Shown piece by piece: positions 1 through 56,545 of a stretch of 56,545 nucleotides of DNA. The stretch lies in contig NW_012236516.1 of assembly GCF_000787575.1 (NCBI RefSeq), positions 342,535 to 399,079 on the forward strand, written 5' to 3'. The notes under the pieces were generated by a model. It did no database searches. It was not told the DNA's origin and was given only the letters and a program-made list of their open reading frames with translations. This DNA is from Acytostelium subglobosum. Its lineage: Eukaryota. The position numbers and the translations under genes are program-made. Position 1 is the stretch's first letter, and the number at the start of each line of letters is the position of its first letter.

Positions 1-584
1 TGATTAAAGAATGATCCAAATGATAAGGATGTGACTGAGTCAGGAATAGAACCAATCATCAATGGTTGATTGAAACTATCACCAATTGTCAATGTTGTTA
101 CACTTGATGGTAATACACCTGGTGTCAATGATTGATTGAATCTGTTACCAAATGTCAATGATCTGATTGAACTTGGTATCCAACCACCTTGTAACATCTG
201 ATTAAAGTCACTACCAAAAGTCAGAGATGTAACAGAGGATGGAATGAATCCTTCATACAATGGTTGATTGTATGAACCAAGGTTGATCTCTGTAATCGAT
301 GATGGTACAGGTAGTATAAACGACTTGGGTGGTATCGGTTCGTCATAGCCATCATCATCAAATATCAACTTCTTGATTGTACTTGGTAGTTGTACTGTAC
401 TTGATTGAATGGCATCTTGGGATATTTCAAGTACTTCTGTCACCAATAAAGGATCATCACTGGAGAACAATTGATGACGTTTGTTAAAGAAGTATGGTGA
501 AGTCAATACGAAACTAAGCTTATCAAGTGGATCATCCAACAATGACACAATCCTTTCGACAATATATAATTGAAGTCGAAGCAT
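1..584 (-). CDS. FNIP-repeat protein. The gene's 3' part is cut off by the window edge; the ATG is at 584..582 and this is probably a single exon here.
   Basis: Minus-strand translation from the ATG at 584 gives MLRLQLYIVERIV...ILPVPSSITEINLGSYNQPLYEGFIPSSVTSLTFGSDFNQ...IPSSIRSLTFGNRFNQSL...IPDSVTSLSFGSFFNQ. That is a tandem ~22-aa FNIP repeat (IPxSVxxLxFGxxFNQxL). The frame stays open to position 1. It is missing from the ORF track because no stop codon lies inside the window. Confidence 0.6.
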   Translation of the reverse strand, partial: MLRLQLYIVERIVSLLDDPLDKLSFVLTSPYFFNKRHQLFSSDDPLLVTEVLEISQDAIQSSTVQLPSTIKKLIFDDDGYDEPIPPKSFILPVPSSITEINLGSYNQPLYEGFIPSSVTSLTFGSDFNQMLQGGWIPSSIRSLTFGNRFNQSLTPGVLPSSVTTLTIGDSFNQPLMIGSIPDSVTSLSFGSFFN

Positions 585-769
585 CTTGTTGTTATATGAT
601 TGATTGATTAAAGATTATGTTGACACCTGACCCTTTGGGCAGGTTGAATGTATTTATGCCCAAGAATGACCATTATTGTCCAGGAAGTTTCTTGAAATGA
701 CCAAAATGTTTGAAATCACTGCAAGGAAGAGGTTGGACAAGAATGGAACAGTCAAGATGATGTTTATTA

Positions 770-3700
770 TTATTTGTCATTCAATAACAATTGCTTCCTG
801 GGTAGGTTGGTCTTGCGGGAACTGTAGAGTAACTTGAATAGACCGGTACCAAGTGGAACTGGAATACCCATGATGATACACTCGGACACACCGACAATGT
901 CATCTTGACGTCGATGCACGGCCGCGTCAAAGAGATGGTCGGTGGTCTTCTCAAAGGACGCCAGCATCAGCACGGACTCCTTCATCTTGGCAATGCCGAA
1001 TCTTGTGATTCCTAGGATCTCACCCTTGAACGACATCAGATCAGAGAGTAGCATGACGTGTCTGCTGTCGATGGACATGCCGTGACTCGTCATAATCATC
1101 TGGATCTCTGACATGATGGTGGCGCGCACCGCTTCGATGCCTAGCACCTTCTCCACCTCCATGATGTGGTTGGAGGTTGTGTGTGTGCCCTTGATGCCAG
1201 CCGTGGCCATCACATGGCAGAGGTCGTATCCTTCGACCAACAGTTGATACTTCTCCAGCTTCTCATCGATCTTTGAGATGACCACACGGTTCACCGTTGG
1301 GATACCTCTCACAATGACGTTTGGAAGGTTGTTCTTGAGGAATTGCAATGAGTACAGCATCAACTCCCTTGTGGCGTCAGGTGGAGTGATCCTCAGCTTG
1401 TCATCCTTGACACTAATGTTCTGTTTGGTTGATTGTTAGTTAGTATGATTGATGGGATGGTCCAAATAACCAGACCAGTCGTGCTACATACCTTCTCCTT
1501 GACCTTTAGCTTGGCAGAGAGGATGGACTTCTTGATGGACTCACCATCAATGTCCAATTGATGTGACTCGATAAAGTTACGGTCGAGCTTGACGGCGATG
1601 TAGCATCCTCCATTGCGGAACACCTCCTTGATGAATAGGGCCACTTGGCCAAGGGTAGTCTTTTCGATCCTACCCTTGACGATACGTGCCGATCTAATGT
1701 CGTTGTCGCAATTGAGCGTCGCTGTGATGATGGGTGTGCTGATTGTCTTGGCGGCGTTGATGATCTCCTTGATACGAGGCACTCCCAGAGTGACGTTCAT
1801 ACTGGCTACACCAGCAAAATGGAATGTCTTGAGTGTCATCTGTGTACCTGGCTCTCCAATACTCTGTGCGCCGACGGCGCCCACTGCTGTGCCTGGCTCG
1901 ATCTTGGCGCGGTTATACTTGTCCAGACAGATCTCCAAGAAAATGTCGAGCTGTGAGGTCGTCATTCTGTGTATCTGATCGATCACCTTCTCGGTGGCCT
2001 TTGTCGAGATGGTCCTGTCTTCGTCGTTGTCTGTGGGCTCAAACACGTCCAAGTCCATCTCTACATCGCCGTCTTCAAAGTATGTGGGCAGGCCGAGTGC
2101 CTTGCGCAGTCTGACCAGCTCCTCGATGTATCCCTCTTGCTTGGGCTTGCCGTTGAAGAATGTTCTGATCTCGTCCTTGAACAGGTCGGAGCACTGCGAG
2201 AACTTGTTGCTCTGCAGGTTGACCTCTAGCAGCTTCCTGATCTCGTATGGCTTGAGTGATGGCTCGTTCCTGAACTGCTTGGTGGCCTTGACACTCATCA
2301 TTGCACGCAAGAAGTCGACTGGACGGTCCTTGGCCTCCATACCGGCAGGGTCAAGACCGTCATCACCGTAAGTGAACTGCACGATGCCTCCAATTGAGTC
2401 TCGCACGGTGTAGTCATACTGTGTGGAGAGGTCCTCGAGGGCCTTCATCAGACGTCTCTGCATGTATCCAGTCTCGGCAGTCTTGACAGCTGTATCGACC
2501 AGACCCTCACGACCTCCCATCGTATGGAAGAAGAACTCGGTGGGAATCATGCCAGTGTAGAAGCTGTTGGCGACGAAGCCCTTTGCGGGTGGCTCCTTGG
2601 CGTTGATCTTGAAGTGCGGCGTCGTCCTGTTGGTGAAGCCGTTGGGAATACGCGTGCCATTCACAGTCTGTTGGCCGACACAGGCTATCATCTGGGCAAT
2701 GTTGATGTTGGATCCCTTGGAACCACACAGCGCCATGATCAGTGGCGAGTTGAAATGCGGCAGCTCCTTGACGCACAGCTTACCACACTCGTCACGAATC
2801 TCTGACAGCACGCTGTTCATCTTGGCCTCGAGCGTTTGCTCCACTGAGCAACCTGACTGCGCTGCCATCTGGCCCTTGCGGTAAGCGTCGAGGAACTCCT
2901 CACACTTGTCATTTCCACGAGCAATGATCGCATCCTTCTTGGCGTTGAGGTCGACCGAGGGTTTGACGTCGGGGATACCGATGGAGAATCCCTGGTCGCC
3001 CAGGAATCGCGCACACAGCTTGGCCAACCTGGTCATGCAGTTGGCAGCAATGGCTGGCGTAAAGTCACGCATCAGGATGTGGAACAGTGAGTTCTTGTTG
3101 CCACCACCGATGATGGCCTTGTCGATCGAGCCACACATCAGCTCGCTGTTCCTGAAGCACACGTATCCGTCGCGTGGACACATGAACAGGTTCTTCTCGT
3201 ACGTCCTGGACTTGGTCTCGAGGTTGACGAGCACGTGCGACCTGATCGAAGGTCTGAGAAGCACTTCAAAGATCTGCTTGCCCGTCCACAGCTCCATGGG
3301 CTTCATGATGGCGGGCGGTGGCAGGTCGATATGCTCGTATGCATCGGCAAAATGCGTGCACATGTGTGCGAATCGCGAACGGTCGTAGAAGGCGTCGCGC
3401 CTTGATATGAGGTAGGACGATGTCAAGAAGTCCTGTGTGGCGGCCACAAGGGGCTCACCGTTACGCGGTGTGATCAGGTTGTTGGTGACACCCATCAGGA
3501 TGAGTGCCTCGGCACGCGCCTCCTCAGTCTGCGGCAGATGGAGATTCATCTCATCACCATCAAAGTCGGCGTTGTATGGTGTGCACACACACTCGTTGAA
3601 TCGCAGTGTGCGCCATGGCATCACACGGGCCTTGTGCGCCATAATCGACAGCTTGTGCAGTGAGGGCTGACGGTTGAACAGCACGACGTCGCCATCAATG

Positions 3701-5190
3701 ATATGTCGCTCCACAATGTCGCCTGGCTTCAGCTCAGCGGCAAACTTCTCTCTGTTGCCATACTTGAGCCACTTCTTCTCGCCGTCCGCGTAGATGATGT
3801 AGTTGGCGCCTGGATGCTTGTCGGGTCCGTTCAGTACGTAGCGCTGAAGACGCTTGAGGTTGTACTCGGCGACGCGCTCGGGGAACGTCATGGTGAGCGC
3901 GATCAGATGAGGCACGGCCACCTCATCAATGTTGAGATTGGGGTCTGGCGAAATGACTGTACGGCCCGAGAAGTCGACACGCTTTCCCGAGAGATTGCCA
4001 CGGAAACGTCCAGTCTTGCCCTTGAGCCGCTGCGAAAGGCCACGAATCGGCTTCTGTGGCTTCAGATGCAGCGGCAGGCCGGGCAGCTCGCTGTTAATGT
4101 AGATGGCGCAGCTCGCCTGCAGGTAGTCCCAGTCCTCCATGATGGCGCCCATGTCCACCTTGTCGACGTTCGAGCGAATGTGCTCGTTGATGTGAAGTAT
4201 GTCCGACAGCTTCATGGTGAGGTCGTCCTCGTTGGAGCCGCTGCCGCCGTCCATGGGCACGGACGGACGGATCGAGACGGGTGGCACCAGAAGATGCGTG
4301 AGAATGAGGCGCTCGGGACGACCCAGCTCGGGGCTCATGTCGAGCAGCTCGGTGTCCTGGAAGCTGATGCGCTTGAACAGGTTGAGCACGACCAGCGGGT
4401 TGAGGTCCTCCTGTGCCTTCTTGATGTGCGCCTTAAGCTCCGAGTTGTACTTGATCGCCTCGTCAAAGTTGGAGATAAAGTCGCGAATGTACTCGTCATT
4501 CTTGCCCTTGTATCGCTCGTGGATCAGCTTCAGCGCCGACACCTTCTTCACTGAGCCCTGCACACTATTACATCTTGGGCATGTCTTCTTCTTCCTACAC
4601 TCTGTATATATCTTCTTGAGCAGTGATCTTCGCTGCAATACGTCCAACTTCCTATTACGTATCTTTCGAAGGAATAGCTGTTTCTTGTCCTCGTCCAACA
4701 ATATGCATGCACAGTTCTGAATGAATGAATGAGTGAGTATGATGATGTGACTCTCGGGCGAGACAACGACATACCTTGCATATCATTTGAAGTATGTTTG
4801 TGATGTTCTTGAAGTAACCAATGTGGAAGACGGGTAGTTGTAGCTCGATGTAGCCAAAATGACCGACGCAGTCGACGATGCTGAGGCCACATGTTTGACA
4901 AATGACAGACTTGTCTGATGTGCCCAGTCTGTTGTCCAAACATCCATATGCCATTGCTGTTCTCTTCTCCTGATTGAACAGTTCTCTATTGATAATCTCC
5001 ACGTGTGACAATCTGATCATATCATCCGGTGACAATATACCAAATTGTATGTGTCCACTACATCATCATCATCATCATTGTAACAATGTTAATATCCATG
5101 TCCATTAACATCATGATTATACGTTATAATGTGAGTGTGTACATACATCTTCTTTGGACCATCGTCCATCTTTATAAGTTCCTTTGTCAT
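770..5190 (-). CDS. RPC1: DNA-directed RNA polymerase III largest subunit (RPC1/RPC160), 4 exons: 5190..5147, 5057..4777, 4718..1491, 1420..770
   Basis: Exon 1 and 2 together read [15 protein letters not shown]|[27 protein letters not shown]...[29 protein letters not shown], which matches the Pol III N-terminal zinc-binding clamp. The large exon contains [23 protein letters not shown] (the catalytic aspartate triad), [14 protein letters not shown], and the funnel/cleft motifs [14 protein letters not shown]. The last exon contains [42 protein letters not shown]. Introns have GTATGT donors and YAG acceptors and are 89, 58 and 70 nt long. Confidence 0.9.
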
Positions 5191-6786
5191 TGTTGTGTGA
5201 TGTGTATGTGTATATGTGTGTATTTACATGTGTGATATATGTGTATGTTTATGTTACGACTACGTATCTCTATGTACGTGCGTGAATGAATGAATGATCT
5301 AAACAAGTTGGCGCGCCTTGTAGTTCAAAGCATTCTTCGCTTTTCAACACTCAACTTGTTTGAAAAAATGAAGATGGACAAACCCTCATTACCCTTCACT
5401 TCATTCTCACCGAGTTACAACAATCACACACAGATAATAATAATAAGTTGGTACAGATAATAATAACTTATATCATTATTATTATTATTATTATATGTGC
5501 GACCGTCAAACATTAATGTTTGTGATCACAACCAACTATAATGAAGCATCATTCATGATGCTAATGATTAAAATATAATCAACATTACAGGTGTAACAAT
5601 ACTAGTGCTTTGATTTTGTCCAAAATACAGCCTTCACCTCAATCAATCAATCTCAATCAATCAATCATCAATCAACCAAGCAATCAATCTATAACACCCA
5701 TGGTATATGGGTAGATATAAGATGTGCACACATCTCACACAGACAGAGCCAAGCAATTCGTACTGTAAACATGTGTATGGATGGTTGGATTGATTGATGG
5801 AAGATTAAAATCCAGGTTGGAATAAGGCCATAATCCTTCCCTTGCACAAGGGAAACACACCAGACTCTACAAATGTAGAGGAAACGCATTATTTATCTTT
5901 GGCTCGCACACCTCCCAAATAGACATCCATCAATCCAAGATCAAAAAGGAGAGGCCGGATTTAACAACCATCAACCAGTGTGGTGGAGGAGCCCAACCCA
6001 AACGCAACTAATCGATAACAACGATCGTCTGTCTCTCCCTCTCTCTGTACAATCAATCACACACAAATATAACAAAGATGTCTCTGTCGAATCATTCGGA
6101 CATCCGTCGTCCCACAAGCATTGACGGTCATTGATGATGGGATGATCTGGTAAATGGAACATACTTACTCGAGTATGTGTGTCTGTTGTACCTCATCTAA
6201 CAACATACCTACCCATCGGTCGTCCGGTAATTCCACCATTTAAAATCTATTTTACATCAACCATCAAGGAGGATCTTGATTAACGAGTAAGTCATGGATG
6301 GACACACAAGCAACTGTAAACTTAAGTGTGTCCGTGAGTGTGTGATTGATTGATCAGACGTCACCTACAATCAATCAATCAATCACAGTCACACACTCAC
6401 ACACAAATACACCCAGATGAATTCCATCAATCAAAGTTATACTTTGAAGATTGATTGGATTGATTGTAATAATAATAGATGATAAAACCTACACATTCAA
6501 ATAATGCCGAGTTTGCCTTATTTGGATGTATGGAAGATGCCATGCCTTTAAATAGAGATGTGGAGACGTCTCAATATGAGATCAATCAATCAAATCAACG
6601 AACAGCCAGTCATCATCAACAAACATCAGATATATATATCAATTTAGATATTTTAGATAATTCAAGATACTTATTAATTACCATTAATTTAATTTAATTA
6701 CACATAATTTTATTTTATTAATTAATTAATAAGTTTGCTTTTGCTCCTCCTGTCCAACAAACAATACATATACAAACGAACAAACA

Positions 6787-7422
6787 ATGAGGAATCAATT
6801 ATCATCATCAAAGTTTATTATTTTTGCAATTGTCGTCCTACTCCTTTCTCTCTGTATGTTCAATGTGTGCTCTGCAACTAACGGAAACAACAATGATCAA
6901 GGCCATGAGACCCAGCAGCAGGAGCAAGAGCATCCTCAAACTCAGGTGCAACAATCTCGAGGTCAAGACTCTCCGCCACCACCTTCAACCCCACAACCTT
7001 CAACTCCACAACCTCAACAACAATCATCACCTGCTTATGAGACTCCTCGTGAGCAGGCACAGGTTCGCAACAACAACCAGGAACAGGGACATGAGCGTAC
7101 TACTCAAGATCATCCACAGGAAACTCCACAAGTAACTTCTCCACCTCCACCACCAGCTACCCCACAAGCTACTCCACCTCCACCTCCACCTGCTACCCCA
7201 CAACCTACTCCACAACCTACTCCACAACCTACTCCACAAGTAACATCTCCACCAGCTACTCCACCTCCTCAAGAACAACATCAACAGGAACAGGAACGCA
7301 ATAATCAGAAGAAAGAAGAGCAGAGACACCAGCAAGAGAACCAGGACAACCAAAGACGTCACATTAATCAAGCATTGTCAAGTTTCTTTGGACGCGAGAT
7401 GTCGCAGAATGATATATGGTAA
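6787..7422 (+). CDS. Secreted Pro/Thr/Gln-rich low-complexity protein with a signal peptide. The stop TAA overlaps a GTAAGT-like site, so a further 3' exon cannot be excluded.
   Basis: The N-terminus MRNQLSSSKFIIFAIVVLLLSLCMFNVCSA is hydrophobic, like a signal peptide. It is followed by TPQP/PPPPPATPQ repeats, which is a mucin- or extensin-like composition. Confidence 0.45.
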   Translation: MRNQLSSSKFIIFAIVVLLLSLCMFNVCSATNGNNNDQGHETQQQEQEHPQTQVQQSRGQDSPPPPSTPQPSTPQPQQQSSPAYETPREQAQVRNNNQEQGHERTTQDHPQETPQVTSPPPPPATPQATPPPPPPATPQPTPQPTPQPTPQVTSPPATPPPQEQHQQEQERNNQKKEEQRHQQENQDNQRRHINQALSSFFGREMSQNDIW

Positions 7423-7684
7423 GTATCAAATTAATATCCAATATCTCCAGAATTATAAGTGTAAGGATGTAAGTTCTAAAGAGTTGATCCACCGTCCCCA
7501 TCATTGTAGGCCAAACCAAGGACAAAGTCTGAAGAAGACCACCAACTGTGTGAATTGTGATTGAACGTGAGTGAAGTCTAGTCTGTCTGTTCTGTTCTGT
7601 GAGTGTTAGGGAATATGAAAGTGTGTGCTGTGCGCTAGAGAGAAGAGAGAGAAAGGTATAACATCGTGCTGTAGTAGTCCAAAT

Positions 7685-7730
7685 CAAGTCCAGTCAAGTC
7701 CAGTCAAGTCAAGTCTAGTCAAGTCTAAGG
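7685..7730. repeat. Short tandem minisatellite with a ~10-bp unit (caagtccagt and variants, about 4-5 copies)
   Basis: Read directly: caagtccagt caagtccagt caagtcaagtctagt caagtctaag. Confidence 0.5.
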
Positions 7731-7923
7731 TCTGTGTTTTCATCCAAGTGTGTAGTTCTGGTTGGCCCAGTCTTCCAGTCCAGGTCCAGTGTCCCAAGTT
7801 CCAAGAGAGAATGTGTGTATGTGTACAAATTAATGGTTTCGAACAAATATATTATATTATATATACATATATATATAATAAATATATATATATTCAGATT
7901 TTAATCGAGTTGAAATTAATTTA

Positions 7924-7928
<5 letters not shown>

Positions 7929-7955
<27 letters not shown>

Positions 7956-7957
7956 AA
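7929..7957. repeat. (TTTA)n microsatellite, about 6 units
   Basis: atttatttatttatttatttattta read directly from the sequence. Confidence 0.6.
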
Positions 7958-7981
7958 AAATTGGAATAGGAATTGTCTTTT

Positions 7982-10594
7982 TTAGAGTTGGATGATGGCT
8001 AGGAACACAATGATTGAGATCATCGTGATCATCATGGACGACGACAATGATGAACCAGTTGATGGGCGAGGGTCTGTTGAGGATGTTGAGATTGTGATTG
8101 TTGCCGTGATCGTCTGGGAGCTGGAGGTGGATGTGCTTTGGGTGGTAGTTGAACCCTGAGTGGTAGTAGAGCTCTGGGTAGAGGTAGTTGATCCCTGAGT
8201 GGAAGTTGTACCTTGGGTCGATGTTGAACCTTGAGTTGATGTAGTACCCTGAGTGGATGTGGTCGAACCTTGAGTTGATGGTGTGGATCCGTACTTGGTT
8301 GACTGACCATTGACAGTGACCTCAACTTGGATGCCATTGATTGAAGAGGCAAATCCGAGAGTGATCATAGTGTGGGACACTTTGCTAACTGGTTGTTCCT
8401 TGTCGTTGACCTTCACAGTGACAACCTCCTTCCATTGACCAAAGTTATTTCCATAGATTGTCAAGTTGCTGTTTGATGTAGAGTAGAGCGAAGAGATCAT
8501 TGGTGGCTGGTATCCCCACTTGACAGTGTATGGTATGTTGTCCTGGTGGAATTGGTATGTGTAGTTGTATCCGATACCAGTACCTGGGTTAACTTGGAAT
8601 TTGAAGTACTTGTTTGGCAAAGTGATCGTAGCATCTGGTTGGTTGTTGGTATCTGGGTTCTTGATTGTCCAACCCATATCAACTCCAGAAACATAGACAT
8701 ATCCTCCACTAGTAGGTGGCAATGCAGAAGGTCCATCAATCTTCATTGTTGCTATAATGGATGATTGAATGTTAGATAATTAATCCATTCATGGTGATTG
8801 ATTGACTAACACTTACGACAACCAATGTACTGAGTGGCGCTGTTGTAGTTGGAGAATGAGTTGCCGGTAATGGAAACGATTGAATTCTTGAGGAACTCTG
8901 GCTCACAAAGGAAGCAAGATGGGATTGGTCCAGACAATGTATTGTTGTTCAAGTTAGCCTTGATTGTTAATGGGACTTCACAAAACTCTTGTGGAAGGTT
9001 TCCAGTAAACTAATAATAATTATTAATTAATAAGTTAGTGATTGTTTGGATTGAATGAATGAATGAGTGATTGATTGATCACACTTACTCTGTTATTTTG
9101 GATATAGAACTCGGTGTAGCTTGAGTAGTTGGTGGCGGGGAGTGATCCAACAATAGAGTTGTATCCAATGTAGACTCTTGAGAGGTTGGTGAAGAGGTCG
9201 AATCTGCTACCAATATCAGTTGGAACATTTCCATTCAAGTAGAGGATGCTGGTTGCACCGAATGGTCTTCTGAACCAACCTGGGAACTTCAAGTTGTTAT
9301 AGAACCATTGGGCATTAGATAGGTCCAACATATTCAACTTCATATTCTTTGTGTAATCAAATTGATTCACTCCATCTGGCATTCTGAATCCATCACCTTT
9401 GATGTGTCTGGATTGAATCAATTGAATATTAGTCAAACAAGTTCAATGATTGAGTGATCGGATGATACTTACAATTGTCCAACAGGGGAGCTTGAAACAA
9501 AGAGTGATTGTGGGAGAATTGATTGAGGTGCTGGGTTGTTGGCGTTGGGTGGGAATGTGAATTGGCTGAATTGTGATCGAGGTATGTTAGTCAAGTTTAC
9601 TTTATGATAAAGATGATTAAATACATACACGGAGAACTGGAATGATTTGAACTGATCGAATGAATCAAAGGTCCAAGCAGTCTTGGTAACAATAAACTCG
9701 CTATTCATTATTGATTGTAAGTTAGCAAACCTGATCCTAAATGTTTGATTGATCTAACTTACAGTGCATTCAACTTGGTGAATGATTGAGTCCAGCTCAT
9801 TGGGATGGTTCCACTGGTGACTGGGAATGCCATGTTACCAATGGTTACTGTGCCAGATGATTCTGGTAGTGTGACATCACCGGTAGCACCATATATGTAG
9901 AATAATTGAAGACCTGGTGCATTAAAGATTGTTGATGGGAATGAACTTCCAGAGAACCTATAAATAGTCAAATAGTTGAATGAGTCTGGGAACTTTGAGC
10001 CCCAATCAGATGGAACTGATTGAATATTCTCCTCATATCCAGTACTAAATAAACATATGTTGATAGATTGTTAGATAGATATTTTCCAAACATTTGAACA
10101 AGTATATAAACATACTAATATTGGAAAACAACATTGTTGGGGAATGACCAGAAGTTATGTGGAACGTATACATTCTTGGCAGTCCTGATGAGCGGTAATG
10201 GTGTCAGTATGGGATGGTATGGAAGGGGTGGAATGATTCCAACTTACAATCCAGTCAATTTGGTAAAGGCACCAAATACATCAGGAAGGGCGACTGGTGA
10301 TGTTGAGGTAAGTGATAGTGATATCACATTATGTTTTAAGGCATCACATGTGATACCTGTGTTCTTAACACATGGAGTGGTCAAGTTCCAAGCAGTGGCT
10401 CCAATTGCATTCTTGATCTGAGTGAGTGCATCCACTATATTGATTCATTGTTAGAATTGTTCCACTCTAAAGGTTTTGAAGGAAGACATACATTCATTTG
10501 CATCAAGTTGAGCATTAACATTGACAAAACATAATTCAGACAACAAGATAACTAGTATCAATGTTGTGGAAAGTTGATTAATATTTTTAAACAT
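7982..10594 (-). CDS. Secreted or GPI-anchored surface protein with a plant-type (LRRNT_2 plus LSGxIP) leucine-rich-repeat ectodomain, a Ser/Thr-rich stalk and a C-terminal hydrophobic anchor. It has multiple exons, at least 6.
   Basis: Exon 1 (10594..10492) encodes MFKNINQLSTTLILVILLSELCFVNVNAQLDANE, a signal peptide. Exon 2 starts at 10434 and encodes LDALTQIKNAIGATAWNLTTPCVKNTGITCDALKHNVISLSL, which has the LRRNT_2 cap pattern. Internal exons (minus ORFs 9759-9971, 9469-9708, 9035-9436 and roughly 8815-9020) carry LRR units such as NNTLSGPIPSCF, LYLNGNVPTDIGS, YIGYNSIVGSLP and NSFSNYNSATQYIG. The last exon (8746..7982) encodes TGIGYNYTYQFH..LTIYGNNFGQW..(STQG)n..MMITMISIIVFLAIIQL with a stop. 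Introns are GTATGT/GTAAGT..AG. Internal exon borders are approximate. Confidence 0.6.
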
Positions 10595-11137
10595 TATTAT
10601 TATTATTACAATGATGTAACTTTATAAAGTTAGAAGATGGTAAAGTACGAATGATGATGAAGTATGAGTGATGATGAAGAGGGTTACCTTACCTGCCGTC
10701 ACATGGTCTGATTCATGAATGACTGGTGATGGTGATGATAATAATAGTGTTTTGTCGTTGATGGGGAGTTATGTTGTTGGATATTTATTTATTTGAATAA
10801 ATTCCATTGTTACTCGCTGGGTTGGGTCAGAGGCTGAAGGTCTTGGAAGAGACCTCATCATTGGGGGTGCCCCTATCCAAATGGCAGTGATCTTGACAAA
10901 AAATATCAGCCCCCAACGATTGCAAACGTCATCGCTTTCGTTTCGTTTCGTTTCGTGCACACTCGGTATGATTGTGTCAATGGGGGTAAGATATTTGTTT
11001 GTTGGAATGGATGGCAGACACCTATGACTTGGGATACTGAGATGACACTTGTTTCGGGATACATGGACCAATGGAGGGGTAAACAATGAGATGGTCCTGC
11101 GACTCCATGCTGGTCAGCTGTCTTGGGCTGAGGGTCT

Positions 11138-14100
11138 TCAGTGACAGTTGGTGCCAATCATAGAGCCTGATGGTGGTACACCTCCACTACCTCCACGTCC
11201 AATATTACCAAGGTAGTAGAGGTCATCATCAGTGAAGTATTTGAGATACTTGTCAATCATGGCCACCAGGACTGAACTACTTCTTAGAGGTTTCTGGATA
11301 AAGTCGTCCATTCCTACGTCAAAGCATTTCTCGCGGTCGCTTGGCGTGACATTGGCCGTCAACGCAATGACAAACGATCGTTTGTAACGCTTGTCAGTCA
11401 ACATAACCATGTTCTCGCGGCCCCTGATCAACTCGGTTGCCTGGTATCCGTCCATATCGGGCATGGTGCAGTCCATAAAGATGATTGGGTAATATTGCTT
11501 GGCTGATGCCTCCACTCCCTGCTTGCCATTCCACGCCACATCCACACGGTATCCAGCATCCTTGAGCATCTTTGTGAACACCTTGACGTTGACCAGGTTG
11601 TCCTCGACCAACAACACCTTGAACTCGGACTTGTTGAGCAGGCTACCTGCGGTTCCACCTCTTGGCGAGTTCTCGACAAACTCACGCTCAAGATGTGACC
11701 CGCGTTGGGACTTGCGAATGAACTCCTTCTGGCTTGAGTCGAGGTCCAGTAGGGGTATGCTGAGTCTTCGCGCCACTGACATGATCGAGGGTGATTGAAG
11801 CGCTTGGATTGATGGTGAGTGGTTGGGCGAGCGGATGGCCGTCGAGTTGATCACAGGTGATCCACGATCACGGTCACTCTTGCTGCGACTTGACATGGCG
11901 ACGGACACATCACCATCGTCCAGCATGGGTAGTTGAAACTTTGGTGAGCTGTTTGGACTGAATGCGCTGTCACTCGATGCTGTTAATGGACTGCTGCACA
12001 TGCTACTATTGTTGCTGTTGGTCTGTGGTGTCGACGACCCAGACATTGTTGGCGCCATATCCTGGCCACTTGAGTCATCCTTGATCATATCGAATGCACT
12101 CATCTTCTTGTCCAACTTGTTGTTTGAGTGACCATTCTCCTCATTCTTCTCGGGTGATGTACGTGGACTCCTGTTGATCTGGACTAGACCACGAGTGATG
12201 GCCACATGATCACTGTAACTCGAGTTCCTGTGTTGCACCAATGTCTTGCGTCTCTCAATGATGATTGGTGCGCCATGCATGAGTGGCGAGGTGGCCTTAG
12301 CCAATGCCAATGATGGACTGTTGCTATCATAGCAATCGGGTGATGTTGGTCGACAGGTCCTGTTGTTGGTGAGGAGGAAGTAGAGATCATGCGGGATTGG
12401 GATGCGTTGTAGACTGTACAAACACTCGACCACACTGGGCAACTGCAATGGCTTCCTGATTGAGTTTGCAATATAATGAATGATCGCACTCTCTTGATCG
12501 GGCCGTTCCATCACTGGATCAATATCCAATAGATCAAAGGACAGGTGTCACCTGCTGCATCCAGCTGTTGTCTGATGGTTGCCACTGTGGACGCTTGCAA
12601 CTCGGGTGTCAATATGATGTAGACATCCTGGCTGTTGACTGACCCATGTACCATGTCTTGGACCAGTGCCAGCAACTCATCCTCGCGGTGCAGTGGCATC
12701 ATATCAACCTTCATCATTGAGAAGTAGTTGATGGCAGAGTTGCACACGTTTGGGTTCTTGTCGAGGACGTAGCCCTTGATGCGTGAGCATACGAATTGTT
12801 CGTTGTTGGTGTGTACCAACACGCGATTGTTGGAGTTGTATAGTGAGAGTGACTGGCATAATGTGCCATGGGTGAGGCTGGCATGGTTGGACTGGAGGAC
12901 TGAAGTGAACCAGAATGTTGATCCATTGCCATATTTGCTCTGGACACCAATCTCGCCGCCCATCAGACTGCACAGACGTTTGGAGATGCTCAGACCCAGA
13001 CCCGTGCCTTGGAACTTCTTCTGCGAGCCGTCCAACTGAAGGAATGCCGTGAACAAGTTGTCGATCTGCTCCTCCTTGATTCCAATGCCCGAGTCCTCGA
13101 CTTCGAATCGAACTGTATGCTCCACGACCGATGAACTGAGTGTGCTAGCTGCCGATCTGGACAACTTTACACGAACAATAACATGGCCCTCAGGGGTGCA
13201 CTTGATTGCATTCGACAAGAAGTTGAGTAATATCTGCTTCACTCTATACGGGTCGCCAATCATCACGACAGGCACCTCAGGGTCGACCATCAATAACATT
13301 TCTAGTTCCTGGATTATTTGATTGAATAAGTGAGTGAATGAGTGATTGGAATTATTCCGGGTTTGATTGATGGATACATACCCTCTCTTGAGCTGTGCGA
13401 CAGACGATGTTCATGGTCTCCTCGAGCATGGTGATCATGTTGAACTCAATCTTTTGTAACTCCATTCGACCGGCTTCAATCTTGGAAAAGTCAAGGATGG
13501 CTGTGATGAGGTCAAGGAGGTAGTTGGCAGAATCCTTGATACAATTGAGGAAGTCGCGTTGTGTGTAGTCGAGCTGGGTGTTCTCTACAATCTCCACTGA
13601 TGCCAGGATACCATTGATTGGTGTGCGCACCTCGTGGCTGACCGTGGTGAGGAAGTTGATCTTGGCATCACTGATTGCCTCGGCCTTGCGCAGTGCCTGA
13701 TCGGCCTCCATCAACTTCTTTTGTGCTCTCGTGTCAATTATTGATAGGATACCAACATGACCTGATAGATGCTTGACAGTCTTGGCCTTGACTTGAACGG
13801 CAAAGTTCTCTCCCAATGTGTTGGTACCATATGTCTCGAATACCTCATCCTCGTTCATGTTGTTGGTGGATGTGTGGGATCCTGCGCGACCTCGTTGGCG
13901 AATCATACTTCTATCAAAGTCTGGCAAGAACTCCCAAATGGCAGCAGGCACTGGATATAATATTGACTCTTCAGTGACTTGGAACATCTTTTCAAATGTT
14001 GGATTGACGTCCATTAATATACCATCCTTGTGGATTATCAATGCCTCTGAGCTAATATTAAACAAACTTCTAACTCTCTGCTCCTTCTCTCCAGTCTCCT

Positions 14101-15191
14101 TTAAATCGACCGTTATCACATAACTATAACATAACAACAACAATGATGTTGGAATGCATACTATAATGTTTAGAGATACCTGTTTGATTGATTGAGAGAG
14201 TGATTGATTGAATGATTGGAATAGTTCAATAGAGAGAGTGATTGAGCGATTGAGTGATGGTGTCAGTGAATGGGTGATTGGAATGGTTCCATGATTGAGT
14301 GTTTGAATTAATGCTTACCAATTCAAAAGGTGCACTACATGCATAGTAGAGTACGATGGTCATGCTAACATTGATGACACAGAGGATGGAGAGGAAGATA
14401 CCACATACTAGGTAACTTGGGAAGAGGATGCTGGTTGTGATCAATGTGGTGATCATATTTGATAGGAAGAAGTTCTGGAATACTGATCGACTGATATGTT
14501 CAGCAACCTCTGGATTGGTATAATAATAGAATGCTGCTCCAATGCCCAGCGCCATCTGTATTGCCACATAAAGTAGTGATCTGACAATATGTAGGTGATA
14601 TCTAATGCATATTCCATTGACCAATACAATGAGTATTATTGCAGCTATGAACAGTGGATATAGATGTCCAGAAAAGTATGATAATATAATATAAACAATT
14701 ATGTGTGCCAGTGATAGAAGTGAGAGTAGCTGTGCACGACGTAGTGTTGACAGCTTGGTGTGCTGTGGTTGGCTGGACTTGCCTGGCATCAAGTATTGTC
14801 GCCAAACAATATGTGCCAGAAGTTTAGTTCGCATGACCAATGTGCTGAGCCATGTCCTGTCCTGACCAATGTTCTTATTTCTTGGTGATGACCTTGCTGT
14901 TGTTGAATCGTCGTTGGTAGTTGATGAATTTGAGAATGATCCGCTGATCTTTATCGAGTGTATATTGTTGTTGTTGTTGCCACTATTGTTGTTGTTGAAG
15001 TTGTTGGTGTTGCTGCTACTTGAATCGCTGGATTCACTTGACTCGCTGGATTCATCATTTCCAGATGTTTGAATGATTGTTTCCATTTTGATGTTGTTGA
15101 TGTTCCTGGCATCGAATGTGCTGCTGGAACTTGATCCATGGCTAACTCGTCCCTCATCATCATCATGGATATCTAAAGATACCATAGCCAT
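11138..15191 (-). CDS. Hybrid sensor histidine kinase with an N-terminal polytopic TM region, a PAS domain, HisKA, HATPase_c, a Ser-rich linker and a C-terminal receiver domain. Exons: 15191..14319, 14179..13381, 13308..~12552, ~12513..11138.
   Basis: ORF 14226-15191 has about 5 hydrophobic helices. The next exon begins VSLNIIVCIPTSLLLLCYSYVITVDLKE.. and carries a PAS domain and the H-box LTTVSHEVRTPINGILASVE. The third exon begins ELEMLLMVDPEVPVVMIGDPYRVKQILLNFLSNAIKCT and carries DSGIGI..GTGLGLSISKRLCSLMGGEIGV (the N, G1 and G2 boxes). The last exon reads KVLLVEDNLVNVKVFTKMLKDAGYRVDVAWNGKQGVEA..PIIFMDCTMPDMDGYQATELIR, a receiver domain with conserved Asp residues. Two introns (139 and 72 nt) have GTAAGC/GTATGT donors and restore the frame. 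The frame also changes near 12514-12551; see the finding on that span. Confidence 0.8.
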
Positions 15192-15251
15192 TCTTTATGA
15201 ATATGATTGATTGGAATATAGTATGTTGTATTTGTACAAAGTTAATTAATT

Positions 15252-15292
15252 AAATAATAAATAATAAATAATAAATAATAAATAATAAATAT
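15252..15292. repeat. (AAATAAT)n-type AT microsatellite in an intergenic region
   Basis: aataaataataaataataaataataaataataaat read directly from the sequence. Confidence 0.6.
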
Positions 15293-16573
15293 AATATATA
15301 GATTATACAAGGTATTTTGAATGATGGTCTAATAATGGAAGTTATTGTTATGTTGGTAGGAAGTACTTTGGATGGGTGGATAGATGTAGACCTTTTTAAT
15401 GACCTTGAAGGTAAGGCAGGCAGGCAGATATACACAAGACAGACTATATAATAATAAACACATAAATCTCGAGCGATTGTGATGTTAAAATAGGGTACTA
15501 GGGTCAATCACCCTATACTTATGCTCCTCTACTACTACTCCAAACTGTCAGTGTGCCTGTGTTGTTGGTTCGGTGTGTTTGTTATCAGCACGATCGAGGC
15601 AGACCGTCAGACTTGAATATGTTTGTTTGGGAAGTCAGTCCAAACTACTAACAATAGACACACACACACAGCTAAGTCATGAGATGTATGAAGAGGCTTA
15701 GTTCAACCTTGTGAGGTCGAGGTGTGTGTAGTTGTTTGATCATGTGAGTCGTGTGTGTGTATTTGTCGGTTGGCTATTCACCACACACACACACACATGG
15801 GCTTGGCAACGAGGTTTGACCTGATGGCAAGGGGTGGGGCACTGATTGAACCTGATGATGATGTTGTCCTTGCATGATCACATGACATTGAAGAGATCAC
15901 CTGTGAATTCACTCGTCTTTGTGTCTGTTCAAGGTCAAATTAATATATTGATTGGACAATCATATTGATTGGACCTAGCGGGGTCATCACGTGAATTCTA
16001 TCGCCATGCATCATACCTGGGTTCCAAAGAACCAAACATGTCCAATGGGACAATATGTCTTTACTACATCGGGATAGTCAGTCACGTCAAACTTGGAACT
16101 AGCTTCGAAGGTCCTAAGTGATTGATTGATTGGTAGTGTGTTGGTGAGTTGGAATCAATTTGATTGCTTGATAAGGACAAATGGAAGCGGTAGTAGTCCC
16201 AATCACCAAACTCTTACTTGTCCGATATCCATCCTGGATGACACGAATAAATAGGAGGCGGCGATATTGTCGCGCACGCTAAACAAAGATTATTGTGTTA
16301 TTGGATGAATGAATGAACGTCAATCCAATCACAATGATAAAGGGTGGCATCCTATCCTTTACTCTATTTGTTGTTGTCAATGTTGATAGGCAGGCAAGCA
16401 GACGTGAGGGAGATGGAGTCATTCAAACATGTTGTCACATTGCATAATGAATGATTGAATGAATGAATGATCATGCGGCCCCTTTGGAGTACCAAACAAG
16501 GAGTACGAGGAGGAGGAGGAGGAGGAGGATGGAAGAATGGAAGAAGGCGGTGTTCTTGTGCGATGTCCATTGA

Positions 16574-17209
16574 TCAGTCATCTTCATCAATCTCTGCTCT
16601 GTGAATGAGATCATCGTCTCCCTCGCGATATGATGCCGAGTCACTCTCGTCATCGTCATCTTCATTGTATTCGCCATAGTCATAGTAGTCTTGATGACAA
16701 TCTTCATCATCATCATGTTCGATCTGTATATGATAAATCAAAGTACAGCCACAATTCAAACAGTTGACGCCTCCACCTCTCGGCCTCTGGAATTCCTCAC
16801 ATCTCTTGCATCCTTCACAAGCATAGTCTCTTCCAAGTTGTTTTTCCTCTTTGTTGTTGTTGTTGTTATTTGATTGATCTGAGCTTGATACCAAGTTCAT
16901 ATCCTTAAAGTGTTGCTCCATATCCAGACCATGTTCATCTTCATCTTCTTCTTTTTTGTTGTTACGCCTTTGTTGTTCTAGTTCATGTTGTTGTTGAAGA
17001 TGTTGAAGATGTTGTAGATGATCATTGTATAACTTTATGATTTGTTCATTGTCCAGTGTCATAGCCTGTGGCAATGTTATATTATATTGACTTGATAGTA
17101 AATGTCTATCACGATTAGTGATCTTGCCAGTCTTTACAAGATTGACCAAGTGTAATAGTTGATCACTATTATTACTACAAATAGTATTACTTGTATTACT
17201 TTGTGTCAT
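16574..17209 (-). CDS. Small acidic protein (211 aa) with a C-terminal Cys-rich cluster that looks like a zinc ribbon or zinc finger; function unknown
   Basis: A single uninterrupted ORF that starts MTQSNTSNT... and ends in a run of Asp/Glu. The C-terminal part reads CEGCKRCEEF..CLNCGC..H..H..C, giving paired CxxC motifs. There is also a HLQHLQHLQQQHELEQQ coiled, Q-rich segment. Confidence 0.45.
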   Translation of the reverse strand: MTQSNTSNTICSNNSDQLLHLVNLVKTGKITNRDRHLLSSQYNITLPQAMTLDNEQIIKLYNDHLQHLQHLQQQHELEQQRRNNKKEEDEDEHGLDMEQHFKDMNLVSSSDQSNNNNNNKEEKQLGRDYACEGCKRCEEFQRPRGGGVNCLNCGCTLIYHIQIEHDDDEDCHQDYYDYGEYNEDDDDESDSASYREGDDDLIHRAEIDEDD

Positions 17210-17616
17210 TGTTATGTTAATATAATATCTTATTACACGTAATATACATCAGTGTATGATGAAGATGATGATGTTGACAACAAGGAATCTCAAAGAGTTG
17301 TTGGAGATAGATACTCATTCCTACCCCTCACCATTCGTCATATTTGCACAATGGATCGCGAGGAATCACTCACTCTCACCCCTTCAAGCCCCAGGCCCAC
17401 ACACCTAATTGACAACAATGCGGTCCAACAAACAAGTCCAACTCCTTAAGCTTCACACCGACTTGAACAACTTCCCAATTTATCACATAACATCATAATC
17501 ATTGTACTTATACAACAACTTATACTAACTTAACAAACCAATCACAATCATAATATATTTATAAATAGTATATATAATAATACATAACTATAAATATAAA
17601 TATATATATAACAAAC

Positions 17617-18464
17617 ATGTCAACAACAACAGCGTCAGAAATGAATGTTATGTCACCTACTGGATCATCGATTGCAGTGGCTGAGTTGGTAGAGACTACA
17701 GAGGAATATAGATCATTAATGGATCGTGCACAACTTGAGGACTTTAATGATATTGAGGCATTACAATGTTTCTTCCAGGTTGGCACTGACACTCATGATG
17801 GCTCACCAGTCTTCCTTCTAATAGGCTCATCACTACCTGTTGGCAAAGAAGGTCTAAACAAGCTGTTGGCCTACATGTGGTATGTACTACTATGTCCTTG
17901 TCTATCGACCCTATATTATACTAATATTGATTGATTGAATAGTAAACTACTTGAACCCATTGTAACAGGATCACAATATACTCTAGTATACTCACATCAC
18001 TTACTATCTGCTGATAGTACTCCAGATAGAGCATGGTTAATGAACACATATAACTTGTTACCAAGAAAGTAAGATGAAGACAATGAACGAATGAATGGAT
18101 TGACTAACATACATACATGCAAACCATTAGTTACAAGAAGAACTTAAAGAACATGTATATCATTCATCCTTCGACATGGCTGCGAATGATGTTCATGGCT
18201 TTGTCACCATTCATGAGTGAGAAGGTTTGGAACAAGGTTGTATACATTGATTATTTGCAAGAGTTGCCAAATACTTTGAACAAGGAGTTGATCAAGGATA
18301 AACTGCCAGGTGTTGTAAAGGTACATGACGTACAATTGCTATCACAGCCAGAGGTCGTAGAGCAGGTGGCCACAACAATGGAGACATTGGGCAAGGAGAT
18401 GATGTCATCGTTTGCCATGCCAACCTCTAGTCTATACGGCTCGTCCGATCCACAGAACTGGTAA
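17617..18464 (+). CDS. CRAL_TRIO_2 / BCH-like (BNIP2-Cdc42GAP homology) domain protein, 3 exons: 17617..~17878, ~17942..~18068, ~18128..18464
   Basis: The spliced product reads ...VFLLIGSSLPVGKEGLNKLLAYMCKLLEPIVTGSQYTLVYSHHLLSADSTPDRAWLMNTYNLLPRKNYKKNLKNMYIIHPSTWLRMMFMALSPFMSEKVWNKVVYIDYLQEL. This matches the divergent CRAL-TRIO consensus (YTLVYfH...WL...Y..LPrKykKNLK..YivHPt.w.k....l.pFis.K...Ki.Yv..L.eL). Exon 1 ends in a GTATGT donor and exon 2 in a GTAAGA donor. The phases are consistent. Confidence 0.6.
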
Positions 18465-18612
18465 ACTGGTCAGCTGGTGATGGTGTCGTGTCTGTCTCAA
18501 TTCGAATAAAGTATCTGTATAGTACAGTTATGATATGGTGCATCAATCGCGTCTGTTGGGATTTGGGATTGGAGTCTAGTCGTCGACGACTCCTTGGTCA
18601 ATCATTTATTGA

Positions 18613-18709
18613 TCACTCCAAGCAAGTGAGTTGTGGTTGTTGTTGTTGCCTCCTGGTCAACTCTTCATGTCCTTGTCTAGTCGAGTGCTGTTCATCTATC
18701 TGATGATCC

Positions 18710-18754
<45 letters not shown>

Positions 18755-19371
18755 ACATTGTCTCGATCTTTACTTTCACCAATATCTTCACCAGTACACA
18801 GTTGCTTCCTCTGCAACTGCTGTTGAAGCTGTTGACATTGAGCGACTGCTGTGACCTGTTGCAACAGTGTAGATTCGTATGACATCAACTGTGAGATGAA
18901 TCCACGATTGGGCTGAATGCAAGGTCTAATCGACTTGAGAAACTGGAAGCAATACATAAATGGTTTATAGAACAATGACATTAAATAACTAATTACAATA
19001 GTGGCTGATCGTGACACACCTGCAGAGCTGTGTACATTGGTTAGTAATGTGAATGAGCGAGGACATGAGACGAGTATGATGAGGACATACCAGTGAATGA
19101 GCACACCACCGTATCCTCTGCCCTTTTCAATGAAGGAGTGCGCTAGACTGAAATAGTTGTGGATCTCTTTCTTCTCTTCGTCCTCTATTTCAATGGAGAG
19201 ACATTCAAACTTCTTGTCTTTGTAGTTTGGAGGGTTGGTTGAGACTGACAGTACATGTGTAATGTTATGATCTTTAAGTTGATTGACACAGGAAGCAGCC
19301 TGTGCTGAGCCAATATATAGACGAGGCAGTACCTCTTGTGCATCGAATTCTTCGGCCAGGCAATCTGCCAT
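18613..19371 (-). CDS. Dual-specificity protein phosphatase (DUSP) with a C-terminal poly-Q tail, 2 exons: 19371..19091, 19028..18613
   Basis: LYIGSAQAAS..NITHVLSVS..ECLSIEIEDEE..AHSFIEKGRGYGGVLIH|CSAGVSRSATIVISYLM is the DUSP fold, with the HCxxGxxRS P-loop rebuilt across a 62-nt GTATGT..CAG intron. The ORF track shows the intron as HW|YVLIILVS...VH|SSAGVSRS. The tail carries 18 consecutive Gln residues. Confidence 0.8.
18712..18760. repeat. (GTT)n/(CAA)n perfect trinucleotide microsatellite of about 16 units, which encodes the poly-Q tract of the DUSP gene
   Basis: gttgttgttgttgtt... read directly on the plus strand. On the coding (minus) strand it is CAA repeated, giving QQQQ... Confidence 0.7.
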
Positions 19372-20316
19372 GTCCCAATATCCACATCCGCCCTATCATT
19401 ATTATTTGTTTGTATGTTAGTCAATTCATTCAATCATTCATTCATTCATTCATCTTTGTGAACCTACACTCATTTGTATAATCTAGACGTATCTGTCTCT
19501 GTCTCAATATCTCTATCTCTATCTATGTGTGTATGAATGAATAAATATATATGTGTTGAGTTCAACACGAATGACTCTTGACAGCGTTCGAGTGAGTGAC
19601 ACACTTCGCCCATCTTTTCAATTGGGTTCATGACGAATGTTGACATCTCTGAATTGCTCAACAATACAACATAATCAAAAAAAAAACAAACAAATAATAA
19701 GCACAGATAAAATACAATGTGCGATCAAAACAATCAAAATAAAGCAAACCATGTTGCCAAATAATAGGGAATGGGCAAAAACCTATGATCAAAAAAATCA
19801 ATCAAAGAGGTGCACGTTTTCAAAATATGTATTGGGTCGAATGAATGATTCGACCAAACATCCATTCATCACCACCAAACAAAACCATCCTACCTACCAA
19901 CCATCAATGTTTATCTCACTCACAAAGACACCCATCTAGATAAATGTTGTGTGTAAACTGGACAACCATCCAATCAGATGGGATCTTTGATGTGATCAAT
20001 GTGATCAGTCAGTCATTGAGCAAGGAGTGATGAGTGAGACGTTGCCCATCAAACACACACAACACACACAAACACATACATTTACATTCATCAATTATGA
20101 CAGCAGTAACGCTTCACATTGATTGAGTGTCTCCTAAGGGAGGAGGGACTTAGAGGTGATGGTCATCATGAATTGAAAGAACATCTATTCATTGATTGAT
20201 ATCCAATTCAAATAACATTAAGACATTCACATTATTTATTATCATTCATTCATTATTATAATTAATTAATTATTATTATTCGTCTTGTCATTGAATGTGA
20301 TCACATTGGTCCATAT

Positions 20317-22850
20317 ATGGATGAAGTGTGTATGAATACGATGAACAGTAACAACAACAATGTTAACAACAACAACATAAACATTGGATTGAGTAGTAGT
20401 AGTATCAACAATGTAAATAATATAATACCTCAACTTCAATCACCCAATGGCGCGGGTCCATCAACACCACCTCAGCCACTCATGATGACCTCACCAATAG
20501 TGTCGCCAGTCCACGTTCGTTTGAACAAATGTGCAATTGACACTGATGAGGAAGATGGTAAAGTATCTAATGGTACTCAAACTCAATGATGATTGGAATC
20601 ATTCCACTCACTCACACTCACACTCACACATGATCAATCATTCAACTCCAAACAGGCCCTGAGGACACAGTTGGTATTTCAATGTATGGAAATGGAATTA
20701 GAGCAACTAGTTTTGCAAGTGGAGTACTGGCAAGGGTCGTGGAGAGATATGATAATGATAGGACAAAGTTGATATTGTCTTGTGTGTCTGGCGGTGGCGT
20801 GTTGGGAAGTGCATTCTGTCAACGCGTCGCAAAGGAGAAGGCTCGCAAGAATCAAGTGTCTAGAGTGGATATATATAAAGGATTGGACGAGGACATGCGC
20901 AAGAACATTGCATACTGTGTCAACTTTGGAAGTGTGCCACGCATGCTTATGGACATCTTCATGATGATTGGCATGGTGGCGTTCCAGCTGGCACTGATCG
21001 GAATGACTGTGATCCCCTTCATCATGTTCCTGGTCGAGACCATGGCCACCTTCTACCACTATGTGCCCTCGGACAAGGTGTGGATACTGGCCGTGGTAGG
21101 CATCGGCCTGACAGTCACCATCTTTGCACTGTCCATCATCTTCAAAACGATTTCCGTGTACGGTCTGTACCGCGCGCCATTCATCATCTTCAACTGGTTC
21201 AAAGTGCTCACGTTCCTGTGCGCGCTGTTCACCGTGCTTGTGGGCAGTCAGGCCGGCATGGATCGCATCGAGACAGCGTTTGGTGACTGGGTGGCTGGCG
21301 CGATCGGCCTCTCAATCACAGCATTCTGGGCAATCTTCCGATTCCATCCATTCTTCTTCATTGAACAATGGATCGAGAATCTGATCAACTCGCTCACGGG
21401 ATACGTGGCCCTTCTCTCGATCTATGGCATCTTTATGAATTGGCGTCTGGGTGCTGTGGCCAGCGACACAAACTTGTTGTTTGGTCACATTATGTTCACG
21501 GATTACAGATGGTCCGTTGTACTGATCACTACAATCGTGTTGATTGGAGTGTATCCAGCAACGTCATACATCGCAGACAACCATATTCACGCGTTCTACA
21601 GATGGCGACTACAACGCGCCTTCTACAAGACTGATCACTCTGGCTTTGATGGTATCTTTGGCATCTATCCAGGAACAAAGTTCACACAGTTGGATGACAG
21701 CGCAACATACGTCAGCACAATGACCGCCAATCATTGGCAGCTGGACCCCGGCTCAAGCCCCATCTCCTCATTATCGATTGGCAAGTGGCTGCCAGGCATT
21801 GATACCAACCAGCCAACGAACGACATCAACCCACTCAATGAGATCAGGTACATGCGAGGCGAGACCAACGGCCTGAACACAAGTCTGCAGACGGGCTGGA
21901 TGCGTGACCTCGAGATCTCATTCGCGATGATCAACAGTGGCGGCTCGCTCACCTCGTCGTTTGGCTCGGACGCCAAGTTCAAGACCTGGGAGAACTTCTT
22001 CTCGCTGTTCAACCTGGGCTTTGGAACGTGGACCAACATGAACTACCAGAAGGACTTCAAAGCTCGCAGTGTCTACATCACTATGACTGGAATGATCCCA
22101 TTCCTCATCGCCATACCCCAATGCTTCGTCTCTGTTCGCTCGGACTACCCATGGGTCATCTGGATCCCTTGCGTGATCCTCGTGTTCTACTTCCTGATCG
22201 CCGATCACTGCCCCTCGCACTGGGCCTCCACCATGCAGAACCCAATAGTTCGCGTCTTCCGAGACTCACTCAGCGTGCCCATCGTCACTAAATATGGCGG
22301 TTACATCTATCTCTCGGACGGCAGCCACAGCGAGAACACCGGCCTGTTTGTCCTGCTGGCCAACAAGGCTATCAAGACGATCTTCATTGCGGATGGCTCG
22401 GAGGATGTGGATCGCGTCTGCTCAGATCTACGCAAGACAATCACAGAAGAGCGTGCATTTGGCTGGGACTTCTTCACGCAAGAGGGACACGACATTGAAC
22501 GCGAGTTGATTGAGTTCCAGCGCGATCGAACCGTACGCCACATCGCAATGAAGGCCATCAACGAGAAGGAAGGCCGACAGGTCAACATCTATTTCCTCAA
22601 GCCAATCGAGCGAGCCAATCGCCACGAGATCAGTGGTGTGGCATGTGAGTGCTGCCATGCCTCTGCCAACTGTTGCACATGCCTCAATGGCATGATCTCA
22701 TTCCCGGGCGACTGCTTCAACTACCTGTTTGGACGATTCCCCAACACATCATCCTACTACCAATTGTTCACACCTACCATGTACGACGCGTATCGCTCTG
22801 AAGGTGTGGCTGCGTTTGATTCAGTACAACAACTGAAGTGTAGCAAGTAG
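20317..22850 (+). CDS. cPLA2-type (PLA2_B, lysophospholipase-like) phospholipase whose Ser and Asp catalytic halves are separated by a multi-pass membrane domain. 2 exons: 20317..20557, 20656..22850.
   Basis: Exon 1 reads MDEVCMNTMNSNNNN...DTDEEDG and ends at a GTAAAG donor. Exon 2 reads GPEDTVGISMYGNGIRATSFASGVLARVVE..ILSCVSGGGVLGSAF, which parallels cPLA2 VAVLGSGGGFRAMVGFSGVM..YVAGLSGSTW (the GGGxR oxyanion motif and the nucleophile Ser, here in CVSGG). The Asp half is YIYLSDGSHSENTGLFVLLANKAIKTIFIADGSED, comparable to cPLA2 HVVDSGLTFNLPYPLILRPQRGVDLIISFDFS. Between the two halves lie about 8-10 hydrophobic helices, e.g. MLMDIFMMIGMVAFQLALIGMTVIPFIMFLV..VWILAVVGIGLTVTIFALSIIF..). Confidence 0.7.
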
Positions 22851-22959
22851 ACATCGTTGTCGTCGTTGTTGTTGTACCAATAATAAACGATGTTAAGTTA
22901 TGTTAAGAATGAACTTGTATTATGCTTGTTGAATGAATGTACAATTATAGTTGATGGCG

Positions 22960-23627
22960 TTATGCGTCAAAGTCGAATGATAATGGTTGTTGCTGTTGTG
23001 GCTGCTGTTGAACCATTGGTTGCTGTTGTTGTTGTTGTTGTTGTTGTGGTCTGGCCTGTGGAGCACCGCCGCCTTGCTTATCCTTCTTCAACTTTAATGG
23101 ATCCTTGTCGTATAGTTTGTTACCTAGAGCATTGCCAAACACTCTAAGTGATCTCTTCCTTGCATCTGATACAGCCTCCTTCTTTGCATGCTCAATTGAT
23201 GTGCCCTTGTTCGAGTCCTCTCTCATACCAAAGCCAACATCATCATGAAAAGTACCATCCTTTAGCATTATACGTATGATTGCTGATGCACCTGCTCTCC
23301 ACTTGCCAGATGGAGCAACCTCGCACTATTAACCTAAGTTAGTACTTGAGCTCATTGAATGAATGAATGAATGATGATTGAACAACTACTTACAAAGTCT
23401 AATGTTAACTCTACTATTCTTGATGACCATCCATTGAAACCAAACACTCTGTTTGCAATCTCTATTGCTTTCCATGACTCTAGATAAGTGAGACGGGTAC
23501 CACCTGGACCCGGACGTTCACTCTGATCATCTCTAGGCAGTGGAGTTGACAATTCAATTGCCAACCTCTCTATCTCCTCCTGTGTATATGACTCATTTCC
23601 AAACAATACTTTGCTATTTTCATCCAT
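22960..23627 (-). CDS. RAD52: Rad52/Rad59-family DNA strand-annealing protein, a short form of about 200 aa. 2 exons: 23627..23393, 23325..22960.
   Basis: YLESWKAIEIANRVFGFNGWSSRIVELTLDF|CEVAPSGKWRAGASAIIRIMLKDGTFHDDVGFGMREDSNKGTSIEHAKKEAVSDARKRSLRVFGNALGNKLYDKDPL matches the Rad52 N-terminal DNA-binding core ([65 protein letters not shown]). The intron is 67 nt with a GTAAGT donor and a TAG acceptor. The C-terminus is Q-rich. Confidence 0.8.
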
Positions 23628-23817
23628 CTCTACTAGTAGTATCTGTATATATATCTGTTGTTATATTTTTGAATCAATTATCTGACCTCCACTTTGAGTT
23701 CCAACTTGAAGTGACTCATTTTTCATTTTTTCTTAGAATCTGACAATTACTTGTAAATAATGAATTTCCCGACTTTCCCTGAGTCCAACAATATTGTTGA
23801 ATGAATAGTTTAATCAA

Positions 23818-24670
23818 CTAACTCTCCATTGGTTCAACTGTCTTCGATTGATGCTCGATACCTGCATCGTTGTTGCCATCATTGCTGTGACCCATTATTC
23901 TATTCTTGACTGCCAAACGGATGTATGCCAACACTGTCTCGCAGGACATGCGTGCAAGACGTAGTCCGTCGTCGTACTGTTGCTCACTGATGACTCCAGT
24001 GGTGTTGACCATGACCAACTTTGTTTGATTGTTGAATGCATATATCGCCAGACCCTTTGCCAACTCCTCTTCCACAGTATCCGGATCCAAACAAACAGTG
24101 CCATCATGATTATAACACAATGTAATCGATCCCAACAAACTGTTCAGCTCTATACCCGCATCGAGCAATGCTAAACATGCTGCATTAATAGCGCAGCTTA
24201 CTATCTATACAAGTGTTAGTGTCAGTCAAAGAGTCAGTCCCGCTTGATAGACACGCATACATACCGATCCGTCGTCTGAGTAGACTTGTATAATGATGCT
24301 AATCTGTGTTCTTGGATGTAGTGATGTGATTATTACACTCTCTAGTGCATTGCGAATGAGCATTTCTTTCTCTTTATCCTCGTAGGATGAGTTGCCAGTG
24401 GCAGGTGTGAACACAACATCTATGTTTGCCTTTGATATCTTCTCCTTTCTAGGTATAACTTCAACTGGTCCATATACAGCTGCAAGTACTGATGATTTAT
24501 CTATTATATCATTCGTTCGTTAGATCATTCATTCGATCATTCATTCAATCAATCAATCAATCACACATACTTTGAGTGAACTTTGCACTGCCATCAGCCT
24601 TGTTCAACAAAGCTTGTTCAGACTCTATTGGCCTTATTTGATTAGGTGTCCTCTTATCACTTCTTATCAT
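23818..24670 (-). CDS. Exosome complex RNase PH-like subunit (Rrp46/Rrp41-type), 3 exons: 24670..24570, 24491..24265, 24204..23818
   Basis: MIRSDKRTPNQIRPIESEQALLNKADGSAKFTQ|NKSSVLAAVYGPVEVIPRKEKISKANIDVVFTPATG..RTQISIIIQVYSDDGS|IVSCAINAACLALLDAGIELNSLLGSITLCY is the RNase PH fold (ADGSA.f..G.T.Vl.aVyGP...; INAAclALlDAGIpm). Introns are 78 and 60 nt with GTATGT donors. The exon phases join consistently. Confidence 0.75.
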
Positions 24671-25694
24671 TGTTTGTTGTTGTCGTTTAAATATATATTA
24701 AATGTACAGGTATGATGATTGCAAGATCAAATAAACGACCGACAGAAATGGTTGTCTTCAAGTTTTTCGTTGTGCGGTCATGGTCAAGGTTGTGTTTCAG
24801 GTTCATGATGAAGTCTATGATTGACATTCAATCTCTTTGCTGAACAACAAGCATGCTAGTAATATACTGATACATGTATACTCAGTCAATCCTAACAAAC
24901 TATCAACATTGTTGTATAAAATGAACATAAGATGTATGACTCATTCATTCATTCATTCCAAATGGGAACGGGTCACATCATTTGATGAGCCGAGATGAAG
25001 TTAGAGAGAATGTTTCTCTTTCCTTCCCCCAGGGGATACAATCCCAAGGGATGAACGGATGTTCCCCAACGACGATTTACCACTAGTGTCGGAGCTCTCT
25101 GGTTCCAATTCCAGCTCATCATCAACCTAACATTGATGGCTCACTAATCCACTCACTGATTATCTCACTTCGCTCACTCAATCAAACATACCCTCAAACA
25201 ACGTATTCTTTCAATCACTGATGAAACGGAATTTTCGTGTTACTTTGTCAACATTGTTTTTGATTCTTATCACCACACACGACTTTTAGGGTACCCCCAA
25301 GTGATCGTTCTCATCACCTCGTTTCTGTGAGCGTGTTGCGATATTTCATTGATGGATAAAGTGAGAGAAGGCTCCTTTTTTGAATCATTTATTATTCGAT
25401 TAAATTTGATGCCTATTATCGTGTGCACCAACCACCTGCTGTCCTTCCCTTCCCTACCAACAGTAACAATACTCTCCTACCTACCTACCCATCACTCTCT
25501 CAACTTTATTCGCACCTCTATCCAATAACATTAGCCCTAACTCCACATCCAACTTATATATACTTATTCATATATATATACATATACATACACTGTTGTA
25601 AACATTGTTTGTTGTATTCCTGCTCTTCCATTACCTTAATTTATATTATATATAATCTATTCTTTTCACATAAACTTATTTGTATTAATACAAG

Positions 25695-26715
25695 ATGGTA
25701 TGATTGATTATTATTATTAATTTGATTGAATGAATGATGACTAATACTATATTTTATAGACTTCGACAGCAGATGATGAGGGATTCACAGAGTACTTGTA
25801 CAAGATCTTGGTAGTTGGTGACATTGGCACTGGCAAGACCTCGATCATCAAGCGTTTCGTTCACAACATCTTCTCCATGCATTACAAATCAACTGTATGT
25901 GATCATTATTATAGTTTGTTGTTGCCTGCTCTAGCTTGACTACAACTTCAGCGAGCGGCGACACACACAAGTGAAGTGAAGAGTTTGAAGAAACATCACA
26001 CTAACACTCCAACGCACACTCCCACTCCCTCCCACACTCAATCAAACACAAACAAACAACCACAATCAAACAAAATCAATACTTTAGATTGGAGTAGACT
26101 TTGCCCTGAAGGTGATCAACTGGGACCCAAAGACAGAGGTGAGACTGCAGTTGTGGGATATCGCTGGTCAAGAGCGTTTCGGAAGCATGACCAGAGTATA
26201 CTATAAGGAGGCTGTCGGTGCCCTCATCACTTTCGACGTCACTCGTGCCAGCACTTTCGAGGCCGTCGCCAAGTGGAAGGCTGACATTGACTCCAAGGTC
26301 ACCATCGGTCCTGATGAGAGACCAATCCCAGTCGTTCTTTTGGCCAACAAGGTATGTTATAATAATAATACAATGGGATGGGATGGGATGTCGATTGCTT
26401 GTTCAGCAACTGACACATGTTGGTGTCATCACAATGACACATATCGATATATATATATAGTGCGATCTAGGAAAGGAAGGATTTATTAAGACTGCCAACG
26501 AGATGGATAAATATTGCAAGGATAACGGATTCATTGGCTGGTTCGAGACTAGTGCCAAGGAGAACTTGAACATTGAAAAGGCCTCTCGCTTCTTGGTCGA
26601 GCACATTCTCAAGATGGACATCAGAAGAAATCAACCACCAACAGAGGATAAGGGGAAGATAGACCTCTCCGACAAAACAACGCCACCTACCAGCGGTGGA
26701 TGCTGTAATAAATAA
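25695..26715 (+). CDS. RAB32: Rab32/Rab38-family small GTPase, 4 exons: 25695..25697 (ATG only), 25760..25894, 26088..26351, 26461..26715
   Basis: The spliced product is M|TSTADDEGFTEYLYKILVVGDIGTGKTSIIKRFVHNIFSMHYKST|IGVDFALKVINWDPKTEVRLQLWDIAGQERFGSMTRVYYKEAVGALITFDVTRASTFEAVAKWKADIDSKV..IPVVLLANK|CDLGKEGFIKTANEMDKYCKDNGFIGWFETSAKENLNIEKASRFLVEHIL...GGCCNK. The G1-G5 boxes are present and the C-terminal CC is a prenylation site. It matches Rab32 almost residue for residue. Donors are GTATGA/GTATGT and acceptors are TAG. Confidence 0.85.
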
Positions 26716-27843
26716 GTCAGCAGCGCAGCTCCCTCAACAGGCTCGGCTCCAGCTCACACCATCACATCACATCACCACCCATCACTCTCCTGCGCACCAA
26801 TCGCATCCCCAGCCACCAAAAAAAGACGACAACTATCGATACATCGTCGGTTGGTGAACGCCAGTCCATTCATCAGTCAACACAATCAACACAACAACCA
26901 ACCAATCAACACAACAGACTGCCAGTCATCCCCTTTGTCCATCATGATTATATAGATGTAGAGCCAGGCAGGCCATCCACACACACCAATGCCAGACAAC
27001 CAATCAATCAATCATTCATTACCCTTCTTCCCATCACTTTCATACAAAGGATTGGACAAATGGTAATCCACACGAGTTATGTAATAAATAGATAGTCTAT
27101 GAAAGTGATTTACTTGGTTCGGCATTTCATTCATCATCATTTTGGTTGACTGTCTCCATCTAGAGATACCTGTCGGAATAGAAGAGTCCAATGGTAATGG
27201 TGGGGAGGAGTCTGATATGCATCAGAATCCAAAATAGATATGGCTCCCCAAACAATGACTGGCATTCGACATTGCTCTGGGAGAAGTGTTGGACCATGCT
27301 GTTAAAGGCAAGGTACGATACTGCCATTGTGATACCAATCTCGACCATTCGTAAGATCTTGACTATTTGCGGGGCATCAGGGTGTGAGTCCAGATTCAAA
27401 ACTTGAATGATGACAAGTACATAGGTGCAATGAATAGAAAAACTATTATTGAATAAATAAAATTTTAGTAGGATTAATAATATTAATAACTAGTATTGTA
27501 CTTACCGTAGAGTAGAGTTGAAAGCATAGGATAGGGAAGAATAAAGTAAGGTACTTATATTAACATTCTTATTAATAACATTTTAATATTATAATATCAA
27601 TAAAAAAGTAACTTCAAATAATAAACCAACTTGTAATAAATGATAAAATATCAATTAAATTATAAAGAACTAGTATTTATATGCGTCTCTCTACCCTACT
27701 TGATTAGGTAGTCATTACTATAAATGGTCAACTATACTTAATAAGGAGATGCTTTCCAAATTAAGTATCCATAACCAAATCCAATCACTCAATCAATCAA
27801 CACCACACACCCAAACAGTGAGCAATGGTATATGCCAGGGTCT

Positions 27844-30800
27844 TTATTGGATGTGCGTCATCTTGCATCTGTCACCATATGTACACTTTCCACTTGCAAA
27901 GTATTTACATATCAGCTTGCTCTTGTTGTTGCTGCTGGACCTCTTGTTGTTGTTGGACGTTGGCGATGTTGTTGTCAGGGTAATAGCGGGAGTTGGTGGA
28001 TTTGGTGACGATGGACCTCTCATATGTGGTGGTCTGTAGGGCTGGCCAGGTGAGGAAGATGAGGAGGAGTAGGCGTCCGGCTGGTCCATGTAATATCCAC
28101 TTCCACTGCTACTACTGCTGCCACCGCCGTTGCTGTTGTATCCATCGTATGCGTTGCTTGATCTATAGTTGAAGTTAAAGGTGTGATTGTAGGGCGTGGG
28201 TTCGTGGCCATAGTAAAGTCCTTGATTGCCATAGACCAGGCTGTCGCGGTAGGACATTGGCTGTCGTATCTCGGGCACGGGATAGGTAGGGAGATAGTAG
28301 ATTGGTGGATTGACTTGGTATTGTCCGTTGGGCGAGTGGTGATTGTTGATGTTGTTGTTGCTGTCATTCCTGGGACTGAGAGGATACTTGGAGTTGATCT
28401 GTATCTCTGGGGATAGGAGCATGTTGGTCTGAGGTGACAGAGGTGTGTCGGAGGGAGAGAAGATGTCGATGTTGTAAGGAGAGTCGTCATCCTCTGTGTA
28501 CTGGCTGATTGGTGGAGAGTTGATCCTCTTGCCCTTCTTGCTCTCATACTCCTTCTTTGGCCTCTTCTCGGCGCCTGATCCGCGATGGTATCCCTTATTG
28601 ATCGAGTTTGATACCGAACGACGTAGCCATTCAATCAAGTCTGGAGTGAGTGGAGGTGTCACACCAATCTTTGAGAAGTATTCACTAATGATGGTGATGA
28701 TGGTTAGTTGATCAATTGATTAATTGATTGCTTGATTCATGGTAACACTTACTCCCATGTCTTGACAGCCTTGATATGTGTGACAGCCTTCTGAAGGTTG
28801 TCCCTGACATGTGGCAACGGTTTGCCAAAGAGTCGGTTGTATTGATCGCTGATGGAGTCTAGCGTGGAGCCTTCGGGACGAGCGACATGTTGGAGGAAGT
28901 AGACGTGGAACATGAGCAGACGGATGGACACAATCGACGTCTCAAATGCGATTGTTGGTCTGCTGGCGTCAAACACTGGATTGGGTTCAGTCGCACCGTA
29001 TGGAGCACTACGTCTGATTATCCACATTACGTTGCGATCAAAGTTCTCCTCCAGATAGGCGTTGGCCACTTCAGACCATTTGTAGTCAGAGACTGTCAGC
29101 AGCGGTAGGAACTCGCCCAATGCTGGTGTCTCCTTCTTGAATCGCTTGGCTGGTGTATGTATAAAGTCATAAATCTCCTTATTAATATCGATCAGCATGT
29201 CTGGATACCTCTTGACAAAGGCCAGGAATAATTGATGGAACAGGCAATATCCTTCCAAATGCTTGATTGAGGCTGGTTGATGGGGATTGCATAAGTTAGT
29301 TGAGTGATTGAGTGAGTGGCTGGCGACAATGACTTACCATGTAGGGTCTCATTCATGATGCAGACACATGCTGTGTTCATGGCAATACAGATGAATCGCT
29401 TGGCCAACTCTGGTCTGAATGAGTGTGCTTGCATGATCGCGGCCAAGGACGACTCCAACAAGTCCCATGCTCTAAGTCCATGTTGATGATTGATATCTGT
29501 TTGCGCCAGCGTGAGTGAATGAATGATTGAATGAAGTGGACAAGATAACTTACACAAGGGTAACCAATGAGTGAATGATTGTTTCCAAATGGATGACCTT
29601 ACACCCTGCTTGTAGGCCTCGAGTGATAGTAGGTCGTGTTGGGTCTTGATCTCATCAATCTTTGTGGATCTAGGAGTCTTGCTAACGATCTCGACACCAA
29701 TGCCCAATATGTCCTCTTTGTACGAAGATCGATTGTGGAAGCAGACCAACTCGGACTCGATGCTGTTGATGTAGTCCTGGAGCGAGGGGTCACTAGAGGG
29801 ATCCAAGAAAATCGCCAGCTGCTTGTCATTGTTGCCATTACCATTGCTATTGTTGTTGTTGTTGTTATTGTTGTTGATACTACTGCTGCTCTTGAGGTCG
29901 TTGCTGCTTACGCTGCTGCCACTGATCTGTGAGTTGGAGCCATTCAGTTGAGATGAGCTGTAGGACGTCTTGAGACTGGACGAGGCCACAATGCTCATGT
30001 CTGGCAGCTCAGGCCATGGTGCATCGGGTGCGTGAGGGCAGAGGTGGCACCTGAATGTTTTGGAGTTTTGGATTGCGTCTGGGATCTTGACGAGATAATC
30101 CTTGAGTGGCACGGCAGAGTCCTCGTCGTCGAGGGTGATCAGGAATGTCTGGATCTGCAGCAGGATCGTCTGCACACTGTATGCGGACGACCAGCCCGTT
30201 GCCTGTCCCTGGAAGAACGACTGGAAGTCACTTAAGATGTCCAGGCATATGCGTCCACCGTCGTGTACGTGTGGGTGCGGGAAAGGTGTGAGCAGGGTGC
30301 CGCTGGGCGGGATTGCTGGGTAGGTGGGAGGGAACTTGAGCTCAAGATGGAAGATACCTCCCTCAAATGGTGACCCATCAGGCGCGGCGATATTTGCGTG
30401 CCAAGTCAGCAAGTCTGAGGCGTCGACTGGCTCGGCCGACATTAAAGGGATCGGGTTCGTCTTGATAGCCTTGAGGTCTGCCATCAGCGTCTTCTTGGTG
30501 CCCTGCGAGATGGTGTGCACCGTGGCCAAGAAGCCCGTCGCCATGATGTTGATCTCTGAGTGATTGGATCGCAGGTTCTCGACGGCTGTCTCCGACGTCT
30601 TGTTGAGTCCCAGCACGAGGTCTCGCATACTCGACTGCTGTGAGTCGTTGAGTGTGCGCAGAGATTCATCCGTGACACGCTTGCAGCCATAAATGTTGAG
30701 ACGTTTGAGCAAGGGTAGCTGCACCAGCTTGGCCACGGACGCGTCGCTGACGTTCTCAGACATGGACAGGTCGATGTCCTGGAGGAATGGGCATTTTGTT

Positions 30801-33800
30801 TGCAGCGACGACAGCTCTGAGATCAGCTGGCACTTCTTCAAGTCAAGCACAGAGAGATGGTGCAGACGGGCGCTGATGTGATCGATCGAGATATCCGTGA
30901 GCAAGTGGCATCCGGCCAGCTGCAGCGTGTTGATCTTGGTGCAGCTAGTGACCAGTGTCTCGATCCAAGCATCGCTCATTGACTTGCAATAGCTGACGTT
31001 GATACTGGTTAGCTCGGGGCAGTGCTCCGCCAATATGGTGAATGTGGACGAGTCGAGCTGATCGACCAAGCTGAGATTGAGTATGGACAGACTGAGCGAA
31101 CGACTGAGTATGTCATTGAGTGTGCAGGGTGCGATCGAGAGACCGGCAATCTCAAATTGTGTGAGCTTGAGCTGCGCGGGTAGCGTCTTGGTGTCGATCT
31201 TTGGCGTGTGAGGCACAAGAGGCGAAGATGATGTGTTGGATCGCTTGAGGGGCTGGTCCGAGGGGACAATGGTGGCCGGCGTGGCCGTGTTGAATAAGAG
31301 ACGCTGTAACGTGTGGCACTGTGACAGGATGCTGATGACAGTGTCCAACGTGAGCGAGGTGAATGAGAAGTCCATCGATACGATGCGTGTGAAGTGTAAC
31401 TGCTGCGGTGTAATCAACTTGAGCTTGCAGTTGGCCACGTTGAGGTGGTGTATGACGTTGTTGGTCACGGGTGGCAGGTGGGAGATGCGGCAGTTGGATG
31501 TGTCCAGGCGTCTTAGCTGGGACAACACGCGCACAATCTCCATCACCGTCTCCTCCTGTATCAGATGACACCCGGCGATGTTGAGATGCTGTAGATTCTT
31601 GCAGTAACCCAGTGCTTGGATGCCATGCGACGAGACCAGTCTGCAGTTGGCGATCGACAAGTGACGCAGGTGAGGCATGAGTCGTGTGAATATCGTGACA
31701 GACTTGATGTCCGAGTGCGAGATATCGAGGCACTGCAGGCCGAATGAAAGGTTGTCGGTGGGGTTGTACATGTTGTTGATCTCGCGATCGTCAAGCTTGC
31801 AACCCTTGGCCACAATGCGAGTCAGGCGTTTGCATCGCTTGAGGAGGACGACAATGGCCAGCGTGGTGGCGCCCGTCTTGGCCATGTTGATGCTCTGGAG
31901 ATGTGGACATTGCGATGCAATCTTCTCAACGGCATCGTTGTCCAGCGAGTCGCAGTGGTCCACGTCCAGCTTCCTGAGCGAGTCGCCAATGTTCTTGAGC
32001 ATAGGCGCCAGACTGGCTGTGATCCTGGCCTGGTGGCTCAGGTTGAGGTGGTAGACCTGGTTGCTGTACGTCTTGGCCAGGTAGAGGTAGAAGTCCGCAG
32101 GGATGTACTGGGCAAAGTGTTTGATGTGGATGGTGGGCACTGGCAGCAGCTCGGGGAACGAGAGAGACTGGGTGGTGGGGTGCAGCTCGGGCGCCTTGAC
32201 AAACAGGTGTGCCCATGTGGCGATCTGGTCGCTGGGGCGGGAGAGTATGGACTCGGGCACAGGGAACTTGGCCCATAGGTGGCTGTCCTGAATGATGATC
32301 TTGAATGCCTCCTTGAAGAAGTCACCGCAACGATTAAACACGAATGAGTCGTTGCAGTTGAGTGACTTGGTCATCAACAGCGAGCCAAGCCGCAGGTATG
32401 CAGTGCAGCGAATGTCGTCGCCCAGACGTGGGATGGCCGAGCGACGTGTGATTAGCTCGACCTTTGAGGTGGCCAGTACATTGTTGGCGGTCTGTGAGTC
32501 CCATTGGCCAACGGATTGATAGCAGCGCTCAGCCAACAATGAGATACTGTCTCGCGATGTCCACAAACTGCCTTGCTCATTGAGATACAAAGAGTGTAGC
32601 AGATCGCCCAGTTGTAGCAACGACATGTAGTTGTTGGCCAAAAGGAAGTTGGAATATGATCGTTCCAAGTATCCCAAACAGTCGTCCTTTCCAACGCTGA
32701 GTGCCAACTGCTTCAACACATTAGCGTAATCATTGAGGATATCCTTGTTATCTGGAGTTGATCTAATCGCATCCTCAAACTTATTCGTCGCCAGCTTGAA
32801 CAATCGTTCGCTTCCTGTCTTGCCCTCCCATCTATCATTGATTGAACGAGTGTATGTATGTTAGTGAGTCATGTCCATGCCATATCTTGTCCACGCCACA
32901 GTACATACTTCATGCATTGAAGCGAGAGTGCATTGCCCTCTGCCAAACTGATGATGTTCATGTGCTTGACCTTGACATCCATGCTTGTGATGTCAGAAAG
33001 CACCACTCTGAATGACTTGGGGTCGTCCCTCATCTCGTCCATCGACTCATCCGCAAGCTTGATTCCAGTCATGTTCTGTATCCTCACAAAGATGTAATAG
33101 ATATCCACATGAGTGCTCAGGTCAACATAAGGGTCTCGCTCTGTGAGTGAGCGTGTAAGTATGAGTTCAGTCTATACCAGTCATTGCTCGTGCATGCGAC
33201 ACGTTACCATTTGGGAATAGCGAGTTATCGAATCGACGAAGGATCTCATGCTTGATGTCTTGGAACCAGAGCTTCTCGTGTTGGTGCGTTGGATCGCCGA
33301 GGATGACGTTGAAGAAGTCCATGACAACTTGGATGTAGGAGTCGGCCTCAATCGACTTGAGCTCCTTCATCTTCTTGCGTAGATCCTCTCTGATGATGTT
33401 CTTAAAGACTCGCGCAACAATCTCGGTGAGCAGGATGCGCTTGAGAGTTGGGTCGGTCACATGCTGACGCACAATGCCTAGGTAGCGCACGTTGATGCCC
33501 TCGCGATGTATGATCTCTGTCAGATGCTGATACCACTGCACCTCCTTGACATGTGCGTCCATCCAGCGGGCAACCGTGGGGATGCATGTATTGAACAGGT
33601 GCTTAGTGGCTTCGAGCACCTCCTGATTGTTCACGGACATAGACACGGCGTCCACCTTGCCAAAGGGCGAGTAGGCGTCGCTGCTCAGTGGCGTGTGATA
33701 GGTCTGCACAAACTCGGGTCGGAACAGGCGGTACAAGAATGCCTCGTCCACATGGCTGTCGGCAGTGGGTGGGAAGACACGTGCAAAGTCCAACACGTAG

Positions 33801-35470
33801 AAAAGGTCGTCGCGACCAATGTGGCCCTCAATGTCGGTGGGACCATATAGGAACTCCTTGCGCTCGCCAATTCCACAGAGATGGCCCTTGATGTTCAGCT
33901 TCTCAGCCGCGGCCTTCATGCGGTCAAACACTTCGCCGCGTGCCGCCACCACGCTCTTGCCACCGTCCGCGCTACCATAGACAATGGTCTTCTTTGGCAC
34001 GATTGGCAGAATGGACATGGCCACCAGTCTGAAGCCACGATAGTCCAGCAGCGCCATCAGTGGCACGTGAATGCCCTCGCAACCATAGTAACGCATGACG
34101 GACTTGAGCTCGTGGCCGCCCGCCTTCATTGAGAACTCGTCGTTGCCATAGATCTTGATCCAGTCGGAAGCGAACTTGAACAGAATGCCATTGTAGACGT
34201 ACTTCTCGCCTCCAGCCTGTCCACCAAGACTGGGCACGGACATGATGGTCTTGAAGCGCGTGTCAATGAATGCCTCCTCAATGATGATCTTGCCATATGT
34301 GATCGCAGCGTGCAAGAAGTCCTTGCTGAGCGAGGACAGATGCTTGTACTTGACGTACTTCTTGTCGAGGTCGTCCTCGGGCAGCAGCAGCAGTCGTTGG
34401 AACTTCTCGTTCCACCCAATGCCCAGGCCATACTTGCCGCCCACGTCGGGTGTGATTGAGGCAGTGGTCGAAGAGGGTCCATTGTCATAGTTGGTCGATG
34501 TCTGTGACAGGCCTCCGAGGGCCGCCGCTGCCGCTGCCGCGCTTCGCTCATTCTTTAGTCGCTCATTAATATACATCTCTTGGCTTGATATTGATTTGAT
34601 CGCTGGGGCGTTGCCATAGCTGCTGTAGGCATCAACATTGTCATAGCTTGATGTTGACGTTGATGTTGATGTTGTTGATGATGTCGTGGTAGCTTGCTTG
34701 GCCTTGAGATGAGCCACCGCAGCAGTGAACTGTGCGGAAGTGTCCTCATCATTGTGTTCGTTCAATGAGAGCGTCGATACCAAGGTCTCGAGCTTGACAG
34801 CGGGTTGTAGGTGTGATGGAGATGGCGTGTCTATTCGATCGGAGGAGAAGTATATACCCTGCTCCTGAAATGATGGTAGTGAGCCTTCTAAGCCCTCCGA
34901 GCCATCTGAGCCAGCACCATCATTGATACCATGTCTTGTTGTTTGTGTTTGTATTTGTGTCGTCGTTGTCGATGTAGTGGATGTTTGTGTTTGTGTTGTA
35001 GTAGTCGAAGTCGATGTGGAGTTCACCGTCTGCAAAGATGGTGATTGATCAAGTTGTGCAATAGGTTCATTCTTTACAATTGGTATAGCCACCTGTTGCT
35101 GTTGCTGCCTGTATCCCTTGCCACCCTTCTTTGTTATATAGCCTGGATGTTTGGGACTATTATTATTCGATGAAGGTGTAGATGATGAGGTTGGTGTAGT
35201 AGCTGTATTTGTTATGTATGATGATGCTGTTGATGATGGAGTCTTCTTCTTCTTCTTTGATTTAGATGATACATAAGGTGTGATGACTTCATCACTACCC
35301 TGCTGCTGTTGTTGTTGTTGTTGATCTATATTAACATTGTTGTTGTTGTTGTTGACAGTTATAACGTCATCACCATCGCTACCATCATTACTATCATTGA
35401 TAAGATGATAGAATATATACTTGATCACTCTTATAAAATGGATGTATATATACAATGACACAAAGTACAT
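27844..35470 (-). CDS. Very large composite gene on the minus strand: Ser/Thr-rich N-terminus, CLU (clustered mitochondria) central domain, CLU C-terminal region, F-box-type cysteine-containing LRRs, a UBC (E2) catalytic domain and a terminal CCCH zinc finger. Inferred exons: 35470..33176, 33140..32909, 32831..29346, 29274..28753, 28694..27844.
   Basis: ORF 33167-35470 contains GWNEKFQRLL..LLDYRGFRLVAMSILPIVPKKTIVYGSADGGKSVV..EGHIGRDDLFYVLDFARVFPP..EGINVRYLGIV, which matches CLUH DWNEELQ..VVDYRGYRVTAQSIIPGIL..GNDGRHYILDLLRTFPP..RGINMRYLG. Exon B reads ...NMTGIKLADES..VVLSDITSMDVKVKHMNIISLAEG.., which parallels CLUH ..LKTGIQVLLKEY..VLNIFPVVKHVNPKASDA. Exon C (ORF 29192-32803) carries CPHLQSINMAKTG..LRHLSIANCRLVSSHGIQALGYCKNLQHLNIAGCHLI.. 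(LRR_cc) and then ..LMADLKAIKTNPIPLMSAEPVDASDLLTWHANIAAPDGSPFEGGIFHLELKFPPTYPAIPP..FPHPHVHDGGRICLDILS (a UBC fold, with the active-site Cys codon at 30245-30247). The last exon ends KLICKYFASGKCTYGDRCKMTH, a CX7CX5CX3H finger. Exon joins: GTATGT..TAG (77 nt), GTAAGT..CAG (71 nt), GTAAGT..TAG (58 nt). The CLU to exon B join needs a 35-nt GTATAG..CAG segment; see the finding on that span. Confidence 0.55.
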
Positions 35471-35673
35471 TATGTATGTGTGTCTGTTGTTGTTGTTGTA
35501 TTAAGATTATATTATATATATAAGTACTCGATCGATCAATCAATCAAAGTGAATACGCGATGACACACAAACAAGATAAATGAGGGAGTCAAAGTGAAGG
35601 TGATCTTGTCAAGGGGCACGTCCAAGAGGCACGTTTTTCATTTATGGGTTCACGTCACGCCACGTCAACTCGG

Positions 35674-38600
35674 TTAAGTGGAAGTGCGAGATGTCTCCTT
35701 GATATGCGCCAGTCTTTGACGCAGTGATGCAACAGTCGCTGAAAGGTCCTGCGTGCTCTCGCCTCCACCTACTCCTCCAGTGCCAGTACCAGCACCACCA
35801 ATTCCAGCTCCACTAACAGTCGTCCTACGACCTCCAGTCATGTTGAGTGATGTTGATGATGATGTTGAAGTGGTTGTTGGTGCAGTTGGTAATGTCATCA
35901 TCGTGTCGTTGTTTGTAGTCACATCTTGTCCACTGGCATACTTGTTTCGAAGTCTATTCAATGTGTTCAGTGCCATTGTGGCGGTAAGTTGATTGCTTTC
36001 ATCGCCATATGACTCGCCCAGACTGTTCTCACGATGAGCCTTTCTCTGTATCTCGCGAAGTCGTTCCATGTAGTCCACCTCTGGTGGTTCGGGCACGTTG
36101 GAGCGTGCATGCTCCCTCTCAGTGGCAATCTTTGTCAGACTTCGATGTATGTATGCCTGGAAGGGACCTGTCGACCTGTTGATGTGTGGACTGACGTCGT
36201 AGTCTGGGAACTGTTTCTTGAAGTAATGGAGGTCGTAGAGACCTTCGGTGGTCTCATCGCGCGAGCCCACCTTGCGGAAGATCTTTATCGCCAGCTGTCT
36301 CTTCTCATCGTCATTGGCGGCAGAGTAGTTGCGCGGCTCCTTGTTGACGGTGGAGCGTTGCTCTTCCAGCGTGGACGTGCCACTCCTAGATGATATGTCA
36401 CTCAGCGTAGGGATGGTGATGTTGTCCTGCTTCAAGATATCCGGTGTATTCAAGGGTGCCACACCCAACTGCGCAATGTCCAGGAACTCTGCACTGTCCC
36501 CAAGACTCTTGTGCGACTTGGGCTGAGGCTGGGCTTGTTGATCCTTCACAGCGACAAGCTTGTCAAAGGCCTGCTTGCCACCGAGTAGATTGGCCAACAG
36601 TGCAAAGAGGTTGGTGTGCTTGGAGGCTTGCTGTGCAGAGTTGATTCGCTTGCAGAATGCCACGACATCGGATTGATTGAGAGTGACGATGTCTTGTGTG
36701 AGTCTCTCGGCAGCCTTCTTGAATGTATCGTCGATCTCTCCATTCTGATATTGAAGCAGCGTGCCTACCTCTTGCAAGATGGCCGACACATCCATCTCGA
36801 TTGGCGAGCCCGCTTGCGCTGCCTCCTTGAGTGGCTTGGAAGCGCGCTGCATGCATTTGAGCAGCAAGTCCTTGTACTTGGGCGACACCTGCTTCTGATT
36901 GGGCGCGCTCACCTTTGTCATCATCTGGAGCAACGCGCTCAACAGCGTCGTGTTGTTGCTGTTCTGGAGTGTACGCAACAGTACTTGGTTCAGTGCCTTG
37001 TTGATCCAGTTCAGGTCCTCCTGGTTCTGGCCGGCCGCTCCAGCGGTGTGACCCACCAGCAGACGGATCGACTCGGACAGCACGGTCTGCAGCGCCACCA
37101 CCGAGGTACGCTTGGCTATGAACTCGTTCGAGTAGATCGTCACGATCGTGTGTATCAGATATTTACAGAGGCGGAAGATCGTCTGGTCGTTGGTGACCTG
37201 CGGGAAGATGCTCAGCAGGATGTTAGTGAGGTTGAGCAGATACTGCTCGCTAAAGTACAGGAACTTCTCGGCGAATGACTGTGAGTTGGCCAGATAGTTG
37301 GACAGATGCTTGAGGTACTCGACCACTGTGTCGAACGTCTCGTCTGTGTAGTTGGTGAGCACATTGAGGTACTCTTGTATCTTGAGCGTCTCCTCGTCGT
37401 CGGGAGGGCGTTGCAGTGCCTGCTGTGTCGACGGCACCTTTGAGCTTCCAGCTGTGCTTGGCGAGCTGACTGACGAGCTGCCAAACATGCCTTGGAGTGT
37501 CTGTCGATCGGCAGCCGATATGTTGCCAATGTGCTTCCAGATGTCGTCGCCAATGTGACTGTACAGTTGTGTGAGTGTGTTGGCCGCCGCTTGTTTGGCG
37601 GTGGGCTCGCGGTCTGCCAATGACTTGGCGACGATGGATATAACGCTCTTGATGTTGTTACCACACACTGCCGCGCCATGCTGATTGATCAGACTGCCCA
37701 GATCTGAGATGCATTCGAATCGCGTCCTCCAGTTGGAGGTCTTGGCGGTGACTTCCAACGTGTACTTGAACAGTGAGTTGGGCTGCGTCACCTCGGCCAG
37801 CTCCTTGTACGCCTGCTTGAGTGTCTGCTTGAAAGTCTCGTTGGTCGTGCCCATCTTCTCGGTGACGACCGGCAGTATGCAGCCGGCCTCGTAGTCGCTG
37901 ATGAAGTACTCGACAGCCTTCATGCGCTGGGCGATCGTCTCGAGCAGCGACAGTGTCCTCTTGAGCGAAGTCAAGCCAACGTCAAACAGCTTGAATGAGC
38001 ACCATCTAAACACGATGTCGAGGACACTGATGAGAAGGTCGATGTTTCCGTCCTCCTGGGCGACGCTAGCCAGCATGTCCACGACCTGTTGTTGATGCGA
38101 CGAGTTGGCTGAGAACATCATGTTGGCAAACTCCTCGCTAAAGGTCGCGCCAACCTGTTCCTGGAGCTGCTCCTGTATCTCGTCTGTTTCCAAAAAGTGG
38201 AATGATTGAGTGGTGCTGCGTTGTCTGGTCGACTTGCCGTTGGGATCATTGATGATGAACTCGTCCGTTATCGAGGGGGACGAGGCGGCAGGCGGCTGCA
38301 GCGGTTGCGATGGCTGCAGTGGTTGCATCTTTTGTGGTGTTGTAGACGACGAGAATGAGCCACGTCGTGGTGTGACGGATGGTGATGGAGTTGGCGTTGT
38401 AATGCGGCTGCCAGTGGATGCTCGGGCCGGTGACTGAGCGCGGGCACTCAGCTTGGACGCGGCTGTGGCTGGGGCGGGAGCAGCAGCACCAGCGCCCTTC
38501 TTTCCATAGTATCTGTCAATGACCGCTTGTATAGCTGTCTGGTTCGTGGGTTTGACCTCACGCATCTCCTTCTTGATCACATCGCCTGGAACACTGGCAC

Positions 38601-41600
38601 TGATGGCGGCCAGCAGCTGCTCCGAGTTGGATCGTATCTCAACGTTCTTGTCCTGCAGGCATGTGATGATTGGTTTGATAAGCTGTGGCAGATCAGTCTG
38701 AGTCTTGACCGCTGCGATATTGGACAGTATCCAAACGAGTCCTTCCTTGCGACTTGTGGCTGATTCCTGAGTGAGCAGCGTGGCGATGGGCGACACGAAC
38801 ATGTCGACGCCCAGCTCCTGTGACAAAAAGTTCATTGAGGCCAATGCAGCATCGCGCAGTTGCTTCTTGGAGTCGGCCAACAGCGAAACGATGCCGGGCA
38901 GTAATGTTCGGGTGGACTTCTCAATGGCGGGGCCAACCGAAGTGACCAACAGCGACACGAGTGTGAGCGATGTCGTGATCACCTTTTGGTTCTTGTCTGT
39001 GAGTGGGCCCTTGCCAATGCAGCTCATGAGTGTTCCAAGCTTGGGTTGTATCTTGAGGTTGGCATCGATCAGTATGCGCTCAATCTCCTCCAGGGCAGTC
39101 TGTCGCTGCTTCCAATCATTGTCCGAAAGATTGGCCAACAAGATGCTGTTGAACTTGGCGCCGACATCTGTGCGCGGCACCTCGCTTTCGACGCGTGGCT
39201 GACGCGATTGTGGTTGGGGTTGCATGTCCTTGACCTTGGCAAACTCCTTCTCGGTGGCGTCCAGTAGTTGTTTCTTGATGTCTGACAGGTAGTCGAGCAG
39301 GGCTGGTCCGATTGCGACGCGCAGCACACAGAGCACCTTGATGGCCGAGGTCTTGACGGGTGTGGACGACGACTCCATGCATCCCTTAATAAAGTCAAAG
39401 AGAGGTTTGAACAAGATCGAATTGACTCCAAACTCCTCGAGTGCCTGTGCCATCCACACAAGTGTCGACTCTGTGATCTTGGGGTTCTTGTTGCCTAGTG
39501 CGGCTGAGTACGCGAGTTGGAACACGGCCTCGGGTGCTAGAGCCTCGCACACCAGCATCAGTGTCTCTGTCGCCTTCTCCTTCAGCTTGACGTCGGTCAG
39601 CTTCTCCAACACTGCGCTGAGGAACAGTGACACTGTTGTCTTGGAGAATGATGTGTCTTGTGTTGCCAGCGCTCCAATGATGCCCAGGTGATTGTTGGTG
39701 ACCTGGAAGTTCACCTCCTTCCATCCTGGTTTCTCTTGCATGTAGCTGATCAAAGGCTCGGACATGCCTGCTCTGGCGCCATTGCTCACGGCCTCATATA
39801 TTGCCTCGGTGGCTTCGACTCTGTCCTTGAGGTTCTGGCTGTCCAGTCGCGAGAGTATATCTGATGGAATGACGTCTGACAACTTCTTGGCATACTCTTC
39901 CAATGATGAGATTGCTGGTGGTGGTGGCGCGGCAGCTCCAGTTGATGCTCGTGCTGCGGGCTTGCCGCCAGCTCCCTTCTTGCCATCCTCCTCCGCGGCC
40001 ACGGGTGCCTCGACGGCGACCGGTGCAGGGGCTGTGGGCATCAAATCCTTGATCTTCTTCAGCTTGATGGCATCCAGTTGATTGAAGTATGGTGCCATGC
40101 CACGCTCACCAATGACGTTTGCCAGAACAGCAAATGTCTTGGCAGCACCATCACGAACTGCGCCATCAGTGTCGTTCAGGGTATCCATCAGCACCTTGGC
40201 CAGTTGCTTGGCAACCTTGACGACATCCTGTGGCTTCTTGGTTGTGGACATTGTCTTGTGCATGAAGTTGAGCACTTCGATCTTGACCTGTGCCACCTTG
40301 GAGCCCAGCATCGTGGTCAAATCCTCGACCATGTCAGGCAGTGACAGGGTTCTCGTGATGATCTGTTCCATTGTGACGTGTATCGCTGGCACCACCTGTG
40401 GCTTCTTCTCTTTGTAGCGCTCCATGATTGGCACGAGGAATTGCTTGACCTGTGATGTGTACTGTGTGCGAAGGCCCTCGCAAAGCAGACCGACAGCCAC
40501 AATGGCCTTGGTGACAATCATGACGTTTGTGTCGGCCAGTGTCTTCTTGAGAGTTCGTGACAACTCATTAAAGTCGCCATTCTCAATCTTTGGAGATGAC
40601 TGCAGTATCTCCACCAACTTGTCAATCTGTGCCTGTCGCTCCTGCCACTTCTTTGCCTCCATGCCCTCATAGAACTCCCCAGTGATCTTGTTCAATATAT
40701 TTACAGCGTCGATCATTGAGTAAGGATCGATCTCCTCTACTTCTACAACTTCTGGTTCTGTTTGGCGTTAGGGAATGGATGGAGAGGGGAGGGCGGCGGC
40801 AGGGTAACTTACTTATTCCTTTGGCGGCCTGAGCTTGGGCCTTGGCAGCCTCACTCCTCATGTATTTGAGTGGGATGGCAGGGTCGTTTGGTAACTTCTC
40901 GAATGTCTCATTGAGTGCCTTGAGTTGAAGTGCTGTCAGACTGTCGAGCAGAGGTAACAACGCCTGCTTCATCCATCTATATATCTCGACAATGAGTGCC
41001 ATCGCTTCATCTCTGATTGCCTTGTCTCGATGCTCGAACCATGGTTGGAACTGCTTCAATATCGACTTGACCGGTATGACCTTTGGTCCAAACGTCCTAT
41101 CGTGAGCACGCGATTAGTGATTGATTGATTGATTGAATGAACGCGAACATACTTCAAAGCCTCTCTTAGACCGATCAATGAAGCTGTCATGACTTTGGGT
41201 GAGCTGTTGGTCGTGCCCTTGAGCAAACTGTCGACTACGGCCTCGGGTGAGTCTGCTTCGATTGTAGCGAGCAATACTTCTATGGTCTTGTCCTTGACCT
41301 TGGGTCTTGTCGATGAGAAACACTTCTCGACCAATATAGGCGCGAATGACGGGGCAAACACCTTGACCGTGTCGCAACGATCAATGAATGTTGCCAACGT
41401 CTCCAACACCTTCTCCTGTACCATCGGGTTGATATCAGCCAAGTACTTCTTGAAGTTGTGGCCTATGTCAATGCCAGTGTCAATGTCAGTGTCTTGCCTT
41501 CATCATCACAACACATGACACTACATACCATGATCATTGTATAGTGCACCAGTTGACTCGAATGAGTTCTTATACTTTGTTGTCAACTCTTCGAATCCAC

Positions 41601-41673
41601 TCGAACGCCACTTCCAGTTCTTATGAGCGATACGGTCCTCAATTGAACCGGATGGTTGCTCTTCATCAGCCAT
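35674..41673 (-). CDS. XMAP215/Dis1/ch-TOG family microtubule polymerase with multiple TOG domains (a CP224 homologue), 4 exons: 41673..41529, 41462..41153, 41096..40813, 40757..35674
   Basis: Exon 1 reads MADEEQPSGSIEDRIAHKNWKWRSSGFEEL. Exon 2 is TOG1. Exon 3 reads KTFGPKVIPVKSILKQFQPWFEHRDKAIRDEAMALIVEIYRW, comparable to XMAP215 [24 protein letters not shown]. Exon 4 (1680 aa) reads [53 protein letters not shown], comparable to XMAP215 TOG2 [49 protein letters not shown]. Further TOG-like HEAT arrays follow, then a Ser-rich linker. Introns are 66, 56 and 55 nt with GTATGT/GTAAGT donors. Confidence 0.9.
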
Positions 41674-42583
41674 CCTATTCCTTGTCTTTTAATCCTAACT
41701 AATCTATCTATCTATCTTAATCACAATTTGTTGTTGTTTGATGAATGATGCTGAAGTCTGGTGATATGGCTATATATACATATACAAATACAAATACAAT
41801 GTGTAGTAGATTACCTTGGATTGTTCATTCGAGTCAAACTTCATTGAGACTTTGATGACAACAACAAAAAAGTGATGTTCGGGCGGGAAAATTATGATTT
41901 TTGGCTTGGACCTCACTGGAAGGAGATATCATCAAACAACAACAGTCTTCTAGAAGTGAGTGAGTTTGGGAGTCGACAGAGATCTTAGTGTCGTTGCCAA
42001 ATCCACTGACTTGACATAAAAGATTAGGACTGACCTGAATTGAATGGATTCGAGTCAGATTCCTTTTCAACCAGTTCATAATAAAGTGAGAGGGAAATGA
42101 CTAAACAATCATCTGACAATAGGTCCAACTTCCAAATGAATACCATGGTGTCAACTAAAACTGATATCAATGGACTTAATATCTCTTCAAACAAATACGA
42201 ACTACATTACTCAACCTTCATTGAAAAGAGTGTAGAAAAAAAGGAGAAAAGTCATCAAAATTCTCATTTGATTCGTGTGTTTTGTATCAAGATTTGATGA
42301 GCTGTAGGCTGATCAAATATGTGAACTTGTGTATGTATTTTGGGCCATAAATATCCAATTTAATTAAAGTATTGACAACCACCAAACCAAAGGATACAGT
42401 CTGTGTCTTGAATGAATGAATGAAACTTTGATCATTGTTGTAAATACATGTGTATATATATTCAATCAATCAACCAATCAATCAATCAGTAAACATAATA
42501 GTAAAGTTAATAATAATAAGTTGTAATTTGAAATAATAATAAATATCATAAAGGAAGGTTGAGTTCAAAAGAAAGATAGAAAT

Positions 42584-45500
42584 ATGAAACTATTGGACAA
42601 TATACTTTGTTTCGTCGATGGCACTGGAGCATCATTCAAGGACAAGAAGGTCATCCAGGACCTCATCATAGCCAACGGTGGTAAATCAACTACTTTGTTG
42701 AACCAAAAGGTATGCATCACCAATGGTGGAACTATCCCATCATCACTCATTCATCAACTAACTCAACTGAATCAATCAATCAAACAAAGGTATCATACTA
42801 CATATGTTGTGCAAATGACTTGAACATGCTATCCAAGTCAAATGCATCACATGAACAGGAACAACCACAACAACAGGATGACAATGACAATGATGATGAA
42901 GATGAGGATGATGATGGTGGACAACAGGTGAGAGGTAGCATCTACTTGGACTCATTATCATACAATGTACGCAAGGCTATAAAGTTGAACATACCTATTA
43001 TGACACGCCAGTTCATCGACGACTCGGTCTCGGCTGGCTTCTTGCTCTCCACCGACCAGTACCAACTGGTGTCGCTATACAACATCAAGGAGCATCACTA
43101 CCAGTCCTACGACTTTGGCGCGCTGCTCGACGACGGCGCAAGCAGCAGCAAACAGACATCACTGGAGCAACGCAAGCGCGTGCCATACAAGCCGGCCGAG
43201 CCGGCCGCCGACGCGCCTCCATTCCCTGAGGATCGCTATCACATCGTCAAGTACAACGTGCTGCAGTGGACGCAGCAGAAGCGCTTCGTGTGTCTGGAGC
43301 TGCATGTGGGCGGCGGCGCCATGGGACTCATTCAGGTGGGCACTGACAGCGGAGCTCGCGAGGCTTCGTCTGGCGGCGACCAGGAGCAATCATTCTACCG
43401 TGTGTTCATCAATCATGGCTCAACAGACAACATCCCAGCGAGCACTCGCGAGTGGACTCCCGTGCCCAGCATTGAGGATGGACTCGTGTTGTACAATCAG
43501 CTCTTCCTGCAATACATGTCGCAGCCCTATCAGAAGTTCCTGATGACATCGATCAACATTGGCTCTGACCGCCTGCGTCAGCAGGCCACGTCGGTGGCCG
43601 CCACTCAGTCGTTGCTGCCCGACTCTGTACAGAAATTGGTCAAGCTGCTCTACGACGAGGCAATCACGACACTGGGCACCAAGCTGGGCGGCGCCCGCCA
43701 GGTCAACCTCACGCCCGAGGGCACGCTGCAGACCGGTGTGGGCACGATCGCTCTTCCCCAGCTCGAGAAGGCAGAGTTCAGTCTCTTCCAGATAGCCAAC
43801 GCAGTGCGCGGCGACCTCGCGCAGATATCCAGCGCCACAGTGGTCGGCCTGTTCAAGGAGTTCTTCAGTGCACTGCCCCAGGCGCGCCCCGCCGGCAACT
43901 TCACCCACAACATCGAGCTGCTTCAGGACATGCAGGACCTGGTGCAGCTGATGAAGGATATTCTTAACGTCGGTGAGTCGCTCGGACTCTCCTCGCAGAG
44001 CAACAACGTGACAGACACACGCTATCGCGCCATGCGCTGTGACATCCGGCCAATGGACACCACGACCAAGCAGTACAAGAAGCTCACCGATCAGATCATG
44101 TCGTCTGCCAAGCATCTGATGACCATCAAGAACATCTACCAAGTGACGCGTCGCGAAGAAGAGAACCATGTCTTCCCACATCAAAACGTCAAGACACTCT
44201 ACCATGGCAGTAGACCCAGCAACATCCTCGGTATCATGAGTCGTGGACTGCTCACACCCAAGTTGTCCACCACCCTAGGTGCATCCAGGCGTGATGTCGG
44301 TTACCTTGGATCAGGTATCTACTTTGGAACAAAGGCTGCAACAAGGTATGTTTGATTGATTGAGTGATTAAGTGAATGATTGAATGAGCACATACTGACC
44401 AACTACTCCTTAGCTTCCAATACTGTGATGGCCAAGCAACATCGACTTCAAGGTTCATGTTGGTGTGCCAGGTAGCACTTGGCGCAACAAAGAAGTATAC
44501 TTCGCATCAGAGTCATTTGGTCGAGCCACCAAAGGGCTTTAACAGTGTACAGGGTGTGGCCAAAGACAACAACAATGGCTCAGTGTTCACAGATGATGAG
44601 ATGGTCGTGTTCGATCCCAAGCAACAAGTGCTGCAATACCTGGTCGAGTTCCAGGCCATCGACAACAGCTTCAAGACTGCCAACAGCAACATCTCTTCGC
44701 TCAACATGCAGAGCAAACAGGATGCAGCTACATCATCATCAGTCATTGACACTGATGTCGTGCCAAGTGTCGTGCCAGCGTCCAACGCAAAGGATGAGAA
44801 AGAGGAGGTCAAGGAGTCGGGACTCATTGGTGGCGGCGTGGCCATCCCTCTTCAATCAGTGCACGTTCGCGCCAAGCTTCTGGATCTCGTTGGCGAGGTG
44901 GTACTCTACCAACACTACAAGAACGACTCGTCCAAGGCTATCGAGGCCAAGTACGTGTTCCCTCTGGATGAGATGGGCGCAGTCTGTGGCTTCGAAGCAT
45001 ACATAAATGGCAAGCACATCATTGGTGAGGTCAAGGAGAAGGAGCAAGCTCACCGCGAGTACAAACAGGCCATCTCCGAGGGCCATGGCGCCTACCTCAT
45101 GGACGAGGAGAAGCCCGACGTGTTCACTGTGAGCGTTGGCAACCTTCCGCCACAGGCTGAGGTGCTCATCAAGATCACCTACATCACCGAGCTCTCGATT
45201 GACGGCCTGGACATCAGCTTTGTGCTGCCATCCTCAATCTCACCCGCCCAGCGCAGTCTGAGTGCGGCCCAGGTCACCCAAACCACCACTTCTACCGTCA
45301 AGGTGGACAGCGACGCCACCTCCAAGCTTTCGATCCAAGTCGGCGTGGAGATGCCTTACAACATCGTCAAGTTGGTGTCGCCATCTCATGAGATTCGCTG
45401 CAAGAAGACACACACCAAGGCCACCGTGGAGCTGGCCAGCGGCGAGTCCAGCCTTGGAAAGAACTTCCAATTGTTGGTCGGTCTGGAGGACCCGTACAGC

Positions 45501-48500
45501 CCGAGAATGTGGGTCGAGGTCGACGGCACAGGTCATCACGCATCAATGTTGGCATTCTATCCCAAGTTGGACATTGACGCGGACCGCGACACCCCCACCA
45601 ACCTCACCTTCCTCGTTGATCTCTCGGCATCGATGCGTGGCGATCCCTTCCAGGACATGCTTCGTGCACTCCGTCTGGCAATCGCCAATCTCCGTGGACT
45701 AAATGTGCGCTTCAACATCGTGCAATTTGGTGACGTTTTCGACTGGCTGTTCGTGGACAACGTGGCACCAACCGAGGAGAACCTTCAACTGGCATGGAGC
45801 CACATCAATTCGCTCAACGCCAGCTATGGAGGCACTCAGCTGCAGCAGCCCCTCCAATCACTGCTGCTTCTGTCCGAACAGTGCAAGCCAAGCAACCCCA
45901 ACAACATCTTGTTGTTCACCGATGGCAACGTGTCGAATGAACGCATGATCCAGCAGTTGGTCAAGCGCGCGTCCGCACACTGTCGTGTCTTCTGTTTTGG
46001 AATTGGAGAGAACGTCAGTCGCCACTTTGTCAAGTCGATCGCGCGTCTCGGCGCCGGCTTTGCCGAGTTTGTCACACCAAACAAGCGACCCAACCCCAAG
46101 AAGGTGATCGCCCAGCTGCAGAGGACTGTGGCGCCAGCCATGTCCAACGTGCGCGTGGTCTTTGACTCGACCGACAAGATCGTCCAGTCACCCAACACCA
46201 TCACATCGATCTTCAAGAGCGAGCGCCAGGTCGTTTATGCATTCAGCGGCCTGTGTACACGTGCCACACTTTCTGCACAGGCTCCTGGTGGAGGCCTCAT
46301 CAGCAACACGGTGCACACTCCCGAGATCGGTTTCCTTCGCGGCAACCTCATTCACAGATTGGCCGCGCGCTCAATGATCCGCGAGTACAACGACGGCACA
46401 TATGCCGAGTCCAAGTTGCAGCACGACTTGATCAAGCTCAAGAAGAAGGAGGACGTCATCAAGCTCTCGATCCAATATAGCATCGTCACTCAGTTCACAT
46501 CATTCGTGGCAATCGAGAAGCGTGAGAAGAACGAGGTCGTACGAAAGGATATCCCGCCCCTACAGGAGATCGTCGACCAGTTCGTGGTGGACGCGCTGCC
46601 CTACATCCCCTACGAAGATCGCTCGAGTGGCGACGGCGTCGATGCCGGCGACTCCACCCTAGTGTCGAAGCGTGAGCAACTCTTGCGCACCATGGAGTCG
46701 TACAAGTCTGGCGGCAACCACGCCGACTCTGTGCGCGTGCTCCATCAGATCGCCGACACTTATGGCGATTATAACCGCGATGAATTGAGACTGTTGTCCG
46801 AGACGGTCAGCTCGCTGACCACAAAGAACCAGGACGTGGCCTTTGGCCAAGGCTCTTCGACACCATCCAAGACCATGACACCCCTGGCCCTATCAAGAGC
46901 CAAGCGCGAGAAACAAAAGGCCATGGATGAGATCAAATACAACTCACTCTCACTTCTGCGTCTGGTCGAGGCAAGCTTGCCCAAGTGCGCAACCGAGGAA
47001 CAAAAGGTGGCTATTCTAGACGAGCAGGCCAAGATCTACGCGACACTCGCTCGTTGCGAGTCCAACGACACTGCTAAGCAACATCTCCTCAGCCAGACCA
47101 AGGGCGCGCTCAAGGATGCCTTGGCAAGAGCCGAGAAGAGTCTTCCTCCCAACAGCCCAGTACGCTTGAAGCTTGCCTACAACGCAGCCCAGGCCTACAG
47201 AGACATGGGCGAGCACGACCTCGCGTCCAACCTGGCCAAGAACGCGTTTGACAATGCAATCTCAGAGTTGGACTGTCTCTCCGAGGACTCCTACACTGAG
47301 ACCACTCTCTGGATGCAGTTGATCAGGGACGACCTGACCTTGGCCTCTGAGCAAATGGATCTCCAGCAACAGTACAAGACACCCACCAAGGGCAAGGTCA
47401 CCGAGGTACACGCAGTCGATGACAAACCAGCCCAAGTGGTGGTCAATCGCTGGGCTGGACTAGGTGGTGTCTCGGTTGACAAGTTGATTGTGTCACCTGT
47501 TGCCAAGCCCCAGGAGAAGATCCTGGATGGTAGAAACTGGGCCGATATCTCCGACAGCAGCTCGGACGAGGATGATGGACATGATGCCACAGAGGTGTAT
47601 CTCGGTCGCCAAGAAAGCGACTCTGATAAGAGATCACGCGATAGAGACAGGGAGAGGAGCAGAGGCTACAGCGAGCGAGGTGGAGACAGAGACAGAGTGT
47701 CCACAGGTAGCCAAGGCCTCAAGAACATGGGAGGCAGAGGCGGAGGCGGAGGCAGAGGAGGTGCCGCTGCAAGTGGATTTGGCAGAGGAGGAAACAGATC
47801 AGTGTCCAACTCTGGCGAGAACGATAGGAGTGTCTTGCCTCAACAGGTGCGATACATGGATACCCGCGATGAAGATATGAAGAAGGTCGTCAGCGAAAAG
47901 AGCGCCGTACCACTAATGTCAGGAATGCGATACATGTCAAAGCGCGCTGATGAGATGGAGAGAGCCCCAGCCAAGATGCAAGAGATGGAGAAGCAGATGA
48001 ACGTACTAAAGTTAGAGAAGGAGCTTGAGTCGGCCAGGAAGTCACTTATGCCACTTAGGGCTCAGCAAGAGGTTGCCATGCCTCTTCCAGAGCCAATTGT
48101 CATGGCAAAGAGCCTGAACAGACTATCGTGGTCCTCCTCAGTCAGCACCTCATCTGAGGAGAGTATTGTCACACCCTATGAGGTCCAATCTTTGGACGAC
48201 TCCATCCGATCATCCCGAGGCGAAAAGGCCGATATGAAGGAGAAGAAGTCAGTTCGTGGCAAGAAGATGGCCAAGGACACTCAAGATAGTTGGGGCTCCG
48301 GTGACTCGGATATGTCGTTCTTCTCGAGTCCCCAATCACCACCTCCACCATCATCAGGAAGCTATGCACCGCCACCACCCCCACCCAGCGCCCCAGTCGC
48401 CCCTCCAAAGCCATCCTCCGCCCCAACACTCGCAGGCAAGATGGCTCCGCCACCACCATGGACTACGACCCAGACCGCTGCGCCACCCATGCCAGGAGCA

Positions 48501-50306
48501 CCTCGCCGCTCCGCGGCTGGACCACCACCCCCGGTTGCATTTGGTCAATCATCGAGCTTTGGTGCTCCACAACCACAGGCAGCCGCAGCACCGATGGCTT
48601 CGTTTGGCGCTCTCAAGAAGGTAGCGTCGCCACCAACCAATGCATTTGGATTTGATGGCACTAGTGGTGCAGGTGCCTCTCCCACCAACAGCTTGTTCTC
48701 TTCATTCTTTGGCGGTGCCCCTACGACGACCCCAACAATCGCTCCTACCACCGTATCCACGTCCACCTCAGCATCATTGTTTGGAAGCACCTCCTCTGGA
48801 AAATCATTCTCATTTGGAGGAATGCCACAACAACAGCAACAGCAGCAACAGCAACAGCAGACGTTTGGCTCCGCGGTGTTCAATGCTCCTCCACCACCTC
48901 CTCCTGCAGCCCACCAGGCACTCGAGAAGTTTGAGCGAGAGGCCACACCATTGTCCTCGTCATCTTCAAGCATGTCTTCCCTATTCAGCTTTGCAAAGGA
49001 GGGTTTGGCCAAGGTGTCCAACTCACTCCTGAGTAAGGGAGGCAAGGCTGCTGAAGCCCCCCTCAGCAAGACAAGCTCCAACAACAACAACAACAACAAC
49101 AACAACATTGTTGACAATGGATCAACCTTGAATGACAGCCTGGGTGAGCTGAAGGAGTACAGTAGAAGGAGGATGGCTAGGCCCGCTACTGTCACCCCTG
49201 TTGCCAAACCAGCACCACCTCCACCCAAGGAGGAACCCAAGCAAGACCTTCTCCAATCTTTACTCAGTCGCAGATCAGTAGTATATGAGGAAGATGAGGA
49301 AGAGGGTGAGGACTGGGGCGACAATGACGATGAGGACTGGGACGCACCAGCACAGAGTTACGACGACGGTATCGCCAACGAGATGGCCAGGTTCAAGAAG
49401 GAAATCAGCACCCAGAATGATGAATTGAATATGCTGTTGTGTGACCTTACACCTGCAGCTGCTGCGGCAGCCCCCATGGAGAGGGCACCATTAAAACTGG
49501 TAACCAGGAGCATCGAGCGAAGCGAAGAGGACATGGGATTCGATCTCTTTGGCGGCGATTATGACGCCCCCGCGCCAGTCATGGCCGCTGCAGCTCCCAA
49601 GCAACTGGCACCGGCCAAGGATTACTCTGCAAAGAAATCGTCATTTTCAGCCAAGATGGAAGAGAAGGAGGAATCTGATGGCGATGACATGGGATTCGGT
49701 TTATTTGACAGTGACGAGCGCATCATGACCGAGAGCGTGAAGGCCAAGCCAATGCCAGCCCCAAAGCCATCTCCCAAGCGACCAACATCATCATTGGTTC
49801 GCGGTGAGCTCATGCAAGAACTGAGAGCTCCAGAGGCCTCAGCAGGCGAGTCCGTTCGTTCTGCCTTTGCCTACAAGTGGTCAATTGATCAGAAGCCACC
49901 AGCAGACTCATCGGACGGAAAGAAGAAGAGCAAGCGCAAGTCCGTGAGCATGTCCAAAGAGTTGGCACCCGAGGCAAGCTACCCAGCAAAGCCAATCGTG
50001 GATGGCATCAGAAGCATACTTGGCGCGAGAAAGAGTTTCAATGCTGATGATGTTGCAGTGTTGGCATTGCTTGGTGTTCAAAGCGACTCGCACGTGGTCA
50101 ACTGCAAGAGCTTCATGAAGACAACATTGATTCTGGAGTTGGTACTCCTGTTCCTACGTCTGCTTCTACAGCCAGCCACAGACTCTGGTGAGTTGCTCAT
50201 TCTCTTGGAGAAATACAACTCGATCCGCCCCTCGATGAACAAGGCCAACCCTGCCTACCAATGTCTGCTCAGAGGATCAGCGAGCCATCTTATCAAGAAG
50301 CTCTAA
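42584..50306 (+). CDS. Vault poly(ADP-ribose) polymerase (PARP4/vPARP-like). Domain order is BRCT, PARP regulatory plus catalytic (H-Y-E), VIT, vWA, then a long low-complexity tail. 3 exons: 42584..42709, 42790..44345, 44414..50306.
   Basis: Exon 1 and the start of exon 2 form a BRCT-like domain (ILCFVDGTGASFKDKKVIQDLIIANGGKSTTLLNQK|VSYYICCANDL). The catalytic part reads TLYHGSRPSNILGIMSRGLL..YLGSGIYFGTKAATS|SFQYCDGQATSTSRFMLVCQVALG..PKGFNSVQGVAK..FTDDEMVVFDPKQQVLQYLVEF, the PARP signature with His-Gly-Ser, a Tyr and the catalytic Glu. VIT reads GGVAIPLQSVHVRAKLLDLVGEVVLYQHYKN..EAKYVFPLDEMGAVCGFEAYINGKHIIGEVKEKEQAHREYK. vWA reads LTFLVDLSASMRGDPFQDMLRALRLAI..FNIVQFGDVF. Introns are 80 and 68 nt with GTATGC/GTATGT donors. 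Confidence 0.85.
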
Positions 50307-50497
50307 AGAGATATTAAATATTGTTTGTTTATATATAATCATACGTTTACTATACTTTGTAGTCACTTTGGTATGTACCATCATCTGGCAATGTACTTTG
50401 GTACTTTGTTTGGTACTCTGGCAATGTACATCAATCAATCAACCTATCAAAATAATTAAATTATATTAAATAATATATATTAAATAATGATTCATTA

Positions 50498-51591
50498 CTA
50501 TGTTTCGTCGTTGGTTGTTGTTGGATTGATTGTGACAAGAGTAAAGTCCTCTGGCAATGTTTTGATTGTGACATAGTCCAATGCAGTTGGCAGTAAATTG
50601 ATGTTGAATGAATCCATTCTGAATCTGGTCCTCTGTGATTGAACAGTCTCTTTGGTCACTGGAGACACCGACTCGAATGTATGATACTGTCTCTTGAGGA
50701 ACACTCCATACTTGTACCAATCGGGCTCATCATCATAGTTGATGCCCTTTGTCAAAAGCATCTCCTTCATCTGACCCGAACCCTTGCCCTGAGTCATCTT
50801 GTGAGGAAAGTGAGCCTGCGCCAGTCCAGACACAGAGTTCCTCTTGCAATCGAATACGCTTCTCCAAATCAAGTTGTTCTAAAAGCATTGATAAATGATG
50901 TGAATGTCAATATGATTGATTGAATGATTGAGTTGATTGAGTGACTTACAAGAATCTCTTGATTGCTTGGCAACACAAAGATCCTGGCATCAAAGTGTGG
51001 AAGACTGGTGGTGACATGTTGGATGAGCTCAGCATCAGTGGCTGTATCATAGTGTTGTGCGGCCAGCGACTTGTAGAAAGAGGTGGACGCGGCACCAGCA
51101 GAGAGAGTGATCAACTTTTGAACTTTGCCGCTGAATGGCACGAGTGTCTTGCCCTGGGTGACCTTGATGCGCTCTTGATACTCCTCGTCAGAGAGTGCTG
51201 GGAAACACATTGTGATCTCATCACTGAATGAATAGATCAGTGATGGGTTGAACTCCTTCATGAGCACATTGGCAGCCTCGACCATTGCATTGTGCACACG
51301 GATGTCCCAGGGCTTAACAAACTTGCGTGTGAACTTGCTGAATCCATGGCCATCGAGTCTAATGACGAATGGCACATTGCCCTCAATGTGCAAAGTGTTC
51401 ATCGATGTCTCATACATCTTCATCCTGTCGCCCAAGTTCTCGCAACTTGACTTGTTCAGAGGTGTTGTTGTGTTTGTTGTCATTGTAGCTGTTGTTGCTG
51501 TAGCTGTAGCTGTAGCTGTATCTGTATCTGTTGTTGTTGCTGTATTGGTATCACTCATATTTGATATTAATATGTTTGATTGTTTATACAA
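50498..51591 (-). CDS. THG1: tRNA-His guanylyltransferase (Thg1 family), 2 exons: 51591 (or 51557)..50950, 50888..50498
   Basis: VPFVIRLDGHGFSKFTRKFVKPWDIRVHNAMVEAANVLMKEFNPSLIYSFSDEITMCF matches Thg1 VRIDGRNFHKF..KPND.RAL.LMN.CA..V..EF.DIVFAYGVSDEYSFVL. Later, LPHFDARIFVLPSNQEIL|NNLIWRSVFDCKR..KGINYDDEPDWYKYGVFLKRQ matches Thg1 LPSFDGRAV.YP..Q.IKDYLSWRQVDCHINNLYN..FGINYNNEPEMYRKGS. The intron is 61 nt with a GTAAGT donor and a TTTTAG acceptor. The choice of start Met (51591 or 51557) is uncertain. Confidence 0.8.
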
Positions 51592-52027
51592 ATAATAATT
51601 AGTTTAATGATCATATTGGTACTAATAACTTTGATATTTATGTTTGACGATCGGTCGTCTCTTTGGTATTGAGTTCGCGATCTAAACAGTTTGTTTCTCA
51701 CAAAGAACACGAAAGTGTTTGAGAAAACTATCCGATTTATCTGAGATTGAACTAAAAAAGTTGATCAGCTTATTGATCAATCATCCATTATTTTCAAAGT
51801 ATTGCGATGGATAACGTTTGATTGATTAGGAAATGTGTTAAATTCAATTTGAAGTTCATAAACTTGGAGCTGATCAGGGAAACTAAGCAATTTTCTTCAT
51901 TTGATTGCCCTCATGAAGAGACACACTCAATCAATCCACTGCTGACTCTAGAGTCTTGCAAATGATTCCGAATCATAGTGTAAGATCATAATACTACTAC
52001 TAACATATAAATATATATAAATTAAAG

Positions 52028-52863
52028 ATGATGAATGTAATAATACTTTTAATTTCTTTGGTAGCTATACAATCATTGATTGTTAATGCCCAATTGGTAC
52101 ACAATTGTCAATACAATGATACCAAAGGAAATAGTTATGATTTCTCCCATATTAGTTTGTATGTTAACATACTTCAAAGTGTACAAAGACATTTCCTAAC
52201 ACTCACTGACTTCCAAACATTCAACCATCATAGGGGTCAATTCGATTCATACATTGTTCCAAATACTAAATACACCGTAAGTTGATTCATTCATTCTTTT
52301 GTTTCAAACTAATAATAACATCCATCTCAAACTAAAACATTAGTATTATGTCAATCCATGTGGAGTTTCTGCAGTTTGCACTGGTTTTTTCTCAAAGACC
52401 ACTCCTCCCCAAGCTGTATGTCAAGAGGACAATCTATCAACAGACTTGGATTTCACTCTAGGTGATTTAAATACTGGATATTGGAAGGCTTTAGGTAAGT
52501 ATTAATATTCTTATTTAATTTAATTGATTAATTTCAAAGTTCAATTATTAATATTAATATTAATAATGTTTCCAAGATGATACTACTCAACAAGGTGCTT
52601 CAGTAGTTTATACAAGTTCATCATCCAATACTATTTATTGTCCATATTCATATAGAACTACAACTATCAACTTTTATTGTTATGATAGTGAAACTACTTT
52701 GTACAGTGGAGGTGAGACATCCAACAAATGTAACTACCAGTTCTCTTTCAGAAGTCGTGATGCTTGTCCCATCAAAAAGTCAAACAATTCATCAGCCAAC
52801 TCCATGGTTGCTACACTTGGAATGACCATTGCCCTTATCATTATCGGCATAGCACTCATTTAA
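52028..52863 (+). CDS. Small secreted, membrane-anchored protein with a mannose-6-phosphate receptor homology (MRH)-like Cys-rich domain, 3 exons: 52028..52276, 52344..52494, 52577..52863
   Basis: A signal peptide (MMNVIILLISLVAIQSLIVNA) is followed by NCQYNDTKGNSYDFSHI.. and ..NPCGVSAVCTGFFSK..QAVCQEDN.. and ..YCPYSYRTTTINFYCYDSETTLYSGGETSNKCNYQFSFRSRDACP, which is the MRH consensus ending y.F.f.T..aC. A C-terminal hydrophobic segment, MVATLGMTIALIIIGIALI, is a TM or GPI signal. Introns are 67 and 82 nt with GTAAGT donors. Confidence 0.55.
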
Positions 52864-52949
52864 ATGAGTGATTGAGGGAGGCTGGAATGATCCCACCCCA
52901 CGCTCCCCACCAACATGTCAGAAGAATAAAGTCAGCTCATTAGTTTGTG

Positions 52950-53645
52950 TCAACAAGGATATACTCTAGTGCCATCATCATCGAATATCTCTAGAGTGGC
53001 AAGAGTGTTGTTCCATTGATTGTCATTTTGTGATTGATCGTGATGATGTTCGAGCATTTTGATGTAGTCCTCGCGATGAAGTGTCCATACAATGACATCA
53101 TGTTCGGATGGATGTGCTGATGGTTGAAAGCCCAGTCGTTTGGGTATCCTCTGACTGAGTTGATTGTTACGCTCACTGTGTATCTCCAGTGTCTTCAAAC
53201 GCAGGTGATCAAAGCCAACACAGACCAATGCACGTACGGCCTCAGTACACAAGCCTCGATTGAGATGATCAACATGCATCCAGTATCCAATCTCCATTGC
53301 TTCATTCTTTGGTTCGATTCTTGGGTGTAGACCTGTTGATCCAACAAACACTTCTTGATGTTGCTGTTGCCCATCAGTGAGTTGAGGCGGTCGAAGGAAG
53401 ATGCCATAAGGGTAGTCAAGTCCAGAATGAAACTGTTCACTGAACATTGATATTAACATCTGTTTCATCTCCTCGTTGTCTAAATGTTGATCATCTTTGG
53501 CCCATGGCATCCAAGGCAGCAGATGATCTCTGCTCTCCTTTATCGCCAACATCAACTGACGTGCATCATCCTTTTGAGGATCATAACAACGCAAGATCAA
53601 TCTATCTGTAACTATTTTAAATGCTTTGTTATTATTATTATTCAT
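52950..53645 (-). CDS. GNAT-family N-acetyltransferase (RimJ/RimL-like, Acetyltransf_3), single exon
   Basis: FKIVTDRLILRCYDPQKDDARQLMLAI..RDHLLPWMPW.. and ..EIGYWMHVDHLNRGLCTEAVRALVCVGFDHLRLKTLEIHSERNNQLSQRIPKRLGFQ match the GNAT A/B motifs (..iGYwl.p.ywgkGyatEA..al..faF..L.l.ri.a...p.N.aS.rvleKlGF). Confidence 0.7.
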   Translation of the reverse strand: MNNNNNKAFKIVTDRLILRCYDPQKDDARQLMLAIKESRDHLLPWMPWAKDDQHLDNEEMKQMLISMFSEQFHSGLDYPYGIFLRPPQLTDGQQQHQEVFVGSTGLHPRIEPKNEAMEIGYWMHVDHLNRGLCTEAVRALVCVGFDHLRLKTLEIHSERNNQLSQRIPKRLGFQPSAHPSEHDVIVWTLHREDYIKMLEHHHDQSQNDNQWNNTLATLEIFDDDGTRVYPC

Positions 53646-53870
53646 TGTGTGTATTTGTATATATATATTAATATCTGTTGGTCACGTGACTTGTGATTTG
53701 GCTCACACACACCTCCAATCACATCTTCTCATACCCCATTTCATTCAATCACTTTCGTTTGCAACATAAATAAATATCTTTCCCAAAATGATGAATCTAA
53801 TCTTGAGAAAGATTAATGACTCATTATCATTACAACATTGTTATTTTAATGTTATGGATAGATAATATCA

Positions 53871-56408
53871 ATGGATATAGAGTTCTTCAAAATAGTAAGT
53901 ATCATTGGACTATCCCACCCTACTCACCAATCAATCAAACAATCACTAATATCATTCCCCGATCAACCAAAGCACGCTGGTGAGGTTGTTGAACGAAAGG
54001 TGTATGCTAGTAAACATACTCAGGATGGTCCTTTGACAGGTCATTTCTTTATAACCAACTTCCGTCTGGCATTCATTGCCAACACTGATGAGGATAGACA
54101 ATTGGATGAGAATGTAGACCTACCTTTGGCAAGAATATCAAAGTTGGACAAGTCAACATTATCATCAATCACTACAACAAAGAGGAATAAGAACAGACAT
54201 TGTCTATTTGTACAAGTAAGATATATAGGATATTGGTTGAGATTCTACTTCACATCTGATCAACTACTCGAAGAGATTATGTCCAAATGTCGATGTTCAG
54301 TCTGGCCACAGTTGTCCAATGAGTCGGCTTTCGCGTTTGCCAACAAAGATACATACCCCAACACCAACATCAACAAGTCAGGATGGAGACTATACGATGT
54401 GATCCAAGAGTATAGGAGACAAGGAATCAACAATCAACCCAACACCAAATGGTCGATCACATATGCCAATGCAGACTATAGGTTGTGTGATTCTTATCCC
54501 AAGATATTGGTTATTCCAACTGGTAGTCAACCATTATTGTCCAAGGCGGCCGCATCTAGAACCAATAGAAGACTGCCAGTACTGTCATGGCGACATCCAA
54601 CCAAGGGTTCAGTGTTGGTCCGCTCGGCCAAGCTCACCAGCACATCCAACAAGACATGTCGAATGGTAGATGAGAAGTTAATGGATATGATAGTAATGGC
54701 CTCGGGCAACACAAGCACATCGATCACTTTGATTGACGCTCGTCCAAACGAGAACGCAGGAGGTGTGGAGGCCCCTGGTATGACCAATCACTTGGGACAA
54801 CTTCGCACAAGTTACAAGAAGTTGTATGAATGTCTATTGTTGAATGGGTCATCATCATACAATGGAATGAACAACAACATCATAGACATCAGTAGCGATC
54901 CATGGAGCAGTGGACATAATGATGGAAGTAGTGACTTCCACTTTTACTCGAGACTGGAGGACTCTAGATGGTTGGATCATCTCAGCATGTTGATTCAAAG
55001 TGCTGTCAATGTGGCCAAGATGCTGGATTATGGATCCTCGGTGATGGTATATTGTGCGGACGGATCCGATCAAACTTGTCAACTATGCTCACTGGCCATG
55101 CTATTGATTGATCCATACTATCGTACATTGGAAGGATTTGCCATACTGATAGAGAAGGAATGGCTATCATTTGGTCATCAGTTCTGGAAACGTACACATG
55201 GTTCCAACAATGATGAACGTGCACCTTTGTTCCCTCACTTCATTGATTGTGTATGGCAGATTATCAATCAATATCCAAGTCGATTCGAATTCAATCAACG
55301 TCTATTGGTCGATCTCCTGGACGCACTTCATAGCAATCAGTTTGGAACATTCCTGTATGATTCGGAGAAGGAGCGATTGAACAAAGCTGCCAACTCAACT
55401 CCATCATTCTGGTCACATGTTGAGCAACATCGATCAACATATAGTAATCCATTGTATAGTCTATTGGACAATGAAGGTGGCGATGCTCCACTCTCACCCA
55501 AGGGTGACCTCAAGTTCTTGAGGTTGTTCGAGGCATATCATATGCGATGGACTTGGACAACAGACCATAATGATGGTGATAGTGAGATGTTAATCACAAA
55601 CTTTGTAAGAGAAAAAGATGATCAGATTACAAGATTGGAGCAAGAGAGGGACTTGATGACTGAGGAAAGGTCAAAGTCATGTCAAAGAGTGGCCAACACA
55701 ATAGCAGCACAACAAAGTGACCAGGACACGATTGAGATGCTTCGACAACAACTGGACATTGTAACGCAATCATGTAACAATCAGAAGAAGGAGATGAACA
55801 AACTCATACACGAGTGTGAAGACCTATCGCGAACCTTGGAGATCAACAATATATCAACGACTGAGCAAGTCAGGACCATTGGTATCGATTGTTTGGAACA
55901 AACAGTCAGGGACATGGAATTGGAGAATATTCAACTTGCTCACGACAATGATGTTGTTGAGATCTCGATTGATCAGTTAAAGATGAGAATGTTAGAAGTC
56001 GATCAATCATTGGACGACAATGTGAACAGACTAGCAAGCAACAAGGAGAGACTAAGGCATAGTGAGAGAAAGGCCAATGAATCACAACAGAGTCTGGATC
56101 AAAACTTAAAGTTGGAGAAAACAATCAGAGAGCAGACAGAGTACTATCGCAATCAGGTTAGAGGTGACTGTCACCAAGATAATCTGGAAGGAGATGTAGT
56201 GGCGCCAGTGTCCAGTACAATCAATAACTTATTGGACTTCATCATTGACAAGGTGAACAGCAAGTTGAGACCAAACATCAACAACATTGATATTGTAGGG
56301 CGATCAACATCTTCAGACACACCAATCTTTAAATCAAGAGGGTTCGCATTTGGAGTCAGAGACAATGTTCAAGTGTCATCTGGAACAACAACATCATCGT
56401 CAAAATCC

Positions 56409-56439
<31 letters not shown>

Positions 56440-56545
56440 AGTTGGATGAGACAACAACACCAACATCAACTACACATCATGATGAGAAGGAGAGTGTATT
56501 GGTATCAATAACCAATATATATTTACAATGTAGTGGATGTGCGGC
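53871..56545 (+). CDS. Myotubularin-related protein (PH-GRAM, myotubularin phosphatase domain and a C-terminal coiled coil). It is 3'-truncated by the window end. Exon 1 is 53871..53894 and exon 2 runs from 53973 onward.
   Basis: Exon 1 reads MDIEFFKI and ends at a GTAAGT donor. Exon 2 begins HAGEVVERKVYASKHTQDGPLTGHFFITNFRLAFIAN.. (a GRAM domain) and continues ..VLSWRHPTKGSVLVRSAKL.. and ..SVMVYCADGSDQTCQLCSLAMLLIDPYYRTLEGFAILIEKEWLSFGHQFWKRTHG..APLFPHFIDCVWQIINQYPSRFEFNQRLLVDLLDALHSNQFGTFLYDSEKER. This matches MTM1 [77 protein letters not shown]. The reading frame is open to the end of the window. It is missing from the ORF track because there is no stop codon in the window. Confidence 0.8.

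Follow-up and report, generated by a model that had tools for sequence, protein, structure and literature searches.

To our knowledge, the roles of PARP4 and of vaults have been unclear for decades, and whether an endogenous ADP-ribosyltransferase acts on translation factors in cells is an old question. The C-terminal tail of the ribosomal stalk proteins is a binding element for eIF5B, eEF1A, eEF2, ABCE1 and Gcn2 as well as for ribosome-inactivating proteins (RIPs) (PMC11624264; PMC5086656). Its CK2 serine is universally conserved in stalk proteins and stands at the same position as the serine of the PARP4-tail motifs described below (PMC11624264). Oriented 80S ribosomes are found inside the vaults of Dictyostelium, and PARPs come up enriched when vaults are proximity-labelled (PMC13100048). 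For amoebozoan PARP4-like proteins, additions of 14-3-3, actin and ubiquitin have been reported, the stalk-tail motif being absent from that report (PMC4245714). The searched literature gives no description of a stalk-like motif in PARP4, and no work was found there that links PARP4 or vaults with such a motif, a decoy or a tripwire; vaults or PARP4 together with RIPs did not occur among the 12 matches listed of 1,513.

A PARP4-like (vault-type) ADP-ribosyltransferase gene of Acytostelium subglobosum hosts two copies of a stalk-tail motif. The gene is part of a stretch of 56,545 nucleotides (contig NW_012236516.1, positions 342,535 to 399,079), hereafter the window, from whose first letter all coordinates are counted. 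In profile comparisons, the motif resembles the P0/P1/P2 tail along its hinge, its acidic run and its hydrophobic core alike, with statistical significance and in both directions of search. The finding ties in with the ordered 80S ribosomes inside Dictyostelium vaults, and the occurrence of the motif in a PARP4-like enzyme may bear on the question of endogenous translation-factor ADP-ribosylation.

The host gene and its domains

The exons and folded domains of the gene are located as follows:

42931..44345, + strand: upstream exon, placed by Pfam matches, tblastn and sequence
44414..50306, + strand: large last exon, placed by its ORF, the splice acceptor ...ctccttag/c at 44413/44414 and mapping of the Cavenderia orthologue; it encodes the C-terminal part of the PARP catalytic domain, VIT, vWA, 14-3-3, the disordered linker, the two motifs, the helical C-terminal domain (CTD) and the stop codon
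44850-45182, + strand: VIT domain (Pfam VIT, E 6.9e-37, 126.4 bits), part of an ITIH-like body at 44850..46070
45600-46070, + strand: vWA domain (Pfam VWA_3, E 7.9e-21, 75.2 bits), part of the same ITIH-like body
46710..47342, + strand: nearly full-length 14-3-3 domain after the ITIH-like body (Pfam, 75.8 bits, E 4.7e-21, profile positions 8-221/223)
49995..50303, + strand: C-terminal helical domain, the CTD of the VIT-vWA family and positional equivalent of the MVP-interacting domain of PARP4

The two exons are separated by an intron with GT..AG ends (44346-44413), and an additional upstream piece at 42587-42721 matches residues 23-67 of the orthologue in tblastn. The initial annotation had taken the host for a PARP4/vPARP-like protein, which agrees with its PARP_reg, PARP catalytic, VIT and vWA domains and with its best named homologues, which are PARP4. 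The closest homologues, all of them named by Perina et al. (2014; PMC4245714), are proteins of Heterostelium album, D. purpureum and Cavenderia fasciculata, the last with 63% identity. The PARP_reg match is weak (17.3 bits, Pfam), and the catalytic domain is divided between the upstream exon, where PF00644 scores 37.9 bits, and the large exon, which holds the remainder. The PARP H..Y..E residues (HGS, GIYF, DDEMVVF) are present, as identified by eye in the sequence, and Pfam showed no BRCT domain in the examined exons. The resemblance of the CTD to the MVP-interacting domain of human PARP4 is weak.

An ORF at 44457..50306 (+ strand) runs for ~5.8 kb without a stop, encodes 1949 aa and reads through APVMAAAAPKQLAPAKDYSAKKSSFSAKMEEKEESDGDDMGFGLFDSDE, and the exon end coincides with the C-terminus of annotated orthologues. 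This uninterrupted frame and the shared end lead us to reject an intron or frame artefact, so that the motif stretch is, judged from its sequence, exonic and in frame within a single exon. Its description as lying in the protein's tail was right insofar as both copies are found in the disordered tail linker; it is not the end of the protein, the folded helical CTD beginning ~95 residues downstream.

Two motif copies on a disordered linker

The linker carries, just upstream of the CTD, the following elements:

49284..49349, + strand: a pair of acidic-Trp motifs, EGEDWGDNDDEDWD, a short way upstream of the stalk-like motifs and forming another conserved island of the linker
49518..49565, + strand: stalk-tail motif copy 1, RSEEDMGFDLFGGDYD, with the core MGFDLF at 49533-49550 (18.6 bits alone against PF00428)
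49566..49658, + strand: Ala/Pro/Lys-rich hinge between the copies, APAPVMAAAAPKQLAPAKDYSAKKSSFSAKM, covered by the hinge region of PF00428 (from profile position 48 on)
49659..49718, + strand: stalk-tail motif copy 2, EEKEESDGDDMGFGLFDSDE, with the core MGFGLF at 49689-49706 (29.1 bits alone against PF00428)

The motif DDMGFGLFD, which the initial annotation had noticed inside the vPARP tail at a position one base off (49684-49710), is encoded by copy 2 at 49683-49709, and the degenerate upstream copy it had placed ~55 residues away is found at a distance of 52 residues (copy 1, RSEEDMGFDLFGGDYDAP, Met at 49533). A CK2-type serine directly before an acidic triplet and an MGFGLFD core are both found. 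In copy 1, which reads S-E-E-D-M-G-F-D-L-F-G, the serine (S-E-E-D) stands four residues before the Met, and in copy 2 (S-D-G-D), which reads S-D-G-D-D-M-G-F-G-L-F-D and has one extra residue, it stands five residues before it. At the DNA level, the two copies form a 32-nt direct repeat (78% identical, spacing 156 nt), and the acidic-Trp segment contains a 19-nt repeat of its own. Scanned in six frames with the core pattern, the whole window gave two matches only, which are copies 1 and 2.

Between the end of copy 2 and the stop codon lie 198 residues. AF2 predicts both copies to be without secondary structure, at a pLDDT of 36-43, and the hinge, with pLDDT <50, is poorly conserved among orthologues (0.45). 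The composition of the tail is biased (rich in S, A, P and G), and acidic-Trp motifs occur in other dictyostelid tails as well. A third, decayed copy at 49416-49451 (NDELNMLLCDLT) was considered on the basis of one alignment; it is not claimed, because in a second alignment the acidic-Trp segment is paired with the first copies of the orthologues.

Similarity to the ribosomal stalk tail

When searched against the Pfam profile PF00428 (Ribosomal_60s, curated cut-off 28.1 bits), a 120-aa segment with both copies scores 43.3 bits (E 5.5e-11). Copy 2 alone also exceeds the cut-off and matches profile positions 49-88/88, and the entire 1949-aa ORF falls below it (21.3 bits). Full shuffles of the segment (n=6) gave no PF00428 match at E<=10, and when only the hydrophobic cores are scrambled, leaving the hinge and acidic run, the score falls to 15.4 bits. 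The matched part of the profile is restricted to positions 48-88, the N-terminal dimerisation/anchoring part (1 to ~47) being missing.

Other searches lead to the same family. All 26 PDB sequences that copy 2 retrieves at E<=10 are P0, P1 or P2, and every one of these alignments ends at the C-terminus of the matched protein. A profile built exclusively from PARP4-tail motifs retrieves bona fide P1/P2-type proteins from a library of 1.84 billion proteins with E ~1e-6 to 1e-4. The likeness to the P0/P1/P2 tail including its hinge, as the initial annotation had proposed it, is thus borne out by the profile score, by shuffles that come back empty and by PDB matches of a single kind.

Occurrence in PARP4 and VIT-vWA proteins

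A survey with the regular expression acidic-[MLIV]GFxLF-[D/G/E] finds the motif in 26 of 120 PARP4 homologues, against 0.065 expected. It is present in each of the seven Amoebozoa sampled and in five of five dictyostelid orthologues, the comparison that the initial annotation had suggested, and extends far beyond them, so the motif can hardly be called unconserved in relatives. Carriers besides the dictyostelids are Balamuthia, Acanthamoeba, sponges, amphioxus, molluscs and one brittle star. The distribution in Metazoa is patchy: among the top 120, the motif was not found in cnidarian, hemichordate, Capsaspora and sturgeon sequences, a single sturgeon sequence making up the vertebrate sampling. 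Carriers have one to four copies, always in the disordered linker, and near-identical recent duplicates are seen in D. purpureum and Ephydatia.

From 30 PARP4-tail instances, the consensus E-E-E-S-D-E-D-M-G-F-[G/D]-L-F-[G/D]-D-D was obtained, in which the invariance of the core is partly imposed by the regular expression used for collecting. In 18 of the 30, the serine precedes the Met by four residues. At position +3, any of G, D, S, N, A and C may occur, the D variant yielding F-D-L-F-G, and looser variants such as DMGVFNLFG, DMGAGLFG and DMEFSLFD appear among the profile matches. Real stalk-type sequences in the profile search show G/S variation at +3 as well, and endings of LFG plus acidic residues exist in real stalks, as seen in a genuine P0 fragment that ends in ...IGFGLFGDD. 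An acidic DLFGSDDEE segment, possibly related, is present in eEF1B. In the alignment of dictyostelid tails, the motif islands reach majority-residue fractions of 0.73 and 0.67 against 0.31-0.45 for the flanks, and copy 1, at 0.73, is the most conserved island of the alignment.

The motif tracks the VIT-vWA + CTD module, not the PARP domain. VIT-vWA proteins without PARP (P0150, P0187, P0154, P0155) have the same layout of ITIH-like body, motif linker and helical CTD, a chytrid VIT-vWA member also carries the motif, and in a small DTX3L-like clade it is found beside RING-DTC. Across the sequences surveyed, the motif is old and keeps recurring in the linkers of PARP4 and VIT-vWA proteins, in Amoebozoa and Metazoa as well as in one chytrid. 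The lineage-specific capture of an exon from a P-protein gene, which the initial annotation had offered as an origin, is contradicted by this spread, and a local capture is rejected because the motif is widespread among PARP4/VIT-vWA relatives. Shared descent with the stalk tail and convergence on it are both candidate origins.

Possible functions of the motif

The motif is probably a functional docking motif of the stalk-tail type, whatever its client. Its more specific interpretation as a docking handle for host clients on an ADP-ribosyltransferase is the explanation that we favour, tentatively and with confidence that stops a little short of even. The motifs are arranged in tandem on a disordered linker between the VIT-vWA/14-3-3 body and the helical CTD, and each is made up of an acidic run that includes a CK2-type serine, then M-G-F-x-L-F, a D or G and further acidic residues. 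Proteins that recognise P0/P1/P2 tails would bind this linker and be brought near the PARP catalytic domain, where we infer that they could be ADP-ribosylated, and if the CTD anchors at the vault in this species as in human PARP4, docked proteins would be brought there too. The presence of multiple copies may provide avidity, comparable to the five tails of the ribosomal stalk. By default, the clients would be the endogenous stalk-tail binders eEF2, eEF1A, eIF5B, ABCE1 and GCN2, which would couple the PARP to translation or ribosomes; together with ribosome-inactivating toxins, they make up the short list of candidate partners to which a conserved, multi-copy motif of this type leads.

Two properties of such a docking site speak against a handle. 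The motif is internal, whereas stalk proteins present a free C-terminus, and some ligands may use the terminal carboxylate. Moreover, abundant eEF1A and eEF2 would saturate the site, which makes the use of recruiting them hard to see. The whole-protein Pfam score under the cut-off and the patchy distribution in Metazoa count against a handle as well.

A different role, which we regard as possible and yet unlikely, is that of an integrated bait, in which the stalk-tail mimic draws to the PARP4 linker pathogen proteins that dock on the stalk, such as ribosome-inactivating toxins, Shiga-type or otherwise, from bacteria on which amoebae and filter feeders live, or further effectors. The fate of a bound protein would be ADP-ribosylation, sequestration in the vault or a signal to a defence pathway. 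In sequence, the segment does mimic a host protein targeted by pathogens, as the stalk tail is an RIP docking site (PMC5086656), and soluble P-stalk peptide mimics are reported to inhibit ricin A chain (PMC6162817). The motif would then belong to a whole series of captured pieces of host targets strung along the linker, and this reading is kept as a candidate because the linkers of other species carry pieces of hub proteins: of actin only residues ~2-66, of Hsp70 no more than the substrate-binding domain, of synaptobrevin the SNARE motif alone, ubiquitin in full, 14-3-3, EF-hand pairs, Snf7, WH2 and, in the Heterostelium tail, ~7 Pol II CTD heptads (YSPTSPS). Modules and copy numbers turn over between lineages, and the motif has also been acquired by the DTX3L-like E3 clade. 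In primates, the equivalent linker of PARP4 has been reported to be under positive selection, with contact to a viral factor proposed (PMC10450202), and the vault component TEP1 has been reported as a TIR-like NADase (bioRxiv 10.64898/2026.05.01.722283). All of this evidence is circumstantial: deep conservation of the motif suits a housekeeping client equally, and the 14-3-3, ubiquitin, WH2 and Hsp70 SBD modules are as readily explained as cargo-binding adaptors. Stalk tails vastly outnumber PARP4, which makes simple competitive protection implausible, and the idea would need a catalytic or signalling output. The general form of the idea is more doubtful still; it would see the PARP4/VIT-vWA linker as an evolving array of captured hub-protein pieces (P-stalk tail, actin N-terminus, ubiquitin, 14-3-3, calmodulin-like EF-hands, Hsp70 SBD, SNARE motif, Snf7, Pol II CTD heptads) that serve as pathogen baits, with recognition coupled to vault ADP-ribosylation. 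If true, PARP4 and the vault would constitute an integrated-decoy innate immune sensor in amoebae and animals. Whatever its use, the occurrence of the motif in PARP-less VIT-vWA proteins and a DTX3L-like E3, together with the other linker fragments, suggests a common design principle of VIT-vWA/PARP4 linkers, of which the searched literature contains no description.

Two further explanations were weighed. The motif could be a generic acidic-hydrophobic linear motif that resembles the stalk by convergence and binds an unrelated partner, for instance the vWA or CTD in an intramolecular contact, the major vault protein, or clathrin/adaptor-type DLF or FxxF pockets. The variability of +3 with its F-D-L-F-G form, the looser variants, the neighbouring acidic-Trp motifs and the association with VIT-vWA + CTD rather than with the PARP domain fit this explanation, as does an AF2 model of Dictyostelium Vwa1 that suggests that the CTD folds back on the vWA (PMC10539598). 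It is nevertheless improbable, given that the match spans ~13-16 residues with the CK2 serine at the stalk-protein offset, that two unbiased searches give stalk proteins exclusively as their top matches outside the family and that real stalk-type sequences share the +3 variation and the LFG-plus-acidic endings. Chance resemblance, a neutral relic of the low-complexity tail or a functionless recent, lineage-specific exon capture could draw on the biased composition of the tail, the bits retained by hinge and acidic run alone and the whole-protein score under the cut-off; yet shuffled segments score nothing, the count among homologues far exceeds expectation, the motifs form conserved islands amid an otherwise unconserved linker, and the GC content of the motif region equals that of the remaining gene. 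Already contradicted by conservation and by presence in Amoebozoa, Metazoa and a chytrid, this explanation is very improbable.

Comparison with known systems

With the tail of uL10/P0, P1 and P2 (PF00428; EESEESDDDMGFGLFD), the Acytostelium motifs have in common a hinge rich in Ala and Pro, an acidic run whose CK2-type serine directly precedes an acidic triplet, the core MGF[G]LF with a D after it, intrinsic disorder and the presence of several copies per assembly. They differ in being internal and followed by more acidic residues, where the stalk motif is a free C-terminus, in a more variable +3 position and in being carried by an ADP-ribosyltransferase. In place of the N-terminal dimerisation/ribosome-anchoring domain of P0/P1/P2, the PARP4-like protein has PARP, VIT, vWA and 14-3-3 N-terminal to the motifs.

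Human PARP4/vPARP has the same PARP regulatory and catalytic domains, VIT-vWA, long disordered linker and helical CTD, and the motifs described here occupy the linker segment reported to be fast-evolving in primates (PMC10450202). The 14-3-3 domain inserted after the ITIH-like body sets the Acytostelium protein apart from the human one, and the amoebozoan PARP4-like proteins with an appended 14-3-3 belong to the same gene family (Perina et al., 2014; PMC4245714). Plant NLR integrated decoys and the tripwire linkers of NLRP1/CARD8 are similar by functional analogy only, having an embedded piece of a host target and a rapidly varying linker; unlike them, the Acytostelium protein is without an NLR or STAND module, and PARP4 is not an established immune sensor. 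Although they are without a PARP domain, the cytosolic VIT-vWA proteins (VWA5A/BCSC-1, Dictyostelium Vwa1) share the ITIH-like body, the long disordered loop and the helical CTD (PMC10539598), and unnamed and chytrid members of this group carry one to three stalk-like motifs in the loop.

The host gene and its linker

The two copies of the motif that resembles the C-terminal tail of the ribosomal stalk proteins P0/P1/P2 lie in a PARP4-like gene, within an uninterrupted open reading frame (ORF; 44457..50306, plus strand, 1949 codons), so that the motif stretch sits in a continuous 5.8-kb reading frame, and its GC content matches that of the rest of the gene. When the Cavenderia fasciculata orthologue is mapped onto the window and the raw sequence is consulted, an intron with GT..AG ends appears at 44346-44413, which makes 44414..50306 the last exon. 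On the 3' side the gene is bounded by a minus-strand neighbour (50498-51591, with ORF pieces 50869-51591 and 50498-50872), whose product (…VIRLDGHGFSKFT…) is, judged by eye, presumably similar to Thg1, the tRNA-His guanylyltransferase.

Pfam detects PARP regulatory and catalytic domains, interrupted by an intron, as well as VIT (126 bits), vWA (75 bits) and a 14-3-3 domain, a fusion known in PARP4-like proteins of amoebozoans, amphioxus, sea urchin and Capsaspora (PMC4245714). The top named homologues are PARP4 proteins, and the nearest relatives are the PARP4-like proteins of C. fasciculata (63% identity), Heterostelium album and Dictyostelium purpureum. The gene belongs to the amoebozoan "PARP4-like with 14-3-3" type of Perina et al. 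(PMC4245714), and the label "vPARP", which the initial annotation had given it, is therefore valid at the family level.

Features of the PARP4-like gene, including its disordered linker
42587-42721, plus strand: further upstream piece of the gene (orthologue mapping and raw sequence)
~42931-44345, plus strand: upstream exon (orthologue mapping and raw sequence)
46710-47342, plus strand: nearly full-length 14-3-3 domain after the vWA region (Pfam 75.8 bits, profile positions 8-221 of 223)
47631-47801 and ~48600-48900, plus strand: RD/RS-rich stretch (RSRDRDRERSRGYSERGGDRDR) and RGG box (GGRGGGGGRGGAAASGFGRGGNRS)
48336-48413, plus strand: Pro-rich run
49245-49277, plus strand: WH2-like LLxSLxxRR segment, ahead of the acidic-tryptophan motifs (SSLLxSIxxGxxLKK in orthologues)
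49284-49349, plus strand: two acidic-tryptophan motifs (EGEDWGDNDDEDWD), encoded by a 19-nt DNA repeat

The acidic-tryptophan motifs, which also occur in the other dictyostelid tails, and the WH2-like segment would jointly be reminiscent of actin/Arp2/3 modules that combine WH2 with an acidic part (VCA-like). A weak I/LWEQ match at residues 1164-1203 stays under the Pfam cut-off (26.5 bits). A further feature of the linker is an FG-repeat-like region (SFG, AFGFDG, SLFG, SFSFGG, TFG) with polyQ at its end.

Resemblance to the ribosomal stalk tail

The translation of 49401-49760 contains ...RSIERSEEDMGFDLFGGDYDAPAPVMAAAAPKQLAPAKDYSAKKSSFSAKMEEKEESDGDDMGFGLFDSDERIMT..., which bears out the presence of a stalk-tail-like motif in this protein; the DDMGFGLFD codons are at 49683-49709, one base away from where they had been placed; the degenerate upstream copy is likewise there, with its Met at 49533, 52 rather than about 55 residues upstream. 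At the DNA level copies 1 (upstream) and 2 are direct repeats of each other over 32 nt (78% identity, spacing 156 nt), and no other match to the core pattern turned up when all six frames of the 56.5-kb window were scanned.

The comparison with the stalk protein family PF00428 (Ribosomal_60s), proposed in the initial annotation, gave 43.3 bits (E 5.5e-11) for a 120-aa segment, above the curated cut-off of 28.1, with the caveat that the match has 21.3 bits, under the cut-off, when scored within the whole biased ORF. The segment covers profile positions 48-88, which correspond to hinge and tail, and copies 2 and 1 scored separately reach 29.1 and 18.6 bits. Six full shuffles of the segment yielded no match to PF00428 even at E<=10, and scrambling of both hydrophobic cores only leaves 15.4 bits, so that the cores contribute about two thirds of the signal and the remaining third is owed to the hinge and the acidic composition. 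When copy 2 was compared with all PDB sequences (phmmer), every one of the 26 matches at E<=10 was P0, P1 or P2, and all 26 alignments stop at the C-terminus of the matched chain.

A profile built only from 30 motif instances of PARP4 tails found 477 matches at E<=1e-3 among 1.84 billion representative proteins. The best 150 of these 477 include 143 newly returned sequences, of which 88 are short, P1/P2-like and have one motif, at the C-terminus.

Distribution among PARP4 homologues

The motif, described by the pattern acidic-[MLIV]GFxL[FL]-[D/E/G], is no peculiarity of this gene, as 26 of the 120 best PARP4 homologues carry it, compared with a mean of 0.065 carriers and a maximum of 1 in 200 rounds of composition-preserving shuffling. 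The dictyostelid comparison suggested earlier found it in all five homologues, with 1-4 copies each, four in D. purpureum, two of which are nearly identical. Further carriers are the amoebozoans Balamuthia and Acanthamoeba, sponges (Ephydatia with two identical copies), amphioxus, many bivalves and gastropods, and one brittle star; within the same 120 homologues, none was seen in cnidarian, hemichordate, Capsaspora or sturgeon sequences, the sturgeon being the sole vertebrate.

The 30 distinct instances have the consensus E-E-E-S-D-E-D-M-G-F-[G/D]-L-F-[G/D]-D-D-D, in which the invariance of G, F, L and F was in part imposed by the pattern used for collection; looser variants were recovered by the profile search (best 150 of 477), which is free of this constraint. 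The same search returned a genuine P0 fragment ending in ...IGFGLFGDD, so the "LFG plus acidic" ending of PARP4 copies has counterparts in real stalks. A Ser is found at position -4 relative to the Met in 18 of the 30 instances; in stalk proteins the serine phosphorylated by CK2, conserved across nearly all eukaryotes, has the same offset (PMC11624264).

In an AlphaFold2 model of the last 353 residues both copies have pLDDT values of 36-43 and no secondary structure, and the last ~100 residues form a confident helical domain (CTD; pLDDT 82.5). When the tails of six species are aligned, conservation is highest in the islands formed by the two motifs, with majority-residue fractions of 0.73 and 0.67, compared with 0.31-0.45 in the flanks and 0.46 in the folded CTD, as one would expect for a short linear motif that has a function. 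The CTD resembles that of VIT-vWA proteins. Neither Foldseek nor hhalign gave a significant match for it, but the C-termini of Acanthamoeba and Balamuthia do match those of metazoan PARP4 by BLAST, and it is therefore plausible that the dictyostelid protein is anchored to vaults.

Carriers outside PARP4

Long proteins with internal motifs among the best 150 of the 477 profile matches were characterized by Pfam scans and direct reading. VIT-vWA proteins that lack a PARP domain carry the motif, such as P0150, which has three copies, and P0187 from the chytrid Blyttiomyces, and the fragments P0149, P0154 and P0155 show an ITIH-like end followed by one or two motifs and a helical CTD. Two pieces that resemble PARP4 tails combine motifs with a 14-3-3 domain end (P0147) or an actin N-terminus (P0246). 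A small clade of DTX3L-like RING-DTC E3 ligases (P0203, P0162, P0291, P0292, P0294) has one or two motifs (SDDDLGFGLFDDD) in a disordered N-terminal region; its closest named relatives are bivalve DTX3L-like proteins, and the motif is present in 6 of 120 relatives. Another enzyme family linked to ADP-ribosylation seems here to have gained the motif independently. Isolated carriers are a fungal DUF4139/4140 protein, a CRIB-containing protein and P0188 (498 aa, on a 73-kb JGI contig that may be giant-virus-like), which joins a "minor capsid protein P11 C-terminal" domain, the motif (SDDDMGFSLFDDD) and a C-terminal RING finger. From these architectures, the motif accompanies the module of VIT-vWA plus CTD, and at least one further family with ties to ADP-ribosylation and ubiquitin has gained it as well.

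Possible function and origin

The linkers of PARP4 from other species contain fragments of conserved hub proteins (for example in the homologues P0011, P0025, P0036, P0007 and P0246), strung like beads between the vWA region and the CTD.

Modules in linkers of PARP4 homologues (Pfam)
Actin: N-terminal, positions ~2-66 only
Hsp70: substrate-binding domain, positions 382-520 only
Synaptobrevin: SNARE motif, positions 5-60 only
Full ubiquitin, 14-3-3, EF-hand pairs, Snf7 and WH2

Bacterial toxins classically target many of these hub proteins or use them as activating cofactors. Across 20 diverse full-length homologues (E<=1e-5), eight carry 14-3-3, eight actin, four ubiquitin, and two each EF-hand, Snf7 and synaptobrevin. 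About seven canonical Pol II CTD heptads (YSPTSPS) directly precede the stalk-like motifs in the tails of P0002 (H. album) and P0004, and in the protein P0095 PLYSPTSPTYSP directly follows the motif. The other modules are clearly captured pieces of other genes, and for that reason capture would, by analogy, be the simplest origin of the stalk tail too.

The stalk tail, a linear motif that is intrinsically disordered, is where eIF5B, eEF1A, eEF2, ABCE1 and Gcn2 mainly make contact (PMC11624264). Ricin, trichosanthin and Shiga toxins dock on it as well, with hydrophobic pockets that accept GFGLF(D) and basic residues that touch the acidic run (PMC5086656). Because the PARP4 motif keeps the hydrophobic element, the acidic run and the CK2 site, the best-supported reading, based on sequence features, is that an ADP-ribosyltransferase scaffold may here offer a docking handle to proteins that bind stalk tails. 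Such proteins would dock onto the linker, tandem copies would supply multivalency, and the default clients would be the endogenous binders. The captured fragments also suggest, as the main rival reading, that the linker may be an integrated bait, in which the motif would be one of several host-protein pieces that lure toxins, and positive selection reported for the primate counterpart of the linker would fit this (PMC10450202). This reading is less likely, as the modules could equally serve as cargo adaptors, and ribosomal tails would outcompete a stoichiometric decoy; the literature searched offered no unifying explanation for the fragments. For a docking handle, a link to translation would be attractive, since ~8% of Dictyostelium vaults contain an oriented 80S ribosome and the surroundings of vaults are enriched in PARPs and ribosomal proteins (PMC13100048).

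Automated Pfam annotation had already flagged PF00428 on several PARP4 homologues. Full-text literature searches found no report linking PARP4 to a stalk motif, decoy or tripwire, and among the 12 matches listed of 1,513, none brings vaults or PARP4 together with ribosome-inactivating proteins. The additions described for the PARP4 architecture are 14-3-3, actin and ubiquitin and do not include the stalk tail (PMC4245714, PMC10450202). The present case adds to a known enzyme family a conserved mimic of a familiar linear motif that the literature searched does not describe there.
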